This document shows positions 1 through 64,000 of a stretch of DNA of 64,000 nt, in pieces. Made by a program: the position numbers and the translations under genes. The number at the start of each line of letters is the position of its first letter. Positions within the stretch are counted from its first letter, which is position 1. Where the stretch lies: assembly GCF_045629545.1 (NCBI RefSeq), contig NZ_JAZQRK010000052.1, positions 1,256 to 65,255 on the forward strand. The letters are read 5' to 3'. Source of the stretch: Chryseobacterium sp. GTDB lineage: Bacteria; Bacteroidota; Bacteroidia; Flavobacteriales; Weeksellaceae. Under the pieces are notes generated by a model, which was given only the letters and a program-made list of their open reading frames with translations, did no database searches and was not told the origin of the DNA.

Positions 1-1293
1 AATACCGCATTCCAATCCGGCATGGCAAGCCACAACATGAGGTTTGTCCCCGAATTTTTCTGTGTATATTTTCTCCATAATCTGTACAATTTCAGAACCT
101 GGTTTTGGTTTCCATCCTGGGTAAGAACCACTCATTTCTACCGTCATACCTGCCAATTCAGATACACACTTCAATTGTTCTGCTACAGAATCTTTAGAAG
201 AATCTACAGAAGATCTAGAAAGATTAAGAATTTTTAGATTTCCTTCTTTTAGTTCTACTTTTGCCACGTTGTTAGAAGATTCTACAAGGTCTGGTACATC
301 TGGGCTCATTCTGTAAACTCCGTTGTGAAGAGATTTTAGAACGTATATTAGTTTTTTAGAGTCTTCCTCAGAGATTGCTTTGCCAGTACTTTCTGCCACG
401 GTAATATTAATCTGTAAGTGAGCTTCAATCGCTACAAATTCTTCTAGAATTTCATTTTTTAGTGTTTCTAAAGTTGCTAAAAATTCATTCGCATTTTTTA
501 CCGAAACAATAGCGATAGCTTCTCTTGGTATTGCGTTTCTTAAGCTTCCCCCATCAATAGAGATTACTTGTAGGTTTTGGTTTTCCAAACCTTTGTACAA
601 TAATCTACCGATGATCATATTAGAGTTTCCGAAACCTTTGTGTATGTCCATACCAGAGTGACCTCCGCGTAGACCTTTTACTTCAATTTTTACCGTTTCT
701 CCTTTTGCATTTTCTGTAGCATAGGTATTAGAAACCGTAACATCTACACCACCAGCACAACCGATATCTATCTCATCATCCTCTTCAGTATCTAGATTCA
801 ATAATATTTGTCCTTTTAGTTGACTTGGTTTCAAGCCTAGAGCACCTGTCATACCTGTTTCTTCATCAATGGTGAAAAGTGCTTCCAATTCTGGATGAGG
901 AATATCCGTGCTCTCTAGAATAGACATAATTGTAGCCACACCCAAACCGTTATCTGCGCCTAGCGTAGTCCCTTTTGCCTTTACCCAATCTCCATCCACT
1001 TCCATCTGGATACCTTGCGTTTCAAAATCGAAAGTAACGTCATTGTTTTTTTGACAAACCATATCCAAATGAGATTGCAACACAATAGATTTTCTATTCT
1101 CCATCCCTGCAGTAGCGGGCTTTGTGATAATTACATTACCTACTTCGTCTACCGTTGTAGGAAGACCAAGATTTTCACCGAATGTCTTGATGAAAGCGAT
1201 TACTTTTTCTTCTTTTTTTGAAGGTCTAGGAACCTCATTTAGTTTGGAGAAATTTTTCCAAATTACTTGGGGTTCTATGTTTGAAAGTGCCAT
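1..1293 (-). CDS. pepD: Aminoacyl-histidine dipeptidase (M20 family), partial; 3' end runs off the window
   Basis: Not in the ORF track. Manual translation from ATG at 1293 gives MALSNIEPQVIWKNFSKLNEVPRPSKKEE...LQSHLDMV...TTLGADNGLG...TIDEETGM, the typical PepD metal-binding motifs. Confidence 0.92.
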   Translation of the reverse strand, partial: MALSNIEPQVIWKNFSKLNEVPRPSKKEEKVIAFIKTFGENLGLPTTVDEVGNVIITKPATAGMENRKSIVLQSHLDMVCQKNNDVTFDFETQGIQMEVDGDWVKAKGTTLGADNGLGVATIMSILESTDIPHPELEALFTIDEETGMTGALGLKPSQLKGQILLNLDTEEDDEIDIGCAGGVDVTVSNTYATENAKGETVKIEVKGLRGGHSGMDIHKGFGNSNMIIGRLLYKGLENQNLQVISIDGGSLRNAIPREAIAIVSVKNANEFLATLETLKNEILEEFVAIEAHLQINITVAESTGKAISEEDSKKLIYVLKSLHNGVYRMSPDVPDLVESSNNVAKVELKEGNLKILNLSRSSVDSSKDSVAEQLKCVSELAGMTVEMSGSYPGWKPKPGSEIVQIMEKIYTEKFGDKPHVVACHAGLECGI

Positions 1294-1323
1294 AAAATTT
1301 TATTTTTCTCAAAATTACAAAAT

Positions 1324-1359
1324 AAAAAAAGGCCTCTGAAATTCAAGAAGCCTTTTTTT
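1324..1359. terminator. Intrinsic terminator-like hairpin
   Basis: aaaaaaaggc...gccttttttt inverted repeat just downstream of the 1376-1870 gene. Confidence 0.6.
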
Positions 1360-1375
1360 GTGTTTATTATGCAAG

Positions 1376-1870
1376 TTAGCAAGCACATTCTCCGTAGATA
1401 GGGATTTTCACTATCGTTCCATCCGTTTTTTCAATAGTTATGGTACCATCAAACAGCATCGCTTCCTCATGTTTTATTTTTTTACCTTTTACAGAAATTT
1501 TATAATCATTATTTTCTATTTCTTTGGATAGCTCGTCATCAGACTCCATATCACTAGAGGAAAGTAAATTCATGACCAACCTTTTGCCCTCAATTTTCAT
1601 GTATGCGGTTTTTCCGGCATCGTCTGCATAGATATACTTTTCATTTTCAAAATCGCTCTTATTTTTGGCAAAATAGCAAGAACATTCTTTGATTTCTGTA
1701 GGAAATGCAAAGGTTTCTATGGCAATTTTTTCTGTATTTGTAGTCGTTAATGTAGAATCATTGGCAATAGCTAAAGAATCTTGCGCAACAGAACTCGATG
1801 GCAGTTGAGTGTTGTCTTTTTTGCAACTCACCAAAACAAAAGCAGCGAAAAGTAGAATAGAGTATTTCAT
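1376..1870 (-). CDS. Hypothetical lipoprotein
   Basis: Signal peptide with lipobox LVSC; no recognised domain. Confidence 0.75.
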   Translation of the reverse strand: MKYSILLFAAFVLVSCKKDNTQLPSSSVAQDSLAIANDSTLTTTNTEKIAIETFAFPTEIKECSCYFAKNKSDFENEKYIYADDAGKTAYMKIEGKRLVMNLLSSSDMESDDELSKEIENNDYKISVKGKKIKHEEAMLFDGTITIEKTDGTIVKIPIYGECAC

Positions 1871-1887
1871 TATAATTTATATTTTTA

Positions 1888-2493
1888 TTATCCTCTTGCT
1901 CTTTCTAATAGTACCATCATGAGTAAAGATAGTATCACCAAACTTTCATCTTCATCATCGATATCAATCAGCCTATCCAACTGAAATCGTCTGCCTAGCA
2001 TAGATGGCATTTTTTTTAGTCTAAAATATTCTTTACCATTGGCATCTTTCACAGTATAACTCGGATTTAGGAAATATCCTGTAAACATCCCAACTACAGG
2101 GATTTCTCCAACCATACCATCTAACAATTTTATCCATGGATTATCCTCAGTGATGATAAACTTGGGCTGATCGTTACTATCTATTACATCATAACTAGAT
2201 TTCCAGATAGAACGCATACCTTTTCTAGCCAATCTTCCAAAATTCTTACCAAGAGCAATCTCTTTGATAGAGTAGGAAGCATTAAAATCTATCCATTGGT
2301 TGGCTTGTATTCTGTATAATTCCTTAGATTTACTATCATCATTGAAAACTATTACATCTTCTTTCAGCTTAAACATCTTCTGGCGTACATAGGCTACAGG
2401 CTTATCATTTTTATCTGTGATATTGAAATCGCTAGCGAGTGTTGAAATTTTAAATTTAAAATCTAATGGATAGTTTAAATTATTTAGTGCCAT
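1888..2493 (-). CDS. LURP-one-related / scramblase (tubby C-terminal-like) family protein
   Basis: Repeated DFNITD..KPVAYVRQKMFKLKE / SYTVKD..GKEYFRLKK beta-rich pattern typical of the family. Confidence 0.65.
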   Translation of the reverse strand: MALNNLNYPLDFKFKISTLASDFNITDKNDKPVAYVRQKMFKLKEDVIVFNDDSKSKELYRIQANQWIDFNASYSIKEIALGKNFGRLARKGMRSIWKSSYDVIDSNDQPKFIITEDNPWIKLLDGMVGEIPVVGMFTGYFLNPSYTVKDANGKEYFRLKKMPSMLGRRFQLDRLIDIDDEDESLVILSLLMMVLLERARG

Positions 2494-2604
2494 CTTGTGT
2501 AAATTATTTTTTGTTTCATCAAAGATATATTTTTTATTGTAATAACATTAATTTTACACTACAATACCCTATAAATGATGATTTTTTAATTTATTTTTGT
2601 AATT

Positions 2605-3216
2605 ATGGATTATCCAAGTAAAGTATTGGCAAAAGCCGTTGACGAAATAGCAGGTCTTCCTGGGATTGGAAGAAAAACAGCCCTGCGCCTTGCTCTCCAC
2701 CTTCTGAAACAACCCACTTCCCGAGCCACCAACCTTGGAAGTTCTATCATCAATCTTGTTAATGATATAAAATATTGTAAAGAATGCCACAATTTTTCTG
2801 ATGAGGATATTTGTGAAATCTGTAGCGACGAGAAAAGAAGTGATGAGATTATCTGTATCGTTGAAGATGTACGAGATGTTATTGCTATAGAAAATACAGG
2901 AAAATACAGAGGAAAATATTTGATATTAGGCGGCAAAATTTCCCCTATGGAAGGAGTAGGACCTCACCAACTGAATATAACAAGTATTGATAAAAAATTA
3001 GAAATAGGCAAAGCCAAGGAATTTATTTTTGCGCTAAGTGCAACCATGGAAGGTGATACAACGGCTTACTATATTTATAAAAAATTTAAAAATTCAGGCA
3101 TTAAATTCTCAAGTATCGCTAGGGGTATATCTGTAGGTGATGAACTAGAGTATGCTGATGAAATTTCTTTGGGAAGATCTATCATTAATAGATTACCCTA
3201 CAATGAAAAGGATTGA
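2605..3216 (+). CDS. recR: Recombination mediator RecR
   Basis: HhH LPGIGRKTA, C4 zinc finger CKEC..CEIC, Toprim IVED and ELEYADE motifs. Confidence 0.97.
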   Translation: MDYPSKVLAKAVDEIAGLPGIGRKTALRLALHLLKQPTSRATNLGSSIINLVNDIKYCKECHNFSDEDICEICSDEKRSDEIICIVEDVRDVIAIENTGKYRGKYLILGGKISPMEGVGPHQLNITSIDKKLEIGKAKEFIFALSATMEGDTTAYYIYKKFKNSGIKFSSIARGISVGDELEYADEISLGRSIINRLPYNEKD

Positions 3217-4055
3217 TGAAAAATATGAAGTTATCCATTATTATTGTCAATTATAATGTTACCCAACTTTTAAGAAATTGCCTTTTGTCTATCAAAAAGT
3301 ATTGTCTAGAGATTTCCTATGAGGTCATAGTGATAGATAATGACTCTACAGACTCTTCTTGGAAGCAATTAGTTGATGAGTTTTCAGAGGTTAGATTCAT
3401 ATCTTCTAGTATTAATGAAGGTTTTTCTAGAGCGAATAATAAAGCCATCAAACAAGCAAAGGGGGAATATGTACTTTTACTAAATCCAGATACAGAATTT
3501 GAAGATTATTATATTAAAGATATTATTGATTTTGCAGATTCTAAGGCAAATTTTGGAGGTTTGGGTATAAGAATGCATGATGCTGAAGGAAATTTTTTAC
3601 CAGAGAGTAAAAGATCTGTACCAGATATGTACAATTCATTCGGAAAGTTGTTCGGAAAAATCTCAAAGGAAAATTCTAAATCTTATTATCGTAACGATAT
3701 TGCGGAGGATGCCATTGCGTCTGTGGAAGTAGTAACGGGAGCTTTTCTATTGGTAAAGAGGGAAACATATAACCAAATAGGAGGTTTGGATGAGTCTTAT
3801 TTTATGTATGGAGAAGATATAGACATTTGCTATACCCTCCTTAATCATGGACTGACCAATTATTACTATGGAAAAGCTTCATTGCTGCACTATAAAGGTG
3901 AAAGTACCATAAGAGATAGACAATATCTGGAGCGATTTTATGGAGCCATGCAAATATTTCTAGACAAATATTATAAAGGCAATATTTTGCAATATTGGCT
4001 ACTCAGTGCAGGTTTACAATTACGATATGCGATAGAGAAAACCCGTATAAAGTAA
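3216..4055 (+). CDS. Glycosyltransferase family 2
   Basis: LSIIIVNYN, IDNDSTD, LLLNPD, FMYGEDID motifs; ATG overlaps the recR stop (TGATG). Confidence 0.9.
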   Translation: MKNMKLSIIIVNYNVTQLLRNCLLSIKKYCLEISYEVIVIDNDSTDSSWKQLVDEFSEVRFISSSINEGFSRANNKAIKQAKGEYVLLLNPDTEFEDYYIKDIIDFADSKANFGGLGIRMHDAEGNFLPESKRSVPDMYNSFGKLFGKISKENSKSYYRNDIAEDAIASVEVVTGAFLLVKRETYNQIGGLDESYFMYGEDIDICYTLLNHGLTNYYYGKASLLHYKGESTIRDRQYLERFYGAMQIFLDKYYKGNILQYWLLSAGLQLRYAIEKTRIK

Positions 4056-4057
4056 AT

Positions 4058-4089
4058 AGCAAAAGCAACTCCTAGGAGTTGCTTTTGCT
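4058..4089. terminator. Bidirectional terminator (perfect 32-bp palindrome) between convergent GT2 and secG
   Basis: agcaaaagcaactcct|aggagttgcttttgct. Confidence 0.8.
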
Positions 4090-4108
4090 TATCTAATGAT
4101 TGAGTGTC

Positions 4109-4447
4109 TTATTTAGTAGCGGGTACTGATACCGGCGCTGTAGTTTGTGAGGCTGGTGCAGTTTTAGCAGGCGCTTCAGTTTTAGTTGGCATTGGAGGTG
4201 CTACTTGTTTTGGTTTACCAGTTACCACTACACTTATAAGAATAAGGATAATGATTGTTGCTCCTAAGCTCCAAGTGGCTTTTTCCATAAAGTCGTTGGT
4301 TCTTTGTACTCCGAATTGTGCAGAAGATGCACCTCCGAATGTACTCGATAGACCACCACCTTTTGGGTTTTGAGCCATAACAACGATTGATAGTAATACA
4401 CTAGCAATCATAATAAGAACCATTAATAATACAAATATAGTCTCCAT
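4109..4447 (-). CDS. secG: Preprotein translocase subunit SecG
   Basis: Two TM helices flanking QNPKGGGLSSTFGG; start set at internal Met (METIF...). Confidence 0.92.
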   Translation of the reverse strand: METIFVLLMVLIMIASVLLSIVVMAQNPKGGGLSSTFGGASSAQFGVQRTNDFMEKATWSLGATIIILILISVVVTGKPKQVAPPMPTKTEAPAKTAPASQTTAPVSVPATK

Positions 4448-4519
4448 TAATATTTTTTCTTTGAAAGGCAAATTTAATCTTTTTTTACCGAATAGCAAAA
4501 AAAGATTGTAGTAAAAGTA

Positions 4520-4547
4520 AAAACGGCAACAATTGTTGCCGTTTTTC
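4520..4547. terminator. Palindromic terminator downstream of the M16 peptidase pair
   Basis: aaaaacggcaacaa|ttgttgccgttttt. Confidence 0.7.
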
Positions 4548-4565
4548 TAGAGATTACCCTATAAT

Positions 4566-6611
4566 TTATTTGAAATCAGCTTCTTTTGCTGTATTTATTT
4601 CATAAGAATTTACTTTCATCACCATCTCCATTCCCATTTGGTTAACAGACATTGTGTAAGGAAACTTTACACCATTCACTTCTTTGTAATCAGAAAATGT
4701 TTTTGGTATTGTAATTTCTTTACCTTCATTCTTTACTGTTTCATTTTCTCCCGTTTTCAAACCCGTTTTCACACTATAAAAATACGTGTTGCCATAGGCT
4801 TTTATCGCATAAGAATCTTCACCATTTATCTTTTCTATACCTGCCAATTTATAATCTGCAGATTTAGCAAAAGACATTTCTTTGAAAAGATCCGTATTTT
4901 TTAATTTCTCCTCGATTTCTTCAGGTTTCATTGTTACCTTCTGACCCATTTGCTCAGAATATCCCGTTTTACCATCGAAAACTTGCTTTTGCATGGTTTG
5001 CCCCATCATAGAGATAATGTTCGCTTCTTTTCCTCCTTGTGCTTGTATTGTTTTAAAGTCGATTTTTTGACCTTGCATATCAATTGTACCATTCATCACA
5101 TAAGAAGAAATCTTGGATACACTAGCCTTTCCTCCAATAGCTGCAATATATTTATCTGCAATAGTTGCTACTGTTACATTAGCATCTACTTTTTGTACCG
5201 TAGGCTTTGCTACAGGGTTTGCATTGCTATCGAAATACTTTACAGGATAACCTAATTTTTCTAGCCCTTCCGAGATTTCCGACGCTTTACCAGCAATAAA
5301 AATTCTACTTTGGTTGGGTAATATGGTTGCTTTTACAGCATTTGCTACATCTGCAGTAGTTACCTTATCGATCGATTTTAAATAATTGATATAAAAATCT
5401 GATGGTAAATCTTGTACTTTTTGGTTTAGGGCAAATCTTGCAATTGTAGCAGGTTGTTCTAGAGACATAATAAAGCTTCCTTTCAATTTAGCTTTAGCAT
5501 TAGCCAATTCTTCAGGTTTTACAGTAGAAATACCATTTATTTCCGTCATGAATTCCTTTACAGCTTTATCCGTAACTTCATTTCTTACACTTGCTTCAGC
5601 GGAGAATGATGGAGAATATTTACTCGCCATCATCGTAGAATAAGCACCGTACGTGAAACCATTTTTCTCACGAAGATTCATGAATAATCTTGCTTCACCT
5701 CCACCACCAAGGATGTAGTTGGCAATGGTAGCAGGGAAATAGTTAGCATCCTTCATTTTTAATGTATTTAGGTTGCTTACAGACACTACAGATTGCACTG
5801 CAGTTGGGATATCAACTACATTGATTTCTGTTTTTGCCACGTTGTTAGCAGGCTCTAACGCTGCGTAAGTTGTATTTGCTTTTTTCCAATTGCTGAAAGC
5901 TTTTTCTACCATCGGTTTTACCTGGTCGAATTTTACATCACCAACAATTACCAAATAAGCATTATCTGGAGCGTAGTATTTCTTGTAAACATCTTGTACA
6001 TCTGCTAACTGAATTTTGTTGATAGATTCTATTGTTTCAAATTCTCCTCTAGAAGTGTTTTTTCCATAAGTAACAGCACTGGATACTCTAGAAGCAATGG
6101 CATTGGCACTTTTTTCTTCAGATTTTATCCCTTCGATAGCTCTATCTTTAGATTTCTGAATTTCGTCTGCCGCAAATTTTGGATTGATAATGGCATCTGC
6201 CATTAATCCTAAAACCTCAGGGAAATATTTGGATAAAGAGTTAGAAGACGCACCCCCCGAATTAAATCCTAGATTAGCTCCTAAGAAATCTACTTTTTTA
6301 TTGAATTCGTCTTTGCTAAGGCTTGTTGTACCGTTACCCAATTGGTCTGCCATGATTTGGCTTACTCCCACTACAGCACCTTCATAGTAAGGTTGTCTAT
6401 CCATAGAAAGACTCATATTTACTCTTGGCAATTTGCTATTTTCAACCACCATTACCGTCATTCCGTTTTTCAGTTGGAAGGTTTTTGGTTTTGCAATGTT
6501 AATCGCTGGAGTAGGCCCAGCTTTTGGCATCGCATTAAGGTCTATTTTTTGTGCAGATAGCATTCCAGAAAATAAAAATGCAACGGCTATATATGTTAAT
6601 TGTTTTTTCAT
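4566..6611 (-). CDS. M16 (insulinase) family protein, non-catalytic subunit with extra C-terminal domain
   Basis: Signal peptide, M16 fold (LKNGMTVMVVE, LREKNGFTYG), no HxxEH motif, about 200-aa C-terminal extension. Confidence 0.85.
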   Translation of the reverse strand: MKKQLTYIAVAFLFSGMLSAQKIDLNAMPKAGPTPAINIAKPKTFQLKNGMTVMVVENSKLPRVNMSLSMDRQPYYEGAVVGVSQIMADQLGNGTTSLSKDEFNKKVDFLGANLGFNSGGASSNSLSKYFPEVLGLMADAIINPKFAADEIQKSKDRAIEGIKSEEKSANAIASRVSSAVTYGKNTSRGEFETIESINKIQLADVQDVYKKYYAPDNAYLVIVGDVKFDQVKPMVEKAFSNWKKANTTYAALEPANNVAKTEINVVDIPTAVQSVVSVSNLNTLKMKDANYFPATIANYILGGGGEARLFMNLREKNGFTYGAYSTMMASKYSPSFSAEASVRNEVTDKAVKEFMTEINGISTVKPEELANAKAKLKGSFIMSLEQPATIARFALNQKVQDLPSDFYINYLKSIDKVTTADVANAVKATILPNQSRIFIAGKASEISEGLEKLGYPVKYFDSNANPVAKPTVQKVDANVTVATIADKYIAAIGGKASVSKISSYVMNGTIDMQGQKIDFKTIQAQGGKEANIISMMGQTMQKQVFDGKTGYSEQMGQKVTMKPEEIEEKLKNTDLFKEMSFAKSADYKLAGIEKINGEDSYAIKAYGNTYFYSVKTGLKTGENETVKNEGKEITIPKTFSDYKEVNGVKFPYTMSVNQMGMEMVMKVNSYEINTAKEADFK

Positions 6612-6724
6612 TTGTAAAAATTTTAGTGTAATAATTCTTGATTGATTTGATTTTTAAATCCCAAAAGTGTAAAATACAAAAGGTCTTGTTCTTTCAGGTT
6701 AAGATCTTTTAATCTAGATAAGAA

Positions 6725-8038
6725 TTACTTTTTTTCAGGTACGTAATTGATGATTACTCTTTGGTTAGAATTAAGATATTTTTTCGCAGCATTCTGCAAA
6801 TCTTCTTTGGTGATAGATCTGTAGATATCAATTTCTTTGTTAATCAAATTGGTATCACCCATCAATACATGATAGGTTGCCAAAGATCCAGCAATCCCCT
6901 GAATACTTGAATTAGAATTTACAAACTGGTTTTCGAATTTATTTTGAAGTTTTTGATAATCTTCCTGAGAGATCAGCGTAGTCTGTAGTTTTTTGATCTC
7001 AGCATCAATATCAGCTTGTAGTGCTTGCTTCGTAGTTGCTCCCATTGGGATAGCAAAGAACCCAAATACTCCGTAGTCTTCCATACCCAAGTTGAATGCT
7101 TGTACTTCTAAAGCTTTCTTATCCTGATCTACCAATTTTTTGTACAATACAGAAGATTTTCCACTGCTTAGGTAAGATGATAGCATATTCAAGATATACG
7201 CATCTTTATCTTTGTTAGACGGACTTCTGTAGGCAAAAATATATGCAGGAAGTTGGATGTTAGGATCTGTGACAGTTTTTTCAGTTTCCTTTGTGATAGG
7301 AGATTCTTTAGGGAAGTTCTTAGGCGTTACAGTACCTTTTTGTAACCCTCCATAGTATTCTTCAATCCATTTTTTAGTTTGCTCTGGCTTTATGTCTCCT
7401 GCAACTACTAATGTAGCGTTGTTTGGCACATAGTATTTTTTGTAGAATGCCTGAAATTCTTCCAATTTAGCCGAGTTCAAATCGTCAATAGATCCGATAA
7501 CAGAACCGCTGTAAGGGTGGTTGGTAAACAAGTTGGCTTGGATAGCATTCATCAAATTACCATACGGCTGATTGTCCATTCTCAACCTCTTTTCCTCCTT
7601 TACAACCTCTCTCTGAGTATCTACCCCAATTTGGTTAATCTCTGCGTGGCGCAATCTTTCAGCCTCCATCCAAAGTCCCAATTGCTCGTTGTTAGACGGG
7701 AAAGTTTCGTAGTAGTACGTTCTATCCATCGTAGTATTGGCATTGTTTTGACCTCCATTAGAAGAAACAATTTTAAACCATTCTCCTCTTTTAATGTTAG
7801 GCGTTCCTTCAAACAAAAGATGTTCGAAAAAATGAGCAAAACCAGTTCTTCCTTTCACTTCATCTTTAGCTCCTACATGGTACATAATCCCCGTAGTTAC
7901 TACAGGTGCTGTATTGTCTTGGTGAAGAATTACGTGTAAACCGTTTGGTAAATCATATTCTTCGAATTTAATTTGTTGTGCATTTAGCATAGCTCCAAAT
8001 AAAGCAGCCGCAGCGGCACTAAGAAGTCGTTTTTTCAT
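6725..8038 (-). CDS. M16 family zinc peptidase, catalytic subunit
   Basis: HFFEH (HxxEH) motif, NANTT, signal peptide. Confidence 0.92.
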   Translation of the reverse strand: MKKRLLSAAAAALFGAMLNAQQIKFEEYDLPNGLHVILHQDNTAPVVTTGIMYHVGAKDEVKGRTGFAHFFEHLLFEGTPNIKRGEWFKIVSSNGGQNNANTTMDRTYYYETFPSNNEQLGLWMEAERLRHAEINQIGVDTQREVVKEEKRLRMDNQPYGNLMNAIQANLFTNHPYSGSVIGSIDDLNSAKLEEFQAFYKKYYVPNNATLVVAGDIKPEQTKKWIEEYYGGLQKGTVTPKNFPKESPITKETEKTVTDPNIQLPAYIFAYRSPSNKDKDAYILNMLSSYLSSGKSSVLYKKLVDQDKKALEVQAFNLGMEDYGVFGFFAIPMGATTKQALQADIDAEIKKLQTTLISQEDYQKLQNKFENQFVNSNSSIQGIAGSLATYHVLMGDTNLINKEIDIYRSITKEDLQNAAKKYLNSNQRVIINYVPEKK

Positions 8039-8248
8039 AAATAGAAATTGTTTTGTGTATTAGTACATAAGATTGCCAATTTGTTACACGATTCTGCAAT
8101 TTTTTTCATGTAAATATATCTTTTAGAGTGTATAAAATGCTCAGAACTGTAAAAAACCTTCTTACTAGGGTGCGACAGACTTTCGGGGAATATTAAACTA
8201 TTAGATTTTGTGTATTTTAGCTACCAATTAATAACCGAGATTTTACAA

Positions 8249-8866
8249 ATGAAATGTATACCCAAATTAACTGTTTTATTGACTGTTTTATTGGAAAGTT
8301 GTAATCCAAATTCAACTCAATCATCTCAAGAAAATTATATTGAATCAATCCAAAAAAAAGAGTTTGAAAAACATGATGAATTATATGAAAAATCAGGCAA
8401 GCTTATTGGTGAATTTGAGTTTAGTTTAAAAGCAGATGAGAATCAAATGAAAGATTGGGAAGATGGAATTATCCCTTGGATAAGTTTACAGAATCCTGAA
8501 TTAGAAATAAACCAATTAATAAATGCAAATGAAATTGTTATCAAACAATCAACGATCAATATTATTTTTGATTATCCTTTAAATAAACCTGCAAATTTTG
8601 AGTTTAAAAATGAAAAGGGATTTAATAGAAAAGACTTGATACTTTTAGTAAGCAAAAAATATCATGAGATCTATAATGAAGAAGAAAAAAGTGCCAAAAC
8701 CAAGACAATTCCTATAGATAAAAGAATAGGAATAATAAACAGAAACGAAACTGATGGTAAGTATGGAATTTGGGGACATGATTTATCTGACTTAGATTTA
8801 AGCGGAATTGAAATACATCAATCAACCGACGGAAAAATTAATCTGATATTAATAGTAGAATCCTAA
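8249..8866 (+). CDS. Hypothetical lipoprotein
   Basis: ORF 8210-8866; internal ATG 8249 gives a signal peptide with lipobox LESC. Confidence 0.65.
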   Translation: MKCIPKLTVLLTVLLESCNPNSTQSSQENYIESIQKKEFEKHDELYEKSGKLIGEFEFSLKADENQMKDWEDGIIPWISLQNPELEINQLINANEIVIKQSTINIIFDYPLNKPANFEFKNEKGFNRKDLILLVSKKYHEIYNEEEKSAKTKTIPIDKRIGIINRNETDGKYGIWGHDLSDLDLSGIEIHQSTDGKINLILIVES

Positions 8867-9133
8867 CTAGAGTTAATAACTAAGCTTTTGTTTTGCTTGA
8901 AGGAAAAATAATAATCTTATTGAATATTACTGATAGCTTTTAGGAAGTGTTATGGTTATTAAGATATTCAATGTTGAAAATATTTCAACCCAACCTCTCT
9001 AGAAACAATTCTGGAGAGGTTTATTTTTAAACAAATAGTAGCAAAAATATTCAAGCTCCTCACCCGCATTTTTAATAATTTGAATTCTCCTTATAATACA
9101 CTAATTTTGTAGCTCCCAAAATTATTTTGCTGT

Positions 9134-11464
9134 ATGGATTATCTGAAAGGTCTCAATGAGGCACAATATGAAGCGGTTACCACAATACAAGGTCCTCTAA
9201 TGGTGCTTGCAGGTGCGGGTTCCGGAAAAACGCGTGTTCTTACCATGCGTATTGCACATCTTATTACCAATGGAGTAGATCCTTTCAATATTTTGGCGCT
9301 TACCTTCACCAATAAGGCAGCAAAAGAAATGAAAGAACGTATTGCCAAAGTGGTAGGACAAAGTAATGCGAGAAGCCTTTGGATGGGTACATTTCACTCT
9401 GTATTTGCAAGAATGCTTAGAAGCGAAGGACATCATTTGGGGTATCCTTCCAACTTTACCATTTACGATCAGCAAGATGCACTGAATGTAATAAGAAAAG
9501 TAATAAAGGATATGAATTTAGATTCGGATTTGTACAAACCAAAAAAAGTGCAATCTAGAATTTCTACCTATAAGAATAATCTGATTACGGTAAAAGCGTA
9601 TTACAACAATCCAGAATTGGTAGAAGCTGATGAGAAAGCCAATATGAAATTTATTGGTAAAATATATCAAAAATATGTAGAAACGTGTTTCAAAAATGCC
9701 TCTATGGATTTTGATGATCTTTTGTTAAAAACCAACGAATTGCTGACGCGTTTCCCAGAAGTTTTAGCCAAATATCAAGATAGGTTTCGATATATATTGG
9801 TAGATGAGTACCAAGATACCAACCATTCTCAGTATCTTATTGTAAAAGCGTTGGCTTCCAAATTTGAAAATATTTGCGTGGTAGGAGACGATGCGCAATC
9901 TATTTATTCTTTTAGAGGTGCCAATATCCATAATATCTTGAACTTTAAAAAAGATTATCAAGATGCCGTTACGGTTTCGCTAGAGCAAAATTATAGATCT
10001 ACACAAACCATTGTGAACGCAGCCAATGTAGTAATTGCCAAAAACCTGCAACAGTTCAAGAAAAATGTGTACAGTGAAAACGAAGAAGGTGACAAAATAA
10101 AAGTGTACCGCTCTTTATCTGATGCGGATGAGGCGAATTTTGTAGCCAATAATATTTGGGAGCTTAGAAATAGAGACCAAAGAAAATACAGCGATTTCGC
10201 TATTTTGTATCGTACCAATTCTCAAACGCGAGCATTTGAAGATTCATTAAGAAGAAAAAATATTCCGTACAAAGTCTACGGTGGTTTATCATTTTACCAA
10301 AGAAAAGAAGTTAAAGATCTGATTGCTTATCTTCGATTATTGGTAAATGAAAATGATTCTGAAGCGCTAATGAGAATCATCAATTACCCAACGAGAGGAA
10401 TTGGCGAAACTACTCAGAATAAACTTATTGTATTTGCAGATGCACAAAATGCATCTATTGCTCAGGTTTTGGATAATCTTCCGATGTATGCGCCTCATCT
10501 AGGATTCAATAATGGTGTTCTTACCAAGTTGAGCGATTTTTGGGGAATGATAAAAGCCTTTAAAGTTTTGTTAAAAACCGAAACTGCCTACGATGTAGCC
10601 ATGGAAGTGGCAAAGCGAAGCGGTTTAATTAAATTTTTGAAGGACGATCAAACGCCAGAGGGCATTTCTAGAATAGAAAACGTACAAGAATTGATGAACT
10701 CTATGCAAGGGTTTATAGACGAGCAAATACAGCTAGAAGATGGTGATCCTAGTTTACCTAATTTCTTAGAAAACATTGCACTTTCTGCTGATACGCAGAG
10801 AAAGGATGATGATGAAGATATGGTTTCTCTAATGACTATCCACTTATCCAAAGGGCTAGAGTTTCCTGTGGTACACTTGGTAGGTTTGGAAGAAAATCTC
10901 TTCCCAAGTTTTATGAGTTCTACCACGCGTGAAGATTTGGAGGAAGAGCGAAGATTGTTTTATGTAGCACTTACAAGAGCAGAGAAACAAGCGTTTTTCT
11001 CTTATGCTATATCTAGATTTCAGTGGGGAAAAATTACCGATGCAGAACCTTCTCGTTTTCTAAGCGAAGTAGATGAGGAATATATAGAATTCTTGAATCC
11101 TGCAATGGAAAGAAGATTCATTAATAATGCGGGAGTAAGCTCCAATATTTTTGATGAACATCCTAGTGAGATGAGAAGCTTTAAAAAAGTAGAGAAGAAA
11201 ACCATAGAAAGAGCAGACAAAGACCGTCCAATTGCAGAACCTAGAAAACTAAAACCTGTAAGTACAGCAAAAATTACCAACCCAAGTGGGGCATCTTCTC
11301 AGGATATTGAAGTTGGAGACAAAGTGCGTCACGATCGTTTTGGGATTGGCGAAGTTGCTTTCTTAGATGGTACAGATCCTCAAAATATAAAAGCAAAAGT
11401 GATTTTCTTACACGAAGGTGAGAAGAATTTGATTTTAAAATATGCGAAATTAATTAAGATTTAG
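9134..11464 (+). CDS. pcrA: ATP-dependent DNA helicase UvrD/PcrA
   Basis: AGAGSGKT Walker A, VDEYQD, LEQNYRS, TIHLSKGLEF, C-terminal Tudor-like RHDRFGIG. Confidence 0.96.
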   Translation: MDYLKGLNEAQYEAVTTIQGPLMVLAGAGSGKTRVLTMRIAHLITNGVDPFNILALTFTNKAAKEMKERIAKVVGQSNARSLWMGTFHSVFARMLRSEGHHLGYPSNFTIYDQQDALNVIRKVIKDMNLDSDLYKPKKVQSRISTYKNNLITVKAYYNNPELVEADEKANMKFIGKIYQKYVETCFKNASMDFDDLLLKTNELLTRFPEVLAKYQDRFRYILVDEYQDTNHSQYLIVKALASKFENICVVGDDAQSIYSFRGANIHNILNFKKDYQDAVTVSLEQNYRSTQTIVNAANVVIAKNLQQFKKNVYSENEEGDKIKVYRSLSDADEANFVANNIWELRNRDQRKYSDFAILYRTNSQTRAFEDSLRRKNIPYKVYGGLSFYQRKEVKDLIAYLRLLVNENDSEALMRIINYPTRGIGETTQNKLIVFADAQNASIAQVLDNLPMYAPHLGFNNGVLTKLSDFWGMIKAFKVLLKTETAYDVAMEVAKRSGLIKFLKDDQTPEGISRIENVQELMNSMQGFIDEQIQLEDGDPSLPNFLENIALSADTQRKDDDEDMVSLMTIHLSKGLEFPVVHLVGLEENLFPSFMSSTTREDLEEERRLFYVALTRAEKQAFFSYAISRFQWGKITDAEPSRFLSEVDEEYIEFLNPAMERRFINNAGVSSNIFDEHPSEMRSFKKVEKKTIERADKDRPIAEPRKLKPVSTAKITNPSGASSQDIEVGDKVRHDRFGIGEVAFLDGTDPQNIKAKVIFLHEGEKNLILKYAKLIKI

Positions 11465-11470
11465 TAAAAA

Positions 11471-11905
11471 ATGAAAAAATTAGCGTTGGCATTTAGCCTT
11501 GTGGTTTGTTTTACAATGATGGTGAATGCGCAAATAATAGAAGAGTTATGGACTGCGGCTCAGCTGATGGAAACCAAAGAATTGGCTACAAAAATAGAGA
11601 ATAAAGAAACCGATAAGTTGCTTATCATTTCTATAGGTCCAGATGCTGTGGTAAAGGGTTCTGTCAATATTGGAGCTACACATGATGCTCATAATTTGGA
11701 TAAACTAAAAACATATCTAAAAGATGTACCGAAAGATAAACAAATAGTAATCTACTGTGGATGTTGTCCTTTTTCTAGATGCCCAAACATTAGACCAGCA
11801 TTCAAACTAATGATGGTTTTAGGGTTTAAAAATACGAAACTGCTGAATGTTCCTCACAACATCAAGACCGATTGGATAGACCACGATTATCCTACTGAAG
11901 ATTAA
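11471..11905 (+). CDS. Exported rhodanese-like domain protein
   Basis: Signal peptide; VPKDKQIVIYCGCCP active-site loop; W(I)D tail. Confidence 0.75.
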   Translation: MKKLALAFSLVVCFTMMVNAQIIEELWTAAQLMETKELATKIENKETDKLLIISIGPDAVVKGSVNIGATHDAHNLDKLKTYLKDVPKDKQIVIYCGCCPFSRCPNIRPAFKLMMVLGFKNTKLLNVPHNIKTDWIDHDYPTED

Positions 11906-11906
11906 T

Positions 11907-12401
11907 ATGAAAAGTTTTTGGATCGTAATAATGCTTCTGATAGTTGGAGGCAATATGCAAGCGCAAAATTTGGAAGTGGGAGACAAAGTTCCCGAGATAA
12001 CTGCTCTTACTATTTCTGGGCAAGATTTTAAACTTTCGGAAGTAAAGAAAGAGTATATTTTGCTAGATTTTTGGGCTTCTTGGTGCGCACCTTGTGTGGA
12101 AGAACAACCCGAATTGATGAAAATTTATTCTGAATTTTCTGAGCAAGTAAAAAATAATAAGTTTGATATTATTGGGATTTCTCTAGACAAATCCAAAGAA
12201 AATTGGACGAAAGTAGTAGATAAAAATAAGATTGAATGGACACAAGTTTCCGACTTGAAATTTTGGAAAAGTCCAATTGCTAAAGCTTATTTCATCAACG
12301 AGTTGCCTTATAATTTAATTATTAATAAAGAAGGGAAAGTGGTAGCAAAAAATCTTCATGGTGAAGAATTAGAAAACTTCCTCAAAAACCTTTTAAAATG
12401 A
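11907..12401 (+). CDS. TlpA-family thiol-disulfide oxidoreductase
   Basis: LDFWASWCAPC, ELP, signal peptide. Confidence 0.9.
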   Translation: MKSFWIVIMLLIVGGNMQAQNLEVGDKVPEITALTISGQDFKLSEVKKEYILLDFWASWCAPCVEEQPELMKIYSEFSEQVKNNKFDIIGISLDKSKENWTKVVDKNKIEWTQVSDLKFWKSPIAKAYFINELPYNLIINKEGKVVAKNLHGEELENFLKNLLK

Positions 12402-12405
12402 ATAG

Positions 12406-12436
12406 AAAAGACTGTCCAAAAAGGGCAGTCTTTTTT
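12406..12436. terminator. Bidirectional terminator
   Basis: aaaagactgtcc-aaaaa-gggcagtctttt between convergent genes. Confidence 0.7.
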
Positions 12437-12820
12437 TTATTTCACCAACTCTTCAAAAAGTCTTTCAAAAGTAGCTTCCAAATCTTTGGTTTTTCCGGGA
12501 TGAGGTCGTGATGTTTGTACCACAGCGCTTCTTACAGCTGTTAGCCAACGAAAACGATCTGGGATTTCCATTTGGGCAATTGGGCCGCCGTCTTTAGATC
12601 CGCTTGCTATTTTTTTGAAGCTTTCCAAATTTTGTATAATATCATCGTAATCCAGCTTAGAATGCATATACTTAAATTTGTCTTTGCAAAGATGAAATTC
12701 TACTCGGATGAATTTTTCTCTTTTAGAAAACAAAACCAATCCGATATTGAAAAACTCTTCTCTCTCTACTTTGGGCACTAGCCTTATTACGGCGTACTCG
12801 TATATTTTATCCTCTTGCAT
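12437..12820 (-). CDS. DUF3037 domain protein
   Basis: YEYAVIRLVPKVEREEFFNIG N-terminus and RFRWLTAVRSAVVQTSRPHPG C-terminus. Confidence 0.85.
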   Translation of the reverse strand: MQEDKIYEYAVIRLVPKVEREEFFNIGLVLFSKREKFIRVEFHLCKDKFKYMHSKLDYDDIIQNLESFKKIASGSKDGGPIAQMEIPDRFRWLTAVRSAVVQTSRPHPGKTKDLEATFERLFEELVK

Positions 12821-13580
12821 TTTTGGCTTCGTTTACAAAGATTTGCGAATTTTCTAGTCTAGTTTTCAAAAATTGAAAATAGATTTCTCTTATTTCTTCT
12901 GGCGTTTCATCGGCATCATTCCAATGCAACCAATCTTCTGGGATGAGGTTTACAATTTCTCTAAAGATGTTTTCGTTCAATACTTCTTTAGCAAAAGCAT
13001 CAGCAGCATCTAGCTGGCTCGCTTGTGGAAGCAAAACATGGTCTTTTACATATTTGAATGGCGTTTTAGCAGCAGTGTCAAAATTTTGCCAAGAATGATG
13101 AAAGTAAAAAGAAGCGCCATTATCTATCACCCAAAGTTCTTTGTGCCACATCAAAAGATTGGTGTTTTTGAAAGTTCTATCGATATTGGTAATAAAGGCA
13201 TCTAGCCAAACAATTTTGGATGCCAAAAGTGGGTCTACTTTTATGCTAGAATCAAAAGCGATGGCTTCAGAAAGATAATGTAAACCCAGATTAAGACCTT
13301 CTGAGAATTTTAGTAAATCTTGTATTTCTTCATCAGCTTCAGTTCTTCCAAAATCTACATCCAAATTGGCGAAAACCAACTCTGGAATAGGTAAGCCTAA
13401 AGCTTGTGTTATTTTTCCTCCAAGCAATTCGGAGATCAGCATTTTTACTCCATGGCCTGCGCCTCGGAATTTCAAAACATATTTAAAATTATCATCAGCC
13501 TCTGCCAATGCGGGTAAAGAACCTCCTTCTCTCAGTGGAAGAATGTATCGCATTACCGTTACGGTACGTAAATTCAACAT
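12807..13580 (-). CDS. HipA-like (HipA_2/CtkA-type) kinase
   Basis: REGGSLP G-loop, YVLKF, DRTFKNTNLL catalytic loop, WVIDNG; overlaps the DUF3037 gene by 14 nt. Confidence 0.85.
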   Translation of the reverse strand: MLNLRTVTVMRYILPLREGGSLPALAEADDNFKYVLKFRGAGHGVKMLISELLGGKITQALGLPIPELVFANLDVDFGRTEADEEIQDLLKFSEGLNLGLHYLSEAIAFDSSIKVDPLLASKIVWLDAFITNIDRTFKNTNLLMWHKELWVIDNGASFYFHHSWQNFDTAAKTPFKYVKDHVLLPQASQLDAADAFAKEVLNENIFREIVNLIPEDWLHWNDADETPEEIREIYFQFLKTRLENSQIFVNEAKNARG

Positions 13581-13692
13581 AAGACAAAAATAAGGTTTTT
13601 ATACGATACCTGATTATGAACTCAAAAGCATATTGCTATCATAGATAACAACTGAATTTATTTTATTACATTTAAATTTATAAAATGAAAAA

Positions 13693-14541
13693 ATGAATAT
13701 AATAGTCAATAAAAATATCATCTTATCCAATCCTGATACGAAACAATTTTTGGTAGATGAATTCTATCCCGAATCTCAGGAGAAACTTCCGCTAGTTGTT
13801 TTTGTACATGGGTATAAAGGACACAAAGATTGGGGAACTTGGGATTTGATGGCAGAGAAATTTGCGAAGTCTGGTTTTTTCTTTGTTAAATTCAATATGT
13901 CGCACAATGGTACCACTGTAGAAAATCCCTTAGAATTTGTAGATTTAGAAGCATTTGGTCAAAATAATTATACCAAAGAATTATCAGATTTGGGTATCAT
14001 TTTAGATCATTACTATGATAATCTGAAAATAGATCAAAACAATATAATCTTGATTGGGCATAGTAGAGGAGGCGGAATTTCTATTATTAAAACAGTGGAA
14101 GATGAGCGCATCAATACGCTGATTACCTTGGCTAGTATCGATACGCTAGATCGTTTCCCGAAAAATGATGCGTTTGAAAATTGGAAAAATAAAGGTTTCT
14201 ACACCATAGTAAATGCCAGAACAAAGCAAGAAATGCCTCATTACTATCAATTCTACGAGGATTACGAGAAAAATATTCATCGTTTTGATGTGGAAAGAGC
14301 AATGGAAATGATAAAGGCAAATGTTTTAATTATTCATGGGACGAAAGATGATGCCGTAAGTGATAAAAGTGCCGAACATTTACATCTTTTAAATCCCAAT
14401 TCTGAATTGTTTTTAGTAGAAAATGCCAATCATACCTTTGGAGGTAAAGAACCTTGGGAAGCGTCTACTTTGCCAAATGAGTTGAATCTAGTCGTAGAAA
14501 AATGTATCGATTTTATTATTAAGAAAATTAATAATAATTAA
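13693..14541 (+). CDS. Alpha/beta hydrolase
   Basis: HGYKG oxyanion motif, GHSRGG nucleophile elbow, IHGTKD and ANHTF. Confidence 0.88.
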   Translation: MNIIVNKNIILSNPDTKQFLVDEFYPESQEKLPLVVFVHGYKGHKDWGTWDLMAEKFAKSGFFFVKFNMSHNGTTVENPLEFVDLEAFGQNNYTKELSDLGIILDHYYDNLKIDQNNIILIGHSRGGGISIIKTVEDERINTLITLASIDTLDRFPKNDAFENWKNKGFYTIVNARTKQEMPHYYQFYEDYEKNIHRFDVERAMEMIKANVLIIHGTKDDAVSDKSAEHLHLLNPNSELFLVENANHTFGGKEPWEASTLPNELNLVVEKCIDFIIKKINNN

Positions 14542-14608
14542 ATAATTCATCAACCAAAAAAGAGAGCTCAGTAGAACTCTCTTTTTTAATTTTAGTATAA
14601 AAAATTGG

Positions 14609-15430
14609 TTAATTAATCAAAATTTCCCAAGCTTCAGCAATATTATTTTGTAGCAATAATTCTTGTGCTTTTTTATGAGATTCTTCACCAGATTTGTAAT
14701 TACCTACTGGTAAAACTTCCACATTGGCAAGCATTCCCAAATCGTTTCCTGTAAAGACTTTGCTTAGCTTTATAGCATCCGGAAGTTGATCGAATCCAAT
14801 GCCTTTTGTAACCAATGGTTTTGGCACTTCGAATAAATTGTTTTCATTATTTCTAGAATACCAATTCACACCCAAACGAGCCACCATATCTAGTTTATTT
14901 TGATCTAAATTTCCATTTTCATTAAGGTATTCTTCTCTAATGTGGATTTTTATAACTTCACAAATAACCAAATTTCCTGCGCCGCCTTGTTCTCCCAATG
15001 GTTTTACTTCAAGTACTTTACATTCGAAATTTACAGGGCATTCTTCAATCAGTTTCGGCTGAATAAAGTCCGCATCTTTCATGGTTAATCCCGCTTTTAC
15101 AAATTCATTTACACCTTCATCATATTCTGTAGACGAAAGCGATATTTGTTGTACAATTGGGTAGTTTACGGTACCAATCACTACTTCTGGAACTTCTAGA
15201 ACGTTTTCTAAAGTATGCTTTGTGGTATTGTCTCTAACTCTTCTGGATGGAGAAAATATAAGAATCGGAGGCACGGTACTGAACATATTGAAGAAGCTGA
15301 ACGGAGATAAATTGCTATTTCCATCTTTGTCTACAGTAGAAGCTAATGCGATAGGTCTTGGTGAGATGGCAGTTTGCATAATGGTTTGCAATTCTACCGC
15401 GGATAATTCTGAAGGAATTACTGTTTTCAT
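14609..15430 (-). CDS. Flavin reductase-like (DIM6/NTAB) protein
   Basis: PRPIALAST, NLSPFSFFN, ECPVNFECK motifs. Confidence 0.85.
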   Translation of the reverse strand: MKTVIPSELSAVELQTIMQTAISPRPIALASTVDKDGNSNLSPFSFFNMFSTVPPILIFSPSRRVRDNTTKHTLENVLEVPEVVIGTVNYPIVQQISLSSTEYDEGVNEFVKAGLTMKDADFIQPKLIEECPVNFECKVLEVKPLGEQGGAGNLVICEVIKIHIREEYLNENGNLDQNKLDMVARLGVNWYSRNNENNLFEVPKPLVTKGIGFDQLPDAIKLSKVFTGNDLGMLANVEVLPVGNYKSGEESHKKAQELLLQNNIAEAWEILIN

Positions 15431-15460
15431 AATTACATATTAATTTCTAAAGTTGTGCAA

Positions 15461-15669
15461 TTAACACATGAGTCACATTAGATTTATTATTAAACATTTT
15501 GAAAATACTTTAGAGCCTATTAGATTTAAAAATCAATATTTTCATTTTAAGTCATTTTCAAAGTTTAATATTTCTAAACTTGAGCATTTAACACATGAGT
15601 CACATTAGATTTATTTTTAAAAATACTTTAGATCACATTAGTTTAAAAATCAAGATTTTCATTTTAAGT
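15461..15669. repeat. Imperfect direct repeat of about 80-90 bp (2 copies, 127 bp apart) with a 28-bp identical head
   Basis: ttaacacatgagtcacattagatttatt at 15461-15488 and 15588-15615, followed by near-identical aaaatactttaga...tttaaaaatcaa.attttcattttaagt tails. Confidence 0.9.
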
Positions 15670-16072
15670 AAGTTTCAAAGTACTTACTAACGAAGGTTTC
15701 TGTTCCTTCATGATATAAATTAAAAACATTGAAATTTATTAATATAGATTTTGGAACTCTAAGTAAATTCATATAATTCATAGTTTGAGCTTTATGAATA
15801 TTGTGAAACTCTGTAACCGATTTTATTTCAAAACCAATGGCATCTTCAATTAAAAAATCGCATTTAACATTACAATCAATATTTCGATCTTTATATATAA
15901 GTGGGATTTCCATCTCACTTTTATAATTTATGCCAAGTATATCAAATTCTCTTTATAGACATTTATGATACACATATTCATACAGCCCTGTACCAACAAT
16001 TTTATGCACTTCAATGCATATTCCAATTATTTTATAAGTGAGTTCATTTAAATATTTTTTAGTAAGCATCAT
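15659..16072 (-). pseudogene. GxxExxY protein (PD-(D/E)xK nuclease-like) with an in-frame TAA at codon 40
   Basis: Translation MMLTKKYLNELTYKIIGICIEVHKIVGTGLYEYVYHKCL*REFDILGINYKSEMEIPL...CDFLIED..FEIK; stop at 15953-15955. Confidence 0.85.
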
Positions 16073-16151
16073 AAGTGTTTTTATTTTTTAATTAAAAGAA
16101 AATCTTCGATTTTCAAGCTTATGCGTCCTTATTTATAGATAAATGAACTCA

Positions 16152-16171
16152 CTTTGTGACTGATGTGTCAA
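16152..16171. repeat. Inverted, degenerate copy of the 15461/15588 repeat head
   Basis: ctttgtgactgatgtgtcaa resembles the reverse complement ctaatgtgactcatgtgttaa; the core tgtgact.atgtgt.aa is shared. Confidence 0.65.
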
Positions 16172-16188
16172 ATGTTTTTTAAAAAAAA

Positions 16189-17436
16189 CTATTTTGCAGG
16201 AAGAATTTTACCAGAAACTTCACCGAAACCTACTCTGATGCCGTCTTTTTCAGACCAAGCTTTCATCGTTACAGTATCGTTGTCATTAATGAATTTTCTT
16301 TCTTCACCATTGCTTAGTTTTATTGGGTTGGTTCCTCTCCAAGTAAGTTCTAGCATAGAACCAAAAGATTTTGGATCGCTACCAGAGATTGTTCCACTTG
16401 CATACATATCTCCAACTTCTACATTACAACCATTAATAGTGTGGTGAGCCAACTGCTGAGTCATATTCCAATACATAAATTTGTAGTTGCTTTCTGAAAC
16501 GATATTGTGCTCTCCGTTTTCTGGCTGAATATAAACTTCAAGATTAATGTCTATATTTTTGTCGCCTTCAAATTTCAAATAATCAAATACTTCAGGTTCT
16601 TGTTCTGGAGAAGCCGTTTTGAAAGGTGCTAAAGCCTCCAACGTCACAACCCAAGGAGAAATAGAAGATCCAAAGTTTTTACCTAAAAATGGTCCTAATG
16701 GTACATATTCCCAAGCTTGGATATCTCTTGCAGACCAATCGTTGAAAATGACCATCCCAAAAATGGCATCCTCTGCATCTGCAGTTGAAATACTTTCTCC
16801 CATTTCTGTGTTTTTGTTAACGATAAAAGCCATTTCAAGTTCGAAGTCCAATTGCTTGCAAGGTCCAAAAACAGGTTTTTCCACATCTGCAGGTTTCATT
16901 TGCCCCTTTGGTCTATGGATATCAGTACCCGAAATCACAATAGAAGAAGCTCTACCATGGTATCCTACTGGGATGTACTTCCAGTTGGGTAATAATGCAT
17001 TAGCAGGATCACGAAATAATTTCCCAACATTGGTAGCATGCTCTATACTGCTATAGAAATCGGTATAATTGGGTACATGCACAGGCATCATCATTTCTAC
17101 CTCATCTACTTCATAAAAGGAATCTTCTATTGTTTTTTCATCTTTAGATAAGAGAGAATTTTCCAAAAGAAGTTCTTGAATTTTTAGACGAACCGCATTG
17201 GTAATAGGTTTTCCCAATTCTATAAAATCATTAAGATCGTATGCATCAAAAACATTTTCGTCTAGCTCTTTGATCTCATTAAAATAACCAAGATCATATA
17301 ATGTTGCCAAATCAACTATTTGGTCTCCAATTCTTGTACAACAAGAGACATATTCTTTATTGAACACTGCAACACCAAATGGTATATTGTGAATAGAAAA
17401 GTCTGAACTTGCGTTATATTCTACAAATGATTTCAT
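16189..17436 (-). CDS. fahA: Fumarylacetoacetase
   Basis: FSIHNIPFG, YTDFYSSIEHA, YHGRASS, LDFELE, NDWSARD, GTISG motifs. Confidence 0.95.
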   Translation of the reverse strand: MKSFVEYNASSDFSIHNIPFGVAVFNKEYVSCCTRIGDQIVDLATLYDLGYFNEIKELDENVFDAYDLNDFIELGKPITNAVRLKIQELLLENSLLSKDEKTIEDSFYEVDEVEMMMPVHVPNYTDFYSSIEHATNVGKLFRDPANALLPNWKYIPVGYHGRASSIVISGTDIHRPKGQMKPADVEKPVFGPCKQLDFELEMAFIVNKNTEMGESISTADAEDAIFGMVIFNDWSARDIQAWEYVPLGPFLGKNFGSSISPWVVTLEALAPFKTASPEQEPEVFDYLKFEGDKNIDINLEVYIQPENGEHNIVSESNYKFMYWNMTQQLAHHTINGCNVEVGDMYASGTISGSDPKSFGSMLELTWRGTNPIKLSNGEERKFINDNDTVTMKAWSEKDGIRVGFGEVSGKILPAK

Positions 17437-17496
17437 TATTCTTGTAATTAGTTTGTTTAAGTTTTAAAATAAATAAAAATACGTTGGTAAGTATCA

Positions 17497-17955
17497 TTAT
17501 TTTTTAGAATAAGATTCTTCATCTATCCATCTTTCTCTTGTATTGATATCAATAAGATATACAATATCATCTTGCTTGGTAAGAAGCAGTGTCTTGGAAA
17601 CAGGAATGGGTATCTTTTGATTTTCCAATTTATCGGCTCTTAGGGAAAGTATATTTTTCTTTCTAATAATATCACCAGAAAATACATTAGAAGTACTTTC
17701 GTTAGTTGCTTTATCATCAAACATATCAACGTAGGTTACATTATTACCTTTAATGATTATAAAACTTCTTTCCGTATGATCATCAAAATCCTTAATAAGT
17801 ACAAATTTTTTATTATCTAGACTAAGATTTTTTAAATTTTGGTGGATGCCCGCACGTTGCTCTAGTTTAGTAAGTATACCATTAATAGCCGAATAATTTT
17901 GAGACTTAGCAATTACACCAGCCATCAACAGAGTACAGATGAATATTTTTTTCAT
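17497..17955 (-). CDS. Hypothetical exported protein
   Basis: Signal peptide, 152 aa, no recognised motif. Confidence 0.7.
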   Translation of the reverse strand: MKKIFICTLLMAGVIAKSQNYSAINGILTKLEQRAGIHQNLKNLSLDNKKFVLIKDFDDHTERSFIIIKGNNVTYVDMFDDKATNESTSNVFSGDIIRKKNILSLRADKLENQKIPIPVSKTLLLTKQDDIVYLIDINTRERWIDEESYSKK

Positions 17956-18023
17956 GTATTTGTGTGTTTTTAAAAAAAAGTTTTGCCAAGAAAAATCTTG
18001 ACAAAACTTATAGCTATTTAGAA

Positions 18024-19154
18024 TTAAAGATTTCCTCTTTTTTCTTGTTCTCTTTCTAAAGCTTCAAATAAAGCTTTGAAATTACCCGCACCAAAACTTT
18101 GTGCTCCATGTCTTTCTATAATTTCGAAGAATAGGGTAGGACGATCCTCTACTGGTTTTGTAAATATTTGTAATAAGTATCCTTCCTCATCATGATCTAT
18201 CAAGATACCTAGATCCTGAAGTTTTTGTAGATCCTCATCAATATGACCTACTCTCTCAGGAACCATATTGTAGTAAGCTTCTGGTGGAGCAGAAAGGAAT
18301 TCTACACCTCTTTTTTTCAATTCAGTTACCGTATGGATGATGTCTTTTGTAGCTACAGCAATATGTTGTACGCCTTCTCCTTCATAGAAATCTAAATATT
18401 CTTCTACCTGAGATTTCTTTTTACCTTCTGCTGGCTCGTTGATCGGGAATTTTGCAAAACCATTACCATTAGACATTACCTTAGACATCAAAGCAGAATA
18501 TTCTGTATTGATTTGCTTGTCATCGAAAGAAAGTATATTTACAAATCCCATCACTTTCTCATACCATTCGACAGTAGGGATCATTCTGTCCCAATCTACG
18601 TTACCTACACAATGATCTACATATAATAATCCAGCTTCTTCTGGATTGTAATCGCTTTCCCATTTTTGGTACCCTGGCATGAATGGACCTGTATAGTTTT
18701 TTCTTTCGATAAACATATGTACCGTCTCACCGTAAGTATAGATACCAGACATTTTTACTTCTCCGAACTCGTCTGTAAGCGTTACAGGTTCCATATAAGA
18801 TTTTCCGCCTCTCTTTGTTGTCTCTTCATATGCTTGGTAAGCATCATCTACCCAAAGTGCCAATATTTTCACTCCATCACCATGTTTTTTTACATGCTCA
18901 TTGATTACGGAATCAGATTTGAGACCAGTAGTAAGAATTAATCTAATTTTACCTTGTTGTAAAACATAAGAAGCACGATCTCTTACGCCCGTTTCTGGAC
19001 CTGCATAGGCAACAGATTGAAAACCAAATGCTGTTTTATAATAATGAGCAGCTTGTTTAGCATTTCCCACATAAAACTCAATATAATCTGTACCATTAAT
19101 TGGCAAGAAATTCTCTGCCTGAGCTATTTTTTCGGCAAATGTAAGTGTAGACAT
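18024..19154 (-). CDS. hppD: 4-hydroxyphenylpyruvate dioxygenase
   Basis: DYIEFYVGNAKQAA, VDHCVGN, GVQHIA, LLQIFT, FEIIER..FGAGNFKALFE. Confidence 0.97.
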   Translation of the reverse strand: MSTLTFAEKIAQAENFLPINGTDYIEFYVGNAKQAAHYYKTAFGFQSVAYAGPETGVRDRASYVLQQGKIRLILTTGLKSDSVINEHVKKHGDGVKILALWVDDAYQAYEETTKRGGKSYMEPVTLTDEFGEVKMSGIYTYGETVHMFIERKNYTGPFMPGYQKWESDYNPEEAGLLYVDHCVGNVDWDRMIPTVEWYEKVMGFVNILSFDDKQINTEYSALMSKVMSNGNGFAKFPINEPAEGKKKSQVEEYLDFYEGEGVQHIAVATKDIIHTVTELKKRGVEFLSAPPEAYYNMVPERVGHIDEDLQKLQDLGILIDHDEEGYLLQIFTKPVEDRPTLFFEIIERHGAQSFGAGNFKALFEALEREQEKRGNL

Positions 19155-19385
19155 AGTTTTAATTTTTTACTTTTATTTTATAAGCTGCAAATTACAAAAT
19201 TCATTTAAATAATTAAAATATAATCATAATTCTGAATATTATAGAATTTCTAGTGAAAATAAGAGTCTGTATAAGTATTTTTAAGTTTGTTATTTATATA
19301 ATGCATTGTCTACATTTGCTAAACAAACACGATGTCGAAAAACAATTATTTTTTTTAAAATGAAAGCTATTGGAGTTTATAGCTT

Positions 19386-20168
19386 TCATTTTTTATTATT
19401 AAGTCTACCCGCGTGAGGATTGTAGTTATCCCATATTTTCCAAGTATTGTTAATTTTTTTAATAAAATAGATTTGGGTATTAAGTTGGTTTACAAAGTGT
19501 TCTTCTCCTGTTTCTCCAGATTTGAATAGCAAATTCCAGAATTCTTGCGTTTCTAAAATTTTTTTATCAGGCTCATCTGTAACGATATTGATATCAAAAA
19601 TTTCAAAGTTGGATCTATTATTCTTTGTAATGAGTTCAAGTTTTCTCTCACAAAGTTCTTTACTGAACTCAGAAACTCTTTCTAAAAAAGGTGAATTGTC
19701 AAATACCAAATCCTTAAAAAGATCGAGTTCTAATTGGGGGAATTTTTTATATAATTCAAAAACTTGAGTACTATATTTATACACAATATCAGTAGAAAAG
19801 TAATGTTCCATAGATGGATAAGTCTTTACTTTCTCATTTTTAATATTTGAAATATAACTATTGAGATCTTTATAACCCAAAAATATGCAGATTTTATCCA
19901 AGGTCTTTAAAAATCTTAAATCATTATGAGTTTTATCTTTATAATCGTTTTCAAAAAACCTTTGCAACGTGATATGTGAAATAGTATTTCCTAGTTCAAA
20001 TTTTTTGTCCTGTGTAAGTAGGTTCGATAAAGCGAGTTCGTGTTTTATGATTTCAGATAGAATAATATAATGACTTCTTTTCCATTCATCAACTTTTCCA
20101 AGTACAGAATCTTTTACCTGAGAATGTTTTACGACTTCCTCCTTTATAGAATTATATATAGTCTTCAA
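19386..20168 (-). CDS. Hypothetical protein, possible N-terminal HTH
   Basis: TTG start; ISHITLQRFF...TLDKICIFLGY pattern resembles Bacteroidota HTH-like domains. Confidence 0.6.
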   Translation of the reverse strand: MKTIYNSIKEEVVKHSQVKDSVLGKVDEWKRSHYIILSEIIKHELALSNLLTQDKKFELGNTISHITLQRFFENDYKDKTHNDLRFLKTLDKICIFLGYKDLNSYISNIKNEKVKTYPSMEHYFSTDIVYKYSTQVFELYKKFPQLELDLFKDLVFDNSPFLERVSEFSKELCERKLELITKNNRSNFEIFDINIVTDEPDKKILETQEFWNLLFKSGETGEEHFVNQLNTQIYFIKKINNTWKIWDNYNPHAGRLNNKK

Positions 20169-20290
20169 TTGTGTTTTTTTATAAAAGTTATTTTTTCATC
20201 TATTTTGCCAAAATAGCTTTGGTGTTTATATTAATTATTATTGATATAAAAATAGCGAATTTTTTGATTAAAATCTATATTTTTATAGAA

Positions 20291-21571
20291 TTATTTTGTA
20301 CAATAAAATCGATCGAAGGCTGCTCTTTCTAGCATGGCTCTATCGTCAGGATGTGAGATCCGAATAATTTCTTTAGCTCTTTGCTTTAGGTTCTTCCCGA
20401 ATAAATAAGCTATTCCGTACTCTGTAACAATGTAGTGTATGTGTCCTCTTGTGGTGACCACTCCTGCACCTTGCTTTAGAAAAGGAACAATTCTCGAAAC
20501 GCCCTTTTTCGTACGAGAAGTAATGGCAATAATGGCTTTTCCACCTTCACTAAGTGCCGCACCACGCATGAAATCCATCTGTCCGCCAATTCCACTGTAT
20601 TGGTAGGTGCCTATAGAATCTGCACAGACTTGCCCTGTGAGATCAATCTCAATCGCTGAATTGATTGCTGTCATTTTCTTGTTTTTCATAATGTTAATAG
20701 GGAAATTAACATCAGATACTTCCTTGAAGGAAAAAAGACTATTGTCATCTACAAAATCGTATAATTTTTTGGTTCCAAAGCAGAACGTAGTCACTGTTTT
20801 GTTATTATAATGACCTTTGTATTTGTTGGTTACTACTTCTTTCGTGATAAGATCTAAAACTCCATCACTCAGCATTTCGGTATGAATTCCTAAATCTTTA
20901 TGATTGTGCAAAGATTTTAAAACTGCATCAGGTATATTTCCTATTCCCATTTGCAAAGTAGCTCTATCTTCTATTAGATTAGCAACATTTTTCCCAACCA
21001 ACATCTCAACTTCACCAATGAGGGACGAATAATCTATGGTAGGCAATTCTTTTTCATGCCACACCATTTTATGGATTTTACTAATATGTATCATGCCATC
21101 ACCATGTGTTCTAGGCATTAAAGGATTTACAATAGCTATGGTTTTTTTTGCACGGTCTACAGCAGATTTAGCAATGTCTATAGATGTTCCCAAAGTACAA
21201 AATCCATGCTTATCTGGTGGAGAAACAGTAACTATAGCTACATCCAATGGCAAAATGTTATTTTTAAATAATATAGGAATCTCACTTAGAAACACTGGAA
21301 TAAAATCTCCATTTTCTGAGTTTACTGCCTCTCTTACTGGATTGGATACGAACAAAGAATTAATAAAAAAGCTACCCTTGTATTGTGGTTTGGCAATTTC
21401 TACTTTTCCTTGTACCGTAATGGATACAATTTCTACATTTGATAATCGTTCTGCCTGGCGCGCCATCTCGTCTATCAGATAATTGGGTGTGCATGCACTT
21501 CCATGTAAAAATACACGGCTATCACTTTTTATAGTTTGTATTGCCTCTTCGGCACTTATATAATTGCTCAT
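20291..21571 (-). CDS. Acetyl-CoA hydrolase/transferase family (4-hydroxybutyrate CoA-transferase-like)
   Basis: TLQMGIGNIP, HTEMLSDG, INSAIEIDLTGQV, SGIGGQMDF, IVTEYG. Confidence 0.9.
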   Translation of the reverse strand: MSNYISAEEAIQTIKSDSRVFLHGSACTPNYLIDEMARQAERLSNVEIVSITVQGKVEIAKPQYKGSFFINSLFVSNPVREAVNSENGDFIPVFLSEIPILFKNNILPLDVAIVTVSPPDKHGFCTLGTSIDIAKSAVDRAKKTIAIVNPLMPRTHGDGMIHISKIHKMVWHEKELPTIDYSSLIGEVEMLVGKNVANLIEDRATLQMGIGNIPDAVLKSLHNHKDLGIHTEMLSDGVLDLITKEVVTNKYKGHYNNKTVTTFCFGTKKLYDFVDDNSLFSFKEVSDVNFPINIMKNKKMTAINSAIEIDLTGQVCADSIGTYQYSGIGGQMDFMRGAALSEGGKAIIAITSRTKKGVSRIVPFLKQGAGVVTTRGHIHYIVTEYGIAYLFGKNLKQRAKEIIRISHPDDRAMLERAAFDRFYCTK

Positions 21572-21760
21572 GGTTAGTAAACGTTTTCCTGATCATAAAT
21601 TAATAGTAACAAGGTATTATTTTATTTTAAGATAAAGACCATTACAATTCAACTTAGCTCAATTATTATTAAACTATGTAAAATTGATATATTAAAAAAG
21701 AGCGTTAAATGTTAATTTTAACGCTCTTAATAAATTTTTATGAAAAGTAATTATTAGAAA

Positions 21761-23248
21761 TTATTTCTTCATACTTCCAGTTTCAGCAAAATTAATATGC
21801 CAACTGAAAGATTCTTCTAGTAGGTGAGGCGTATGACCTCCACGCTCGCAAGCGCGATCAAAATAAGATTGTAGTTCTTCTTTATAATCTGGATGCACAC
21901 AATTATCAATAATTTTTTGAGCTCTTTCTCTTGGAGCCAATCCTCTAAGGTCTGCAATACCGATATCGGTTACTAAAACATCTACATCATGCTCTGTATG
22001 GTCTGTATGAGAAACCATAGGTAAAACATGAGAAATTTTATTTTCTTTGGATGCTGCTTGAGTTACGAATATACTTAAATAGGCATTTCTTGCAAAATCT
22101 CCAGAACCACCAATACCATTCATTATTTTGGAACCACCAATGTGTGTAGAGTTTACGTTTCCGTAGATATCAAATTCAATCGCTGTATTAATAGCAATTA
22201 CTCCCAATCTGCGGATCAATCCTGGTGTGTTAGAAATATTCTGTGGTCTTAGTACTATTTTATCTCTATATTTAGCCAAATTATCAAATACTCTATCGTA
22301 GCATTCTTTGGAAACAGTGATTGAAGACGCAGATGCAAAACTTAGTTTTCCAGCATCTATAAGATCAAAAGTACTATCTTGAAGTACTTCAGAAAACATC
22401 GTGAGATCATAGAAATTACTGTCTTTGAAGCCTGTAAGAACTGCGTTGGCTACTTTCCCAATTCCAGCTTGTATAGGAAGTAATCTATCAGTAAGTCTTT
22501 CTAATTTCACTTCATTTTCGAAGAAGCCTAGCAAATGCTTAGCAATAGCAGAAGTTTTCTCGTCTGGTTCGGCAATATCTGCTGGGCTATCTTTTTTGTT
22601 TGTGAAAACAATAGCAACTACTTTTGATGGATCCAACGGAATACTTTTTCTACCAATCTTGTTCCAAGGAGCAACAATTGGAATTACATTTCTGTGAGGA
22701 TAATCTTCAGCTTGATAAATATCGTGAATACCATATATAGATTCTGGCACCTCTGTATTAATCTCGATAATCACTTGTCTTGCCATAGAAGCAAAAGTAA
22801 CCGAGTTACCTACAGATGTAGTAGGAACAATGCTACCATCTCTCTCTATATAAGCTGCCTCAATAACAGCGATATCAAGAGTTTGAAGATTTTTTGCATG
22901 AAGAAGCTCTGCACTTTCGCTCAAGTGCTGATCCATGAAAAGTATTTCCCCGTTATTTATCTTGTTCCTTAGAATAGGATCTACCTGAAAAGGCATCCTT
23001 TTTTTTAGTACATTGGCTTCAGCCAACTTTCCGTCTGTTCCATGTCCTAGAGAAGCACCCGTCATCAAAGTAATTTTAATGTCTTCGGTTTTGCCTCTTT
23101 CAGCTAGTGCTGCTAGAACTGCTTTACTGTCTCCGGCTTTGGTGAAACCGCTTGACCCTACAACCATTCCATCTTCAATAAACTTTACGGCTTCCTCGGC
23201 TGTAGTTACCTTGTGGTGTAGATTTTCTAACCTGATTCTTTCTAACAT
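21761..23248 (-). CDS. Succinate/acetate CoA-transferase (acetyl-CoA hydrolase family, AarC/Ach1-like)
   Basis: SGFTKAG, PIQAGIG, FSEVLQD, NGIGGSGDFARNA, GGHTPHLL. Confidence 0.9.
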   Translation of the reverse strand: MLERIRLENLHHKVTTAEEAVKFIEDGMVVGSSGFTKAGDSKAVLAALAERGKTEDIKITLMTGASLGHGTDGKLAEANVLKKRMPFQVDPILRNKINNGEILFMDQHLSESAELLHAKNLQTLDIAVIEAAYIERDGSIVPTTSVGNSVTFASMARQVIIEINTEVPESIYGIHDIYQAEDYPHRNVIPIVAPWNKIGRKSIPLDPSKVVAIVFTNKKDSPADIAEPDEKTSAIAKHLLGFFENEVKLERLTDRLLPIQAGIGKVANAVLTGFKDSNFYDLTMFSEVLQDSTFDLIDAGKLSFASASSITVSKECYDRVFDNLAKYRDKIVLRPQNISNTPGLIRRLGVIAINTAIEFDIYGNVNSTHIGGSKIMNGIGGSGDFARNAYLSIFVTQAASKENKISHVLPMVSHTDHTEHDVDVLVTDIGIADLRGLAPRERAQKIIDNCVHPDYKEELQSYFDRACERGGHTPHLLEESFSWHINFAETGSMKK

Positions 23249-23422
23249 TTAATCTCTATTTTATTCAAACCCCTTTCAGAGTGAGCGATTCTGTAACTTA
23301 TCAATTTACAACAGAATTTATATGGTGTAAATTTACAAAAAAGATGCTGAAGAGGTGGTCTAAGCATCTTTTTTTTACATTTATTTATATTAATTCTAGG
23401 TAGTGAAGAAATGTGGAGAAAT

Positions 23423-24577
23423 TTATTCATCTAACCACGAAGTCATATAAGTAGGATCTTCCACTTTCATCGCTTCTTCTGTAATTTTTAATGGTCTAAA
23501 AGGGTCTACCATCACTGCGTATTCATACGTCTCCTTTACCCCAATACTTCTTTCCATAGCGCCTGGATGTGGACCATGTACAATACCGCCAGGATGAAGT
23601 GTAAAGTCCATCAAGTCAATATGATTTCTGCTCATGAAATCTCCTTCTGTATAGAAAAGTACTTCATCAGAATCGATATTAGAGTGATTGTAAGGTGCCG
23701 GAATTGCCTCGGGATGATAATCGAATAACCTAGAGACAAATGAACAAACTACAAAATTGTGCGCTTCAAAATTTTGATGCACGGGTGGTGGTTGGTGTAT
23801 TCTTCCGGTAATAGGTTCGAAATTTTTTATATTAAATATATATGGATAAAAATAGCCATCCCAACCCACTACATCAAATGGATGAGTAGCATATATAAAA
23901 TCTGTGATAACGTTTTGTTTCTTTACTCTAATTAGAAATTCTCCTTTTTCGTCTTTTGGTGCTACAAATTCTGGTGCAATGATATCTCTTTCGCAGAATG
24001 GAGAATGCTCTAGCAATTGTCCAAACTCATTTCTATATCTCTTGGGTGTATACAATGGCGAATGACTTTCTAAAACAAAAAAGACGGTATTCTCTGTATC
24101 CAATTCTACTTGATAGATGGTTCCTCTTGGGATAATGATATAATCGCCAGCGCCAAATTTCAGATTCCCAACAAAAGTTTTCAACGTACCTGTTCCTTCG
24201 TGTACGAAAAGCATCTCGTCGCATTCTGCATTTTTGTAAAAATAGTCCATAGATTTTCTCGGCTTCGCAAGTCCCATTTTTAGGTCGTTGTTTACCAAAA
24301 GAAACTTTCTGCTGTCTAGAAAATCGTTCTCAGGTGTTACGTGCATCCCCTTAAACATTCTAGGAGTTACATTTTTGTCAACAGCAATTTTTGGGGTTAC
24401 ATCTTTAGCATTCCCAATAGATCTTATCTGTGTAGGACGATGAATATGATACAAAAGTGAAGAAATACCATGAAAACCTTCTGTGCCGAAAAGTTGTTCA
24501 TAGTAAAATTTATCTTCAGGAGATTTAAAAACGGTATGTCTTTTTTGGGGGATATTCCCTGATTGATGATATCTCAT
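23423..24577 (-). CDS. hmgA: Homogentisate 1,2-dioxygenase
   Basis: FYKNAECDE, HPFDVVGWDG, PPPVH, PYNHSNIDSDE, HPGGIVHGP; start set at MRYH. Confidence 0.93.
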   Translation of the reverse strand: MRYHQSGNIPQKRHTVFKSPEDKFYYEQLFGTEGFHGISSLLYHIHRPTQIRSIGNAKDVTPKIAVDKNVTPRMFKGMHVTPENDFLDSRKFLLVNNDLKMGLAKPRKSMDYFYKNAECDEMLFVHEGTGTLKTFVGNLKFGAGDYIIIPRGTIYQVELDTENTVFFVLESHSPLYTPKRYRNEFGQLLEHSPFCERDIIAPEFVAPKDEKGEFLIRVKKQNVITDFIYATHPFDVVGWDGYFYPYIFNIKNFEPITGRIHQPPPVHQNFEAHNFVVCSFVSRLFDYHPEAIPAPYNHSNIDSDEVLFYTEGDFMSRNHIDLMDFTLHPGGIVHGPHPGAMERSIGVKETYEYAVMVDPFRPLKITEEAMKVEDPTYMTSWLDE

Positions 24578-24666
24578 GGTACTTTTTATTTTCTCAAATT
24601 TAATCATTTTTCACGAATCCAAAATTATGAGTTTATTCAAATTAAGTTTTTGTTTTAGAAAATAAA

Positions 24667-24686
24667 TGTTAGATTTGTCTAACATC
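24667..24686. promoter_or_regulatory. Palindromic operator (TTAG-N6-CTAA, DtxR/MntR-like) overlapping a TAnnTTTG -7 element
   Basis: ATGTTAGA-TTTG-TCTAACAT perfect 8-bp arms; TAgaTTTG at 24671-24678; immediately upstream of the TonB receptor ATG. Confidence 0.7.
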
Positions 24687-24694
24687 TATTATTT

Positions 24695-26761
24695 ATGATA
24701 CGAATATACTTTTTTATTATTTTTATATCTTCATTTTGTTATTCACAATCTGAAAGCAAAGACTCCATAACTATTGAAAATGACACTATCAAAGAACAGA
24801 ATTTCAATATAGATAAAACTGCTACTATTGATGATATCGTGATTACAGGAGCTGTAAAATCTATGGCGAGATCTAAAAGTCCGGTAGCAATTGAAATTTA
24901 TAATCAAAAATTTTTTCAGAAAAATCCCACTCCTAATGTATTTGAAGCCATCGCAATGGTAAATGGGGTAAAGCCACAACTGAATTGTTCGGTTTGCAAT
25001 ACAGGAGATATTCATATTAATGGGTTAGAAGGAGCTTATACCATGATTCTGATAGATGGTATGCCGATAGTAAGCTCGTTATCCACAGTATATGGATTGA
25101 GTGGAATACCGAATAGTTTGGTGGAAAAAATAGAAGTGATAAAAGGTCCTGCATCTTCTCTTTATGGTTCGGAAGCGATGGGTGGTGTGATTAATATTAT
25201 CACTAAAAATGCCTTGTTGGCACCGAAACTTCATATTGATCTCATGACAACTACTTGGAATGAAAACAATGTTGACTTTGCTACAAAATTTAATTTTGGT
25301 GAGAAAATAGCATCTATTTTAAGTGTAAATTATTTTAGTTATCAAGAAAAAATAGATCAAAACAACGATAATTTTACAGATGCAGCACTTCAAAACAGAA
25401 TTTCAGTTTTTAACAAATGGAATTTTAAAAGGAAAGAAAATAGGCAAGCAAGTTTTGCCTTACGATATTTGTACGAAGATAGAAATGGAGGAGAAATGCA
25501 ATGGGAAAAAAGATATCGTGGTGGAGATGAGGTATATGGTGAAAGCGTTTATACAAATAGAGTAGAGGCTTTTGGTATGTATCAATTGCCATTTAAGGAA
25601 ACTATTATTACTCAGTTTTCATTTAATTATCATGATCAAAATTCGGTGTATGGCGACCAAGCATTTCTGGCGACTCAAAAGGTGAGTTTTGCGCAGACCT
25701 ATTGGAATAAAGTGGTTCGAAACCATGATTTTACAGCAGGAATTACGTTCAAAAAAACATTTTACGACGACAATACTCCAGGTACTTTTTCTCAAGATGG
25801 GCAAACCAATAAACCCATGAATTCTCCTTTGTTAGGCATGTTTTTACAAGACCAATGGACCATTAATGATAAAAATACTCTACTTCTGGGTTTCAGATTG
25901 GATTATGATAAAGTGCATCATGCGGTACATTCTCCACGTTTGGCTTGGAAATTTTCTCCCTATCCTTTGCATATTTTAAGACTAAATTTTGGGACAGGTT
26001 TTCGGGTGGTAAATTTGTTTACGGAAGACCATGCGGCGCTTACAGGCTCTAGAGAAGTAATTATTAAAAATAATCTGAAGCCAGAAAGATCTTATAATGG
26101 AAATCTTAATTATATATGGAAAATACCATTTGGAAATCAGTTTTTAAACTTAGATACATCAGCGTTTTATACGTATTTCACCAATAAAATTGTAGGAGAT
26201 TTTGATACCCATCCAGACCAAATTTTATATGATAATCTGGACGGATTTGGTGTTTCTAAAGGTGCTTCTATAAATATGGAGTTTAAATTTACCAAACCGC
26301 TTAGTCTGAATATTGGGCTCACTTACAATGAAGTATACCAAAAACAAAATTCTGTTGGTAAGAAAATTCAGCAACTTCACGCTCCAAAATGGAGTGGAAC
26401 TTATGGTGTGACTTATGAATTTAATAATAATTTGGTTATAGATTTTACTGGTCAGTTTTATGGTTCGATGAGGCTTCCGATATTAGAAAATGATTATAGA
26501 CCCGAATATTCTCCATTATTTACACTAGCAAATATTCAGGTTTCCAAAAAATTTCAATCTGGTTTTGAAATTTATACTGGTGTGAAAAATTTATTTAATT
26601 TCACGCCAAAGAATCCTTTGATGCGCCCTTTTGATCCATTCGATAAAGATATTCACAATACGATAACCAATCCTCAAGGATATAGTTTTGACACCACATA
26701 TGGCTATGCATCTATGCAGGGTATAAGGGGTTTTATGGGAGTAAGATTTAACTTGAAATGA
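24695..26761 (+). CDS. TonB-dependent outer-membrane receptor
   Basis: Plug motifs IEVIKGPASSLYGSEAMGGVINIIT, CSVC in plug, C-terminal VRFNLK. Confidence 0.92.
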   Translation: MIRIYFFIIFISSFCYSQSESKDSITIENDTIKEQNFNIDKTATIDDIVITGAVKSMARSKSPVAIEIYNQKFFQKNPTPNVFEAIAMVNGVKPQLNCSVCNTGDIHINGLEGAYTMILIDGMPIVSSLSTVYGLSGIPNSLVEKIEVIKGPASSLYGSEAMGGVINIITKNALLAPKLHIDLMTTTWNENNVDFATKFNFGEKIASILSVNYFSYQEKIDQNNDNFTDAALQNRISVFNKWNFKRKENRQASFALRYLYEDRNGGEMQWEKRYRGGDEVYGESVYTNRVEAFGMYQLPFKETIITQFSFNYHDQNSVYGDQAFLATQKVSFAQTYWNKVVRNHDFTAGITFKKTFYDDNTPGTFSQDGQTNKPMNSPLLGMFLQDQWTINDKNTLLLGFRLDYDKVHHAVHSPRLAWKFSPYPLHILRLNFGTGFRVVNLFTEDHAALTGSREVIIKNNLKPERSYNGNLNYIWKIPFGNQFLNLDTSAFYTYFTNKIVGDFDTHPDQILYDNLDGFGVSKGASINMEFKFTKPLSLNIGLTYNEVYQKQNSVGKKIQQLHAPKWSGTYGVTYEFNNNLVIDFTGQFYGSMRLPILENDYRPEYSPLFTLANIQVSKKFQSGFEIYTGVKNLFNFTPKNPLMRPFDPFDKDIHNTITNPQGYSFDTTYGYASMQGIRGFMGVRFNLK

Positions 26762-27219
26762 AAATATTAGTTCTCCTTTTTTTGGTCTATTCAAGCTATT
26801 GTTCGTCTCAAGAGCTTAAAATGTATTCCTCTGAGGAAATTGGGAAGCTTCATACAAAACCATTAGTAATTCATATCTATACCGATTGGTGTACCGTATG
26901 TGGAGTAGAAAATTATAGAATTATAAAAAATAAACCTCTGGTAAAACTACTGAATGAAAATTATTATATGATAAAAGTAGAGGCAGAAAAAACAAAAAAT
27001 GACATTTTTTTTCAAGTCAAAAAATATTCTTTTGTCTCTAATGGTACCTCTGGATTACATGAATTTGCACAAGCATTTTCTAGGAATAAATTACAACCAA
27101 TCTATCCTATTTGGATAATCATAGGTACTGATGGTCATCTTCTGCATTATCAGGAAGGTAGTTTTAGGAAAGGAGAAATGGAAATTGTACTCAAAAACCT
27201 AATGCAGAATAAAAAATAG
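26758..27219 (+). CDS. Thioredoxin-family protein
   Basis: YTDWCTVC, IYP; ATGA overlap with the receptor stop. Confidence 0.8.
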   Translation: MKILVLLFLVYSSYCSSQELKMYSSEEIGKLHTKPLVIHIYTDWCTVCGVENYRIIKNKPLVKLLNENYYMIKVEAEKTKNDIFFQVKKYSFVSNGTSGLHEFAQAFSRNKLQPIYPIWIIIGTDGHLLHYQEGSFRKGEMEIVLKNLMQNKK

Positions 27220-27328
27220 TGTAAATATCACTTTACATAAGCATTTGAAAATTAAGAATTAATTTTTATGTTAAAATTAAAATTTTGTTAATTATTTAAG
27301 TGCAAATTTGTATTTAGAATAAAAGACA

Positions 27329-27769
27329 ATGAGCAAAAGAGTTAATATATCAGAAATAGAATCTGTAGGATACAAAGCCATGCTAGGTTTGGAAGCCTAT
27401 TTACAAAACATTAGTCTGACGCCAATACAAAAAGAATTAGTAAAAATACGTGCCTCACAGATCAATGGTTGTGCTTACTGCCTAGATATGCACACCAAAG
27501 ATGCTTTGAAATACGGAGAAACAACACAAAGAATCTTTGTTTTGGAGGGTTGGAGAGAAACCCATCTTTTTTCTAATGACGAAAAAGTACTTTTGGCAAT
27601 GACGGAGGAGATTACACAAATTAGTAAAAAAGGATTGTCTGATAAAACCTACGAAAAAGCGCAAAAATACTTTACCGAAAATCAGATTGCACAGATTATT
27701 ATGGCGATTGTTACCATTAATGCGTGGAATAGGATTGCCGTGAGTACGCACTTGCAAATTCCGAATTGA
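27329..27769 (+). CDS. Carboxymuconolactone decarboxylase / AhpD-like protein
   Basis: ELVKIRASQINGCAYCLDMH, INAWNR. Confidence 0.9.
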   Translation: MSKRVNISEIESVGYKAMLGLEAYLQNISLTPIQKELVKIRASQINGCAYCLDMHTKDALKYGETTQRIFVLEGWRETHLFSNDEKVLLAMTEEITQISKKGLSDKTYEKAQKYFTENQIAQIIMAIVTINAWNRIAVSTHLQIPN

Positions 27770-27823
27770 TATTAAAAATAAAAATAGCGCTACAATTAGT
27801 ATTCAGCGCTATATTTTTTACCT

Positions 27824-28429
27824 TTAAAATGAAAATTCTTTCTCGAAAATAGTTTGTAAGTGATCTTGGTAAGATTGCATATCGCGTTCTATATTTGCGT
27901 TTTTCTCTACATCATGAAAATGGTAACCGTCTAGTTTTTCTAGCGATAAAAAGGAATTCATTTTGTGGAAGCCAAACATCGGGCCGTCATCTACACTTGT
28001 TTCATTGAAGAATTCTCCTGGCAATGTGAAAGCTGTTTTCGGCGCATTCCAACTGGTTGTAAGCATGTATTTTCTTCCACCCAAAGATCCACCAGTTCCA
28101 TAATTAATTTCCAGAGTTGCGGTGCGTCTTCCATCACTTATGTATAAACCTTTTGCATGTCCTGCGGTAAAAACCACATCAATATATTTTTTGAACTCAA
28201 ACGGAAGTTGAAACCACCAAACTGGCGTATGATAGATGATATAATCTGCCCAAACAAATCTTTCTACCTCTTCATTTGGATCATATCCATCTTTAATATG
28301 CGTCACTTTTATTTCTACATTTTCGAATTTTTGTAAAGCTTCGATGGTATTTTCTGTAACAGTTTGGTTGTATTTTCCTCCAGAATGTCCGAAGTCTTGT
28401 CCACCATTTATTATAAATATCTTTTTCAT
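27824..28429 (-). CDS. NAD(P)H-dependent oxidoreductase (MdaB/flavodoxin-like)
   Basis: HTPVWWFQLP, KKYIDVVF, YMLTTSWNAP. Confidence 0.88.
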   Translation of the reverse strand: MKKIFIINGGQDFGHSGGKYNQTVTENTIEALQKFENVEIKVTHIKDGYDPNEEVERFVWADYIIYHTPVWWFQLPFEFKKYIDVVFTAGHAKGLYISDGRRTATLEINYGTGGSLGGRKYMLTTSWNAPKTAFTLPGEFFNETSVDDGPMFGFHKMNSFLSLEKLDGYHFHDVEKNANIERDMQSYQDHLQTIFEKEFSF

Positions 28430-28603
28430 TTGATTCTATCGGTTGTAAACTTTTAAAACAACAAAATTAAGCCCAAAAGAATGATATTAAAAATGATATA
28501 AATCTTGTCAGAATTTAATCTAAAAATAATAAACCCTCAAAATTAGGAATGGAAGAATGAAATCTAAATTATTTATCGGAAATTTGATTTAAAATTAAAA
28601 AAA

Positions 28604-29479
28604 ATGAAGGATACCAATAAGGATGACCAGCCATGGGTAACGCTAAACAACGGAATTGCAATACCTGCACTTGGATTTGGGGTTTGGCAAATAGACGATG
28701 AAACAATTTGCGAAAATGCAGTTCTGAAAGCGATACAAACGGGATATAGAATGATAGATACGGCTTCTATCTACATGAACGAAAAAGCGGTGGGTATGGC
28801 AATTATCAAAAGTGGAGTTGCGCGAGGCGATTTATTTATTACCTCAAAACTCTGGGTTCAGGATCATGGCTATGAACAGGCAAAAAGTGCCTTCCAGAGA
28901 ACACTAGACAGATTGCAACTAGAATATCTAGATATGTATCTTTTACACTGGCCATTTGGAGATTTTATTGGTGCTTGGAAGGCATTGGAAGAACTTTATA
29001 AAGAAGGAAAAATAAAAGCAATTGGTGTTTGTAACTTCACCATAGAAAAGTTGGAAGAATTGAAAGCGAGCAGTGAAATTTTACCCGTAGTAAACCAGAT
29101 AGAACTTCATCCGATTTTCCAGCAGAAAGAATTGCAAATGTATAATAAAGAAAATAATATGATTACAGAGCCTTGGAGTCCTTTGGGGAATGGAAATAAT
29201 TTAATTTTAAAAAATGAAACTTTACTAGACATTGCTAATAAATACAACAAAACTGTAGCTCAAGTTGTCTTGAGATGGCATTTGCAAGAAGGTTTTGTGG
29301 TGATCCCGAAATCGATCACTCCATCCCGAATTGAAGAGAATTTTAACGTTTTTGATTTTGAATTATATGAAAATGAAATGAACTCTATCAGAAATATAGA
29401 TACCAATACAAGATTGTTTTTTGACCCGAAAGATCCAGAGTGGGAACAAAAAATGCTAGCTTCTAAAGCTGATATATAA
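28604..29479 (+). CDS. Aldo/keto reductase
   Basis: GFGVWQ, IDTASIY, TSKLW, YLLHWP, IGVCNF, IPKS. Confidence 0.93.
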   Translation: MKDTNKDDQPWVTLNNGIAIPALGFGVWQIDDETICENAVLKAIQTGYRMIDTASIYMNEKAVGMAIIKSGVARGDLFITSKLWVQDHGYEQAKSAFQRTLDRLQLEYLDMYLLHWPFGDFIGAWKALEELYKEGKIKAIGVCNFTIEKLEELKASSEILPVVNQIELHPIFQQKELQMYNKENNMITEPWSPLGNGNNLILKNETLLDIANKYNKTVAQVVLRWHLQEGFVVIPKSITPSRIEENFNVFDFELYENEMNSIRNIDTNTRLFFDPKDPEWEQKMLASKADI

Positions 29480-29484
29480 AACAA

Positions 29485-29517
29485 ACAAACCCTTTCTAAA
29501 CTAAAGAAAGGGTTTGT
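29485..29517. terminator. Bidirectional terminator
   Basis: acaaaccctttct-aaactaa-agaaagggtttgt. Confidence 0.75.
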
Positions 29518-29540
29518 ATTATATTTAATTTTAAATAAAA

Positions 29541-30878
29541 TTAGAGCGTAAGATCCAAGCCACCAAAATTTCCAGAGCTCATCATCATATAAGCGCCTTT
29601 TGTTTTGTCTAAAGTTTCCCAATATGCATGTAAATCTTCTGCATTGGTGAATACTTTTAAATTTGGATTTTTGAATTTTTCTTTGATGAGGTCTGCCGAA
29701 ATAGGCTCCATTCTTTTTATCTTCAAAGCATCTTCAGAATAGAAAACCACTGCCGTATCTAGTCCGTCCATTGCATGATCATATTGTTCTAAGAAAACAG
29801 GATTTAGACTAGAGTAGGTATGAAGTTCTAAAAATCCATACGTTTTTTTAGATTTAAATTGTTCTACAAAAGCTTTTACCGCCGCTTTTACTTTGCTTGG
29901 AGCATGTGCAAAATCTTTATACAAAATACCCTGATCTTCTCTCTCTACTTTTTCTAATCTTTTTGATGCTCCTTTGAAACTCATAATAGCTTCATAGAAA
30001 TCCTCATCCATAATCCCCAAAGTATGGCAGATGTGTCTTGCACCTTCTAGGTTTAGCAAATTGTGAGCACCAAATACAGATAATGGTATATCGCCCATCT
30101 CTGTTTTTAGGTGTACCACCTCGTTTACAATTTCGTAATCTGGCGTTTGGTAAGGTATTTTTCTAAAATAATTGTCGGAATTTTCCACTACCTTTACTAC
30201 CTCATCATCCTCTTGGTTGTACACCAATACACCTCCAGGTGTTATGCTGGCTACAAACTTTCGGAATTGTTCTATATAATCATCAAATGTTTTAAATACA
30301 TTAATATGATCCCAAGCAATCCCACTCATCAAAGCGATGTTGGGTTGATAAAGCAGAAATTTCGAACGTAAATCTATCGGAGAGGATAGATATTCGTCGC
30401 CTTCCAATACCATAAAATCATTATCTTCTGTAAGTTTTACCATACAATCAAACCCTTCTAGCTGAGCACCAACCATATAGTCTACTTCCTTTTGGTGAAA
30501 GTTGAGTACATGAAGAATCATAGAAGTAATGGTAGTTTTACCATGAGATCCAGCAATTACAACACGGGTTTTTTCTTTGGATTGCTCGTAGAGAAACTCT
30601 GGATATGAATATATTTTTAGACCCAATTCTTTGGCTTTAGCTAATTCTGGGTTGTCTGCGTGCGCATGCATTCCCAAAATAACAGCATCAATATCGCTAG
30701 TTATTTTTTCTGGAAACCAACCTAGTTCTTCTGGTAGGATGTTCCTTTTTTGCAATCTAGATTTTGAAGGTTCAAAAATAGCATCATCAGAACCCGTCAC
30801 CTGGTATCCTTTATCTTTAAGTGCGATGGCAAGATTGTGCATGGCACTTCCACCAATAGCTATAAAATGAGTTCTCAA
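29541..30878 (-). CDS. mpl: Mur ligase family, murein peptide ligase (Mpl)-like
   Basis: HFIAIGGSAMHNLA, GSHGKTT, EGDEY, DFAHAP; TTG start. Confidence 0.8.
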   Translation of the reverse strand: MRTHFIAIGGSAMHNLAIALKDKGYQVTGSDDAIFEPSKSRLQKRNILPEELGWFPEKITSDIDAVILGMHAHADNPELAKAKELGLKIYSYPEFLYEQSKEKTRVVIAGSHGKTTITSMILHVLNFHQKEVDYMVGAQLEGFDCMVKLTEDNDFMVLEGDEYLSSPIDLRSKFLLYQPNIALMSGIAWDHINVFKTFDDYIEQFRKFVASITPGGVLVYNQEDDEVVKVVENSDNYFRKIPYQTPDYEIVNEVVHLKTEMGDIPLSVFGAHNLLNLEGARHICHTLGIMDEDFYEAIMSFKGASKRLEKVEREDQGILYKDFAHAPSKVKAAVKAFVEQFKSKKTYGFLELHTYSSLNPVFLEQYDHAMDGLDTAVVFYSEDALKIKRMEPISADLIKEKFKNPNLKVFTNAEDLHAYWETLDKTKGAYMMMSSGNFGGLDLTL

Positions 30879-30880
30879 TT

Positions 30881-31324
30881 TTATTTGGTATTTTTTATGT
30901 TTTTGTTGATGATTTCTTGGAAAGCTTTGGTAATATTTTCCCAGTTTCCTTTGTATTGTGGCATGATAAGACTTGCGTCTGTTTTGCTTCCTGTATTGGC
31001 GCCTGTTTTTACACTGATGGAAGTAGCCACATGATCATACAATTTTTTTCGGTCTTCCAATATGTTTCTAAATTGATTATCAGTCAACGTTTGGTTGAGA
31101 TGATTCACTTCGTCAGCGGTAATTTTGAAATTTTGCTTAGTTTTATTATCTGGTCCTTCGAAAGAGTAGTGGGCGTTATTTCCCTTGATAAGCAGATTTT
31201 CGTATGTAGGTACACTTCCGCCACTTTTAGAATAGCTGATATCAAAATCCGAATATACTTTTTGCGTATTGCAAGAGATTGCAAATAAAATCACTAATAA
31301 GCTAAATACTGCATTCTTCATCAT
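30881..31324 (-). CDS. Hypothetical lipoprotein
   Basis: Lipobox AISC. Confidence 0.7.
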   Translation of the reverse strand: MMKNAVFSLLVILFAISCNTQKVYSDFDISYSKSGGSVPTYENLLIKGNNAHYSFEGPDNKTKQNFKITADEVNHLNQTLTDNQFRNILEDRKKLYDHVATSISVKTGANTGSKTDASLIMPQYKGNWENITKAFQEIINKNIKNTK

Positions 31325-31333
31325 ATTTTTTAT

Positions 31334-32143
31334 TTATGAATTATTTTCTTCTGTTTGTTTCTCTTTTTGCTCTTTTAGTTCTTTATCATAAGTGTGTAGT
31401 AGATTGAAATCCTCAGTTTGCTCTATGGCTTTCATTATTTTGAAGAGTATTTCGTTAGCATTTTCCTTATCATAGTCTATATCTAATGGCTTTTTAAATT
31501 CCATAGTAGGTTTTACGCCTGTCACTTTCACGCGAAGTCCTTTTTTATCAAACGCTCTTCTAAAACCATTAATTTTGATAGGAATTACGATAGGTCTTTG
31601 GTTTTTTACCAATTTGGCCGTTCCACGTCTCCCTTGTGCAAATGCAGCAGTGGTACCTTGCGGAAAAGTAGCTACCCAACCGTTATCTAGCGCTTTCATT
31701 ATATTGTCTACTTCACCCATATCCACCATCCTATTTACATTTTGTCCCTCTGCTCTCCATGTTCTTTTTACGGTTACAGCGCCTGCCATTTTAAAAATTT
31801 TAGGTAATATGCCTTTATTCATGGTTTCTTCAGCTGCCACATAGTAGAAATCTACTCGTGGATTAAGAAGATAGATAGGATTTTTTATGGTGTTTAGATA
31901 GCCATTATTTACAGCACAGAAGGCATGAAACATTGCAGCCACATCCGCAAAGTAGGTTTGGTGGTTGGATACGAATAATACATTAGAATCTGGCAGATCT
32001 ACAAGATTTTCTGTACCAGTAATGATAAGCTTATTGAAACCGTTGAACCTTCTGTAAGAGACGATTCCCAGAATAAAAATAATAAGCCTTTTTAAAAAAT
32101 AGGGTGTACCGAAGGAGTCGGTAAAAATGTTTTTCTTGGCCAT
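31334..32143 (-). CDS. 1-acyl-sn-glycerol-3-phosphate acyltransferase family
   Basis: NHQTYFAD (HX4D), FPQGT. Confidence 0.88.
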   Translation of the reverse strand: MAKKNIFTDSFGTPYFLKRLIIFILGIVSYRRFNGFNKLIITGTENLVDLPDSNVLFVSNHQTYFADVAAMFHAFCAVNNGYLNTIKNPIYLLNPRVDFYYVAAEETMNKGILPKIFKMAGAVTVKRTWRAEGQNVNRMVDMGEVDNIMKALDNGWVATFPQGTTAAFAQGRRGTAKLVKNQRPIVIPIKINGFRRAFDKKGLRVKVTGVKPTMEFKKPLDIDYDKENANEILFKIMKAIEQTEDFNLLHTYDKELKEQKEKQTEENNS

Positions 32144-32170
32144 TGTGCAATTAACATAACAGATACAAAG

Positions 32171-32800
32171 TTACATTTTTTTAATCAATTGGCTAAACTC
32201 GCTAAGGATCATCGCTGTGGCTCCCCAAATAATATAACCATTAAAATTAATTACCGGTACTTCATGACCTCCAGCTGCTGGTAAAACCATCATTTCTGGA
32301 GAATCTGCAAGATTGAGAAACGAGGTTATGGGAAATTCTATAATCTCTACTACTTCTCTCTCTTGCAAGGTAAACTGAGGATTTTTTATGGTGTATGAAA
32401 TATAAGGATAAACCAAAAAATTGCTAGGTGGGATATAGATAGGAGATAGTTCACGGATTTTTCTTACATAATGTTTTTCCAAGCCAATTTCTTCGGTCGT
32501 TTCTCGTATCGCCGTGTCTGCAAAGTCTCTATCAGACTCTTCTCTTTTTCCGCCTGGTAAGGAAATCTGTCCGCTGTGTTTATCACGCTCGTTTTCTGTT
32601 CTTAAAATTAATGGGAAATACCATTCATCATCTTTTATATAAAGTACAATATTTACAGCCGCCAACTTAGGATTTTTGCCTAAAATTTGTTCATCAGTGA
32701 AGTTTTGCCTATAAGAAGGTGAAAAAATGCCATGTGCATTGGCTCCTCCAAGTTCTGCACTTTTTATTTTCCTTAATAAATCTTTTCCAAAACTTTTCAT
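32171..32800 (-). CDS. Nudix hydrolase, CoA pyrophosphatase type
   Basis: HSGQISLPGGK, AIRETTEEIG, IWGATA. Confidence 0.92.
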   Translation of the reverse strand: MKSFGKDLLRKIKSAELGGANAHGIFSPSYRQNFTDEQILGKNPKLAAVNIVLYIKDDEWYFPLILRTENERDKHSGQISLPGGKREESDRDFADTAIRETTEEIGLEKHYVRKIRELSPIYIPPSNFLVYPYISYTIKNPQFTLQEREVVEIIEFPITSFLNLADSPEMMVLPAAGGHEVPVINFNGYIIWGATAMILSEFSQLIKKM

Positions 32801-32925
32801 ATCTCAAATTTAGCAATATATTAGCGAGTATAAAAATGATTTTACCACAATTTCTCAATTGTGTTTTTCCACAGTCTCTAGGTAGGTACTATTACGTAGT
32901 TTCTAGGTCATTATTATCTATTATG

Positions 32926-33024
32926 TGCTGAAATGTAATTGGTTACAAATAGTATCGAAGTCAGTGATAAGTTCCGATTACCTTATATTGGTGTTTCTTT
33001 ACGAAGTATTTCGTGATAATTTTG
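32926..33024 (+). promoter_or_regulatory. Curlin-1 promoter: upstream box TGCTGAAATGTAATTGGTTA, TTACCT, GTGTTTCTTT and -7 TAatTTTG
   Basis: Boxes at 32926, 32978, 32991 and 33017; same spacings recur in the curlin-2 promoter. Confidence 0.65.
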
Positions 33025-33053
33025 TGGTGCTAATTAACCTTAAATCTTTTACC

Positions 33054-34319
33054 ATGAAAAAATTATTAACAAGTGCATATCTACTCTTGGGCTTAGGCTA
33101 TGTATATGCACAAGAAAACAAAATTGAGATTACGCAACATAATAATTATAACTATGCTGAAGTAGAGCAACTGGGATTATCACATACAAGTAACATTGAT
33201 CAAAATAATACTATTCTGGGAATATCTACAACTCAACAAGATGGCAATAAGGTAATGCTAAGCCAAGTTGGGGAAGCGGCAGAATTTACCATAGTACAAT
33301 ATGGAATTAATAACTCATCTAGTGTGTCCCAAGGATTTGCAGGCAGTTCAGATTTTTTAAGTCGTGGAGCCTATTTTTCAACTGTAAAGCAAAAACAAAT
33401 AGGTAAAAATAATCTAGTACGAGCAGAGCAATCTTCTACACAAGCAGCCAAGATTACTCAAGAACAGCAAGGAACCTCTAATATTGCAGATGCTAAGCAA
33501 CAATCTGGAGTTGGCTTATATCCAGCTAAAGATCCAATATCATCTATTATCAACCAAGTACAAATTGGTATAGCAAATACAATGAGTGCTCTACAAGAAG
33601 GTTATGGGGATATTCCATTATTAAATAATAGTGTTATTAATCAAACACAAACTGGAAATAATAATAATTTTATGGCTTCTCAAACAAGTGAAAAATTTAA
33701 TACGTCATCCAATTCTTTAATTACCCAAGATTCTCAAGCAGGTGATTATAATAAAATGGTTGCTGAACAACATGGGCCTGGCAACACAATTAATCAAACG
33801 GTACTAGGTTTAGGCGGAAATGGGAATACATTGACTGCTCAGCAAAAGGAATCTAACAATGCAATAGACCAAACTATTACTGGAGATTACAATAGGTTAT
33901 CGGTATCACAAGATGGTAGAAGTAATGCTGCAACTCAGACATCTACCGCAAGTTTCGGATGGATGAACGGAATACAAACTGGGGATAGTAATAAAATGGA
34001 TCTTACACAAATTTCTGGCGCCTTCAATGGAATCCAAATTAATCAAAAAGGGAATGGTAATGAGACTGTAATGACGCAAAAAGGGTATACCAACGCGATA
34101 GTTCTAAACCAAAAAGGTAATGAAAACATGACTATTGGAAACCAAGATGGTGGTACAAATATGATGCATCTAACACAGAGTGGTAACAAAAATAATTCAA
34201 CCGACATACAGATTGGTACTATTAACAATTCTATGGTAAACCAGCAAGGTGATGGCAATATCCATACAAGTAGCCAAATAGGAGCGCTTAATAAGATGAA
34301 TGTTTATCAAACTCATTAG
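33054..34319 (+). CDS. Long curlin-repeat protein (CsgA/CsgB-like), 421 aa
   Basis: Signal peptide MKKLL...VYAQ; many 11-residue Q-x-G-x-x-N units (QKGNGNETVMT, QKGYTNAIVLN, QSGNKNNSTDI); start moved from the track's 32925. Confidence 0.85.
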   Translation: MKKLLTSAYLLLGLGYVYAQENKIEITQHNNYNYAEVEQLGLSHTSNIDQNNTILGISTTQQDGNKVMLSQVGEAAEFTIVQYGINNSSSVSQGFAGSSDFLSRGAYFSTVKQKQIGKNNLVRAEQSSTQAAKITQEQQGTSNIADAKQQSGVGLYPAKDPISSIINQVQIGIANTMSALQEGYGDIPLLNNSVINQTQTGNNNNFMASQTSEKFNTSSNSLITQDSQAGDYNKMVAEQHGPGNTINQTVLGLGGNGNTLTAQQKESNNAIDQTITGDYNRLSVSQDGRSNAATQTSTASFGWMNGIQTGDSNKMDLTQISGAFNGIQINQKGNGNETVMTQKGYTNAIVLNQKGNENMTIGNQDGGTNMMHLTQSGNKNNSTDIQIGTINNSMVNQQGDGNIHTSSQIGALNKMNVYQTH

Positions 34320-34347
34320 AGGATCTGATAATCACTGCTAATGTTAG

Positions 34348-34379
34348 AAATCTGTTCCAATATTGGGCAGATTTTTTTT
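34348..34379 (+). terminator. Terminator after curlin 1
   Basis: aaatctgttccaa-tat-tgggcagattt followed by T run. Confidence 0.6.
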
Positions 34380-34558
34380 GCCTGTAGAACACATTTTAAA
34401 ATTTTTTATATTTATTGATCAAGATAATATTTCACAAAATATTATTTATATATTAGCATTACAATCTAATGTAATTATACCTGCTTTACTTGTGGTTTTT
34501 CACCCATATGGCAGCTCCGTATTAACACGGGTTTTCTTTATCATTAATTCATGTTACT

Positions 34559-34657
34559 TGCTGAAATGTAAATGGTTATGATAATTATTATTAATAGTGA
34601 TATTACTCATTTACCTCCTTTTGGTGTTTTATTCATGGCGTGTTCCTTCTACCTTTG
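34559..34657 (+). promoter_or_regulatory. Curlin-2 promoter: TGCTGAAATGTAAATGGTTA, TTACCT, GTGTTTTATT and -7 TAccTTTG
   Basis: Boxes at 34559, 34611, 34624 and 34650; offsets to the -7 element (91, 39, 26 nt) equal those in the curlin-1 promoter. Confidence 0.65.
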
Positions 34658-34689
34658 TGATACTAATTAACCAATTAAATTATCATATT

Positions 34690-36126
34690 ATGAAAAAACT
34701 AGTAACAGGAGCATTTGTTGTTTTATCAGCAAGTTTCGCTTTAGCTCAAAGTGGTGTTAATAATGTAAATCAAACTGGAGAATCTAATTCTACAAATGTA
34801 ACACAAAGCAGTAATGGTAGTAATGCTGGGAATGAAAATAAAACAGTTCAAGATGGAACTGGTAATATTGTAGACGTAAAACAAAAAAGTTATTCAGGTA
34901 AAAACTCAGTAGATACTAAGCAGATTGGTAACGATAACAAAGCTACTGTTTCACAAGGACAGGGTTCTAGTGTTTCGGAAGGTAATGTGGTGAATCAGAT
35001 TCAATTAAATAATGGGAATACTGCTTTTGCAACACAAACTAGTACTATTAGTGATGTCATTGAACAAAAACAGGATGGTGATCTTAATACAGTAACTGCA
35101 ACACAAGGTGATGCTTACTTTTCAACAATTAGACAAGACCAAAAAGGCAATTCAAATACAGCAAATGCTACACAAGGTTTATTGATGGGTTCATGGTCGG
35201 ATAATAGTTTAATCAACCAAGTTCAAGTAGGTGATTCCAATACAGCAAAGGGAGAACAAAGTGGTAGAGGATCTTATAATAATATTAACCAGATACAAAC
35301 TGGAGAATTTAATACTGCATCTGCTTCACAGGTAGGAAATTCTCATACTTCAGTACAAAACCAAGCAGGGGAATATAATAATGCTACAGTGCTGCAAAAT
35401 GGATCATACCAATCCGCAAATCAAACTCAAGCAGGAACTGGTAACATTGCTACATCTACGCAATCAGTATCCCACAATGGGGCAACACAGTCTCAGTCTG
35501 GTATCGATAATGAAGCTACTGTAAGCCAAAGTGGTTCATATAATACCTCTACTCAAACTCAATCCCAGAACTATAACAATGCATTTATTACTCAAACTGG
35601 AAATCGTAATATAGCGACTCAGATTCAAGATGGCACAAACAATCTTGCAACGACTACTCAGAATGGGCACAATAATGATTCAAAAATTTCTCAAAATGGA
35701 AGTAATAATGTAGGAACTGCGAGCCAAACAAATGCTTATAATGCATCTGATATTTCACAAGTAGGAAGCGGAAATACTGCAACTTCTACTCAGACGGGTA
35801 ACGGAACAGCGCTTGCTAACAACACTATTGGGATGAAGCAATTCGGAGAAGGTAATACTTCTACAGCATTACAGTCGGGAGGTTATGGTAATAACGCAGC
35901 TATCAACCAATACGGAAATCTTAACCTATCTACTGCCGATCAATTTGGAGATAATAACTCTGCTATCGTAAACCAAGGAACAGCATTAATGCATGTAGCA
36001 AGTAATGAATCCAGTATCTTACAGAATGGAACTGGTAACATGGCTTCTGTAAACCAAATGTCTAATGGTAATAGACATACTTCGTCACAAGTAGGATCAT
36101 TTAATACGGTTATTGTTAATCAGTAA
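34690..36126 (+). CDS. Long curlin-repeat protein (probable major CsgA-like subunit), 478 aa
   Basis: Signal peptide MKKLV...ALAQ; almost entirely Q-x-G-x-x-N-x-A-x-x-x-Q repeats; Q/N/S/G/T-rich. Confidence 0.9.
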   Translation: MKKLVTGAFVVLSASFALAQSGVNNVNQTGESNSTNVTQSSNGSNAGNENKTVQDGTGNIVDVKQKSYSGKNSVDTKQIGNDNKATVSQGQGSSVSEGNVVNQIQLNNGNTAFATQTSTISDVIEQKQDGDLNTVTATQGDAYFSTIRQDQKGNSNTANATQGLLMGSWSDNSLINQVQVGDSNTAKGEQSGRGSYNNINQIQTGEFNTASASQVGNSHTSVQNQAGEYNNATVLQNGSYQSANQTQAGTGNIATSTQSVSHNGATQSQSGIDNEATVSQSGSYNTSTQTQSQNYNNAFITQTGNRNIATQIQDGTNNLATTTQNGHNNDSKISQNGSNNVGTASQTNAYNASDISQVGSGNTATSTQTGNGTALANNTIGMKQFGEGNTSTALQSGGYGNNAAINQYGNLNLSTADQFGDNNSAIVNQGTALMHVASNESSILQNGTGNMASVNQMSNGNRHTSSQVGSFNTVIVNQ

Positions 36127-36145
36127 TCATCTTTAAAAATTCTTT

Positions 36146-36182
36146 AAAAGGAAGGAAAGGACTTATGTTTTTTCCTTCTTTT
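36146..36182 (+). terminator. Terminator after curlin 2
   Basis: gaaggaaa...tttccttc hairpin followed by T run. Confidence 0.55.
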
Positions 36183-36834
36183 GTTTTTACAATAAGGATT
36201 CATTGGCCTAACGCATAGATTATCAATTAGATTTTTTTACAACATTTTATCTTTTTGTTAAACGGTTCTTTTAATAACTCTTAGATAAATGATGATGCAG
36301 GATAATCATTTTGTTTTATATTTTTACATTAGTGCAACAAAGAGGATTAGTATGGGTTTTTATACAATTAATGGATTGAAAAACTAAATTATGCTGGATA
36401 ATAATCTTTCGCTTATTTGTAGTCAAGGATTTTAGGTTTTTTCCATATACCTTAAAACAATGATTTTTAAACAAAATGCAGTGATTTTATATAAATACTC
36501 AGTAGAGGTGTTTGGTGAAAAATTACGTTAACCTATTTTTGTAAAAGAATGAATTTGAAACCTAAACTTTTCTCTTAAATCTTTTAAATACAAAAATTAA
36601 TCTCATAAATTATATAAAAGTATATCTTTTTATTTCCCAATAATTTCTTATTGTATTTTCATCAATATTCTTATAGATTGTATTAAAGGTTATATAAACC
36701 GAATTATATTTAATAATTGTGCATTGTTATCCGTATATATACGCAATAATGTAATCATAAATCATGATATTTAATTTCTAACTGATTTGCGTGTTTCTTT
36801 GGTCACTGATATCAAGTACCTTTATTAAAAAAAT

Positions 36835-37236
36835 ATGACCATTTTGAAGCTCTTATTTAGCCTGCTGTTTTTAGCTAGTTTTTTAGCAAAAGCGCAACAG
36901 ATTGATTGGCAAAAGGTGAATAGTTCTACTATTGTAAGTCTTTTGGAATCTAAAAGCATTGAACGAAACGAGGCGGAATCTTCATTTTCCCAATTAGGAA
37001 ATCATAATCATGCAATGATTTTGATGAACGAAAATTCTAATGTTAACGTGAAGCATACAGGTGAGTACAATACGACTATATATAACAATGCATCAACCAA
37101 CAAAGCAGCTACTATAGAAGTTTCTTCTTCAGGAAATAATAATATCATAGATATCACTGGTGCCAATAGCCTTTCTAAAGAAATGAAAATTAATATTGTT
37201 GGTGATAACAAAACAATTTTTATTAGAAATTATTAA
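36835..37236 (+). CDS. Short exported curlin-like protein (possible CsgB-like nucleator)
   Basis: Signal peptide; degenerate repeats SQLGNHNHA, HTGEYNTT, SSGNNNII, IVGDNKT; first gene of the csgEFG unit. Confidence 0.55.
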   Translation: MTILKLLFSLLFLASFLAKAQQIDWQKVNSSTIVSLLESKSIERNEAESSFSQLGNHNHAMILMNENSNVNVKHTGEYNTTIYNNASTNKAATIEVSSSGNNNIIDITGANSLSKEMKINIVGDNKTIFIRNY

Positions 37237-37245
37237 CAATTTGAG

Positions 37246-37977
37246 ATGAAAACTTATTTTTCTTTAGCAATATGTATTTGTTGCTTGTCCACTTCATTTT
37301 TCGTGTATGCCCAAAATGAAGTTAATATTAATACTAAGATTGAAAAGCAAACATTAGAGAAGCAAATAAAACTAAAGGCAGTAGTTACTAATGATGGCGA
37401 TACTTATCAGGATCTAAATTACCTTTTTATTGCTATCAAAAAAGGCGGCACTGGAAACCTTTCTAATAATAAACAATCCGGAAAATTTAATGTTAAGTCA
37501 CAAGAAATCAAAGTACTTTCTGAAGTAAATATAAATCTAGAGGATACAGATGCGCTTAAAGTGTACTTGTATATAAGAGATGAAGAAAGTAATACTTTAA
37601 TAAGGAAAGATAGCTTAGAAATTGATCAAACTGTTTTTAGACCATCTGCAGAGAAGGTTGAGAAAGAAGCGAGCTCCGAACTAAAAGGGTTAACCATAGA
37701 TGAAACAAAAACTAAGGTAGGCAAAGATTTTTATGATCTATTTTATATAAAATATAGCCAAATACCCAACAAAAGTAATTCTACAATTACCGTTACCGAA
37801 CTTCCTACAAGAGGAACAAGTAGCCAGATACATATTGTAATGGAGGATAGTATAGTCTATAGTTTTCCTACAAACCCTTCAGATGAATATCTAGCCGAAC
37901 AAGTAGAATATACTTTTCAATATATTAATAATTTTAATGCTCAAAAAAAATTTGTTAGGAACGAATTTATGTACTAA
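37246..37977 (+). CDS. csgE: CsgE-family curli assembly protein with N-terminal CsgH-like domain
   Basis: C-terminal LKGLTIDETKTKVGKDFYDLFY is CsgE-like; N-terminal NYLFIAIKKGGTGNLSNNKQSGKF resembles CsgH. Confidence 0.75.
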   Translation: MKTYFSLAICICCLSTSFFVYAQNEVNINTKIEKQTLEKQIKLKAVVTNDGDTYQDLNYLFIAIKKGGTGNLSNNKQSGKFNVKSQEIKVLSEVNINLEDTDALKVYLYIRDEESNTLIRKDSLEIDQTVFRPSAEKVEKEASSELKGLTIDETKTKVGKDFYDLFYIKYSQIPNKSNSTITVTELPTRGTSSQIHIVMEDSIVYSFPTNPSDEYLAEQVEYTFQYINNFNAQKKFVRNEFMY

Positions 37978-37997
37978 AAAAAACTAAAAACAATACC

Positions 37998-38405
37998 ATG
38001 AAAACTTTTTACATTTGTTTGTTGCTTTTTGCTGGCCTATTTTTAGGAAAATCTCAGCAATTCGTGTACAAACCCGTTAACCCCAATTTTGGTGGAGATT
38101 CCTACAACTATTCTTGGTTATTAAGCTCTGCAAGTGCCCAAAATCAATTCGATAACAAAAGTGCATCTAGTGGTTACAATGCTGCAAGCTCTTTATCTAG
38201 TTTTACAGATAGTTTAAATAGGCAAGTGCTAAGTCAATTGTCTAGTAAATTGTTTCAAAATTCTTTTGGAGAGAATGGTGTGGAGGCAGGAAATTATGTT
38301 TTTGGATCGCTCTATGTACAAGTTACAAACACCAGTAACGGAACCATGATTAGTATCTTAGATACCAATACAGGAGAGCAATCTGAAGTTGTGATTCCAA
38401 AATAA
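37998..38405 (+). CDS. csgF: Curli assembly component CsgF
   Basis: QQFVYKPVNPNFGGDSYNYSWLLSSASAQN signature. Confidence 0.93.
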   Translation: MKTFYICLLLFAGLFLGKSQQFVYKPVNPNFGGDSYNYSWLLSSASAQNQFDNKSASSGYNAASSLSSFTDSLNRQVLSQLSSKLFQNSFGENGVEAGNYVFGSLYVQVTNTSNGTMISILDTNTGEQSEVVIPK

Positions 38406-38421
38406 AAAAACGAAATATACA

Positions 38422-39783
38422 ATGAATAAATGTAACACAATCAGGATTTTATTCTGTATGATTATTTTTTCTACACTTCAATCATGTAAATCGCTTATTG
38501 GTTTGCCTACAAGCACAGAAAAATCTACAATAGGTGAAATTTCTACATATACAAAAGAACTAAAAAATTTACCATTGCCCAAAGAGAAAGTAGTAGTGGG
38601 GGTATATAAATTTAGAGATCAGACCGGGCAGTATAAAGCAGCAGAAGTGGGCAGTAATTGGAGTACTGCAGTGCCACAAGGTACTACCACAATACTTATA
38701 AAAGCGTTAGAAGATAGCCGTTGGTTTATCCCTATAGAGAGAGAAAATATTGCAAATCTTCTCAACGAAAGGCAAATTATACGCTCTACTCGCCAAGAGT
38801 ATCTAAAAGAGATTGATAAAAATAATCCTTCTTTGCCACCTCTTTTGTATGCGGGGGTACTTTTGGAAGGAGGTGTGATTTCTTATGATAGCAATGTAGT
38901 GACTGGTGGATTGGGCGCTAGATATTTTGGCATCGGAGCTTCTACACAATACAGACAAGATAGAATCACTATTTATCTTAGAGCAGTTTCTACCTTAAAC
39001 GGTGAGATTTTAAAAACAGTGTATGTTTCAAAATCAATTCTTTCTACAAGTGTGAATGGAAGTTTCTTTAGATATATAGACTCAGAAAAATTATTAGAAG
39101 CAGAAGTTGGACTTACCCAGAATGAACCCATACATTTAGCTGTAACAGATGCAATAGAAAAAGCAGTAAAGAATTTGATTGTTGAAGGAATTAAATCCAA
39201 TATTTGGGGTAAATCTATGGACGACACAGATAAATACAAACAACTGATAGAGGATTACAATGTGGAAGTTGAAAAAAATAATGCTAAAATTATAGGAAGC
39301 CAATTTGATGAGATTAGTAGACCAAAATTTTCTGTTTTTGCTAATGCAGAGATTGCCCAAATAAAAGGAGATTACATCAATCCAGTTTCTAGATTCGGAG
39401 GAAAATTTGGAACAAAATTCTTTCTTAATAAAAACTTTAATATAGAAGGTAACGTCAATCTTTTTACTTTAGAAAACACCGAAATTATTACACGTTCATT
39501 TGTAGTTCCCGAAGTAAATCTAGAATATTTTATGATGCCAAATTTCAAATTTTCTCCCTATATCTACGCAGGTATGGGTGGATTGTTTTCTAAGAATAAA
39601 TCTTTCTACAAGGCACAAGTAGGTGGAGGTCTAGAATATATGATCCAGAAAAATATTGCACTAAGACTTTCTAGTCAATATGATCTTGGTTTTACAGACA
39701 ATTGGGAAGGTTTTGTAAATGGGAAAAGACAAGATCAAGCAATTCGATTTGGTTTTGGTATCAACTACTATATAGGAAAATAA
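38422..39783 (+). CDS. csgG: Curli secretion channel CsgG with C-terminal beta-barrel extension
   Basis: Lipobox LQSC; VGVYKFRDQTGQYK, STAVPQG, LEDSRWF..ERE..LLNERQIIR, EGGVISYD, GGLGARYFGIG. Confidence 0.94.
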   Translation: MNKCNTIRILFCMIIFSTLQSCKSLIGLPTSTEKSTIGEISTYTKELKNLPLPKEKVVVGVYKFRDQTGQYKAAEVGSNWSTAVPQGTTTILIKALEDSRWFIPIERENIANLLNERQIIRSTRQEYLKEIDKNNPSLPPLLYAGVLLEGGVISYDSNVVTGGLGARYFGIGASTQYRQDRITIYLRAVSTLNGEILKTVYVSKSILSTSVNGSFFRYIDSEKLLEAEVGLTQNEPIHLAVTDAIEKAVKNLIVEGIKSNIWGKSMDDTDKYKQLIEDYNVEVEKNNAKIIGSQFDEISRPKFSVFANAEIAQIKGDYINPVSRFGGKFGTKFFLNKNFNIEGNVNLFTLENTEIITRSFVVPEVNLEYFMMPNFKFSPYIYAGMGGLFSKNKSFYKAQVGGGLEYMIQKNIALRLSSQYDLGFTDNWEGFVNGKRQDQAIRFGFGINYYIGK

Positions 39784-39794
39784 AAATATTAACC

Positions 39795-41300
39795 ATGAAA
39801 AATTTATTTAAAATTATTACTTTACTTGTTCTCGTTTTTTCGCATTGGTCATGTAATGAAGAGCTTACTATACAAAATAGTAATGGAAAACTTAGAGGTA
39901 AAGTAGTAAAAAAAGAAACTAATGAACCTATTGCTAACGTAAAAGTATTTACTACGCCTTCTACACAAGCTGTTTTCACGGGAACAGATGGCACCTTCGA
40001 TATAGGGGAAGTGCCATTGGGAGATTACTCAGTAAAGGCAGAGCTTACGGGTTATGTTACAAGTTATCAAGCTGTCAATATACAAAATGAAGCACAAGTA
40101 GTTTCTGTTGTTTTCGAATTAAGTGATGATGATTCTCAAAATACCGCTCCTACTACTCCTATTTTATTAAGTCCTGTGGATAATGCACAAGATCAACCTC
40201 TTTCGGTAGAATTAAAATGGGATTGTAGCGATGCGGATGCTAATGATGTTTTAAAATATAAGCTTATTGTTAAAAATAATGTGAATACAGATGTTATCGA
40301 GGTTAATGATATTACTACTAAAAATCATACTTTATCAGATCTAAAATATGGAGTAAGCTACTTTTGGCAAATCTCTGTAAATGATGGTATACATGCTGAT
40401 GTATTGAGCCCGACTTTTAAGTTTACAACAACTTCCACACCTCTTAATAGGTATCATTATGTAAAAAAAGAAAATGGAAATTACGTAATTATGTCTACAG
40501 ATGAAGCGGGTTCTAGTTTTCAGTTGACAAGCTCTTCTTATAATAGTTGGAGGCCAAGAAAAAATAATAATGCAAATCTAATAGCTTACTTAAGAACTGA
40601 TGGTGGAGCCAATCATATTTATACAGCAAAACCAGATGGTTCTGATGCTTTTAAAGTAACTCAAATTCCTGTAGGCGGTTTTAATAATGCAGAGATGGAC
40701 TTTTCGTGGAGTACGAATGGTAATTCCTTCGTCTACCCTTATTTTGATAAGTTATACAAAATAAATAAAGATGGAAGTGGGCAAGAATTAGTATATACTA
40801 CTCCAGATGGAAGTCTTATTACAGAATGCGATTGGAGCTATGATAACAGCAAAGTGGCAATAAAAACCAATAACTATAATGGTTACAATGCCAAGATTAT
40901 TATTATTGATATGCTAGGAAATATTTTGCAAACAGTGCTCTCTAGTGGTTCCGGTGCAAGCGGTGGGCTCAATTTCTCTGTAGATGGGCAAAAATTGCTT
41001 TATACTAAAGATGTTTCTGGACATGAGGATGCGAACTACAGACAGCTCAATTCTCATGTATTTATTTTTAATCTCGCTACTAATACGATACAAGATATTT
41101 CAGAGTTGAGCAGTAAACCAGCGGGAACTAATGATCTAGACGCCAGATTTTCACCTAACAATGCTCAAATTATCCTCATGAATACTTCTAATGACGGTAT
41201 TTCTCAAAAAAATGTTATAGTGGTTACACTTGGAACTACAGGATCAAATTTTACAAGAGCTATTTTATTTAGTAATGCAGAAATGCCAGATTACGAATGA
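39795..41300 (+). CDS. Lipoprotein with carboxypeptidase-regulatory-like, FN3-like and TolB/PD40-like propeller domains
   Basis: Lipobox WSC; GKVVKKETNEPIANVKV; YFWQISV; repeated WS.NG / FS.DG / FSPN motifs. Confidence 0.78.
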   Translation: MKNLFKIITLLVLVFSHWSCNEELTIQNSNGKLRGKVVKKETNEPIANVKVFTTPSTQAVFTGTDGTFDIGEVPLGDYSVKAELTGYVTSYQAVNIQNEAQVVSVVFELSDDDSQNTAPTTPILLSPVDNAQDQPLSVELKWDCSDADANDVLKYKLIVKNNVNTDVIEVNDITTKNHTLSDLKYGVSYFWQISVNDGIHADVLSPTFKFTTTSTPLNRYHYVKKENGNYVIMSTDEAGSSFQLTSSSYNSWRPRKNNNANLIAYLRTDGGANHIYTAKPDGSDAFKVTQIPVGGFNNAEMDFSWSTNGNSFVYPYFDKLYKINKDGSGQELVYTTPDGSLITECDWSYDNSKVAIKTNNYNGYNAKIIIIDMLGNILQTVLSSGSGASGGLNFSVDGQKLLYTKDVSGHEDANYRQLNSHVFIFNLATNTIQDISELSSKPAGTNDLDARFSPNNAQIILMNTSNDGISQKNVIVVTLGTTGSNFTRAILFSNAEMPDYE

Positions 41301-41316
41301 TCTACCTCTTTTCAGC

Positions 41317-41353
41317 AAAAAAAATCAAAATCTTATCGATTTTGATTTTTTTT
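41317..41353. terminator. Bidirectional terminator between the curli operon and the LuxR gene
   Basis: aaaaaaaatcaaaatc-ttatc-gattttgattttttt. Confidence 0.7.
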
Positions 41354-41370
41354 GTTTTAAAAATATGAAT

Positions 41371-42021
41371 TTAATCTATGATATTATTTTCCAGTGCATA
41401 TTTCACGACACCAACAGAATTTTTAACGTTCAGTTTCATCAATATTCTTTTCCTATGCGTTTCCACAGTATTGATGCTAATGAATAATTGTTGACAAATA
41501 TCTTTGCTGCTAAATCCGTTGCAGATTAATTTTAAAATTTCCATTTCACGCTTGGTAAGTGGATCTTTAAAATTGTATTTCTGTTTTTGTTGTTCTTCAC
41601 TAATGAAATTAATCATCATTTCTTTGGCATATTCGCAGACATATATTTCATTACTGAATAAAGTTTTTATAGCTTTCAAAAATTCTTCATAACCACTATC
41701 TCTGTCTAGATAGCATTTTATTCCTTTACCAAATAATTTTCTGATGGTGATAACATCGTAGTGATTTCCAATTATAATAATTTTAATTCCTTCCTCTCTT
41801 GAGATTATTTCTTCTACGTATTTGTAGATTTCGGTAAGAAGTAGATTGTTAGAACTAAGTAGAATGTATTCTGGTGTTTCTCTAGAAATATGGTGATATA
41901 ATTTTTCTGCAGAATCTACGATATTTATATCACCGAAAAGCTTTTCCTGAGTTAGCAATTTTAGTAAACCCTGTGTATACAACAAAGGTCCATCATAGAT
42001 GGTTAAATTGGGAGTCATCAT
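41371..42021 (-). CDS. NarL/LuxR-family regulator with degenerate receiver domain
   Basis: C-terminal LTKREMEILKLI..GFSSKDI..LFISINTVETHRKRIL; receiver lacks the canonical Asp; start uncertain (42039, 42021 or 42018). Confidence 0.85.
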   Translation of the reverse strand: MMTPNLTIYDGPLLYTQGLLKLLTQEKLFGDINIVDSAEKLYHHISRETPEYILLSSNNLLLTEIYKYVEEIISREEGIKIIIIGNHYDVITIRKLFGKGIKCYLDRDSGYEEFLKAIKTLFSNEIYVCEYAKEMMINFISEEQQKQKYNFKDPLTKREMEILKLICNGFSSKDICQQLFISINTVETHRKRILMKLNVKNSVGVVKYALENNIID

Positions 42022-42336
42022 GGTAGTTTTAGTTAACATAAATGTACGAAAAACATCTCATATAAATGTGATTTTTGGTGACAAATAATATATGAATAGT
42101 ATGATTTATTTGAATAATTTGTATTATTTTATTAATTTTAATGTAATAATAATTTTAATAAATTTATTATTATAAGATAATGATATTGGCGAAAATTATA
42201 CTCTTTCGAAGTTATATTTATACTGAAAATAGGAGTAGAAAAAGCAAATTTAAATGTAATTTTAAGAGCTTTTTTTACTGAAAATTGAAATGTTTGCACA
42301 AAAAAACCTCCAAGAAAACTGGAGGTTTGGTTTTTT

Positions 42337-43902
42337 TTAATTAGAAAATCCTATCAATTCTTCCTTATCCGAATTGAAAATTCTGTATTCTAAATATTTA
42401 AAAGAATCCCTAGGCACAATGGTTACCCATTTTTTATACTTCATAAACCATTTCATCTGTATACTCATGATACCTTTGGTAAGATACGCTTCTACAAAGG
42501 GATGCACGTGGAGGTAAAGTTTTCCATTATCCTTCTGCATTATGGTTCTGATAGTGTCGCCCATTTTTTCAACAATAACGATAGGAGCTACAATTTCTCC
42601 ATCCTTATTCGGGTTTTCTTCTTTGGTATCTATTTGTTTTTCAGCACGATTTCTTTGTCTGGTAATCTGGATAAGTCCAAATTTACTTGGTGGTAAAATT
42701 TTGTGTCGTGCTTTGTCTCGACTCATCTCATTCTTCAGATGCTCGAATAGATCTTTTCTGTGGTCTGCGTTTATCATATCGATAAAATCTACCACGATAA
42801 TACCTCCCATATCTCGGAGGCGGAGCTGTCTTGCAATCTCTGTGGCTGCCATCTTATTTACGTTGAGTGCGTGATCCTTATTAGTAGGACTGCTAGCAGA
42901 GTTGGAAATATTATTTCCAGAGTTTACATCAACTACGTGTAGTGCTTCAGTGTGTTCTATCACCAGGTAAGCACCTTTTGAACTAGGAATATTTACGTGT
43001 TTTCCAAAGCTTTGTTTTAGCTGTTTTTCCACGTTATAATATTCGAGTAGAGGAACGTGAGAATCATAAAACTGAACAATATTTTTTCTTTCAGGAGCAA
43101 TTACTTCTACGTAATCCTTCATTCCGTTTACCATCTGTTCATCATCACAGATAATATTTACAAAATCCTGGTTGAAATTGTCTCTCAGTATGGAAGATGC
43201 TTTATCATCTTCACTCAATACTCTAGAGGGTACTTTGTTCTTCTCAATGTTTTTGAAGGTATTTTCCCACTTCTGAACTAGCTGATTCATATCATTATGC
43301 AAATCAGCTACTTTTTTGCCCTCAGCAACGGTTCTTATGATCACTCCGAAACCTTCAGGTTTTATACTGTCGATTAGGGTGCGAAGTCTTTCTTTTTCCT
43401 CAGAACTTCTTATTTTTTTAGAAATAGAAACTTTATTATCAAAAGGAATTAAAACCAAAAAACGCCCCGTAAGCGAGATCTGTGTTGATATTCTTGGTCC
43501 TTTTGTAGAAATAGGTTCTTTGGTTATTTGCAAAAGAATTACGTCATCTTTGGCAATGATCTTGTCTATAGTTCCATTTTTATCCAATTCGGGCTGAAGC
43601 TCGAAATTTTTCAAACTAGAAGTGTTTTGCTTCTTAGCAACAGTGTCTTTCAAGAATTTTTTGTAGGTAGCAAACTGTGGCCCAAGATCCTGATAGTGTA
43701 AAAATGCATCTTTTTCATATCCAATATTTACAAAGGCAGCATTAAGGTTGGGAGCTAGTTTTTTTACTTTACCTATAAATAAGTCTCCGACAACAAAATC
43801 ATTTTTGTCTTCTTCCTCATGAAGTTCACATAGTCTTCCGTCTTCTAGTAAAGCAATTTTTGTAAAATCACCTTCGTGCGAAATTATAAGTTCTTTCTTC
43901 AT
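42337..43902 (-). CDS. rng: Rne/Rng family ribonuclease
   Basis: S1 domain AAFVNIG..KDAFLH, KEPISTKGPR, VVDVNSG, GGIIVVDFIDM. Confidence 0.93.
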   Translation of the reverse strand: MKKELIISHEGDFTKIALLEDGRLCELHEEEDKNDFVVGDLFIGKVKKLAPNLNAAFVNIGYEKDAFLHYQDLGPQFATYKKFLKDTVAKKQNTSSLKNFELQPELDKNGTIDKIIAKDDVILLQITKEPISTKGPRISTQISLTGRFLVLIPFDNKVSISKKIRSSEEKERLRTLIDSIKPEGFGVIIRTVAEGKKVADLHNDMNQLVQKWENTFKNIEKNKVPSRVLSEDDKASSILRDNFNQDFVNIICDDEQMVNGMKDYVEVIAPERKNIVQFYDSHVPLLEYYNVEKQLKQSFGKHVNIPSSKGAYLVIEHTEALHVVDVNSGNNISNSASSPTNKDHALNVNKMAATEIARQLRLRDMGGIIVVDFIDMINADHRKDLFEHLKNEMSRDKARHKILPPSKFGLIQITRQRNRAEKQIDTKEENPNKDGEIVAPIVIVEKMGDTIRTIMQKDNGKLYLHVHPFVEAYLTKGIMSIQMKWFMKYKKWVTIVPRDSFKYLEYRIFNSDKEELIGFSN

Positions 43903-44059
43903 TTTGTTATAAGATAAATTTGTAAGAAATAAGGATAAAATCTATTATATCACTTTCCTTTTCCTTATTCCTTGGGGTAACAAACAAAAATATAGTTGGT
44001 GAGGATAAAAAAACATTAAACCACCAACTATATTATTATATTAAAAATCCCGAAGGAAT

Positions 44060-44149
44060 TTATTTTTTCTTATGTCTGTTCGCTCTTCTTCTTTTCTTTC
44101 TTTTGTGTGTAGCAACCTTGTGTCTTTTTCTTTTCTTTCCGCTTGGCAT
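44060..44149 (-). CDS. 29-aa basic peptide, bS22 / AURKAIP1-COX24-like small ribosomal protein
   Basis: Manual translation MPSGKKRKRHKVATHKRKKRRRANRHKKK*; below the ORF-track cutoff; lies between HU and rng. Confidence 0.8.
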   Translation of the reverse strand: MPSGKKRKRHKVATHKRKKRRRANRHKKK

Positions 44150-44191
44150 AATGTTAATTTTTTTTGTAACTAGTTAATATTCAATTATTAT

Positions 44192-44482
44192 TTATTTTAC
44201 TGCAACCTTAATTTTTACCTTCTCCACAAATGATTTTGAGGGTTTGAAAGCAGGAATATTGTGCGCAGGTATTTCGATAGCAGTGTTCTTAGAAATGTTT
44301 CTTCCTGTTTTTGCTGCTCTTGTTTTAACGATGAAAGACCCAAATCCTCTTAAGTAAACATTGTCTCCATTGTACATAGAAGTTCTAATCTCCTGCATAA
44401 AAGCTTCTACAACTTTCTGTGTTTCATTCTTTTCAGTTCCCAATTTATTTGAGATCGTGTTTACCAATTCTGCCTTTGTCAT
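44192..44482 (-). CDS. HU/IHF family DNA-binding protein
   Basis: MTKAELV, LRGFGSF, GRN, IPAFKPSK. Confidence 0.95.
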   Translation of the reverse strand: MTKAELVNTISNKLGTEKNETQKVVEAFMQEIRTSMYNGDNVYLRGFGSFIVKTRAAKTGRNISKNTAIEIPAHNIPAFKPSKSFVEKVKIKVAVK

Positions 44483-44620
44483 TTCCTTTGTAAATTTTAA
44501 ATTTTAGGTGTGCAAATTTAGTTAAAAAAAATGACTTGAAGCAAATTACTATGCGAATTATTTGCGTTAAATGACTGACAATTTTATGTTTACTAAATTA
44601 TGTGTAAATATAATGATTTT

Positions 44621-45295
44621 TTATGTACTAGAATTATAGTATCCGTTTTCTACGCAAAACCTTATTAGGTGCAATTTAGTCTTGAGTCCTAGCTTTTCTG
44701 TCAACCTATTAATATAGGTATCTATCGTTCTGCTACTGAGACTTAGTTGTTCTCCTATCTCCTTATTAGTTAGACCTTCATAACAAAATTTCATCAGTTG
44801 TATTTCTGCTGAAGTTAGTTCTTCTTGGCTGTATTTTTGTCTATTCATATACTCTTGTACAGCTAGTGGTTGCTGCAACCAAGTTTTTGAATATTCTCCA
44901 TAATCAAAGCTGTCAGAGACTATTAACCCTCTGATTATATCTTTGATTACAGTGCTGTTTTTTTCACAGTAATAAACATTGGGTATTTTTGCTAAAATTT
45001 CTGCCATATCATCCTGATAGGTACCAGAGTAAGCAATAATAGGAGTTTCTTCATTGTTTTTTCTAATGAATTTTATAGCTTCAATACCACTGAGGATCGG
45101 CATAAACAAGTCTATCAGGAATACATCTTCCTGTCTTCTATAGATTCTATTAATCAACTCGTGTCCATTATTACAATCATTAAGTAGTTTATAAAAAGGG
45201 TTTTCAAGAAGTGTTTTTATCATTATTTTCTTGAAATAAAAGTCGCCGTCGGCTATTGAAAATCTAACGGTATTCGTTAAAATTTTACTCATCAT
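44621..45295 (-). CDS. Response regulator (receiver + LuxR HTH)
   Basis: LIDLFMP receiver Asp; EGLTNKEIGEQLSLSSRTIDTY HTH; divergent from the tss module. Confidence 0.88.
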   Translation of the reverse strand: MMSKILTNTVRFSIADGDFYFKKIMIKTLLENPFYKLLNDCNNGHELINRIYRRQEDVFLIDLFMPILSGIEAIKFIRKNNEETPIIAYSGTYQDDMAEILAKIPNVYYCEKNSTVIKDIIRGLIVSDSFDYGEYSKTWLQQPLAVQEYMNRQKYSQEELTSAEIQLMKFCYEGLTNKEIGEQLSLSSRTIDTYINRLTEKLGLKTKLHLIRFCVENGYYNSST

Positions 45296-45463
45296 TTGTA
45301 TTTTTGTGTGAATGAAATGTATTTTTGCTGTCTAAATTAAGAATAACTTTCTAATTGAAAGTTATTTTTATTAAAGAAGTTTTGTATATTTAGCATAATT
45401 TTGACGAACCTATTTTTCTAATGGATTAAAACAAATTAACACTCAAAAAAAATACAAATAAGT

Positions 45464-45991
45464 ATGTCTAGTAGAGATAAAAAATTAAATAGATCCGACG
45501 TTCGAGTCGGTATCTGGAAGTTCATTCTATCATTTATAGTCTTATCAGGAGTTTCTTTCTGCGCAGTATTTTTCTTTTTCAAAAGCTATGAGTTGCAAAG
45601 AAAAGGGGTTGAAAAAGAAGTTTCCAAATATGAAGATTTATTGGGAAGAAGTGCTGTATTGAAAATTCAGGTGGACGAAATCTACTCAAAAATGAACTCA
45701 TTGGATCTAAGGAATGTAGAGAACGACATTGCACTAAGAAACCAAATAGCCAATAATGTGCGGGATGCTAAAGCCATTATGCGAGAAGATAGTACTACAA
45801 ATCTTAAGCATTATAACGCACTACTGAAAAAAATTGCTCCCATGCTAGTTCTCAAAAGCAAAATCATTGACTACAATTCTAAAAAGCAAGTGGCTATCAC
45901 CAATTTGAACCAATGTATGGATAAAAATACCAGAATGAATGTGGAATTAAAAAGGGACAGATCTAGAAACTATTCGGGCGGAAGAAGATAG
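45464..45991 (+). CDS. tssO: T6SS-iii membrane complex protein, TssO-like
   Basis: Single N-terminal TM helix then helical region; first of a four-gene block ending in PKD and TssR-like genes. Confidence 0.6.
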   Translation: MSSRDKKLNRSDVRVGIWKFILSFIVLSGVSFCAVFFFFKSYELQRKGVEKEVSKYEDLLGRSAVLKIQVDEIYSKMNSLDLRNVENDIALRNQIANNVRDAKAIMREDSTTNLKHYNALLKKIAPMLVLKSKIIDYNSKKQVAITNLNQCMDKNTRMNVELKRDRSRNYSGGRR

Positions 45992-46010
45992 TTTAATAAA
46001 ATATAAGAGT

Positions 46011-46541
46011 ATGCAAGGACAAATTACACTTTCAAAAAAAGAAAAAAGATATCAATTTATCTACCTTATCTTAATGCTTATTGTAGCATTGTTGTTTTTG
46101 GGAATTATATTTCTAAAAGGGTTTACATCGCCTTTTTCAAATTCTGATGTGGTTGCTTTAGAAAAGCTAGATCAAAAATCTAGATATAACGAACGTCAGA
46201 AAGCAATGATGGTATTAGTAGATTCTACATTTATTAATATTTCAAAACTATCTACTGAAACTGCTCAGCCTATAGAAGAGAATGACATCAAGTATAAGGT
46301 AAATGATATTAATGCCGCTTTTTTAGACGGAAAATATAACTCAATTAATGATTTTAGAAAAGATGGTTTTCCACAAATTGCCCTTTTTTATAAAATGTAT
46401 TTGGAGGATAAAAAATCCGTTTCTAAAATTTCAGAGGATATCAAAATATTTGAGAAACAATTGGATGACTGTTATGTGGGATATAAAGAAAAACGCAAAA
46501 TACTAGTGGATCGAGCAGAAGAATCTAAAGCACTAAAATAA
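46011..46541 (+). CDS. T6SS-iii membrane complex protein, TssQ/TssO-like
   Basis: LSKKEKRYQFIYL + TM helix then helical region; context between tssO-like and PKD gene. Confidence 0.55.
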   Translation: MQGQITLSKKEKRYQFIYLILMLIVALLFLGIIFLKGFTSPFSNSDVVALEKLDQKSRYNERQKAMMVLVDSTFINISKLSTETAQPIEENDIKYKVNDINAAFLDGKYNSINDFRKDGFPQIALFYKMYLEDKKSVSKISEDIKIFEKQLDDCYVGYKEKRKILVDRAEESKALK

Positions 46542-46572
46542 ACAAAAACACAAAACTACAAAACAATAAAAA

Positions 46573-47475
46573 ATGAACTATTTCGAAAAAAACAAAAAAA
46601 ATATTATTATTGGAGTCATTGCCACTTTACTTGTAGCAGCATTGGTAGCATTATGGCTTCAGAAAAAAGTAATTCATTCTGCAGATGATATTGTAGGGGT
46701 AGTATATCCAGCATCTATTAAAGTAGGAGATACCTTAAACTTCAATGATAAAACACAATTTGCAAAACAAAAGAAGTGGGATTTTGGTGATGGCAATACT
46801 TCAGACAAAAGTAATGGTATACATTTCTACAACAAACCTGGTTATTACAATGTTACTTTAATTATAGATAACAAATATTCTAAATCTTTTCCAATTTTAG
46901 TGTCTGCTAGAGATATTATAGCTCCAGTTGTTGATGAACTGGCAAAGATTGACGCACCTTCCCAAGCTATGGTATTTGAAAACGTTCAGTTCAGAGCGAT
47001 CTCAGAATCTACGCAATTCACATGGAAATTTGGAGAAAGTGGCAGAATAGATTCTAAAGATAAAAATGCCACTTATGCGTTCCAAAAACCAGGAAATTAT
47101 GTAGTGACTTTATATACAGACAAAGGTGAGCCTACTTATCATAATATTAATGTTATTAAAGGATATGATGAGTTGGACGATTCTGCCCTAAAAATTGACG
47201 ATTCTTTCGAAAGAATGGATAATGATTTCAAATATCACCTTCAACAAATTGCCAACGGTAGTAACTTTAATACACATTATAATTATTTGTTGAATAAATA
47301 TTTGTGTAATAATGAGAGCGCAATTGTAAATGTGACAGATAGCAAAGTAAATAACTTCTATCTATATTGTGCAGGATTACAATTTGATAAAAATAAGGTG
47401 ATACAAACTGTGAAATTAAGTTTCAATCAAGATCAAACTTGTGTAACGAAAGTTGATATTAATCAAAGTAAATAG
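46573..47475 (+). CDS. tssP: PKD-domain T6SS-iii protein, TssP-like
   Basis: N-terminal TM anchor, two PKD repeats (WDFGDG..HFYNKPGYYNVTL; WKFGE..YAFQKPGNYVVTL). Confidence 0.7.
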   Translation: MNYFEKNKKNIIIGVIATLLVAALVALWLQKKVIHSADDIVGVVYPASIKVGDTLNFNDKTQFAKQKKWDFGDGNTSDKSNGIHFYNKPGYYNVTLIIDNKYSKSFPILVSARDIIAPVVDELAKIDAPSQAMVFENVQFRAISESTQFTWKFGESGRIDSKDKNATYAFQKPGNYVVTLYTDKGEPTYHNINVIKGYDELDDSALKIDDSFERMDNDFKYHLQQIANGSNFNTHYNYLLNKYLCNNESAIVNVTDSKVNNFYLYCAGLQFDKNKVIQTVKLSFNQDQTCVTKVDINQSK

Positions 47476-47523
47476 CAGTCGTTAGCTTCTTCAAAAAAAT
47501 TTAAAAAACATAAAAATATTAAG

Positions 47524-49923
47524 ATGAAAAATAAACTTCCTCTTGCAGCATACTATGTAGGGATGTCTATCTTGCTTACAAGTTGCCAAGTAAAGCTACC
47601 TTCGAAAAAAACACCAGATCCTGGATACTATGGTATGATAGATAATTTTTCTGTAGTTAATGGATACCCAAAACAATCTGCGCCATGGATTGCTATATCA
47701 GATCGATCTAGAAATACGGCTTACCTTGATAATAATGATGAAAAATCTTATAAAGAAGTCAAATTTTTAGAACCTTTAATGGTCTTGAAACACAGAGATG
47801 GCAAAGTAAAAGTTGCTGAATATATTCCAGATGCTTTGATGAAAAAAGTGTCATCAAAAGCGGTGAAATCTTATGGTTGGATCCCAGAATCCGATTTATT
47901 ATTATGGAATAGTTCTCTGAAAAGTGAGAAAACTGGTTTTCCTGTTCGTGTAGCAGTGGTTCCTAATGCAACTGATGTTATAAAAAGTGCAGAAACATAC
48001 TATAAGAATGACTCAATAAAGGTGTTCAATTCTCCAAGTCTTATAGAAGAGGCAAAAGTGAAAATACCAAATGGACAAATGGTTTACGTCTACAAACTAG
48101 CAGAGAACAACAAGCGTTTTCTAGTTGGGAAAAAGCCTACTATCGATATGGATAGTATAGATAAAGGACTATACGGATGGGTAAGTTCCAACGTAATTTC
48201 TTCATGGGGCGAGCGTACAGCAGTGAAAATGAAAAATCCAACACAGATTAAAGAAACCACACTTGGTATACACGAAGGTTCTCCAGGGAGTGATAATGAA
48301 GAAAAAAGAACGGCTATCTACCTAACGGATGTGGATCAAAGATCACCATTAGAGAATATATTTCCTGTAAAATTGCCTCAGAATGATGATATTAAACCTG
48401 ATACTAAAACTAAATATTTTACTAATATTTTAGACTATAGTAATAACTATGTATTTAATGTGGCAGGTGATAAAATTTATTTTGATAGATATAAGGAGAT
48501 TGTAGAAAGGAACAAAAGGATTAATATTGTATTTGTGCTTGATGTTAGTGCTTCTAATATGCCTAATGTACCTATTGTAAAATCGTTACTACAAGATTTT
48601 CAATTAAAATTTGAAAAACCAGAATACTATACTGGCGTAAAATATGGTGCGGTATTATATAAAAATAATCCTTGCGGAGAAAATATAGCGCCTTCTATGA
48701 TGAGTGCAGATTACAGTAAAATTACTACCTTTATCGATACCAAAGTGAATGAGATGAACTGCCAAAGTACAGGCGGTAACCAACCCTTAAGTGAGGGGCT
48801 TATTGCAGCGGGTAATCTACTTTCTGATGTACCAGATGAAACCAATATCATCATTACAGTGGGTACTACAGCCAGCAGAACTGGTAATTTATCTCTTGTA
48901 TTAAATGCACTATCCCAAGCTGAAGCCAAACTCATCATGTATCAAACAAGTGCCAGAAGTTCTGACACTTACAATGATTTTGTTTTGATGTCTGAAAGTA
49001 TAGTGACGAATACTGCAAAAAATGTTGCGGAGCTGAAAAAACAAAAGATTATTGAACAAAAGGATGTTTTAAACAAAAACAACTTTAATCTTGTAGAAGG
49101 TGATGAAGGTTATTTTTCATTAGATTTTCCCAAGCAAAGTATGATTCCTGGTTATGTGATTTTTCCTAAAAAAGGAGATATCACCGTACCTGGATTTCTG
49201 AAAAAATCTGTTGATAGCCTTATTTCTCAGGTAACAGCCGATAATATAACAATAGATCAATCCCTTAATGAGAGATTTCACTCTTCTGTTGGAGCAGGTA
49301 AGACTCAAGTAGACTTCAAATACAGCTATCTATATCCTGGTCTTACAAACCCTGTGTCTGCAGGTATTGCCGCCCAATTGATCAATTATGGAAATCCATT
49401 CTTAGTAAATGGATACATACCAAAAGAGCTAAAAGATTATGAGCCAGGTTTGGAAAAAGGAATTTTAATATCTGAAACTGAATTTGATAATCTTAAGCTT
49501 TTCTACAATGAAGTTTATGCAAAAACGAATCCAGAAAAAGCCAATTTCAAACAATCTGCAGCAATCAATGAATATGTGAAATTATTGAAAAAATATAATC
49601 CAACATTGAAATTTTTGGATAAAGGAGATTTGTACGAACAACCTATGTCATATGCTGTTGGTTTGAGTACTGGATTTGATAATTCACACGAAGAGCTTAT
49701 GTCAAACACTAAAATTAAAGGTTGGAAGAAAGCTAAAATAGTAAGAAATGCAACTGTACAGTCTTACTTTACAAATTATAAATTTTTGGCAGAAAGAATG
49801 CTTAACTATAGAAGTAATCCGGCAGTGAAAATAAAACAAAATGGACAAACATTTTATTGGCTAAATAGCTATTTCATGCCATCTACAATGCCTTATGAAG
49901 AACCAGAATATACCAAGCATTAA
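47524..49923 (+). CDS. tssR: T6SS-iii TssR-like lipoprotein with vWA-like domain
   Basis: Lipobox LTSC; WIAISDRSRN, YGWIPESDLLLW; VFVLDVSAS MIDAS-like motif. Confidence 0.72.
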   Translation: MKNKLPLAAYYVGMSILLTSCQVKLPSKKTPDPGYYGMIDNFSVVNGYPKQSAPWIAISDRSRNTAYLDNNDEKSYKEVKFLEPLMVLKHRDGKVKVAEYIPDALMKKVSSKAVKSYGWIPESDLLLWNSSLKSEKTGFPVRVAVVPNATDVIKSAETYYKNDSIKVFNSPSLIEEAKVKIPNGQMVYVYKLAENNKRFLVGKKPTIDMDSIDKGLYGWVSSNVISSWGERTAVKMKNPTQIKETTLGIHEGSPGSDNEEKRTAIYLTDVDQRSPLENIFPVKLPQNDDIKPDTKTKYFTNILDYSNNYVFNVAGDKIYFDRYKEIVERNKRINIVFVLDVSASNMPNVPIVKSLLQDFQLKFEKPEYYTGVKYGAVLYKNNPCGENIAPSMMSADYSKITTFIDTKVNEMNCQSTGGNQPLSEGLIAAGNLLSDVPDETNIIITVGTTASRTGNLSLVLNALSQAEAKLIMYQTSARSSDTYNDFVLMSESIVTNTAKNVAELKKQKIIEQKDVLNKNNFNLVEGDEGYFSLDFPKQSMIPGYVIFPKKGDITVPGFLKKSVDSLISQVTADNITIDQSLNERFHSSVGAGKTQVDFKYSYLYPGLTNPVSAGIAAQLINYGNPFLVNGYIPKELKDYEPGLEKGILISETEFDNLKLFYNEVYAKTNPEKANFKQSAAINEYVKLLKKYNPTLKFLDKGDLYEQPMSYAVGLSTGFDNSHEELMSNTKIKGWKKAKIVRNATVQSYFTNYKFLAERMLNYRSNPAVKIKQNGQTFYWLNSYFMPSTMPYEEPEYTKH

Positions 49924-49934
49924 TTGGTTTTAAT

Positions 49935-49971
49935 AAAAAAAATCAGAGATCTAATATCTCTGATTTTTTTT
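49935..49971 (+). terminator. Terminator after tssR
   Basis: aaaaaaaatcagagat-ctaat-atctctgattttttt. Confidence 0.75.
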
Positions 49972-50117
49972 GTTCTCACTGTAAATACAGTTTCCCTTTG
50001 AATACAAACATAGTGTTGAAAACATAATCATTTTAATCATATCTGCATATTAACAGTTTTTTTAATATATATTAATTTAAAATGCTAAATTTGATTATAA
50101 ATCTTAAAACACTTTAT

Positions 50118-50840
50118 ATGATGACTAAAAAATTATTAGCCGAGGTATTCGGCACATTTTGGCTTGTATTCGGGGGCTGTGGAAGTGCAGTTTTTGCAGC
50201 TGGCGTTTCCGATATAGGTATTGGTCTATTAGGAGTTTCCCTTGCTTTTGGACTTACTGTTCTTACTATGGCCTATGCAGTGGGTCACATTTCTGGAGGT
50301 CACTTCAATCCTGCAGTTACAATCGGACTTGTTGCGGGTGGTAGATTTCCAGCTAAAGATCTTATTTCTTATGTTGTAGCACAATGTTTAGGTGCTATTG
50401 CAGCAGCAGGTTGTCTTTATATTATCCTAAATGGTGCTGGAGCTACTGACTTTTCAAAACCAGGAGATTTTGCAACCAATTTCTATGGAGAAGCCGTGTA
50501 CAACGGTAAAGCTTTTAGTATGCAAGCTGCGTTTTTAGTAGAATTTTTGCTTACAGCTTTCTTCGTGATGATTATTATGGGTGCCACAGACAAATTTGCG
50601 AATGGAAAATTCGGAGGTTTGGCCATTGGTTTGGCGCTTACGCTTATTCACCTAATCTCTATTCCTATTACTAATACTTCGGTTAACCCTGCGAGATCTC
50701 TTTCCCAAGCCGTTTTCATGGGCGGCATTGCAATGTCACAACTTTGGTTATTCTGGGTTGCGCCAATTCTGGGTGGAGTAGTAGGTGGACTTATCTACAA
50801 ATTCTTATTACAGAGAAATGATAATGAAGTAGTTGCCTAA
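50118..50840 (+). CDS. aqpZ: Aquaporin Z
   Basis: Two NPA motifs (HFNPAV, SVNPARS), [15 protein letters not shown]. Confidence 0.95.
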
Positions 50841-50864
50841 TCTACCTCAGCCTTATAAAAATTC

Positions 50865-50893
50865 AAAATCCTGCACACATTTTGCAGGATTTT
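50865..50893. terminator. Bidirectional terminator
   Basis: aaaatcctgca...tgcaggatttt. Confidence 0.7.
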
Positions 50894-50897
50894 TGTT

Positions 50898-51440
50898 TTA
50901 TTTAAAATTACCTTCGAATGGACTTTTCAAAATCAGCTCTGTGGTTTTAGATTTTAGTTCTAATTTTTTGTTCAAGAAATTAAATGCCAATTTTCTTAGA
51001 AAAAGGTCCTTGTCATTAAGCTTCCAAAAAGAATCTGTGTGTAAGATTTTCGGCTCTCTGATGATTTCAAATTCTGTTTTCCAATGGTCTTCATCATGAT
51101 AAAATTCTATAATTCCGCAATGTTCAGGTATTTCAGAATGGTCTATGAGCCCCATGGGCAACAAAAAGCTAAAAGCATTACAAACGTAGTCGCCAGAAGA
51201 TATTTTATGGTGTTTAAGGTATTTTTGTCCTGTACTTGCGTTTAAATAAGATTTTTTAAAATCATTTTTAAAGTCGCTTTTAGTAAATTTTATCTCAATT
51301 TCGTGGCTCATACCTTCCGCATTGATGATTAAAATATCTGCTTCCCAATCTGAATGATAATGGTTGCTCAGTACAATATCTTTATCAAAACTGCATTGGG
51401 TACGGAAATAAGCGTTAGTAAGCTCTTCTATCTTCAACAT
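50898..51440 (-). CDS. Hypothetical PD-(D/E)xK nuclease-like protein (MmcB-like)
   Basis: EADIL...EIEIKFTKSDFKNDFKK; IPEHCGII. Confidence 0.6.
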   Translation of the reverse strand: MLKIEELTNAYFRTQCSFDKDIVLSNHYHSDWEADILIINAEGMSHEIEIKFTKSDFKNDFKKSYLNASTGQKYLKHHKISSGDYVCNAFSFLLPMGLIDHSEIPEHCGIIEFYHDEDHWKTEFEIIREPKILHTDSFWKLNDKDLFLRKLAFNFLNKKLELKSKTTELILKSPFEGNFK

Positions 51441-51469
51441 GGTAGATGAATATTAAATAATTGATAATT

Positions 51470-52459
51470 CTAGCTTACCAACAGACTACAACCTCGAACA
51501 TCAGAATGATCAATACGTCCTAAAACCTGAAATTGTTTTTTCTCTTCATCAACAATTTTACCCAAATCCTGAGTAGCAATAAAGGCGCAAGAATGTTTGT
51601 TGGCTAGATCTATGATGTTTACAGCACCCGTTTTATTTACACCTTCATAACTAAAAGGATCCTCCACATTTCTTATCAAAATACGCATCCAGTTGGGACA
51701 TTGATAGATGTTTTCTCCCATAGAGTAAGCCTGCGAAAGTAACTCCGTCATCGAATATTCTGAATATATTCTTTCAGTTTTAAAACCGTTTTTCAAAATA
51801 TCTAATAATTCATCTTTGGTCATTTCTTCTTTTCTTCCCTTCATTCCACCAGTTTCTATGATGGTAAGATTTTCAGAAGATTCTAGTGATAGATTATGCT
51901 CTTTTACGGTTTCCAAAAAATCCAATAGAGCGAAAGAAACCCCAAATAGAATCACTTTTTTATCCTTTAATTTTTTGAGTAGCAGATGTAATTCTTCATG
52001 ATTATAAAGAAAATATCCGTTTTCTGGGCGATCAGATTTTTTCATTAGAAAATCTACCATATAAATTAATGATGAATTTTGCTTTTCCAAATAACTAGGC
52101 AAAAGTCCTAAAAAAATAAAATCTTCTGGTTTACCAATAAACTGGTGGAAGCTTTTGTAGATACTTTCTTCATAGAAATCTGCATCAGAAATATAATGCT
52201 TGGATAAGTTCATTTGTGTAGTTCCAGAGCTCTGAAAATACAAGTCAGGTTGAAAATTTTGGTCTACTACCTTATGATTTTTAAACATTTCAATCGGCAA
52301 AAAAGGTATTTTTTCAATAGAATTTATTTTGCTAGCATTTACCTTTAGATAATCTACAAACTTTCTATAGATCTCTATATTTTCATATTGATATCTAAAA
52401 GTAGCCAACGCTAGACTTTCAAAATCTTGCTCGGTTTGTATGTCGAATATATTTTTCAA
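51470..52459 (-). CDS. LuxE/PaaK-family acyl-protein synthetase
   Basis: FQSSGTT, ETGGMKG, SEYSMTELLSQ, ATQDLG, GRIDHSDVRGCS. Confidence 0.88.
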   Translation of the reverse strand: MKNIFDIQTEQDFESLALATFRYQYENIEIYRKFVDYLKVNASKINSIEKIPFLPIEMFKNHKVVDQNFQPDLYFQSSGTTQMNLSKHYISDADFYEESIYKSFHQFIGKPEDFIFLGLLPSYLEKQNSSLIYMVDFLMKKSDRPENGYFLYNHEELHLLLKKLKDKKVILFGVSFALLDFLETVKEHNLSLESSENLTIIETGGMKGRKEEMTKDELLDILKNGFKTERIYSEYSMTELLSQAYSMGENIYQCPNWMRILIRNVEDPFSYEGVNKTGAVNIIDLANKHSCAFIATQDLGKIVDEEKKQFQVLGRIDHSDVRGCSLLVS

Positions 52460-52517
52460 TTCTTTATTTTTGTGTTGAATAGAATTTTATTTGAAACATA
52501 TCTTTGAGATAAAAAAA

Positions 52518-53288
52518 TTAGTTCTCGAAAGTTTTTAGTTCAAACTCATTTTGGAAAACCCCATACGTGAAGTAAGAAATCCAATCTCCAAGATTGATGT
52601 ACTTTGCGTTTTTTTCTAAATTTAATATCATGGGTAAGTGACGATGTCCATAGATAAAATAGTCTATGGAAAGTGTTTCTAGCTTCTTTTTGGAATATAC
52701 AATAAGGAATTCCTTGTCTTCACCCAAAAATTCTTTGTCCTCATCACCCGATATCATTTTATTTTTTTGCGATAGATACAAGGCTAGCCTCATGGAGATA
52801 TCTGGATGCAACCACTTGAAAAACCACTTGGCAATCGGATTTGTAAAAACTTTTTTCATCCTTTTATATCCCTTGTCACCTGGTCCCAAACCGTCACCAT
52901 GTGCTAATAGAAACTGTTTTCCTGCAATCTCGAAAAATTGTTTTTTATAGAACACAGTGCATCCAATTTCCTCCTCTAGGTAATCCTTCATCCACAAATC
53001 GTGGTTCCCCACAAAGAAATAGATTTGTATTCCGGCATCTTTTAGCTCTGCAATTTTGCCCAATACGCGCACATACCCTTTTGGGATTACATGGCTCCAC
53101 TCGTGCCAAAAATCGAATAAATCGCCCATCAAAAAAAGCACCTGAGCATCTTTTTTGATCTCGTTCATCCATCGGATAAAGCGCTCTTCGCGCACCTTAC
53201 TTTCTTTGGGGCTTGGCGCACCAAAATGTTGATCTGATGCAAAATATACTTTTTTTCCGGGTTGTAGATGAATCGTCGTTTTCAGCAC
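52518..53288 (-). CDS. lpxH: UDP-2,3-diacylglucosamine diphosphatase
   Basis: SDQH, MGDLFD, GNHD, HGD, GHRH, NLGDW metallophosphoesterase motifs. Confidence 0.88.
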   Translation of the reverse strand: MLKTTIHLQPGKKVYFASDQHFGAPSPKESKVREERFIRWMNEIKKDAQVLFLMGDLFDFWHEWSHVIPKGYVRVLGKIAELKDAGIQIYFFVGNHDLWMKDYLEEEIGCTVFYKKQFFEIAGKQFLLAHGDGLGPGDKGYKRMKKVFTNPIAKWFFKWLHPDISMRLALYLSQKNKMISGDEDKEFLGEDKEFLIVYSKKKLETLSIDYFIYGHRHLPMILNLEKNAKYINLGDWISYFTYGVFQNEFELKTFEN

Positions 53289-53309
53289 GCTAAATAATTA
53301 AGATAGATA

Positions 53310-53756
53310 TTAATGATTATCTTCTGCAAACCATTCTCCATAAGAATTCTCAGTCTCATGAAGTTTTAGATAAGCCAATGAAACATCAGCCGGAAGCTTA
53401 GATTTTATTTTTGCAGCAATAGCATAAAGCATATTTTCGCAAGTGGGTTGAAAGTTGCAATAGATTACTTTTTGCCCTCTATTTTCTAGATCTTCTCCAA
53501 TTTCCTTGTGTGGAGATAGGCCATTAATAAGAACAGAATGATCCCAAACATCTACAATCTCAGCATTTACAATAGACTTTATATCGCCAAAATCTAAAAC
53601 CATTCCGTTTTTAGGGTTGTCCAAATCGTGTACAGGTTTACCTTTTACCGTTACAAACAGTTTGTAGGAGTGTCCGTGCATATTTTTACATTTCCCATCA
53701 TAATTATACAGCACATGAGCTGTCTCGAAGGTGAAAATTTTTGTTATACGTATCAT
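53310..53756 (-). CDS. queD: 6-carboxy-5,6,7,8-tetrahydropterin synthase
   Basis: FETAH, CKNMHGHSY, DFG, WDH, PTCEN, ET. Confidence 0.9.
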   Translation of the reverse strand: MIRITKIFTFETAHVLYNYDGKCKNMHGHSYKLFVTVKGKPVHDLDNPKNGMVLDFGDIKSIVNAEIVDVWDHSVLINGLSPHKEIGEDLENRGQKVIYCNFQPTCENMLYAIAAKIKSKLPADVSLAYLKLHETENSYGEWFAEDNH

Positions 53757-53812
53757 ATGACAAAGGTAAGAATTTGATATGGGTTTGAAAAGAGAAACTG
53801 GATTTGAAAATT

Positions 53813-53904
53813 AACCCCGATTGCAATGGAAATCCTTTTTTATGGTAAAATAGTGATTTTCCATCTCTAACGTTGATAAAAAAAATTGAAATGAAAAGCG
53901 GGAT
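53813..53904 (+). ncRNA. Probable Flavo-1 RNA motif / Flavobacterial structured repeat
   Basis: aaccccgattgcaatggaaatcctttttt...aaaaaaattgaaatgaaaagcggga; terminal CCCG/CGGG pairing and inner T/A arms; family call is from recalled consensus, not a search. Confidence 0.55.
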
Positions 53905-54191
53905 CTATATTGTAAAGAATTCTTGGTATTGTTGCTATTAAAATATATATATAATAATTATTCAAAGATTAAGTAGTATTGATGGATTTTGTAAGGTAAA
54001 TAGAGTTCTAGTTTATATTTACCAAAATGAGGTGTTTGGGATAAAATATATGTTTGATTGTCATAATACGCTGTTTTTTTACAATTGTTATTCTTATTTA
54101 TGGGCTAAAATAACCTCTTAGCTTAATATAAATTTATACCTTTGACGACTCTAATGGATACTATACACAGGAAGTATCCGAATTTTTTAGT

Positions 54192-54812
54192 TTGATGAAA
54201 CATTTTTTTTTTATTTTACTCCTTTTTTACTTCCAAATATGTGTCAGCCAAAAAACTAAGAGCACTCTTCCTTGCTACGATCTGAATGAAGTAATGAAGG
54301 TAAATGCTTCATCTCTTTATCAGCCGCACCTTGATGCTTCTAAAAGTTTTGGTATCAAATTGCTGAAAAGTTCAGGTAATGTCACCAAATACATCAACAA
54401 TGGAAAGTTTCAAAAAATAAAAAAATCGGGTAAAGGATTTCATGTGCAAAAGCTAGAATATAGCCGTGCTTATATGGTAGCTAAAGCAAAAACTACTTTA
54501 GAAAGTATAGGAGCCAAATTTAGCAAAGATAATAAAGGGAGTACTTTTACAGTTTCTTCGATTACAAGAACTTTGGAAGACCAATGCCGCCTTAGAAAGG
54601 TAAACTCTAATGCATCTTTAGGCATTAGCTCTCACAACTATGGTAACTCATTTGATATTTCTTATGTAAGATTTAATAGTACTTTCAAGAATAATCCGAA
54701 GCTAGAAACTGCTCTAGAGAAAGTACTCAAACATTATGTAGCTTTGGGGCGTATATACTACATCAAAGAAAAGCAGCAAAAATGCTTTCATATCACCGTT
54801 AGGAATTATTAA
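54192..54812 (+). CDS. DUF5715 family exported protein (M15/hedgehog-like metallopeptidase motif)
   Basis: SITRT, SSHNYGNSFDISY, CFHITV. Confidence 0.7.
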   Translation: MMKHFFFILLLFYFQICVSQKTKSTLPCYDLNEVMKVNASSLYQPHLDASKSFGIKLLKSSGNVTKYINNGKFQKIKKSGKGFHVQKLEYSRAYMVAKAKTTLESIGAKFSKDNKGSTFTVSSITRTLEDQCRLRKVNSNASLGISSHNYGNSFDISYVRFNSTFKNNPKLETALEKVLKHYVALGRIYYIKEKQQKCFHITVRNY

Positions 54813-54884
54813 TTTTAAAGTCCTTTATTTTCCTTATTTTTGCACCCTAAAAAAGTCTAATAATAATTCTTAATATTTCATTTA

Positions 54885-56801
54885 ATGCTTTCGGTTCAAG
54901 GTTTAGGTTTACATCATTCGGGAAACTATTTGTTTCAAAACGTCAATTTCACCATAAAAAAAGATGACAAGGTAGGTTTGGTAGGTAAAAATGGAGCGGG
55001 GAAATCCACTTTATTAAAAATGCTATCCAAAGAAATCACTTTTTATGAAGGTGTAGTAGTTCCAGAAGGTAATATTACTATTGGTTTTCTAAAACAAGAT
55101 CTAGATTTTGTGAAAGGAAGAACGGTTTGGGACGAGACCATGCAGGCTTTCGAGCAAATAAACGCTTGGAAAAATGAACTAGAGGAAGTAAACCACCAAT
55201 TAGCCACAAGAACCGACTACGAAAGTGATGCTTATAGCGATATTATTAGCAGAATGACGGATCTCAATGATATCTTGATGCACCATGACGCCTACAATCT
55301 TGAAGGGGATATAGAAAAAGTATTGTTCGGATTGGGTTTCAAGGCAGATGATTTCCAAAAAATTACAGATGAGTTTTCTGGAGGTTGGAGAATGAGAATA
55401 GAATTGGCTAAATTGCTTCTTCAAAAAAATGATCTAATGCTACTGGATGAGCCTACCAACCACTTGGATATGGAATCTATCATCTGGTTAGAAAATTTCC
55501 TGAAAGATTATCCTGGTGCTATTGTTTTGGTAAGTCACGATAAACAATTTATGACCGCAGTTTGTAACCGTACTTTTGATGTAAACAATAGAAAAGTAGA
55601 CGATTATAAAGCCAACTATACCAAATATCTTGTCATGCGTGAGGAACGCAGAGAAAAACTGATACAAGCGAAGAAAAATCAGGATTCTGAGATTAAGCAA
55701 ATGGAAGACAATATTAATAAGTTCCGTGCAAGTGCTACCAAAGCCTCTTTTGCGCAATCGCTTATTAAAAGATTAGACAAAATAGAGCGTATAGAAGTAG
55801 ATAATGAAGATGTATCTAAGTTCAATATTCGTTTTGTACAATCTGTAGTTCCTGGTAAAGTCATCTTTGAGGCTGTAAATCTTGGTAAGGCCTATGGTAA
55901 AAAACAGATCTTCGATGAGGTAGACTTTATTGTACAAAGAGGAGATAGAATTGCTTTGTTGGGACAAAACGGACAAGGTAAAACTACTTTGGCAAAAATA
56001 CTTTCTGGAGAAATAAAAGATTATACGGGAACTTGGAACTTAGGACACAATGTAAACATTGGATATTTTGCACAAAACCAAGAAGAAGTACTTACACCAA
56101 ATAAAACCGTATTAGAAGAAGCAGAAGATTCTGCTACCGAAGAAACAAGACCAAGAGTAAGAGATTTACTAGGATCTTTCTTATTCCAAGGGGAAGCGGT
56201 AAACAAAAAGACCAAAGTGCTTTCTGGAGGAGAAAGAAACCGTTTGGCATTATGCAAATTATTGCTTCGTCCATTCAATACCCTGATTATGGATGAGCCT
56301 ACCAATCACTTGGATATTCAATCTAAAGAGATTATCAAGTTGGCGCTACAAAGATTTGAAGGTACACTGATTGTAATTTCTCACGATAGAGAATTTTTAC
56401 AAGGATTGTGTGACAAAATCTATGAGTTCCGCGATGGGAGGATGAAAGAATTCTTAGGAAGTGTGAATGAGTATCTTGCATACAGACAAAAAGAATCGAT
56501 AAGAGAAATCTCTGCCGAGAAAGCAAAACTACACGATGAGGAACTAAAAGTAGAAATAAAACCTACTCCAAAAGTACAGCCACAGACTATTATAATTAGC
56601 AAAGAGCAAAAAAGCATTCAGAATAAACTCAGAAAAGTAGAAGAGAAAATTTCTGAGCTAGAAACCCACATTGAAAAAATGGAAGCTTCTTTTACAACTG
56701 AAAATCCTTCTGAAGAAACATTAGTAAAATACAATGCAACCAAAGAAGAACTAGATGTTGCTCTACAAGAGTGGGAGTATCTAGGCACGCAACTAGATTA
56801 A
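54885..56801 (+). CDS. ABC-F family ATP-binding protein
   Basis: Two ABC cassettes (GKNGAGKST, FSGGWRMR, LDEPTNHLD; GQNGQGKTT, LSGGERNR), no TM segments, C-terminal coiled coil. Confidence 0.95.
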   Translation: MLSVQGLGLHHSGNYLFQNVNFTIKKDDKVGLVGKNGAGKSTLLKMLSKEITFYEGVVVPEGNITIGFLKQDLDFVKGRTVWDETMQAFEQINAWKNELEEVNHQLATRTDYESDAYSDIISRMTDLNDILMHHDAYNLEGDIEKVLFGLGFKADDFQKITDEFSGGWRMRIELAKLLLQKNDLMLLDEPTNHLDMESIIWLENFLKDYPGAIVLVSHDKQFMTAVCNRTFDVNNRKVDDYKANYTKYLVMREERREKLIQAKKNQDSEIKQMEDNINKFRASATKASFAQSLIKRLDKIERIEVDNEDVSKFNIRFVQSVVPGKVIFEAVNLGKAYGKKQIFDEVDFIVQRGDRIALLGQNGQGKTTLAKILSGEIKDYTGTWNLGHNVNIGYFAQNQEEVLTPNKTVLEEAEDSATEETRPRVRDLLGSFLFQGEAVNKKTKVLSGGERNRLALCKLLLRPFNTLIMDEPTNHLDIQSKEIIKLALQRFEGTLIVISHDREFLQGLCDKIYEFRDGRMKEFLGSVNEYLAYRQKESIREISAEKAKLHDEELKVEIKPTPKVQPQTIIISKEQKSIQNKLRKVEEKISELETHIEKMEASFTTENPSEETLVKYNATKEELDVALQEWEYLGTQLD

Positions 56802-56826
56802 TTTTTTAAATTAAATAACATAACAT

Positions 56827-56868
56827 CGGCTTATTAATGATTATTAATCTTAATAAGCCGTTTTTTTT
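56827..56868 (+). terminator. Terminator after ABC-F
   Basis: cggcttatta...taataagccg followed by T run. Confidence 0.7.
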
Positions 56869-56892
56869 ATTTAAAATTCTTACTTTTGGCGA

Positions 56893-57249
56893 ATGAATAT
56901 GAAGAAGAATAAATATTTTAAAACGTACCTATCCAGGATTTTGCTTGGAGTGTACTTTTTTGCTTTGTTCTTTTCTAGTTTTCATAGTCACAGTTCTTCG
57001 GATGTATTTGCAGGATTTCATCTGAAAAAATCTGAAAATAACATTTCCGAAAACAAAACACTAGAAAAGGGCGGCGATTGTTTGGCTTGTCATTTTCATG
57101 CGACAGGCAATACCCTTGTACCTGAAGAATTTGTGTTCTTATGTGAAAATTATACGCACGATGTTGCACAGATTTTCACCGTTCAGGAGTTTATTTGGTC
57201 TCAAACCAAATTTACCTTTCAACTTCGGGGTCCACCAAGTTTTTCTTAA
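56893..57249 (+). CDS. Leader protein with HSH, CxxCH and C-terminal RGPP (DUF2946/CruR-like)
   Basis: TM segment, FHSHSS, CLACHF, QLRGPPSFS*; -7 element TActTTTG at 56881-56888. Confidence 0.72.
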   Translation: MNMKKNKYFKTYLSRILLGVYFFALFFSSFHSHSSSDVFAGFHLKKSENNISENKTLEKGGDCLACHFHATGNTLVPEEFVFLCENYTHDVAQIFTVQEFIWSQTKFTFQLRGPPSFS

Positions 57250-57570
57250 TTTATCTATTCTTAAAAATTCTCTTTTCTACGAAAAGTGTTTCGTTGTACC
57301 CTCTGTTTAAAGAGTACAGATGGACTTATCGTAGCTTACAATAGAATTTTACTTACAACTTAATCAGACAATCTTATTCGTTTTTTTTATCTTTTTCATT
57401 GATAGATGTACTAAACCGATTTTCGAGAACCTTCTTTTATGATTTTTATCTTAGAATTCATTTTCTATTTTAAAATTTTTAATTGTTGAGGTTTTGCGAT
57501 GAGGTTATAATTTTATTTAAATAAGATTTAAAATAAACGAAGCATGTCTTAAAATTTACATTCAAAAAAA

Positions 57571-59955
57571 ATGAAATTTAAATATAGCTTTTTGCTTATC
57601 CTGTTTGGATTTGCAATCACCTTTGCGCAGAAAACATTTACCATACAGGGTACTGTACAAGATTTTCATGATAAATCATTTTTAGAAAATGCCGTAGTAA
57701 AGCTTGGTGGATATTCTGCCAAAACAGATAAAAGCGGACATTTTTCTATTCGTAAAGTGCCATTTGGCAATTATACACTTATTGCGAAACATCCAGATTG
57801 TGATGATTATACTGAAAATATTGCCATCACGCAGGATATTAATTTGTCTATTACTTTAGAACATCACGAAGGTTCTATAGAAACTATTACTTTGCATAGC
57901 AATCACAAAACAAAAGGTTCTGTGATTATGCAAACGCTCTCTCAGTCGGATATAGAAAGAAACTCTTCCGAGAATTTGGGTAATCTACTGTCTAGGTTAT
58001 CTGGAGTTACCGCTTTGAAAACAGGAAATAATATATCAAAACCTGTGATACATGGTTTGTATGGGAGTAGGATTTCTATTCTTAATAATGGGGTGAAAAT
58101 GGCAGAACAAGAATGGGGTGTGGAGCATGCTCCGAATGTTGATGTCAATGATTTCGAACATATAGATGTCATCAAAGGTGCTTCAGCATTGAAGTACGGA
58201 AATGATGGAGTAGGCGGTGTCGTAATCATGGAGCCAATGGCGATTCCCAAAAAAGATACGATAATGGGAAATGTAAAACTCTCTGCAATATCTAATGGAA
58301 GAGGTGGCGAACTTTCGGCTAATATTCTGAAATCGTGGGAGCAAGATTGGTATGTGAAAACGGGTGGAAGCTACAAGAAATTGGGAGATTTGTATGTGCC
58401 TCATCACACGCTTCAAAACACTGGTGCAGAAGTAAATTCTTTCAATTTTTCTTTTGGGAAACATAGTTTTATGCAAGGTTTTGATGTTTCTTACAGTGGC
58501 ATCAATCAGGAATTTGGGATCTATAGAGGTGCGCATTTAGCGAGCCCGGAAGATTTTTATAATGCCATTAATTTCGGACAATCGTATTATCTAAATCAGT
58601 TTTCTTATGATATAGACAATCCAAAACAAAACGTAGCGCATCATATTGCCAAGATTTCTGCTTACAAACGATTTGCAAATTTCGGGAAGTTGACTTTTCA
58701 GTATAGTTATCAGCAAAATCGTAGAAAAGAATATGACATCCGAAGAGGAGAACTGAATGATTTGGCGTCTATGGATCTAAGATTAATCACGCATTCTGCA
58801 AGTTTGGTACATTTGGTAGAACGCTCAAACTGGAGTTTAGAAAGTGGAATTTCAGGTGCGTTTCAGGATAATTTTCCCAATCCTGCAACCAAAGCGAGAA
58901 GACTAATCCCTGATTATTATAAATATGATGCAGGAATTTTTTCGGTATTCAAATATAAATTTAATGCTAAACTTAATGCGGAAGTAGCAGCGAGATACGA
59001 TTTTAGCAGATATGATGCTTACAAATATTATGATTCTGATAAATGGGAAGACCAATATGCATCTACTTTTCCGAGCTTTTTTGTAAATGAATCTGGAAGT
59101 AGAACGCTTACAAGACCTATTTTAGATTATCATAATTTCTCAGCCAATTTGGGGTTTAACTATAGACCTATGCAAAATTTAGATTTTAAATTAAATATTT
59201 CTAGAGCGGATAGAACTCCCAATCCTGCAGAACTTTTTTCAGATGGATTGCATCATTCTGCGGCGATTATGGAAGAAGGAAATTTAAACATCAAAAAAGA
59301 AACGATATATAATTTTAATCTTGCTGTGGCTGGAAACTTCGATATTTTGAAAGGTCTTCATGTAGAATTGAATCCTTATTTAATGATTTCGAACAATTTC
59401 GTTAATCAAGTTCCTACAAGTGTAGTGAGCACCAATAGAGGTGTTTTCCCAGTTTGGACGTATCAGCAAATTAAGTCTAGAATGTATGGTTTGGATGCAG
59501 ATGCTGAGCTTTCTATTTTGGATCATTTAAAATGGAAGTCTGGATTTAGCATTTTGAGAGGAGATGATTTGTCTAACGATGAATCATTGATTTTGATGAT
59601 GCCTACAAAGCTTAGAAACTCGATAGAATTGAATCTTGATAAACCTTCTCATTTTTATGTTACTATAGAAAACGAAAACGTGTTTAAGCAAAACAGATTT
59701 CCGATAAGAGATTTGCCTGTAACTTTTATTAAGGATGGGGTGGAAACGAGCGAGACAGTAGATTTCAGTTCTACGCCAGCTGCGTACACTTTGTTTAATG
59801 CATCAATGGGTGTTGATATTTTCAAGAATATGAATATCAATTTTAGAATCAATAATATTTTTAACACAGAGTATCGTGAATATCTGAATAGATTGAGATA
59901 CTATATGTACGAGCCTGGAAGGAACTTCGTACTTACTTTGAAATATAATTTTTAA
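57571..59955 (+). CDS. TonB-dependent receptor with N-terminal carboxypeptidase-regulatory-like domain
   Basis: QEWGVEHAP, IDVIKGASALKYGNDGVGGVV, C-terminal EPGRNFVLTLKYNF. Confidence 0.92.
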   Translation: MKFKYSFLLILFGFAITFAQKTFTIQGTVQDFHDKSFLENAVVKLGGYSAKTDKSGHFSIRKVPFGNYTLIAKHPDCDDYTENIAITQDINLSITLEHHEGSIETITLHSNHKTKGSVIMQTLSQSDIERNSSENLGNLLSRLSGVTALKTGNNISKPVIHGLYGSRISILNNGVKMAEQEWGVEHAPNVDVNDFEHIDVIKGASALKYGNDGVGGVVIMEPMAIPKKDTIMGNVKLSAISNGRGGELSANILKSWEQDWYVKTGGSYKKLGDLYVPHHTLQNTGAEVNSFNFSFGKHSFMQGFDVSYSGINQEFGIYRGAHLASPEDFYNAINFGQSYYLNQFSYDIDNPKQNVAHHIAKISAYKRFANFGKLTFQYSYQQNRRKEYDIRRGELNDLASMDLRLITHSASLVHLVERSNWSLESGISGAFQDNFPNPATKARRLIPDYYKYDAGIFSVFKYKFNAKLNAEVAARYDFSRYDAYKYYDSDKWEDQYASTFPSFFVNESGSRTLTRPILDYHNFSANLGFNYRPMQNLDFKLNISRADRTPNPAELFSDGLHHSAAIMEEGNLNIKKETIYNFNLAVAGNFDILKGLHVELNPYLMISNNFVNQVPTSVVSTNRGVFPVWTYQQIKSRMYGLDADAELSILDHLKWKSGFSILRGDDLSNDESLILMMPTKLRNSIELNLDKPSHFYVTIENENVFKQNRFPIRDLPVTFIKDGVETSETVDFSSTPAAYTLFNASMGVDIFKNMNINFRINNIFNTEYREYLNRLRYYMYEPGRNFVLTLKYNF

Positions 59956-59981
59956 CAACAACTTTTTTAAATTTTATTAAA

Positions 59982-60545
59982 ATGAAAAAATTCATCAATA
60001 TATCACTCGTATTTTTATTTTCAATCATTTGTTTATCTTGTAGAAATGATAACGACAGCATTCCTGAAGATGTGCATGAGCACGACGAAATAGGTAAAAT
60101 AGTATTGAAACTGACTAATAAAAATGATGCTACAGATGTACAAACGGTAAATGTAATTTCTGGAAAAACAGATAACCACTTGCATGTGCATGCAGGAGAT
60201 ATTTATCTTGCAGAATTGGATTTCCAAATAAAGCATGACGATCATTATCACTCGTCACATGAGATAGAAGAGGAAAAAGACCATCATTTCATTACCTATT
60301 CTCCTGCCAATGCAAATATCATCGTGATGAGAGCAGCTAATGACTTGGTGAGAACAGACGGACAAAAGTTGGGTCTGAAAACAGAATGGACTATCAATTC
60401 TGCCCAATCTACAGGAAAAATGAACATTAAGCTGGTTCATGGTGCTACTTCAGTAAACCAGAATTATCCATCTGCTACAAACCAGCTAGGACAAACCAAT
60501 GGCGGAGAAACAGATGTAGATATTACCCTTGAAGTGCACGAGTAG
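59982..60545 (+). CDS. His-rich lipoprotein associated with the TonB receptor
   Basis: Lipobox LSC; VHEHDE, HLHVH, HDDHYHSSHE, DHHF, KLVH. Confidence 0.78.
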   Translation: MKKFINISLVFLFSIICLSCRNDNDSIPEDVHEHDEIGKIVLKLTNKNDATDVQTVNVISGKTDNHLHVHAGDIYLAELDFQIKHDDHYHSSHEIEEEKDHHFITYSPANANIIVMRAANDLVRTDGQKLGLKTEWTINSAQSTGKMNIKLVHGATSVNQNYPSATNQLGQTNGGETDVDITLEVHE

Positions 60546-60682
60546 TTGAGTACTTTATATAAAATTGAACAAATGGCATCTTTTATAGGATGTCTTTTTT
60601 ATTTAAATCTTAATATAATGTACAGAAAAAGTGATTTTAAGAAAAAAAACATTATTTTTGCAACCTAAAATTTTAATCAATA

Positions 60683-62017
60683 ATGAAGGTTACCGCAAAA
60701 AACCATGATGATGTAAGTTCATTACTTACAGTAACATTGGAGAAATCTGACTACAAAGAAAAAGTAGAAAAGCAATTGATTAATTATGCTAAAAATGCAC
60801 AAGTTCCTGGTTTTAGAAAAGGGAAAGTGCCTTTGAGTATGGTTAGAAAGCAATATGAAGCAGGAATTGCATTCGAAGAAATCAACAAACAAGTTTCTGA
60901 TGCTTTGAATACCTATATCAACGAAAACAAATTGAGACTAGTAGGTCAACCAGTACCTCAGCCTGTAAATGATTTCAATCATAACGCAGATCAGCTTGAA
61001 GTTTCTTTTGAAGTAGGATACGAACCAGAATTTACTATAGATTTATCCAAATATGAAGCGCTACACTACAAAGTAGAAGCGTCTGACAAAGAAATTACAA
61101 AGAGCATTGAAAACATGCAAAAGCGTTTCGCTGAGCAAGTTCCTCAAGATAAGATCAACAAAGATTCTTACATTGCTTTAGAAATTTCTCAGGTAGTAGA
61201 AGAAGGCGCTGAAGGTGAGCACAACCATGCTCCAAAACAAGCAAGCATCTCTGCTGAAAACAAAGAAGCTTTTAAATTGGTAAAAGCATTGAAAATGGAC
61301 GAGTCTGTAAAGGTTTCTAAAGAAACTCTTGCAGGTGACGAAGCATTAGCTAAAGCTTTAGGTTTCTCTACTGAAGAAGTAGAACACCTACACCACTCTG
61401 AAGTAGAAGTTAAAGTAAAAGATTTTTATGCTTTGAACTTAGCAGAACTTAATCAAGAATTATTCGATAAAGTATACGGTGCAGATAACATCAAAACTGA
61501 AGAAGAACTAAAAGCTAAAGTGAAAACTGAGCTAGATGAGTACTTCCAACAGAATGCAGATGTACATTTTGTAAATAAAATCTTAGAGCAAATTACTGAA
61601 AAAGAAGAAGTAAAACTTCCAGAAGAATTTTTAGTAAAATGGTTGGTATTCTCTAACGATACAGTACAAACTGAGGAGCAAGCTAAACTAATTCTTGAAA
61701 ACGAGAAAAACCAATTGAAATTCCAAATCATCGAAGGTAAATTGATGACGGAGAACGAAGTGAAGTTAGACTACGCTGACGTTTTAGCTCAAGCTGAATT
61801 GATGGTAAGAAACCAATTGGCTATCTATGGTATTCACCACTTAGGTGATGAAGAAATCCAGAAATACGCAGTTGAGATGTTGAAAGATCAAGATCAAGTA
61901 AGACAAATCTCTTCTGAAGTAGGTATGGCTAAATTGAAAGATGTAATTCTTGAAAAAGCGACTAAAAAAGAAACTGTGATCTCTCACGACGAATTTTTAG
62001 AAGAATTGAAGAAGTAA
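60683..62017 (+). CDS. tig: Trigger factor
   Basis: VPGFRKGKVP ribosome-binding signature. Confidence 0.93.
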   Translation: MKVTAKNHDDVSSLLTVTLEKSDYKEKVEKQLINYAKNAQVPGFRKGKVPLSMVRKQYEAGIAFEEINKQVSDALNTYINENKLRLVGQPVPQPVNDFNHNADQLEVSFEVGYEPEFTIDLSKYEALHYKVEASDKEITKSIENMQKRFAEQVPQDKINKDSYIALEISQVVEEGAEGEHNHAPKQASISAENKEAFKLVKALKMDESVKVSKETLAGDEALAKALGFSTEEVEHLHHSEVEVKVKDFYALNLAELNQELFDKVYGADNIKTEEELKAKVKTELDEYFQQNADVHFVNKILEQITEKEEVKLPEEFLVKWLVFSNDTVQTEEQAKLILENEKNQLKFQIIEGKLMTENEVKLDYADVLAQAELMVRNQLAIYGIHHLGDEEIQKYAVEMLKDQDQVRQISSEVGMAKLKDVILEKATKKETVISHDEFLEELKK

Positions 62018-62035
62018 TTTTCTTTCTTATACATA

Positions 62036-62070
62036 AACAAAACCCACCCATTCGGTGGGTTTTGTTGTTT
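62036..62070 (+). terminator. Terminator after tig
   Basis: aacaaaacccacc-cattc-ggtgggttttgtt. Confidence 0.8.
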
Positions 62071-62264
62071 TTGGTATTAAGTTTTTTTGTAAAGAGTAGA
62101 GATTTTTGCTTTAAGTAATCTCAATCCTTTCAAAATTAATTGTAACTATTTTTTTAATTTTTATTCTTAAAATATTGGTACTAATTGCAGGATTCTTTTA
62201 AATTTTCAGCTTAAATTTATTTAAAATTAAATATCTTTTTGCTTTTGTTATTTAGGCTTAAAAT

Positions 62265-62346
62265 ATTCATGCGCATGAATCTCATATTTCATGCGCATGA
62301 ATTGTCAAACTCATGCGCATGAATTGCGGAACTCATGCGCATGAGT
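62265..62346. repeat. Four copies of palindrome TCATGCGCATGA at exact 22-bp period
   Basis: Cores start at 62267, 62289, 62311 and 62333; 10-nt linkers atctcatatt, attgtcaaac, attgcggaac. Confidence 0.95.
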
Positions 62347-62533
62347 TTTTTAATTATTACAATATAAATTTTCTTTCATTTCATTAGGTGATGAAAACTA
62401 CTTATTATAAAAGGTTTGGACGTGCCTGCCTTATCTAGGATATTATCTCCTTATTTTTTTTAAAATATCATATAAAATCTCTTATTTCAGAATCAATCTA
62501 TATTCTTATATTTACCTTCTAAAATTTAAACAT

Positions 62534-63220
62534 ATGAAAAAGATCATCATACCTTTCCTTTGCGTTACGCTTTTCTCTACAGCAGTATCTGCACAAAAAA
62601 AAGCTACAACAAAGTTAGAATCTGCAAAACCTGCAGTAGCAGAGGTAAACTCTAAAACTATATTGGATAATTATCTTACTGCTTTGGGAGGAAAAGCCAA
62701 ATTGGAAGCTGTAAAATCTATCATTACAGAAGAGCAAATAAGCGTACAAGGAATGGATATTATCTCAGTCACTAAAAAGATGGGCAACAAATTCAAGTCT
62801 GTGCAGACAGTAATGGGGCAAAAGGTAACCACTGTATTTGATGGAAATAAAGGATATATGGACCAAATGGGGACAAAAACAGATTTTCCACAAGATAAGA
62901 TAGAAGAACTAAAGAAAGCAAAAACGATTGATGCATTGGGATTTGGTGACACTACTTATACCAATTCAGTAGAGAAAATAGATAACAAAAATTATAATGT
63001 TTTGACGTCAGATAGAGGGAAACTGTATTTTGATACAGCTACTGGGCTCTTGTACAAAACAAATATAGGTGGGGTAAATATGACCATCAAATCTTACAAA
63101 GAGGTAGATGGATTGAAGTTTCCTGAGCAAATGGAAGCAGAAGGCAATGGACAAAATATTGTAGTGAAAACAAGTAAAATCACCGTCAACAGTGGGGTTT
63201 CTGAGGCAGATTTTCAATAA
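62534..63220 (+). CDS. Exported protein homologous to the C-terminal domain of the 4566-6611 M16 protein
   Basis: Signal peptide; shared motifs Y..A.GGK, VFDG..GY..QMG.K, YKEV.G.KFP, EADF. Confidence 0.8.
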   Translation: MKKIIIPFLCVTLFSTAVSAQKKATTKLESAKPAVAEVNSKTILDNYLTALGGKAKLEAVKSIITEEQISVQGMDIISVTKKMGNKFKSVQTVMGQKVTTVFDGNKGYMDQMGTKTDFPQDKIEELKKAKTIDALGFGDTTYTNSVEKIDNKNYNVLTSDRGKLYFDTATGLLYKTNIGGVNMTIKSYKEVDGLKFPEQMEAEGNGQNIVVKTSKITVNSGVSEADFQ

Positions 63221-63377
63221 TACAACCCGATACACAGAATAGGAAAACTAGGGCTTGCTCTAGTTTTTTTTGGTAGATATTAAAATTTAACTCAATTTTA
63301 ACTAAAAATAATTATCTGATATGAGGATAAATTGTGAATAATGTATAATTTTAGTGCACAAAATTTATATATTATTT

Positions 63378-64000
63378 ATGAAAAGAATTTTATTATCATT
63401 AGGCGTTGTCTTCATGGCCTCAGCTAATGGCTTTGCACAAACCATTCCCGTAGATGCTTCGGTACGAACAGGTACACTCCCTAACGGCATGAAGTATTAT
63501 ATCAAAAAAAATACAATGCCAGAAAAAAAAGTAGACTTCCGTTTAGCCATCAATGCAGGTTCTATCCTTGAAGACGAAAACCAAAGAGGTCTTGCTCACT
63601 TTATGGAGCACATGAACTTCAATGGTACCAAAAATTTCCCAGACAACAAATTGGTAGATTTTCTACAATCTATTGGAGTAAAATTCGGTCAGCACCTTAA
63701 TGCCTATACAAGTTTTGATGAAACCGTGTATATGTTGCCTGTACCTTTGGACAAACCTGGTAATCTAGATTCTGGGCTTAAAGTGATGGAAGATTGGGCT
63801 TTCAATGCTACTCTTACCGACGAACAAATAAATAAAGAAAGAGGCGTAGTGCTAGAAGAATTGAGGCTTGGCTTGGGAGCGGACAAAAGAATGTCTGATA
63901 AATATTTGCCCAAACTATTATACAAATCTCAGTATGCTGAAAGATTGCCTATTGGTACCAAAGAAGTTTTAGAAAACTTCAAACCCGATGTGGTAAGACA
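63378..64000 (+). CDS. M16 family zinc peptidase (PqqL-like), partial; runs off the window
   Basis: Not in the ORF track. Manual translation MKRILLSLG...LPNGMKYYI...AGSILE..NQRGLAHFMEHMNFNGT...NAYTSFDETVY. Confidence 0.92.
   Translation, partial: MKRILLSLGVVFMASANGFAQTIPVDASVRTGTLPNGMKYYIKKNTMPEKKVDFRLAINAGSILEDENQRGLAHFMEHMNFNGTKNFPDNKLVDFLQSIGVKFGQHLNAYTSFDETVYMLPVPLDKPGNLDSGLKVMEDWAFNATLTDEQINKERGVVLEELRLGLGADKRMSDKYLPKLLYKSQYAERLPIGTKEVLENFKPDVVR

Follow-up and report, generated by a model that had tools for sequence, protein, structure and literature searches.

The curli cluster described here has close counterparts in those of the Bacteroidota type, which carry CsgA/B and CsgEFG together with several long curlins, and surveys of these clusters state that csgC and csgD are absent from Bacteroidetes (Dueholm 2012, PMC3521004; Adv Sci 2025 review, PMC12822426). 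The repeat number of published curlins extends from 4 to 62, the distribution showing secondary peaks near 15 and 22, and curlins of 15–22 repeats, in several copies per genome, are among those already described (Sleutel 2023, PMC10192328). A CsgH-like subfamily has also been reported in Bacteroidetes, in a study in which a CxC motif defines CsgC and a distant pair of cysteines defines CsgH (Taylor 2016, PMC4838910). For the curli operon of Elizabethkingia meningoseptica Em3, from the same family Weeksellaceae as the present locus, the genes were listed only, with no genetics and no description of fused domains, and the operon-carrying strain made more biofilm (PMC5602931).

The window, a stretch of 64,000 nucleotides from Chryseobacterium sp., contains a member of this Bacteroidota-type group at positions 33054–42039. 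We consider it very likely that the locus is a complete and intact curli (type VIII secretion) gene cluster of the standard Bacteroidota/Flavobacteriales build, and this assessment extends to the mechanism set out below as a whole. It is the sole curli locus of this small-genome Chryseobacterium, and curlin repeats are absent from the rest of the genome. The locus consists of the following features.

32801..33053, + strand, promoter and leader of curlin 1, with boxes GCTGAAATGTAA at 32927 and GTGTTTCTTT at 32991 and a Bacteroidota −7-type box TAATTTTG at 33017
33054..34319, + strand, curlin 1, 421 aa, CsgA/B-like, with a Sec signal peptide; Curlin_rpt (PF07012) 1.5e-6
34320..34689, + strand, promoter and leader of curlin 2, with boxes at 34560 and 34624 and a −7 box TACCTTTG at 34650
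34690..36126, + strand, curlin 2, 478 aa, the main curlin, with a signal peptide; Curlin_rpt 6.5e-22 in four stretches
36147..36182, + strand, intrinsic-terminator-like hairpin of 16 pairs with a T run, ending the curlin 2 transcript
36387..36834, + strand, conserved part of the non-coding spacer upstream of the accessory operon, ending GCGTGTTTCTTT ... TACCTTTA
36835..37236, + strand, short secreted protein, 133 aa, candidate minor curlin or nucleator; weak NCBIfam matches to CsgB (7e-4) and CsgA (2e-3)
37246..37977, + strand, CsgC/H-like + CsgE fusion, 243 aa; PF10627 1.1e-15
37998..38405, + strand, CsgF, 135 aa; PF10614 2.7e-39
38422..39783, + strand, CsgG lipoprotein channel with predicted barrel, 453 aa; PF03783 6e-64 (cut-off 20.8 bits)
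39795..41300, + strand, companion lipoprotein, 501 aa; PF13715 3.6e-13, PF13620 8e-11, fn3 5e-3, TIGR02800 1.6e-8
41317..41353, no strand assigned, perfect 16-bp A/T hairpin with loop TTATC and A and T runs at its flanks
41371..42039, − strand, LuxR/NarL-family regulator, 222 aa, candidate curli regulator; GerE 6.7e-20

The gene content and order given by the initial annotation were borne out, with all eight genes found at the places and sizes it had assigned. The curli identity that it proposed also held, as the CsgG, CsgF, CsgE and Curlin_rpt models all exceed their Pfam gathering scores at the E-values listed. The structural genes are all co-oriented on the + strand, and the LuxR gene is convergent with them. 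Spacers, terminators and common boxes divide the structural genes into three transcription units, namely curlin 1 alone, curlin 2 alone and a tight accessory operon in which the short protein, the CsgH–CsgE fusion, CsgF, the barrel-fused CsgG and the lipoprotein follow one another with gaps of 9–20 nt. The promoter boxes of the two curlins are near-identical and equally spaced, and they are partly repeated upstream of the short gene. The last 38–60 nt upstream of curlin 2 are similar to the region 5′ of the single curlin in two other loci (L019 and L020). The full spacer between curlin 2 and the accessory operon (36127–36834) measures 708 bp at 23% G+C and has no ORF of at least 60 aa and no Rfam match; its conserved part is 80.6% identical to the closest relative, L046, in a single alignment that continues through the operon. 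The A/T hairpin at 41317..41353, which was read directly from the sequence since its few G–C pairs caused the terminator scan to miss it, lies where the lipoprotein and LuxR genes converge and is a bidirectional terminator.

The locus shares with the curli systems of E. coli and Salmonella the CsgG core, the pore-plug N-terminus of CsgF, the CsgE domain, curlin repeats of the form Q-x-G-x-x-N-x-A-x3-Q, a chaperone of the CsgC fold and a LuxR-family regulator with an atypical receiver. It differs in that the curlins have 421 and 478 aa and ~18–20 repeat lengths, compared with 151 aa and 5 repeats, and in that the structural genes run in one direction in three units. The CsgC/H-like domain is carried on CsgE and lacks cysteines, CsgG bears a predicted OmpA-like barrel, the locus has one lipoprotein more and no clear CsgB, and the regulator, which is not a CsgD equivalog, is convergent rather than divergent. 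The contrasts with csgBAC/csgDEFG drawn in the initial annotation (subunit size, fused domains and an extra lipoprotein) were confirmed by HMM matches, by comparison of genomes and by an AlphaFold model of high confidence. Its description of the architecture as expanded was not supported as a mark of something unusual among Bacteroidota: CsgG with a predicted barrel and a companion lipoprotein with the same N-terminal domain are the norm in the sampled loci, and the CsgH–CsgE fusion is the norm in Flavobacteriales. Only two traits are lineage-specific here, the second curlin (curlin 1) and the large curlin with its ~700-bp spacer, and both are shared with L046. The locus is genuine and represents a known system in a variant typical of the phylum.

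Curlin 2 has a mature part of ~20 repeat lengths, with QxGxxNxAxxxQ units every 11 or 22 aa and 23 motif matches, and shares 59% identity with the large curlin of L046. Curlin 1, which is 31% identical to curlin 2, confines its regular repeats to the C-terminal third, the N-terminal two thirds being degenerate; it contains 19 N-x-h-x-h-x-Q half-repeat motifs, and its full motifs, spaced 11/22 aa apart, number 15. The single curlins of relatives resemble curlin 2 more than curlin 1, and curlin 1 is an extra paralogue. No Pfam domain other than Curlin_rpt was detected in either curlin. Both resemble CsgA R15.5 of Pontibacter korlensis and other long Bacteroidota curlins (PMC10192328) in their look-alike half-repeats and 11-residue periodicity, but the degenerate N-terminal two thirds of curlin 1 set it apart from that group.

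The fusion protein consists of a CsgC/H-like β-sandwich (residues 28–126, nt 37327–37623), a disordered linker and a CsgE domain (residues ~146–241, nt 37681–37968). The PF10627 match covers residues 146–235 (cut-off 25 bits), and the AlphaFold model has two domains at an overall pLDDT of 90.6, with the α/β CsgE domain modelled at pLDDT >90. Foldseek ranks CsgC 2xsk (TM 0.79) and CsgH 2n59 (TM 0.69) first and second in the PDB. The NCBIfam CsgH model NF041112 matches at 6e-8 (32.7 bits, just under the cut-off of 35) and the CsgC model at 1e-3, and the profile of the N-domain matches 2xsk at 2e-5. The model and the profiles together describe the N-domain as a seven-stranded Ig-like β-sandwich with sequence similarity to CsgC and CsgH. 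It shares this fold with Rhodopseudomonas palustris CsgH and E. coli CsgC, but those are free proteins, whereas here the fold is an N-terminal domain on CsgE. The mature N-domain (residues 23–130) contains no cysteine, and thus neither the CxC motif nor the distant pair, which places it in a third, cysteine-free CsgC/CsgH subtype. The architecture is the Flavobacteriales form and is retained, with full-length matches among cluster representatives (50% identity) numbering over 100; elsewhere in Bacteroidota csgH stands as a gene of its own or CsgE is fused to LysM, and free CsgH exceeding the NCBIfam cut-off occurs in other Bacteroidota loci (L023, L028 and L040).

CsgF aligns with E. coli CsgF 6l7a over residues 6–131 (1e-9) and keeps the N-terminal NPNFGG...LL.SA.AQN. 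CsgG, with its core at residues 49–263, matches E. coli CsgG 3x2r at 6e-65 over residues 10–264 and has a lipobox cysteine with no acidic residue at positions +2 to +5. At its C-terminus lies a predicted OmpA-like outer-membrane barrel of ~165 aa (residues 289–453, nt 39286–39780). This copy scores 25.1 bits against Pfam OMP_b-brl (E 2.3e-5), under the cut-off of 28.7; the model matches 19 of 24 aligned homologous barrels at E ≤ 0.01, the best at 8.5e-9, and the best PDB matches of the barrel profile are OmpA, OprF, NspA and OmpX, weak at E ~5e-3. A barrel is present on 29 of the 31 full-length CsgG genes in the sampled Bacteroidota curli loci, and Atlas clusters agree; CsgG with a predicted barrel is the norm in these loci.

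The lipoprotein gene starts 11 nt past the csgG stop, and its product comprises a lipobox cysteine followed by N-E-E, a prealbumin-like CarboxypepD_reg domain, an Fn3-like domain and a β-propeller of the PD40/TolB type. The label TolB-like given earlier applies to the propeller only, where TIGR02800 matches far under its cut-off, and does not suit the remainder of the protein. The E. meningoseptica operon encodes a homologue, P0365, that is 64% identical, and a related lipoprotein with the same N-terminal domain occurs in most sampled Bacteroidota curli loci. When 401 Bacteroidota genomes were searched for the long form, all 11 full-length homologues adjoined csgG in CsgF-positive genomes, and none was found in the ~370 CsgF-negative genomes.

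The LuxR protein has a degenerate receiver-like N-domain without a Response_reg match, an architecture of the CsgD and VpsT class. It matches the CsgD model NF007505 at 4.5e-15, but with 55.9 bits against a cut-off of 250 and with higher scores for other response-regulator models; its PDB matches are DesR, VraR, NarL and VpsT. Of the 7 congener curli loci compared, 6 have an orthologue; 4 of 5 curli-minus congeners lack one, and the fifth (G010) retains a stop-containing remnant. The curli block and the LuxR gene have been gained and lost as one.

Two components allow more than one reading of their role. The short protein is the likeliest candidate for a nucleator or minor subunit of the fibres, as it has three invariant Q-x-G-x-x-N motifs at the 21–24-aa spacing of curlin repeats and weak matches to both CsgB and CsgA, and the locus holds no alternative candidate nucleator. 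It also has a conserved C-terminal GxNSxSxxMxIxxxGxxxTxFxRNY, and in Flavobacteriales loci its gene keeps its place directly 5′ of the fusion gene. Its nearest Atlas clusters carry the name ‘Curlin associated repeat’, and its top Atlas match, though not the protein itself, has a ‘minor curlin subunit’ structural neighbour, which is a lead only. It is possible, although we are doubtful, that the protein is instead an accessory factor that merely shares Asn/Gln-rich motifs, such as a fibre cap or terminator, a CsgF adaptor or a secreted regulator; its gene lies in the machinery operon apart from the curlins, profile–profile comparison with the curlins (hhalign) is not significant at a probability of 3%, no Pfam Curlin_rpt match was found and its matches in a PDB profile search are noise. 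The earlier term short curlin-like is softened, with both NCBIfam scores far under cut-off and no match to any Pfam model. The lipoprotein, for its part, is predicted from its signal to be flipped to the cell surface, where it may act as an anchor, organiser or modulator of the fibres. A polar residue and two or more acidic residues at +2 to +5 after the lipobox cysteine define the Bacteroidota surface-export signal (LES), for which experiments in Capnocytophaga, Flavobacterium and Bacteroides demonstrated that it directs lipoproteins to the cell surface (Lauber 2016, PMC5080379). The C-N-E-E-L of the present lipoprotein matches this signal, all Flavobacteriales long forms have a polar and two acidic residues at +2 to +4, and at least one acidic residue at +2 to +5 is found in 27 of 27 lipoprotein copies (at least two in 17), whereas CsgG of the same loci has none (0 of 31). 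We think it rather unlikely that the protein faces the periplasm as a TolB/LpoB-like scaffold between CsgG (or the CsgE cap) and either the cell wall or quality control in the periplasm, a placement suggested by the propeller type, by the single acidic residue after the cysteine in the short forms of other families, and by the fusion of the peptidoglycan-binding LysM to CsgE in other lineages, from which a link to the cell wall seems important for the machine.

It appears highly improbable that this genome carries the locus in a silent or decaying state, or that the locus products form non-amyloid adhesive fibres. The locus sequence was found in DNA metagenome runs only, none from RNA, and 9 of the 24 sampled congeners lack the locus, one of them keeping the broken regulator, which indicates that the block is dispensable and often lost. 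Against this, none of the eight ORFs is broken and signal peptides are in place, the machinery proteins share 74–93% identity with those of the closest relative, the 450 bp of upstream non-coding DNA are 80% conserved and the curlins retain the canonical motif at exact 11/22-residue spacing.

In the functional curli machine that we favour, the LuxR protein, with its pseudo-receiver, probably drives the three box-sharing promoters. The curlins would cross the inner membrane via Sec and be held unpolymerised in the periplasm by the CsgC/H-like domain, whose fusion to CsgE would position it at the cap that closes CsgG on the periplasmic side. They would then diffuse through the CsgG pore, where an Asn–aromatic pair is kept in the constriction and the conserved CsgF N-terminus would form a second one, and polymerise outside the cell into β-solenoid amyloid fibres. 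The small predicted OmpA-like barrels, one per CsgG protomer, probably anchor or space the pore in the outer membrane. The surveys cited above (PMC3521004, PMC12822426) are silent on three features that occur commonly across our sampled loci, namely the CsgH-like domain on CsgE, the predicted barrel on CsgG and the companion lipoprotein. We found no paper on the barrel, the CsgH–CsgE fusion or the lipoprotein, and the view of this system as under-characterised is fair. The barrel, the fusion of chaperone and cap, and the extra lipoprotein are usual components of curli in this bacterial group, yet they appear to be unstudied.

The locus comprises eight genes, and the ORF listing places them where the initial annotation had put them:

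Curli locus and associated sequence features (window positions; genes from the ORF listing)
32927–33040, shared upstream boxes before curlin1
33054–34319, + strand, curlin1 (421 aa)
34560–34673, shared upstream boxes before curlin2, same spacing
34690–36126, + strand, curlin2 (478 aa)
36127–36834, non-coding spacer (708 bp)
36147–36182, terminator of 16 pairs after curlin2
36791–36826, shared upstream boxes before the short gene, same spacing
36835–37236, + strand, short protein (133 aa)
37246–37977, + strand, CsgH–CsgE fusion (243 aa)
37998–38405, + strand, CsgF
38422–39783, + strand, CsgG (453 aa)
39286–39780, extra C-terminal domain of CsgG (residues 289–453)
39795–41300, + strand, companion lipoprotein (501 aa)
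41317–41353, perfect 16-bp A/T hairpin between the convergent lipoprotein and LuxR genes
41371–42039, − strand, LuxR-family gene, convergent

In Pfam, Curlin_rpt matched curlin1 (1.5e-6) and curlin2 (6.5e-22), and the CsgE (1.1e-15), CsgF (2.7e-39) and CsgG (6.2e-64) models also scored above their gathering scores; the lipoprotein matched CarboxypepD_reg and the regulator matched GerE. The curli assignment, which the initial annotation had staked on the CsgG and CsgF models, thus holds, and the locus is a member of the curli type VIII secretion systems (T8SS) and of the known Bacteroidota curli clusters (PMC3521004, PMC12822426); the operon of a sister genus is listed in a genome report (PMC5602931). 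Export of the curlins by a T9SS was also considered and rejected, as Pfam detected no C-terminal sorting domain and the locus encodes the full CsgEFG set. Within the genome (assembly of 2.93 Mb, 99.6% complete), CsgG and curlin repeats are confined to this one locus. Named homologues are nearly all from Chryseobacterium, with Elizabethkingia and Daejeonia also among them. The sequence was found only in DNA metagenome runs from animal gut, feces and sediment, and no RNA runs containing it were found.

The architecture was compared across the phylum with iterated HMMs built from the domains of the window, which were used to map 25 CsgF-matching loci and seven from close relatives, of which six are congeners and one (G028) belongs to another family. 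Of the 401 Bacteroidota genomes sampled, 27 have a CsgF above the cut-off, and matches at E ≤ 0.001 occur in 22 of 179 genera. A barrel domain is present on 29 of 31 full-length CsgG proteins; the two barrel-less proteins are ~300 aa long and come with weak CsgF matches. CsgG with the barrel occurs in 15 of the 24 sampled congeners and in one other family of the order. This survey, together with widespread homologues of the same architecture, contradicts the notion that the expanded architecture is unique to this organism.

The CsgG core aligns with E. coli CsgG along the entire solved protein and retains the constriction, which reads S-N-W here versus S-N-F in E. coli, while CsgF retains its N-terminal segment NPNFGG...LL.SA.AQN. 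The retained constriction and CsgF segment argue, at the level of sequence, for the same pore architecture as in E. coli. The extra domain that follows the core matched Pfam OMP_b-brl at 2.3e-5 in isolation, under the cut-off; the same model matched 19 of 24 homologous barrel domains (best 8.5e-9), and the best PDB matches of the domain profile were all small outer-membrane barrels, namely OmpA, OprF, NspA and OmpX (E ~5e-3). The protein falls in Bacteroidota "CsgG/HfaB" clusters of the ESM Atlas that have the same domain, and one Spirochaetota CsgG cluster there has an Opacity-type barrel. Towards the end of the CsgG barrel, the motif D-x-x-D-G-x3-G-x2-(N/D)-D-x2-W is nearly invariant in all 24 aligned sequences (alignment A3); it may be a loop that binds metal or makes contacts. 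One mapped locus, L028, also encodes a second protein of 485 aa (209–1666) with a CsgG-type barrel and no CsgG core, just past its companion lipoprotein. Literature searches for a CsgG barrel returned nothing relevant.

The N-terminal half of the 243-aa protein matched NCBIfam models for CsgH-like proteins (6e-8) and CsgC (1e-3). An AlphaFold prediction from the single sequence was unusable (pLDDT 43.7) and was repeated with an alignment of 72 diverse full-length relatives (A1), which raised the pLDDT to 90.6. The resulting model consists of a seven-strand sandwich (residues 28–126), a disordered linker (135–143) and an α/β CsgE domain (150–241). Foldseek against the PDB ranked E. coli CsgC first (2xsk, TM 0.79, rmsd 2.7) and R. 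palustris CsgH second (2n59, TM 0.69), and a profile of the N-domain only (A2) matched CsgC at 2e-5. An exhaustive search recovered 598 relatives as 50%-identity representatives, and more than 100 of the best 150 of these were full-length matches of ~240–260 aa, labelled by NCBI as either "CsgH" or "CsgE". In the phylum-wide sample, the fusion is carried by the Flavobacteriales loci, and a free CsgH gene was found in three other lineages (61.7, 55.5 and 36.1 bits, above the NCBIfam cut-off). Among ten non-Flavobacteriales CsgE proteins scanned, four were fusions to LysM, a peptidoglycan-binding domain, above the Pfam cut-off; these proteins, from loci L025, L027, L033 and L035, have an N-terminal LysM (1.7e-7 to 1.7e-12) replacing the CsgH-like domain.

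Because it has no cysteine, the CsgC/H-like domain of the window fits neither of the cysteine-based definitions of CsgC and CsgH by Taylor 2016. That study noted a Bacteroidetes CsgH-like subfamily and does not mention the fusion (PMC4838910), and Bacteroidetes are without csgC according to Dueholm 2012 (PMC3521004). Literature searches for a CsgH–CsgE or LysM–CsgE fusion returned nothing relevant. The natural and widespread occurrence of the CsgH–CsgE fusion argues that the chaperone and CsgE act at the same place.

The 133-aa protein gave weak matches to CsgB and CsgA in NCBIfam. In the Flavobacteriales loci, its gene lies directly upstream of the fusion gene and encodes a product of 132–173 aa, with three invariant Q-x-G-x-x-N motifs 21–24 residues apart and a strongly conserved C-terminus (alignment A5). 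In the ESM Atlas, the closest clusters bear curlin-repeat labels (score 0.95), and a "minor curlin subunit" family that is a structural neighbour of the top Atlas match serves as a lead only. A profile search of the PDB returned noise only (an ankyrin protein, E 0.07), and hhalign against the Chryseobacterium curlins gave a probability of 3%; the output of an iterated HMM (88 ORFs) was set aside after the model had drifted towards curlins. Our preferred reading is a CsgB-like nucleator, to which we give an even chance, short of established membership. In one congener, at 7596–7984 of L017 (contig G016:C15), the gene is split over two reading frames, by either a frameshift or an assembly error.

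Curlin1 and curlin2 both carry Sec signal peptides, are rich in Asn, Gln, Gly, Ser and Thr, and share 31% identity. The pattern Q-x-[G]-x-x-N-x-h-x3-Q matched 23 times in curlin2, at a spacing of 11 or 22 residues over its whole length, and 15 times in curlin1, regularly in the last third only. Six other Chryseobacterium genomes have a single curlin at the same position, of ~250–272 aa (419 aa in G016), and the large curlin of the closest relative (L046) is 59% identical to curlin2. The single curlin of the congeners and the resemblance of the L046 protein to curlin2 indicate that the ancestral gene is curlin2, which became larger in this sub-lineage, and that curlin1 is an extra paralogue. 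The subunit size, one of the differences listed in the initial annotation, is not novel, since published curlins range from 4 to 62 repeats, in a distribution that has secondary peaks around 15 and 22, and a Bacteroidota curlin of 15.5 repeats has been studied by cryo-EM (Sleutel 2023, PMC10192328). Some Bacteroidota loci (L034, L025 and L039) contain five or six tandem curlin genes of 240–450 aa each, in agreement with the many copies per genome already published (PMC10192328).

The genes from the short protein to the lipoprotein form a five-gene operon with internal spacers of 9–20 nt. A scan for sigma-70 promoters found 51 sites versus 49.7 in shuffles and is uninformative for a Bacteroidota genome, and −7 boxes were therefore read directly from the sequence. 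Ahead of curlin1, curlin2 and the short gene alike, GTGTTT(C/T)(T/A)TT is followed ~20 nt on by TAnnTTT(G/A). The shared boxes include GTGTTTCTTT; both curlin leaders additionally have GCTGAAATGTAA and CTAATTAACC in common, neither of which was found in the loci of other congeners. The adjacent LuxR protein may bind at the shared boxes. The spacer preceding the operon has 23% G+C and no ORF. It is shared with L046 only, its last 450 bp being 80.6% identical and as conserved as coding DNA, and other congeners have ~160–200 bp at this position. No match was obtained with Rfam over 32000–43000, which includes the spacer, or with blastn and tblastx of the spacer against seven Chryseobacterium loci, four other Flavobacteriales loci and the rest of the window. 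The spacer is probably a large regulatory region; it recalls the long csgD–csgB intergenic region of E. coli and may likewise be a regulatory hub.

The companion lipoprotein, whose gene starts 11 nt past csgG, has only generic names in databases and consists of a lipobox, a prealbumin-like CarboxypepD_reg domain, an Fn3-like domain and a PD40/TolB-type propeller. A search of the same 401 genomes with the lipoprotein of the window contradicts chance adjacency: apart from the copy in this genome, it recovered 11 full-length homologues, all in CsgF-positive genomes with csgF on the same contig, and the ~370 CsgF-negative genomes yielded none except one partial match. Most mapped loci have a lipoprotein with the same N-terminal domain. 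Its long form (~500 aa) occurs in Flavobacteriales and in four additional families, and its short form, mostly ~210–240 aa, elsewhere. The genomes in this survey are related and not independent of each other, but the pattern extends over at least six families. At positions +2 to +5 after the lipid Cys, at least one acidic residue is present in 27 of 27 companion lipoproteins (two or more in 17 of 27) versus 0 of 31 CsgG proteins with a recognisable lipobox, and the Flavobacteriales long forms all read [S/N/T/D]-E-[E/D]. Lauber 2016 (PMC5080379) showed that the Bacteroidota lipoprotein export signal drives surface exposure, with the form K-(D/E)2 for Capnocytophaga, SDDFE for F. johnsoniae and SDDDD for B. 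fragilis. Given the match of the acidic pattern to this signal, the companion lipoprotein is predicted to be surface-exposed. Transthyretin and the transthyretin-like YedX inhibit CsgA polymerisation in vitro (PMC12925577). Literature searches for a link between CarboxypepD_reg and curli returned nothing relevant, and a companion lipoprotein with a surface signal and strict co-occurrence was not found in the searchable literature.

The convergent LuxR protein combines a GerE HTH with a receiver-like N-terminal half that fails Pfam Response_reg; read by eye, its sequence (EYILLSSNN) has Ser in place of the expected phospho-acceptor Asp. An orthologue is present in six of the seven congener curli loci compared and missing in four of five curli-minus congeners, which have ~30% paralogues only. 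In the fifth, G010, a 64% identical orthologue with an internal TAA stop lies beside a NUDIX gene (L048, G010:C2, 10612–11262) and resembles an orphan regulator in decay; the 8-kb curli block is missing in full, precisely from the interval that separates these two genes. In G003, a 521-aa gene adjoins the NUDIX gene. These patterns of co-presence and co-loss show that the LuxR gene is part of the same gain/loss island as the curli block.

For this genome, the outcome is ordinary annotation, one intact curli island gained and lost among congeners, and its value lies in leads at the level of the family. For a phylum that abounds in soil, water and guts, two candidate new parts of the machine are CsgG with its fused barrel and the lipoprotein, which strictly co-occurs with curli and carries a surface-export signal. 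CsgG is also a commercial nanopore, so that a variant with a natural membrane anchor may be of practical interest. E. coli and Salmonella account for nearly all curli research. The CsgH–CsgE fusion bears on how their CsgC delivers unfolded CsgA to the CsgE/CsgG gate without periplasmic amyloid, and it offers a single polypeptide for a structural test of chaperone-to-gate transfer. We raise, as a tentative and rather doubtful proposal, that Bacteroidota curli form a distinct T8SS subtype with three conserved additions: an OmpA-like barrel ring fused to CsgG, an anti-amyloid CsgC/H chaperone tethered to CsgE and a surface-exposed lipoprotein with an invariant prealbumin/transthyretin-like core. 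If so, fibres at the cell surface would need the lipoprotein to anchor, nucleate or restrain them, and the "Rosetta-stone" fusion would imply direct hand-over of subunits from chaperone to CsgE at the pore in all curli systems.
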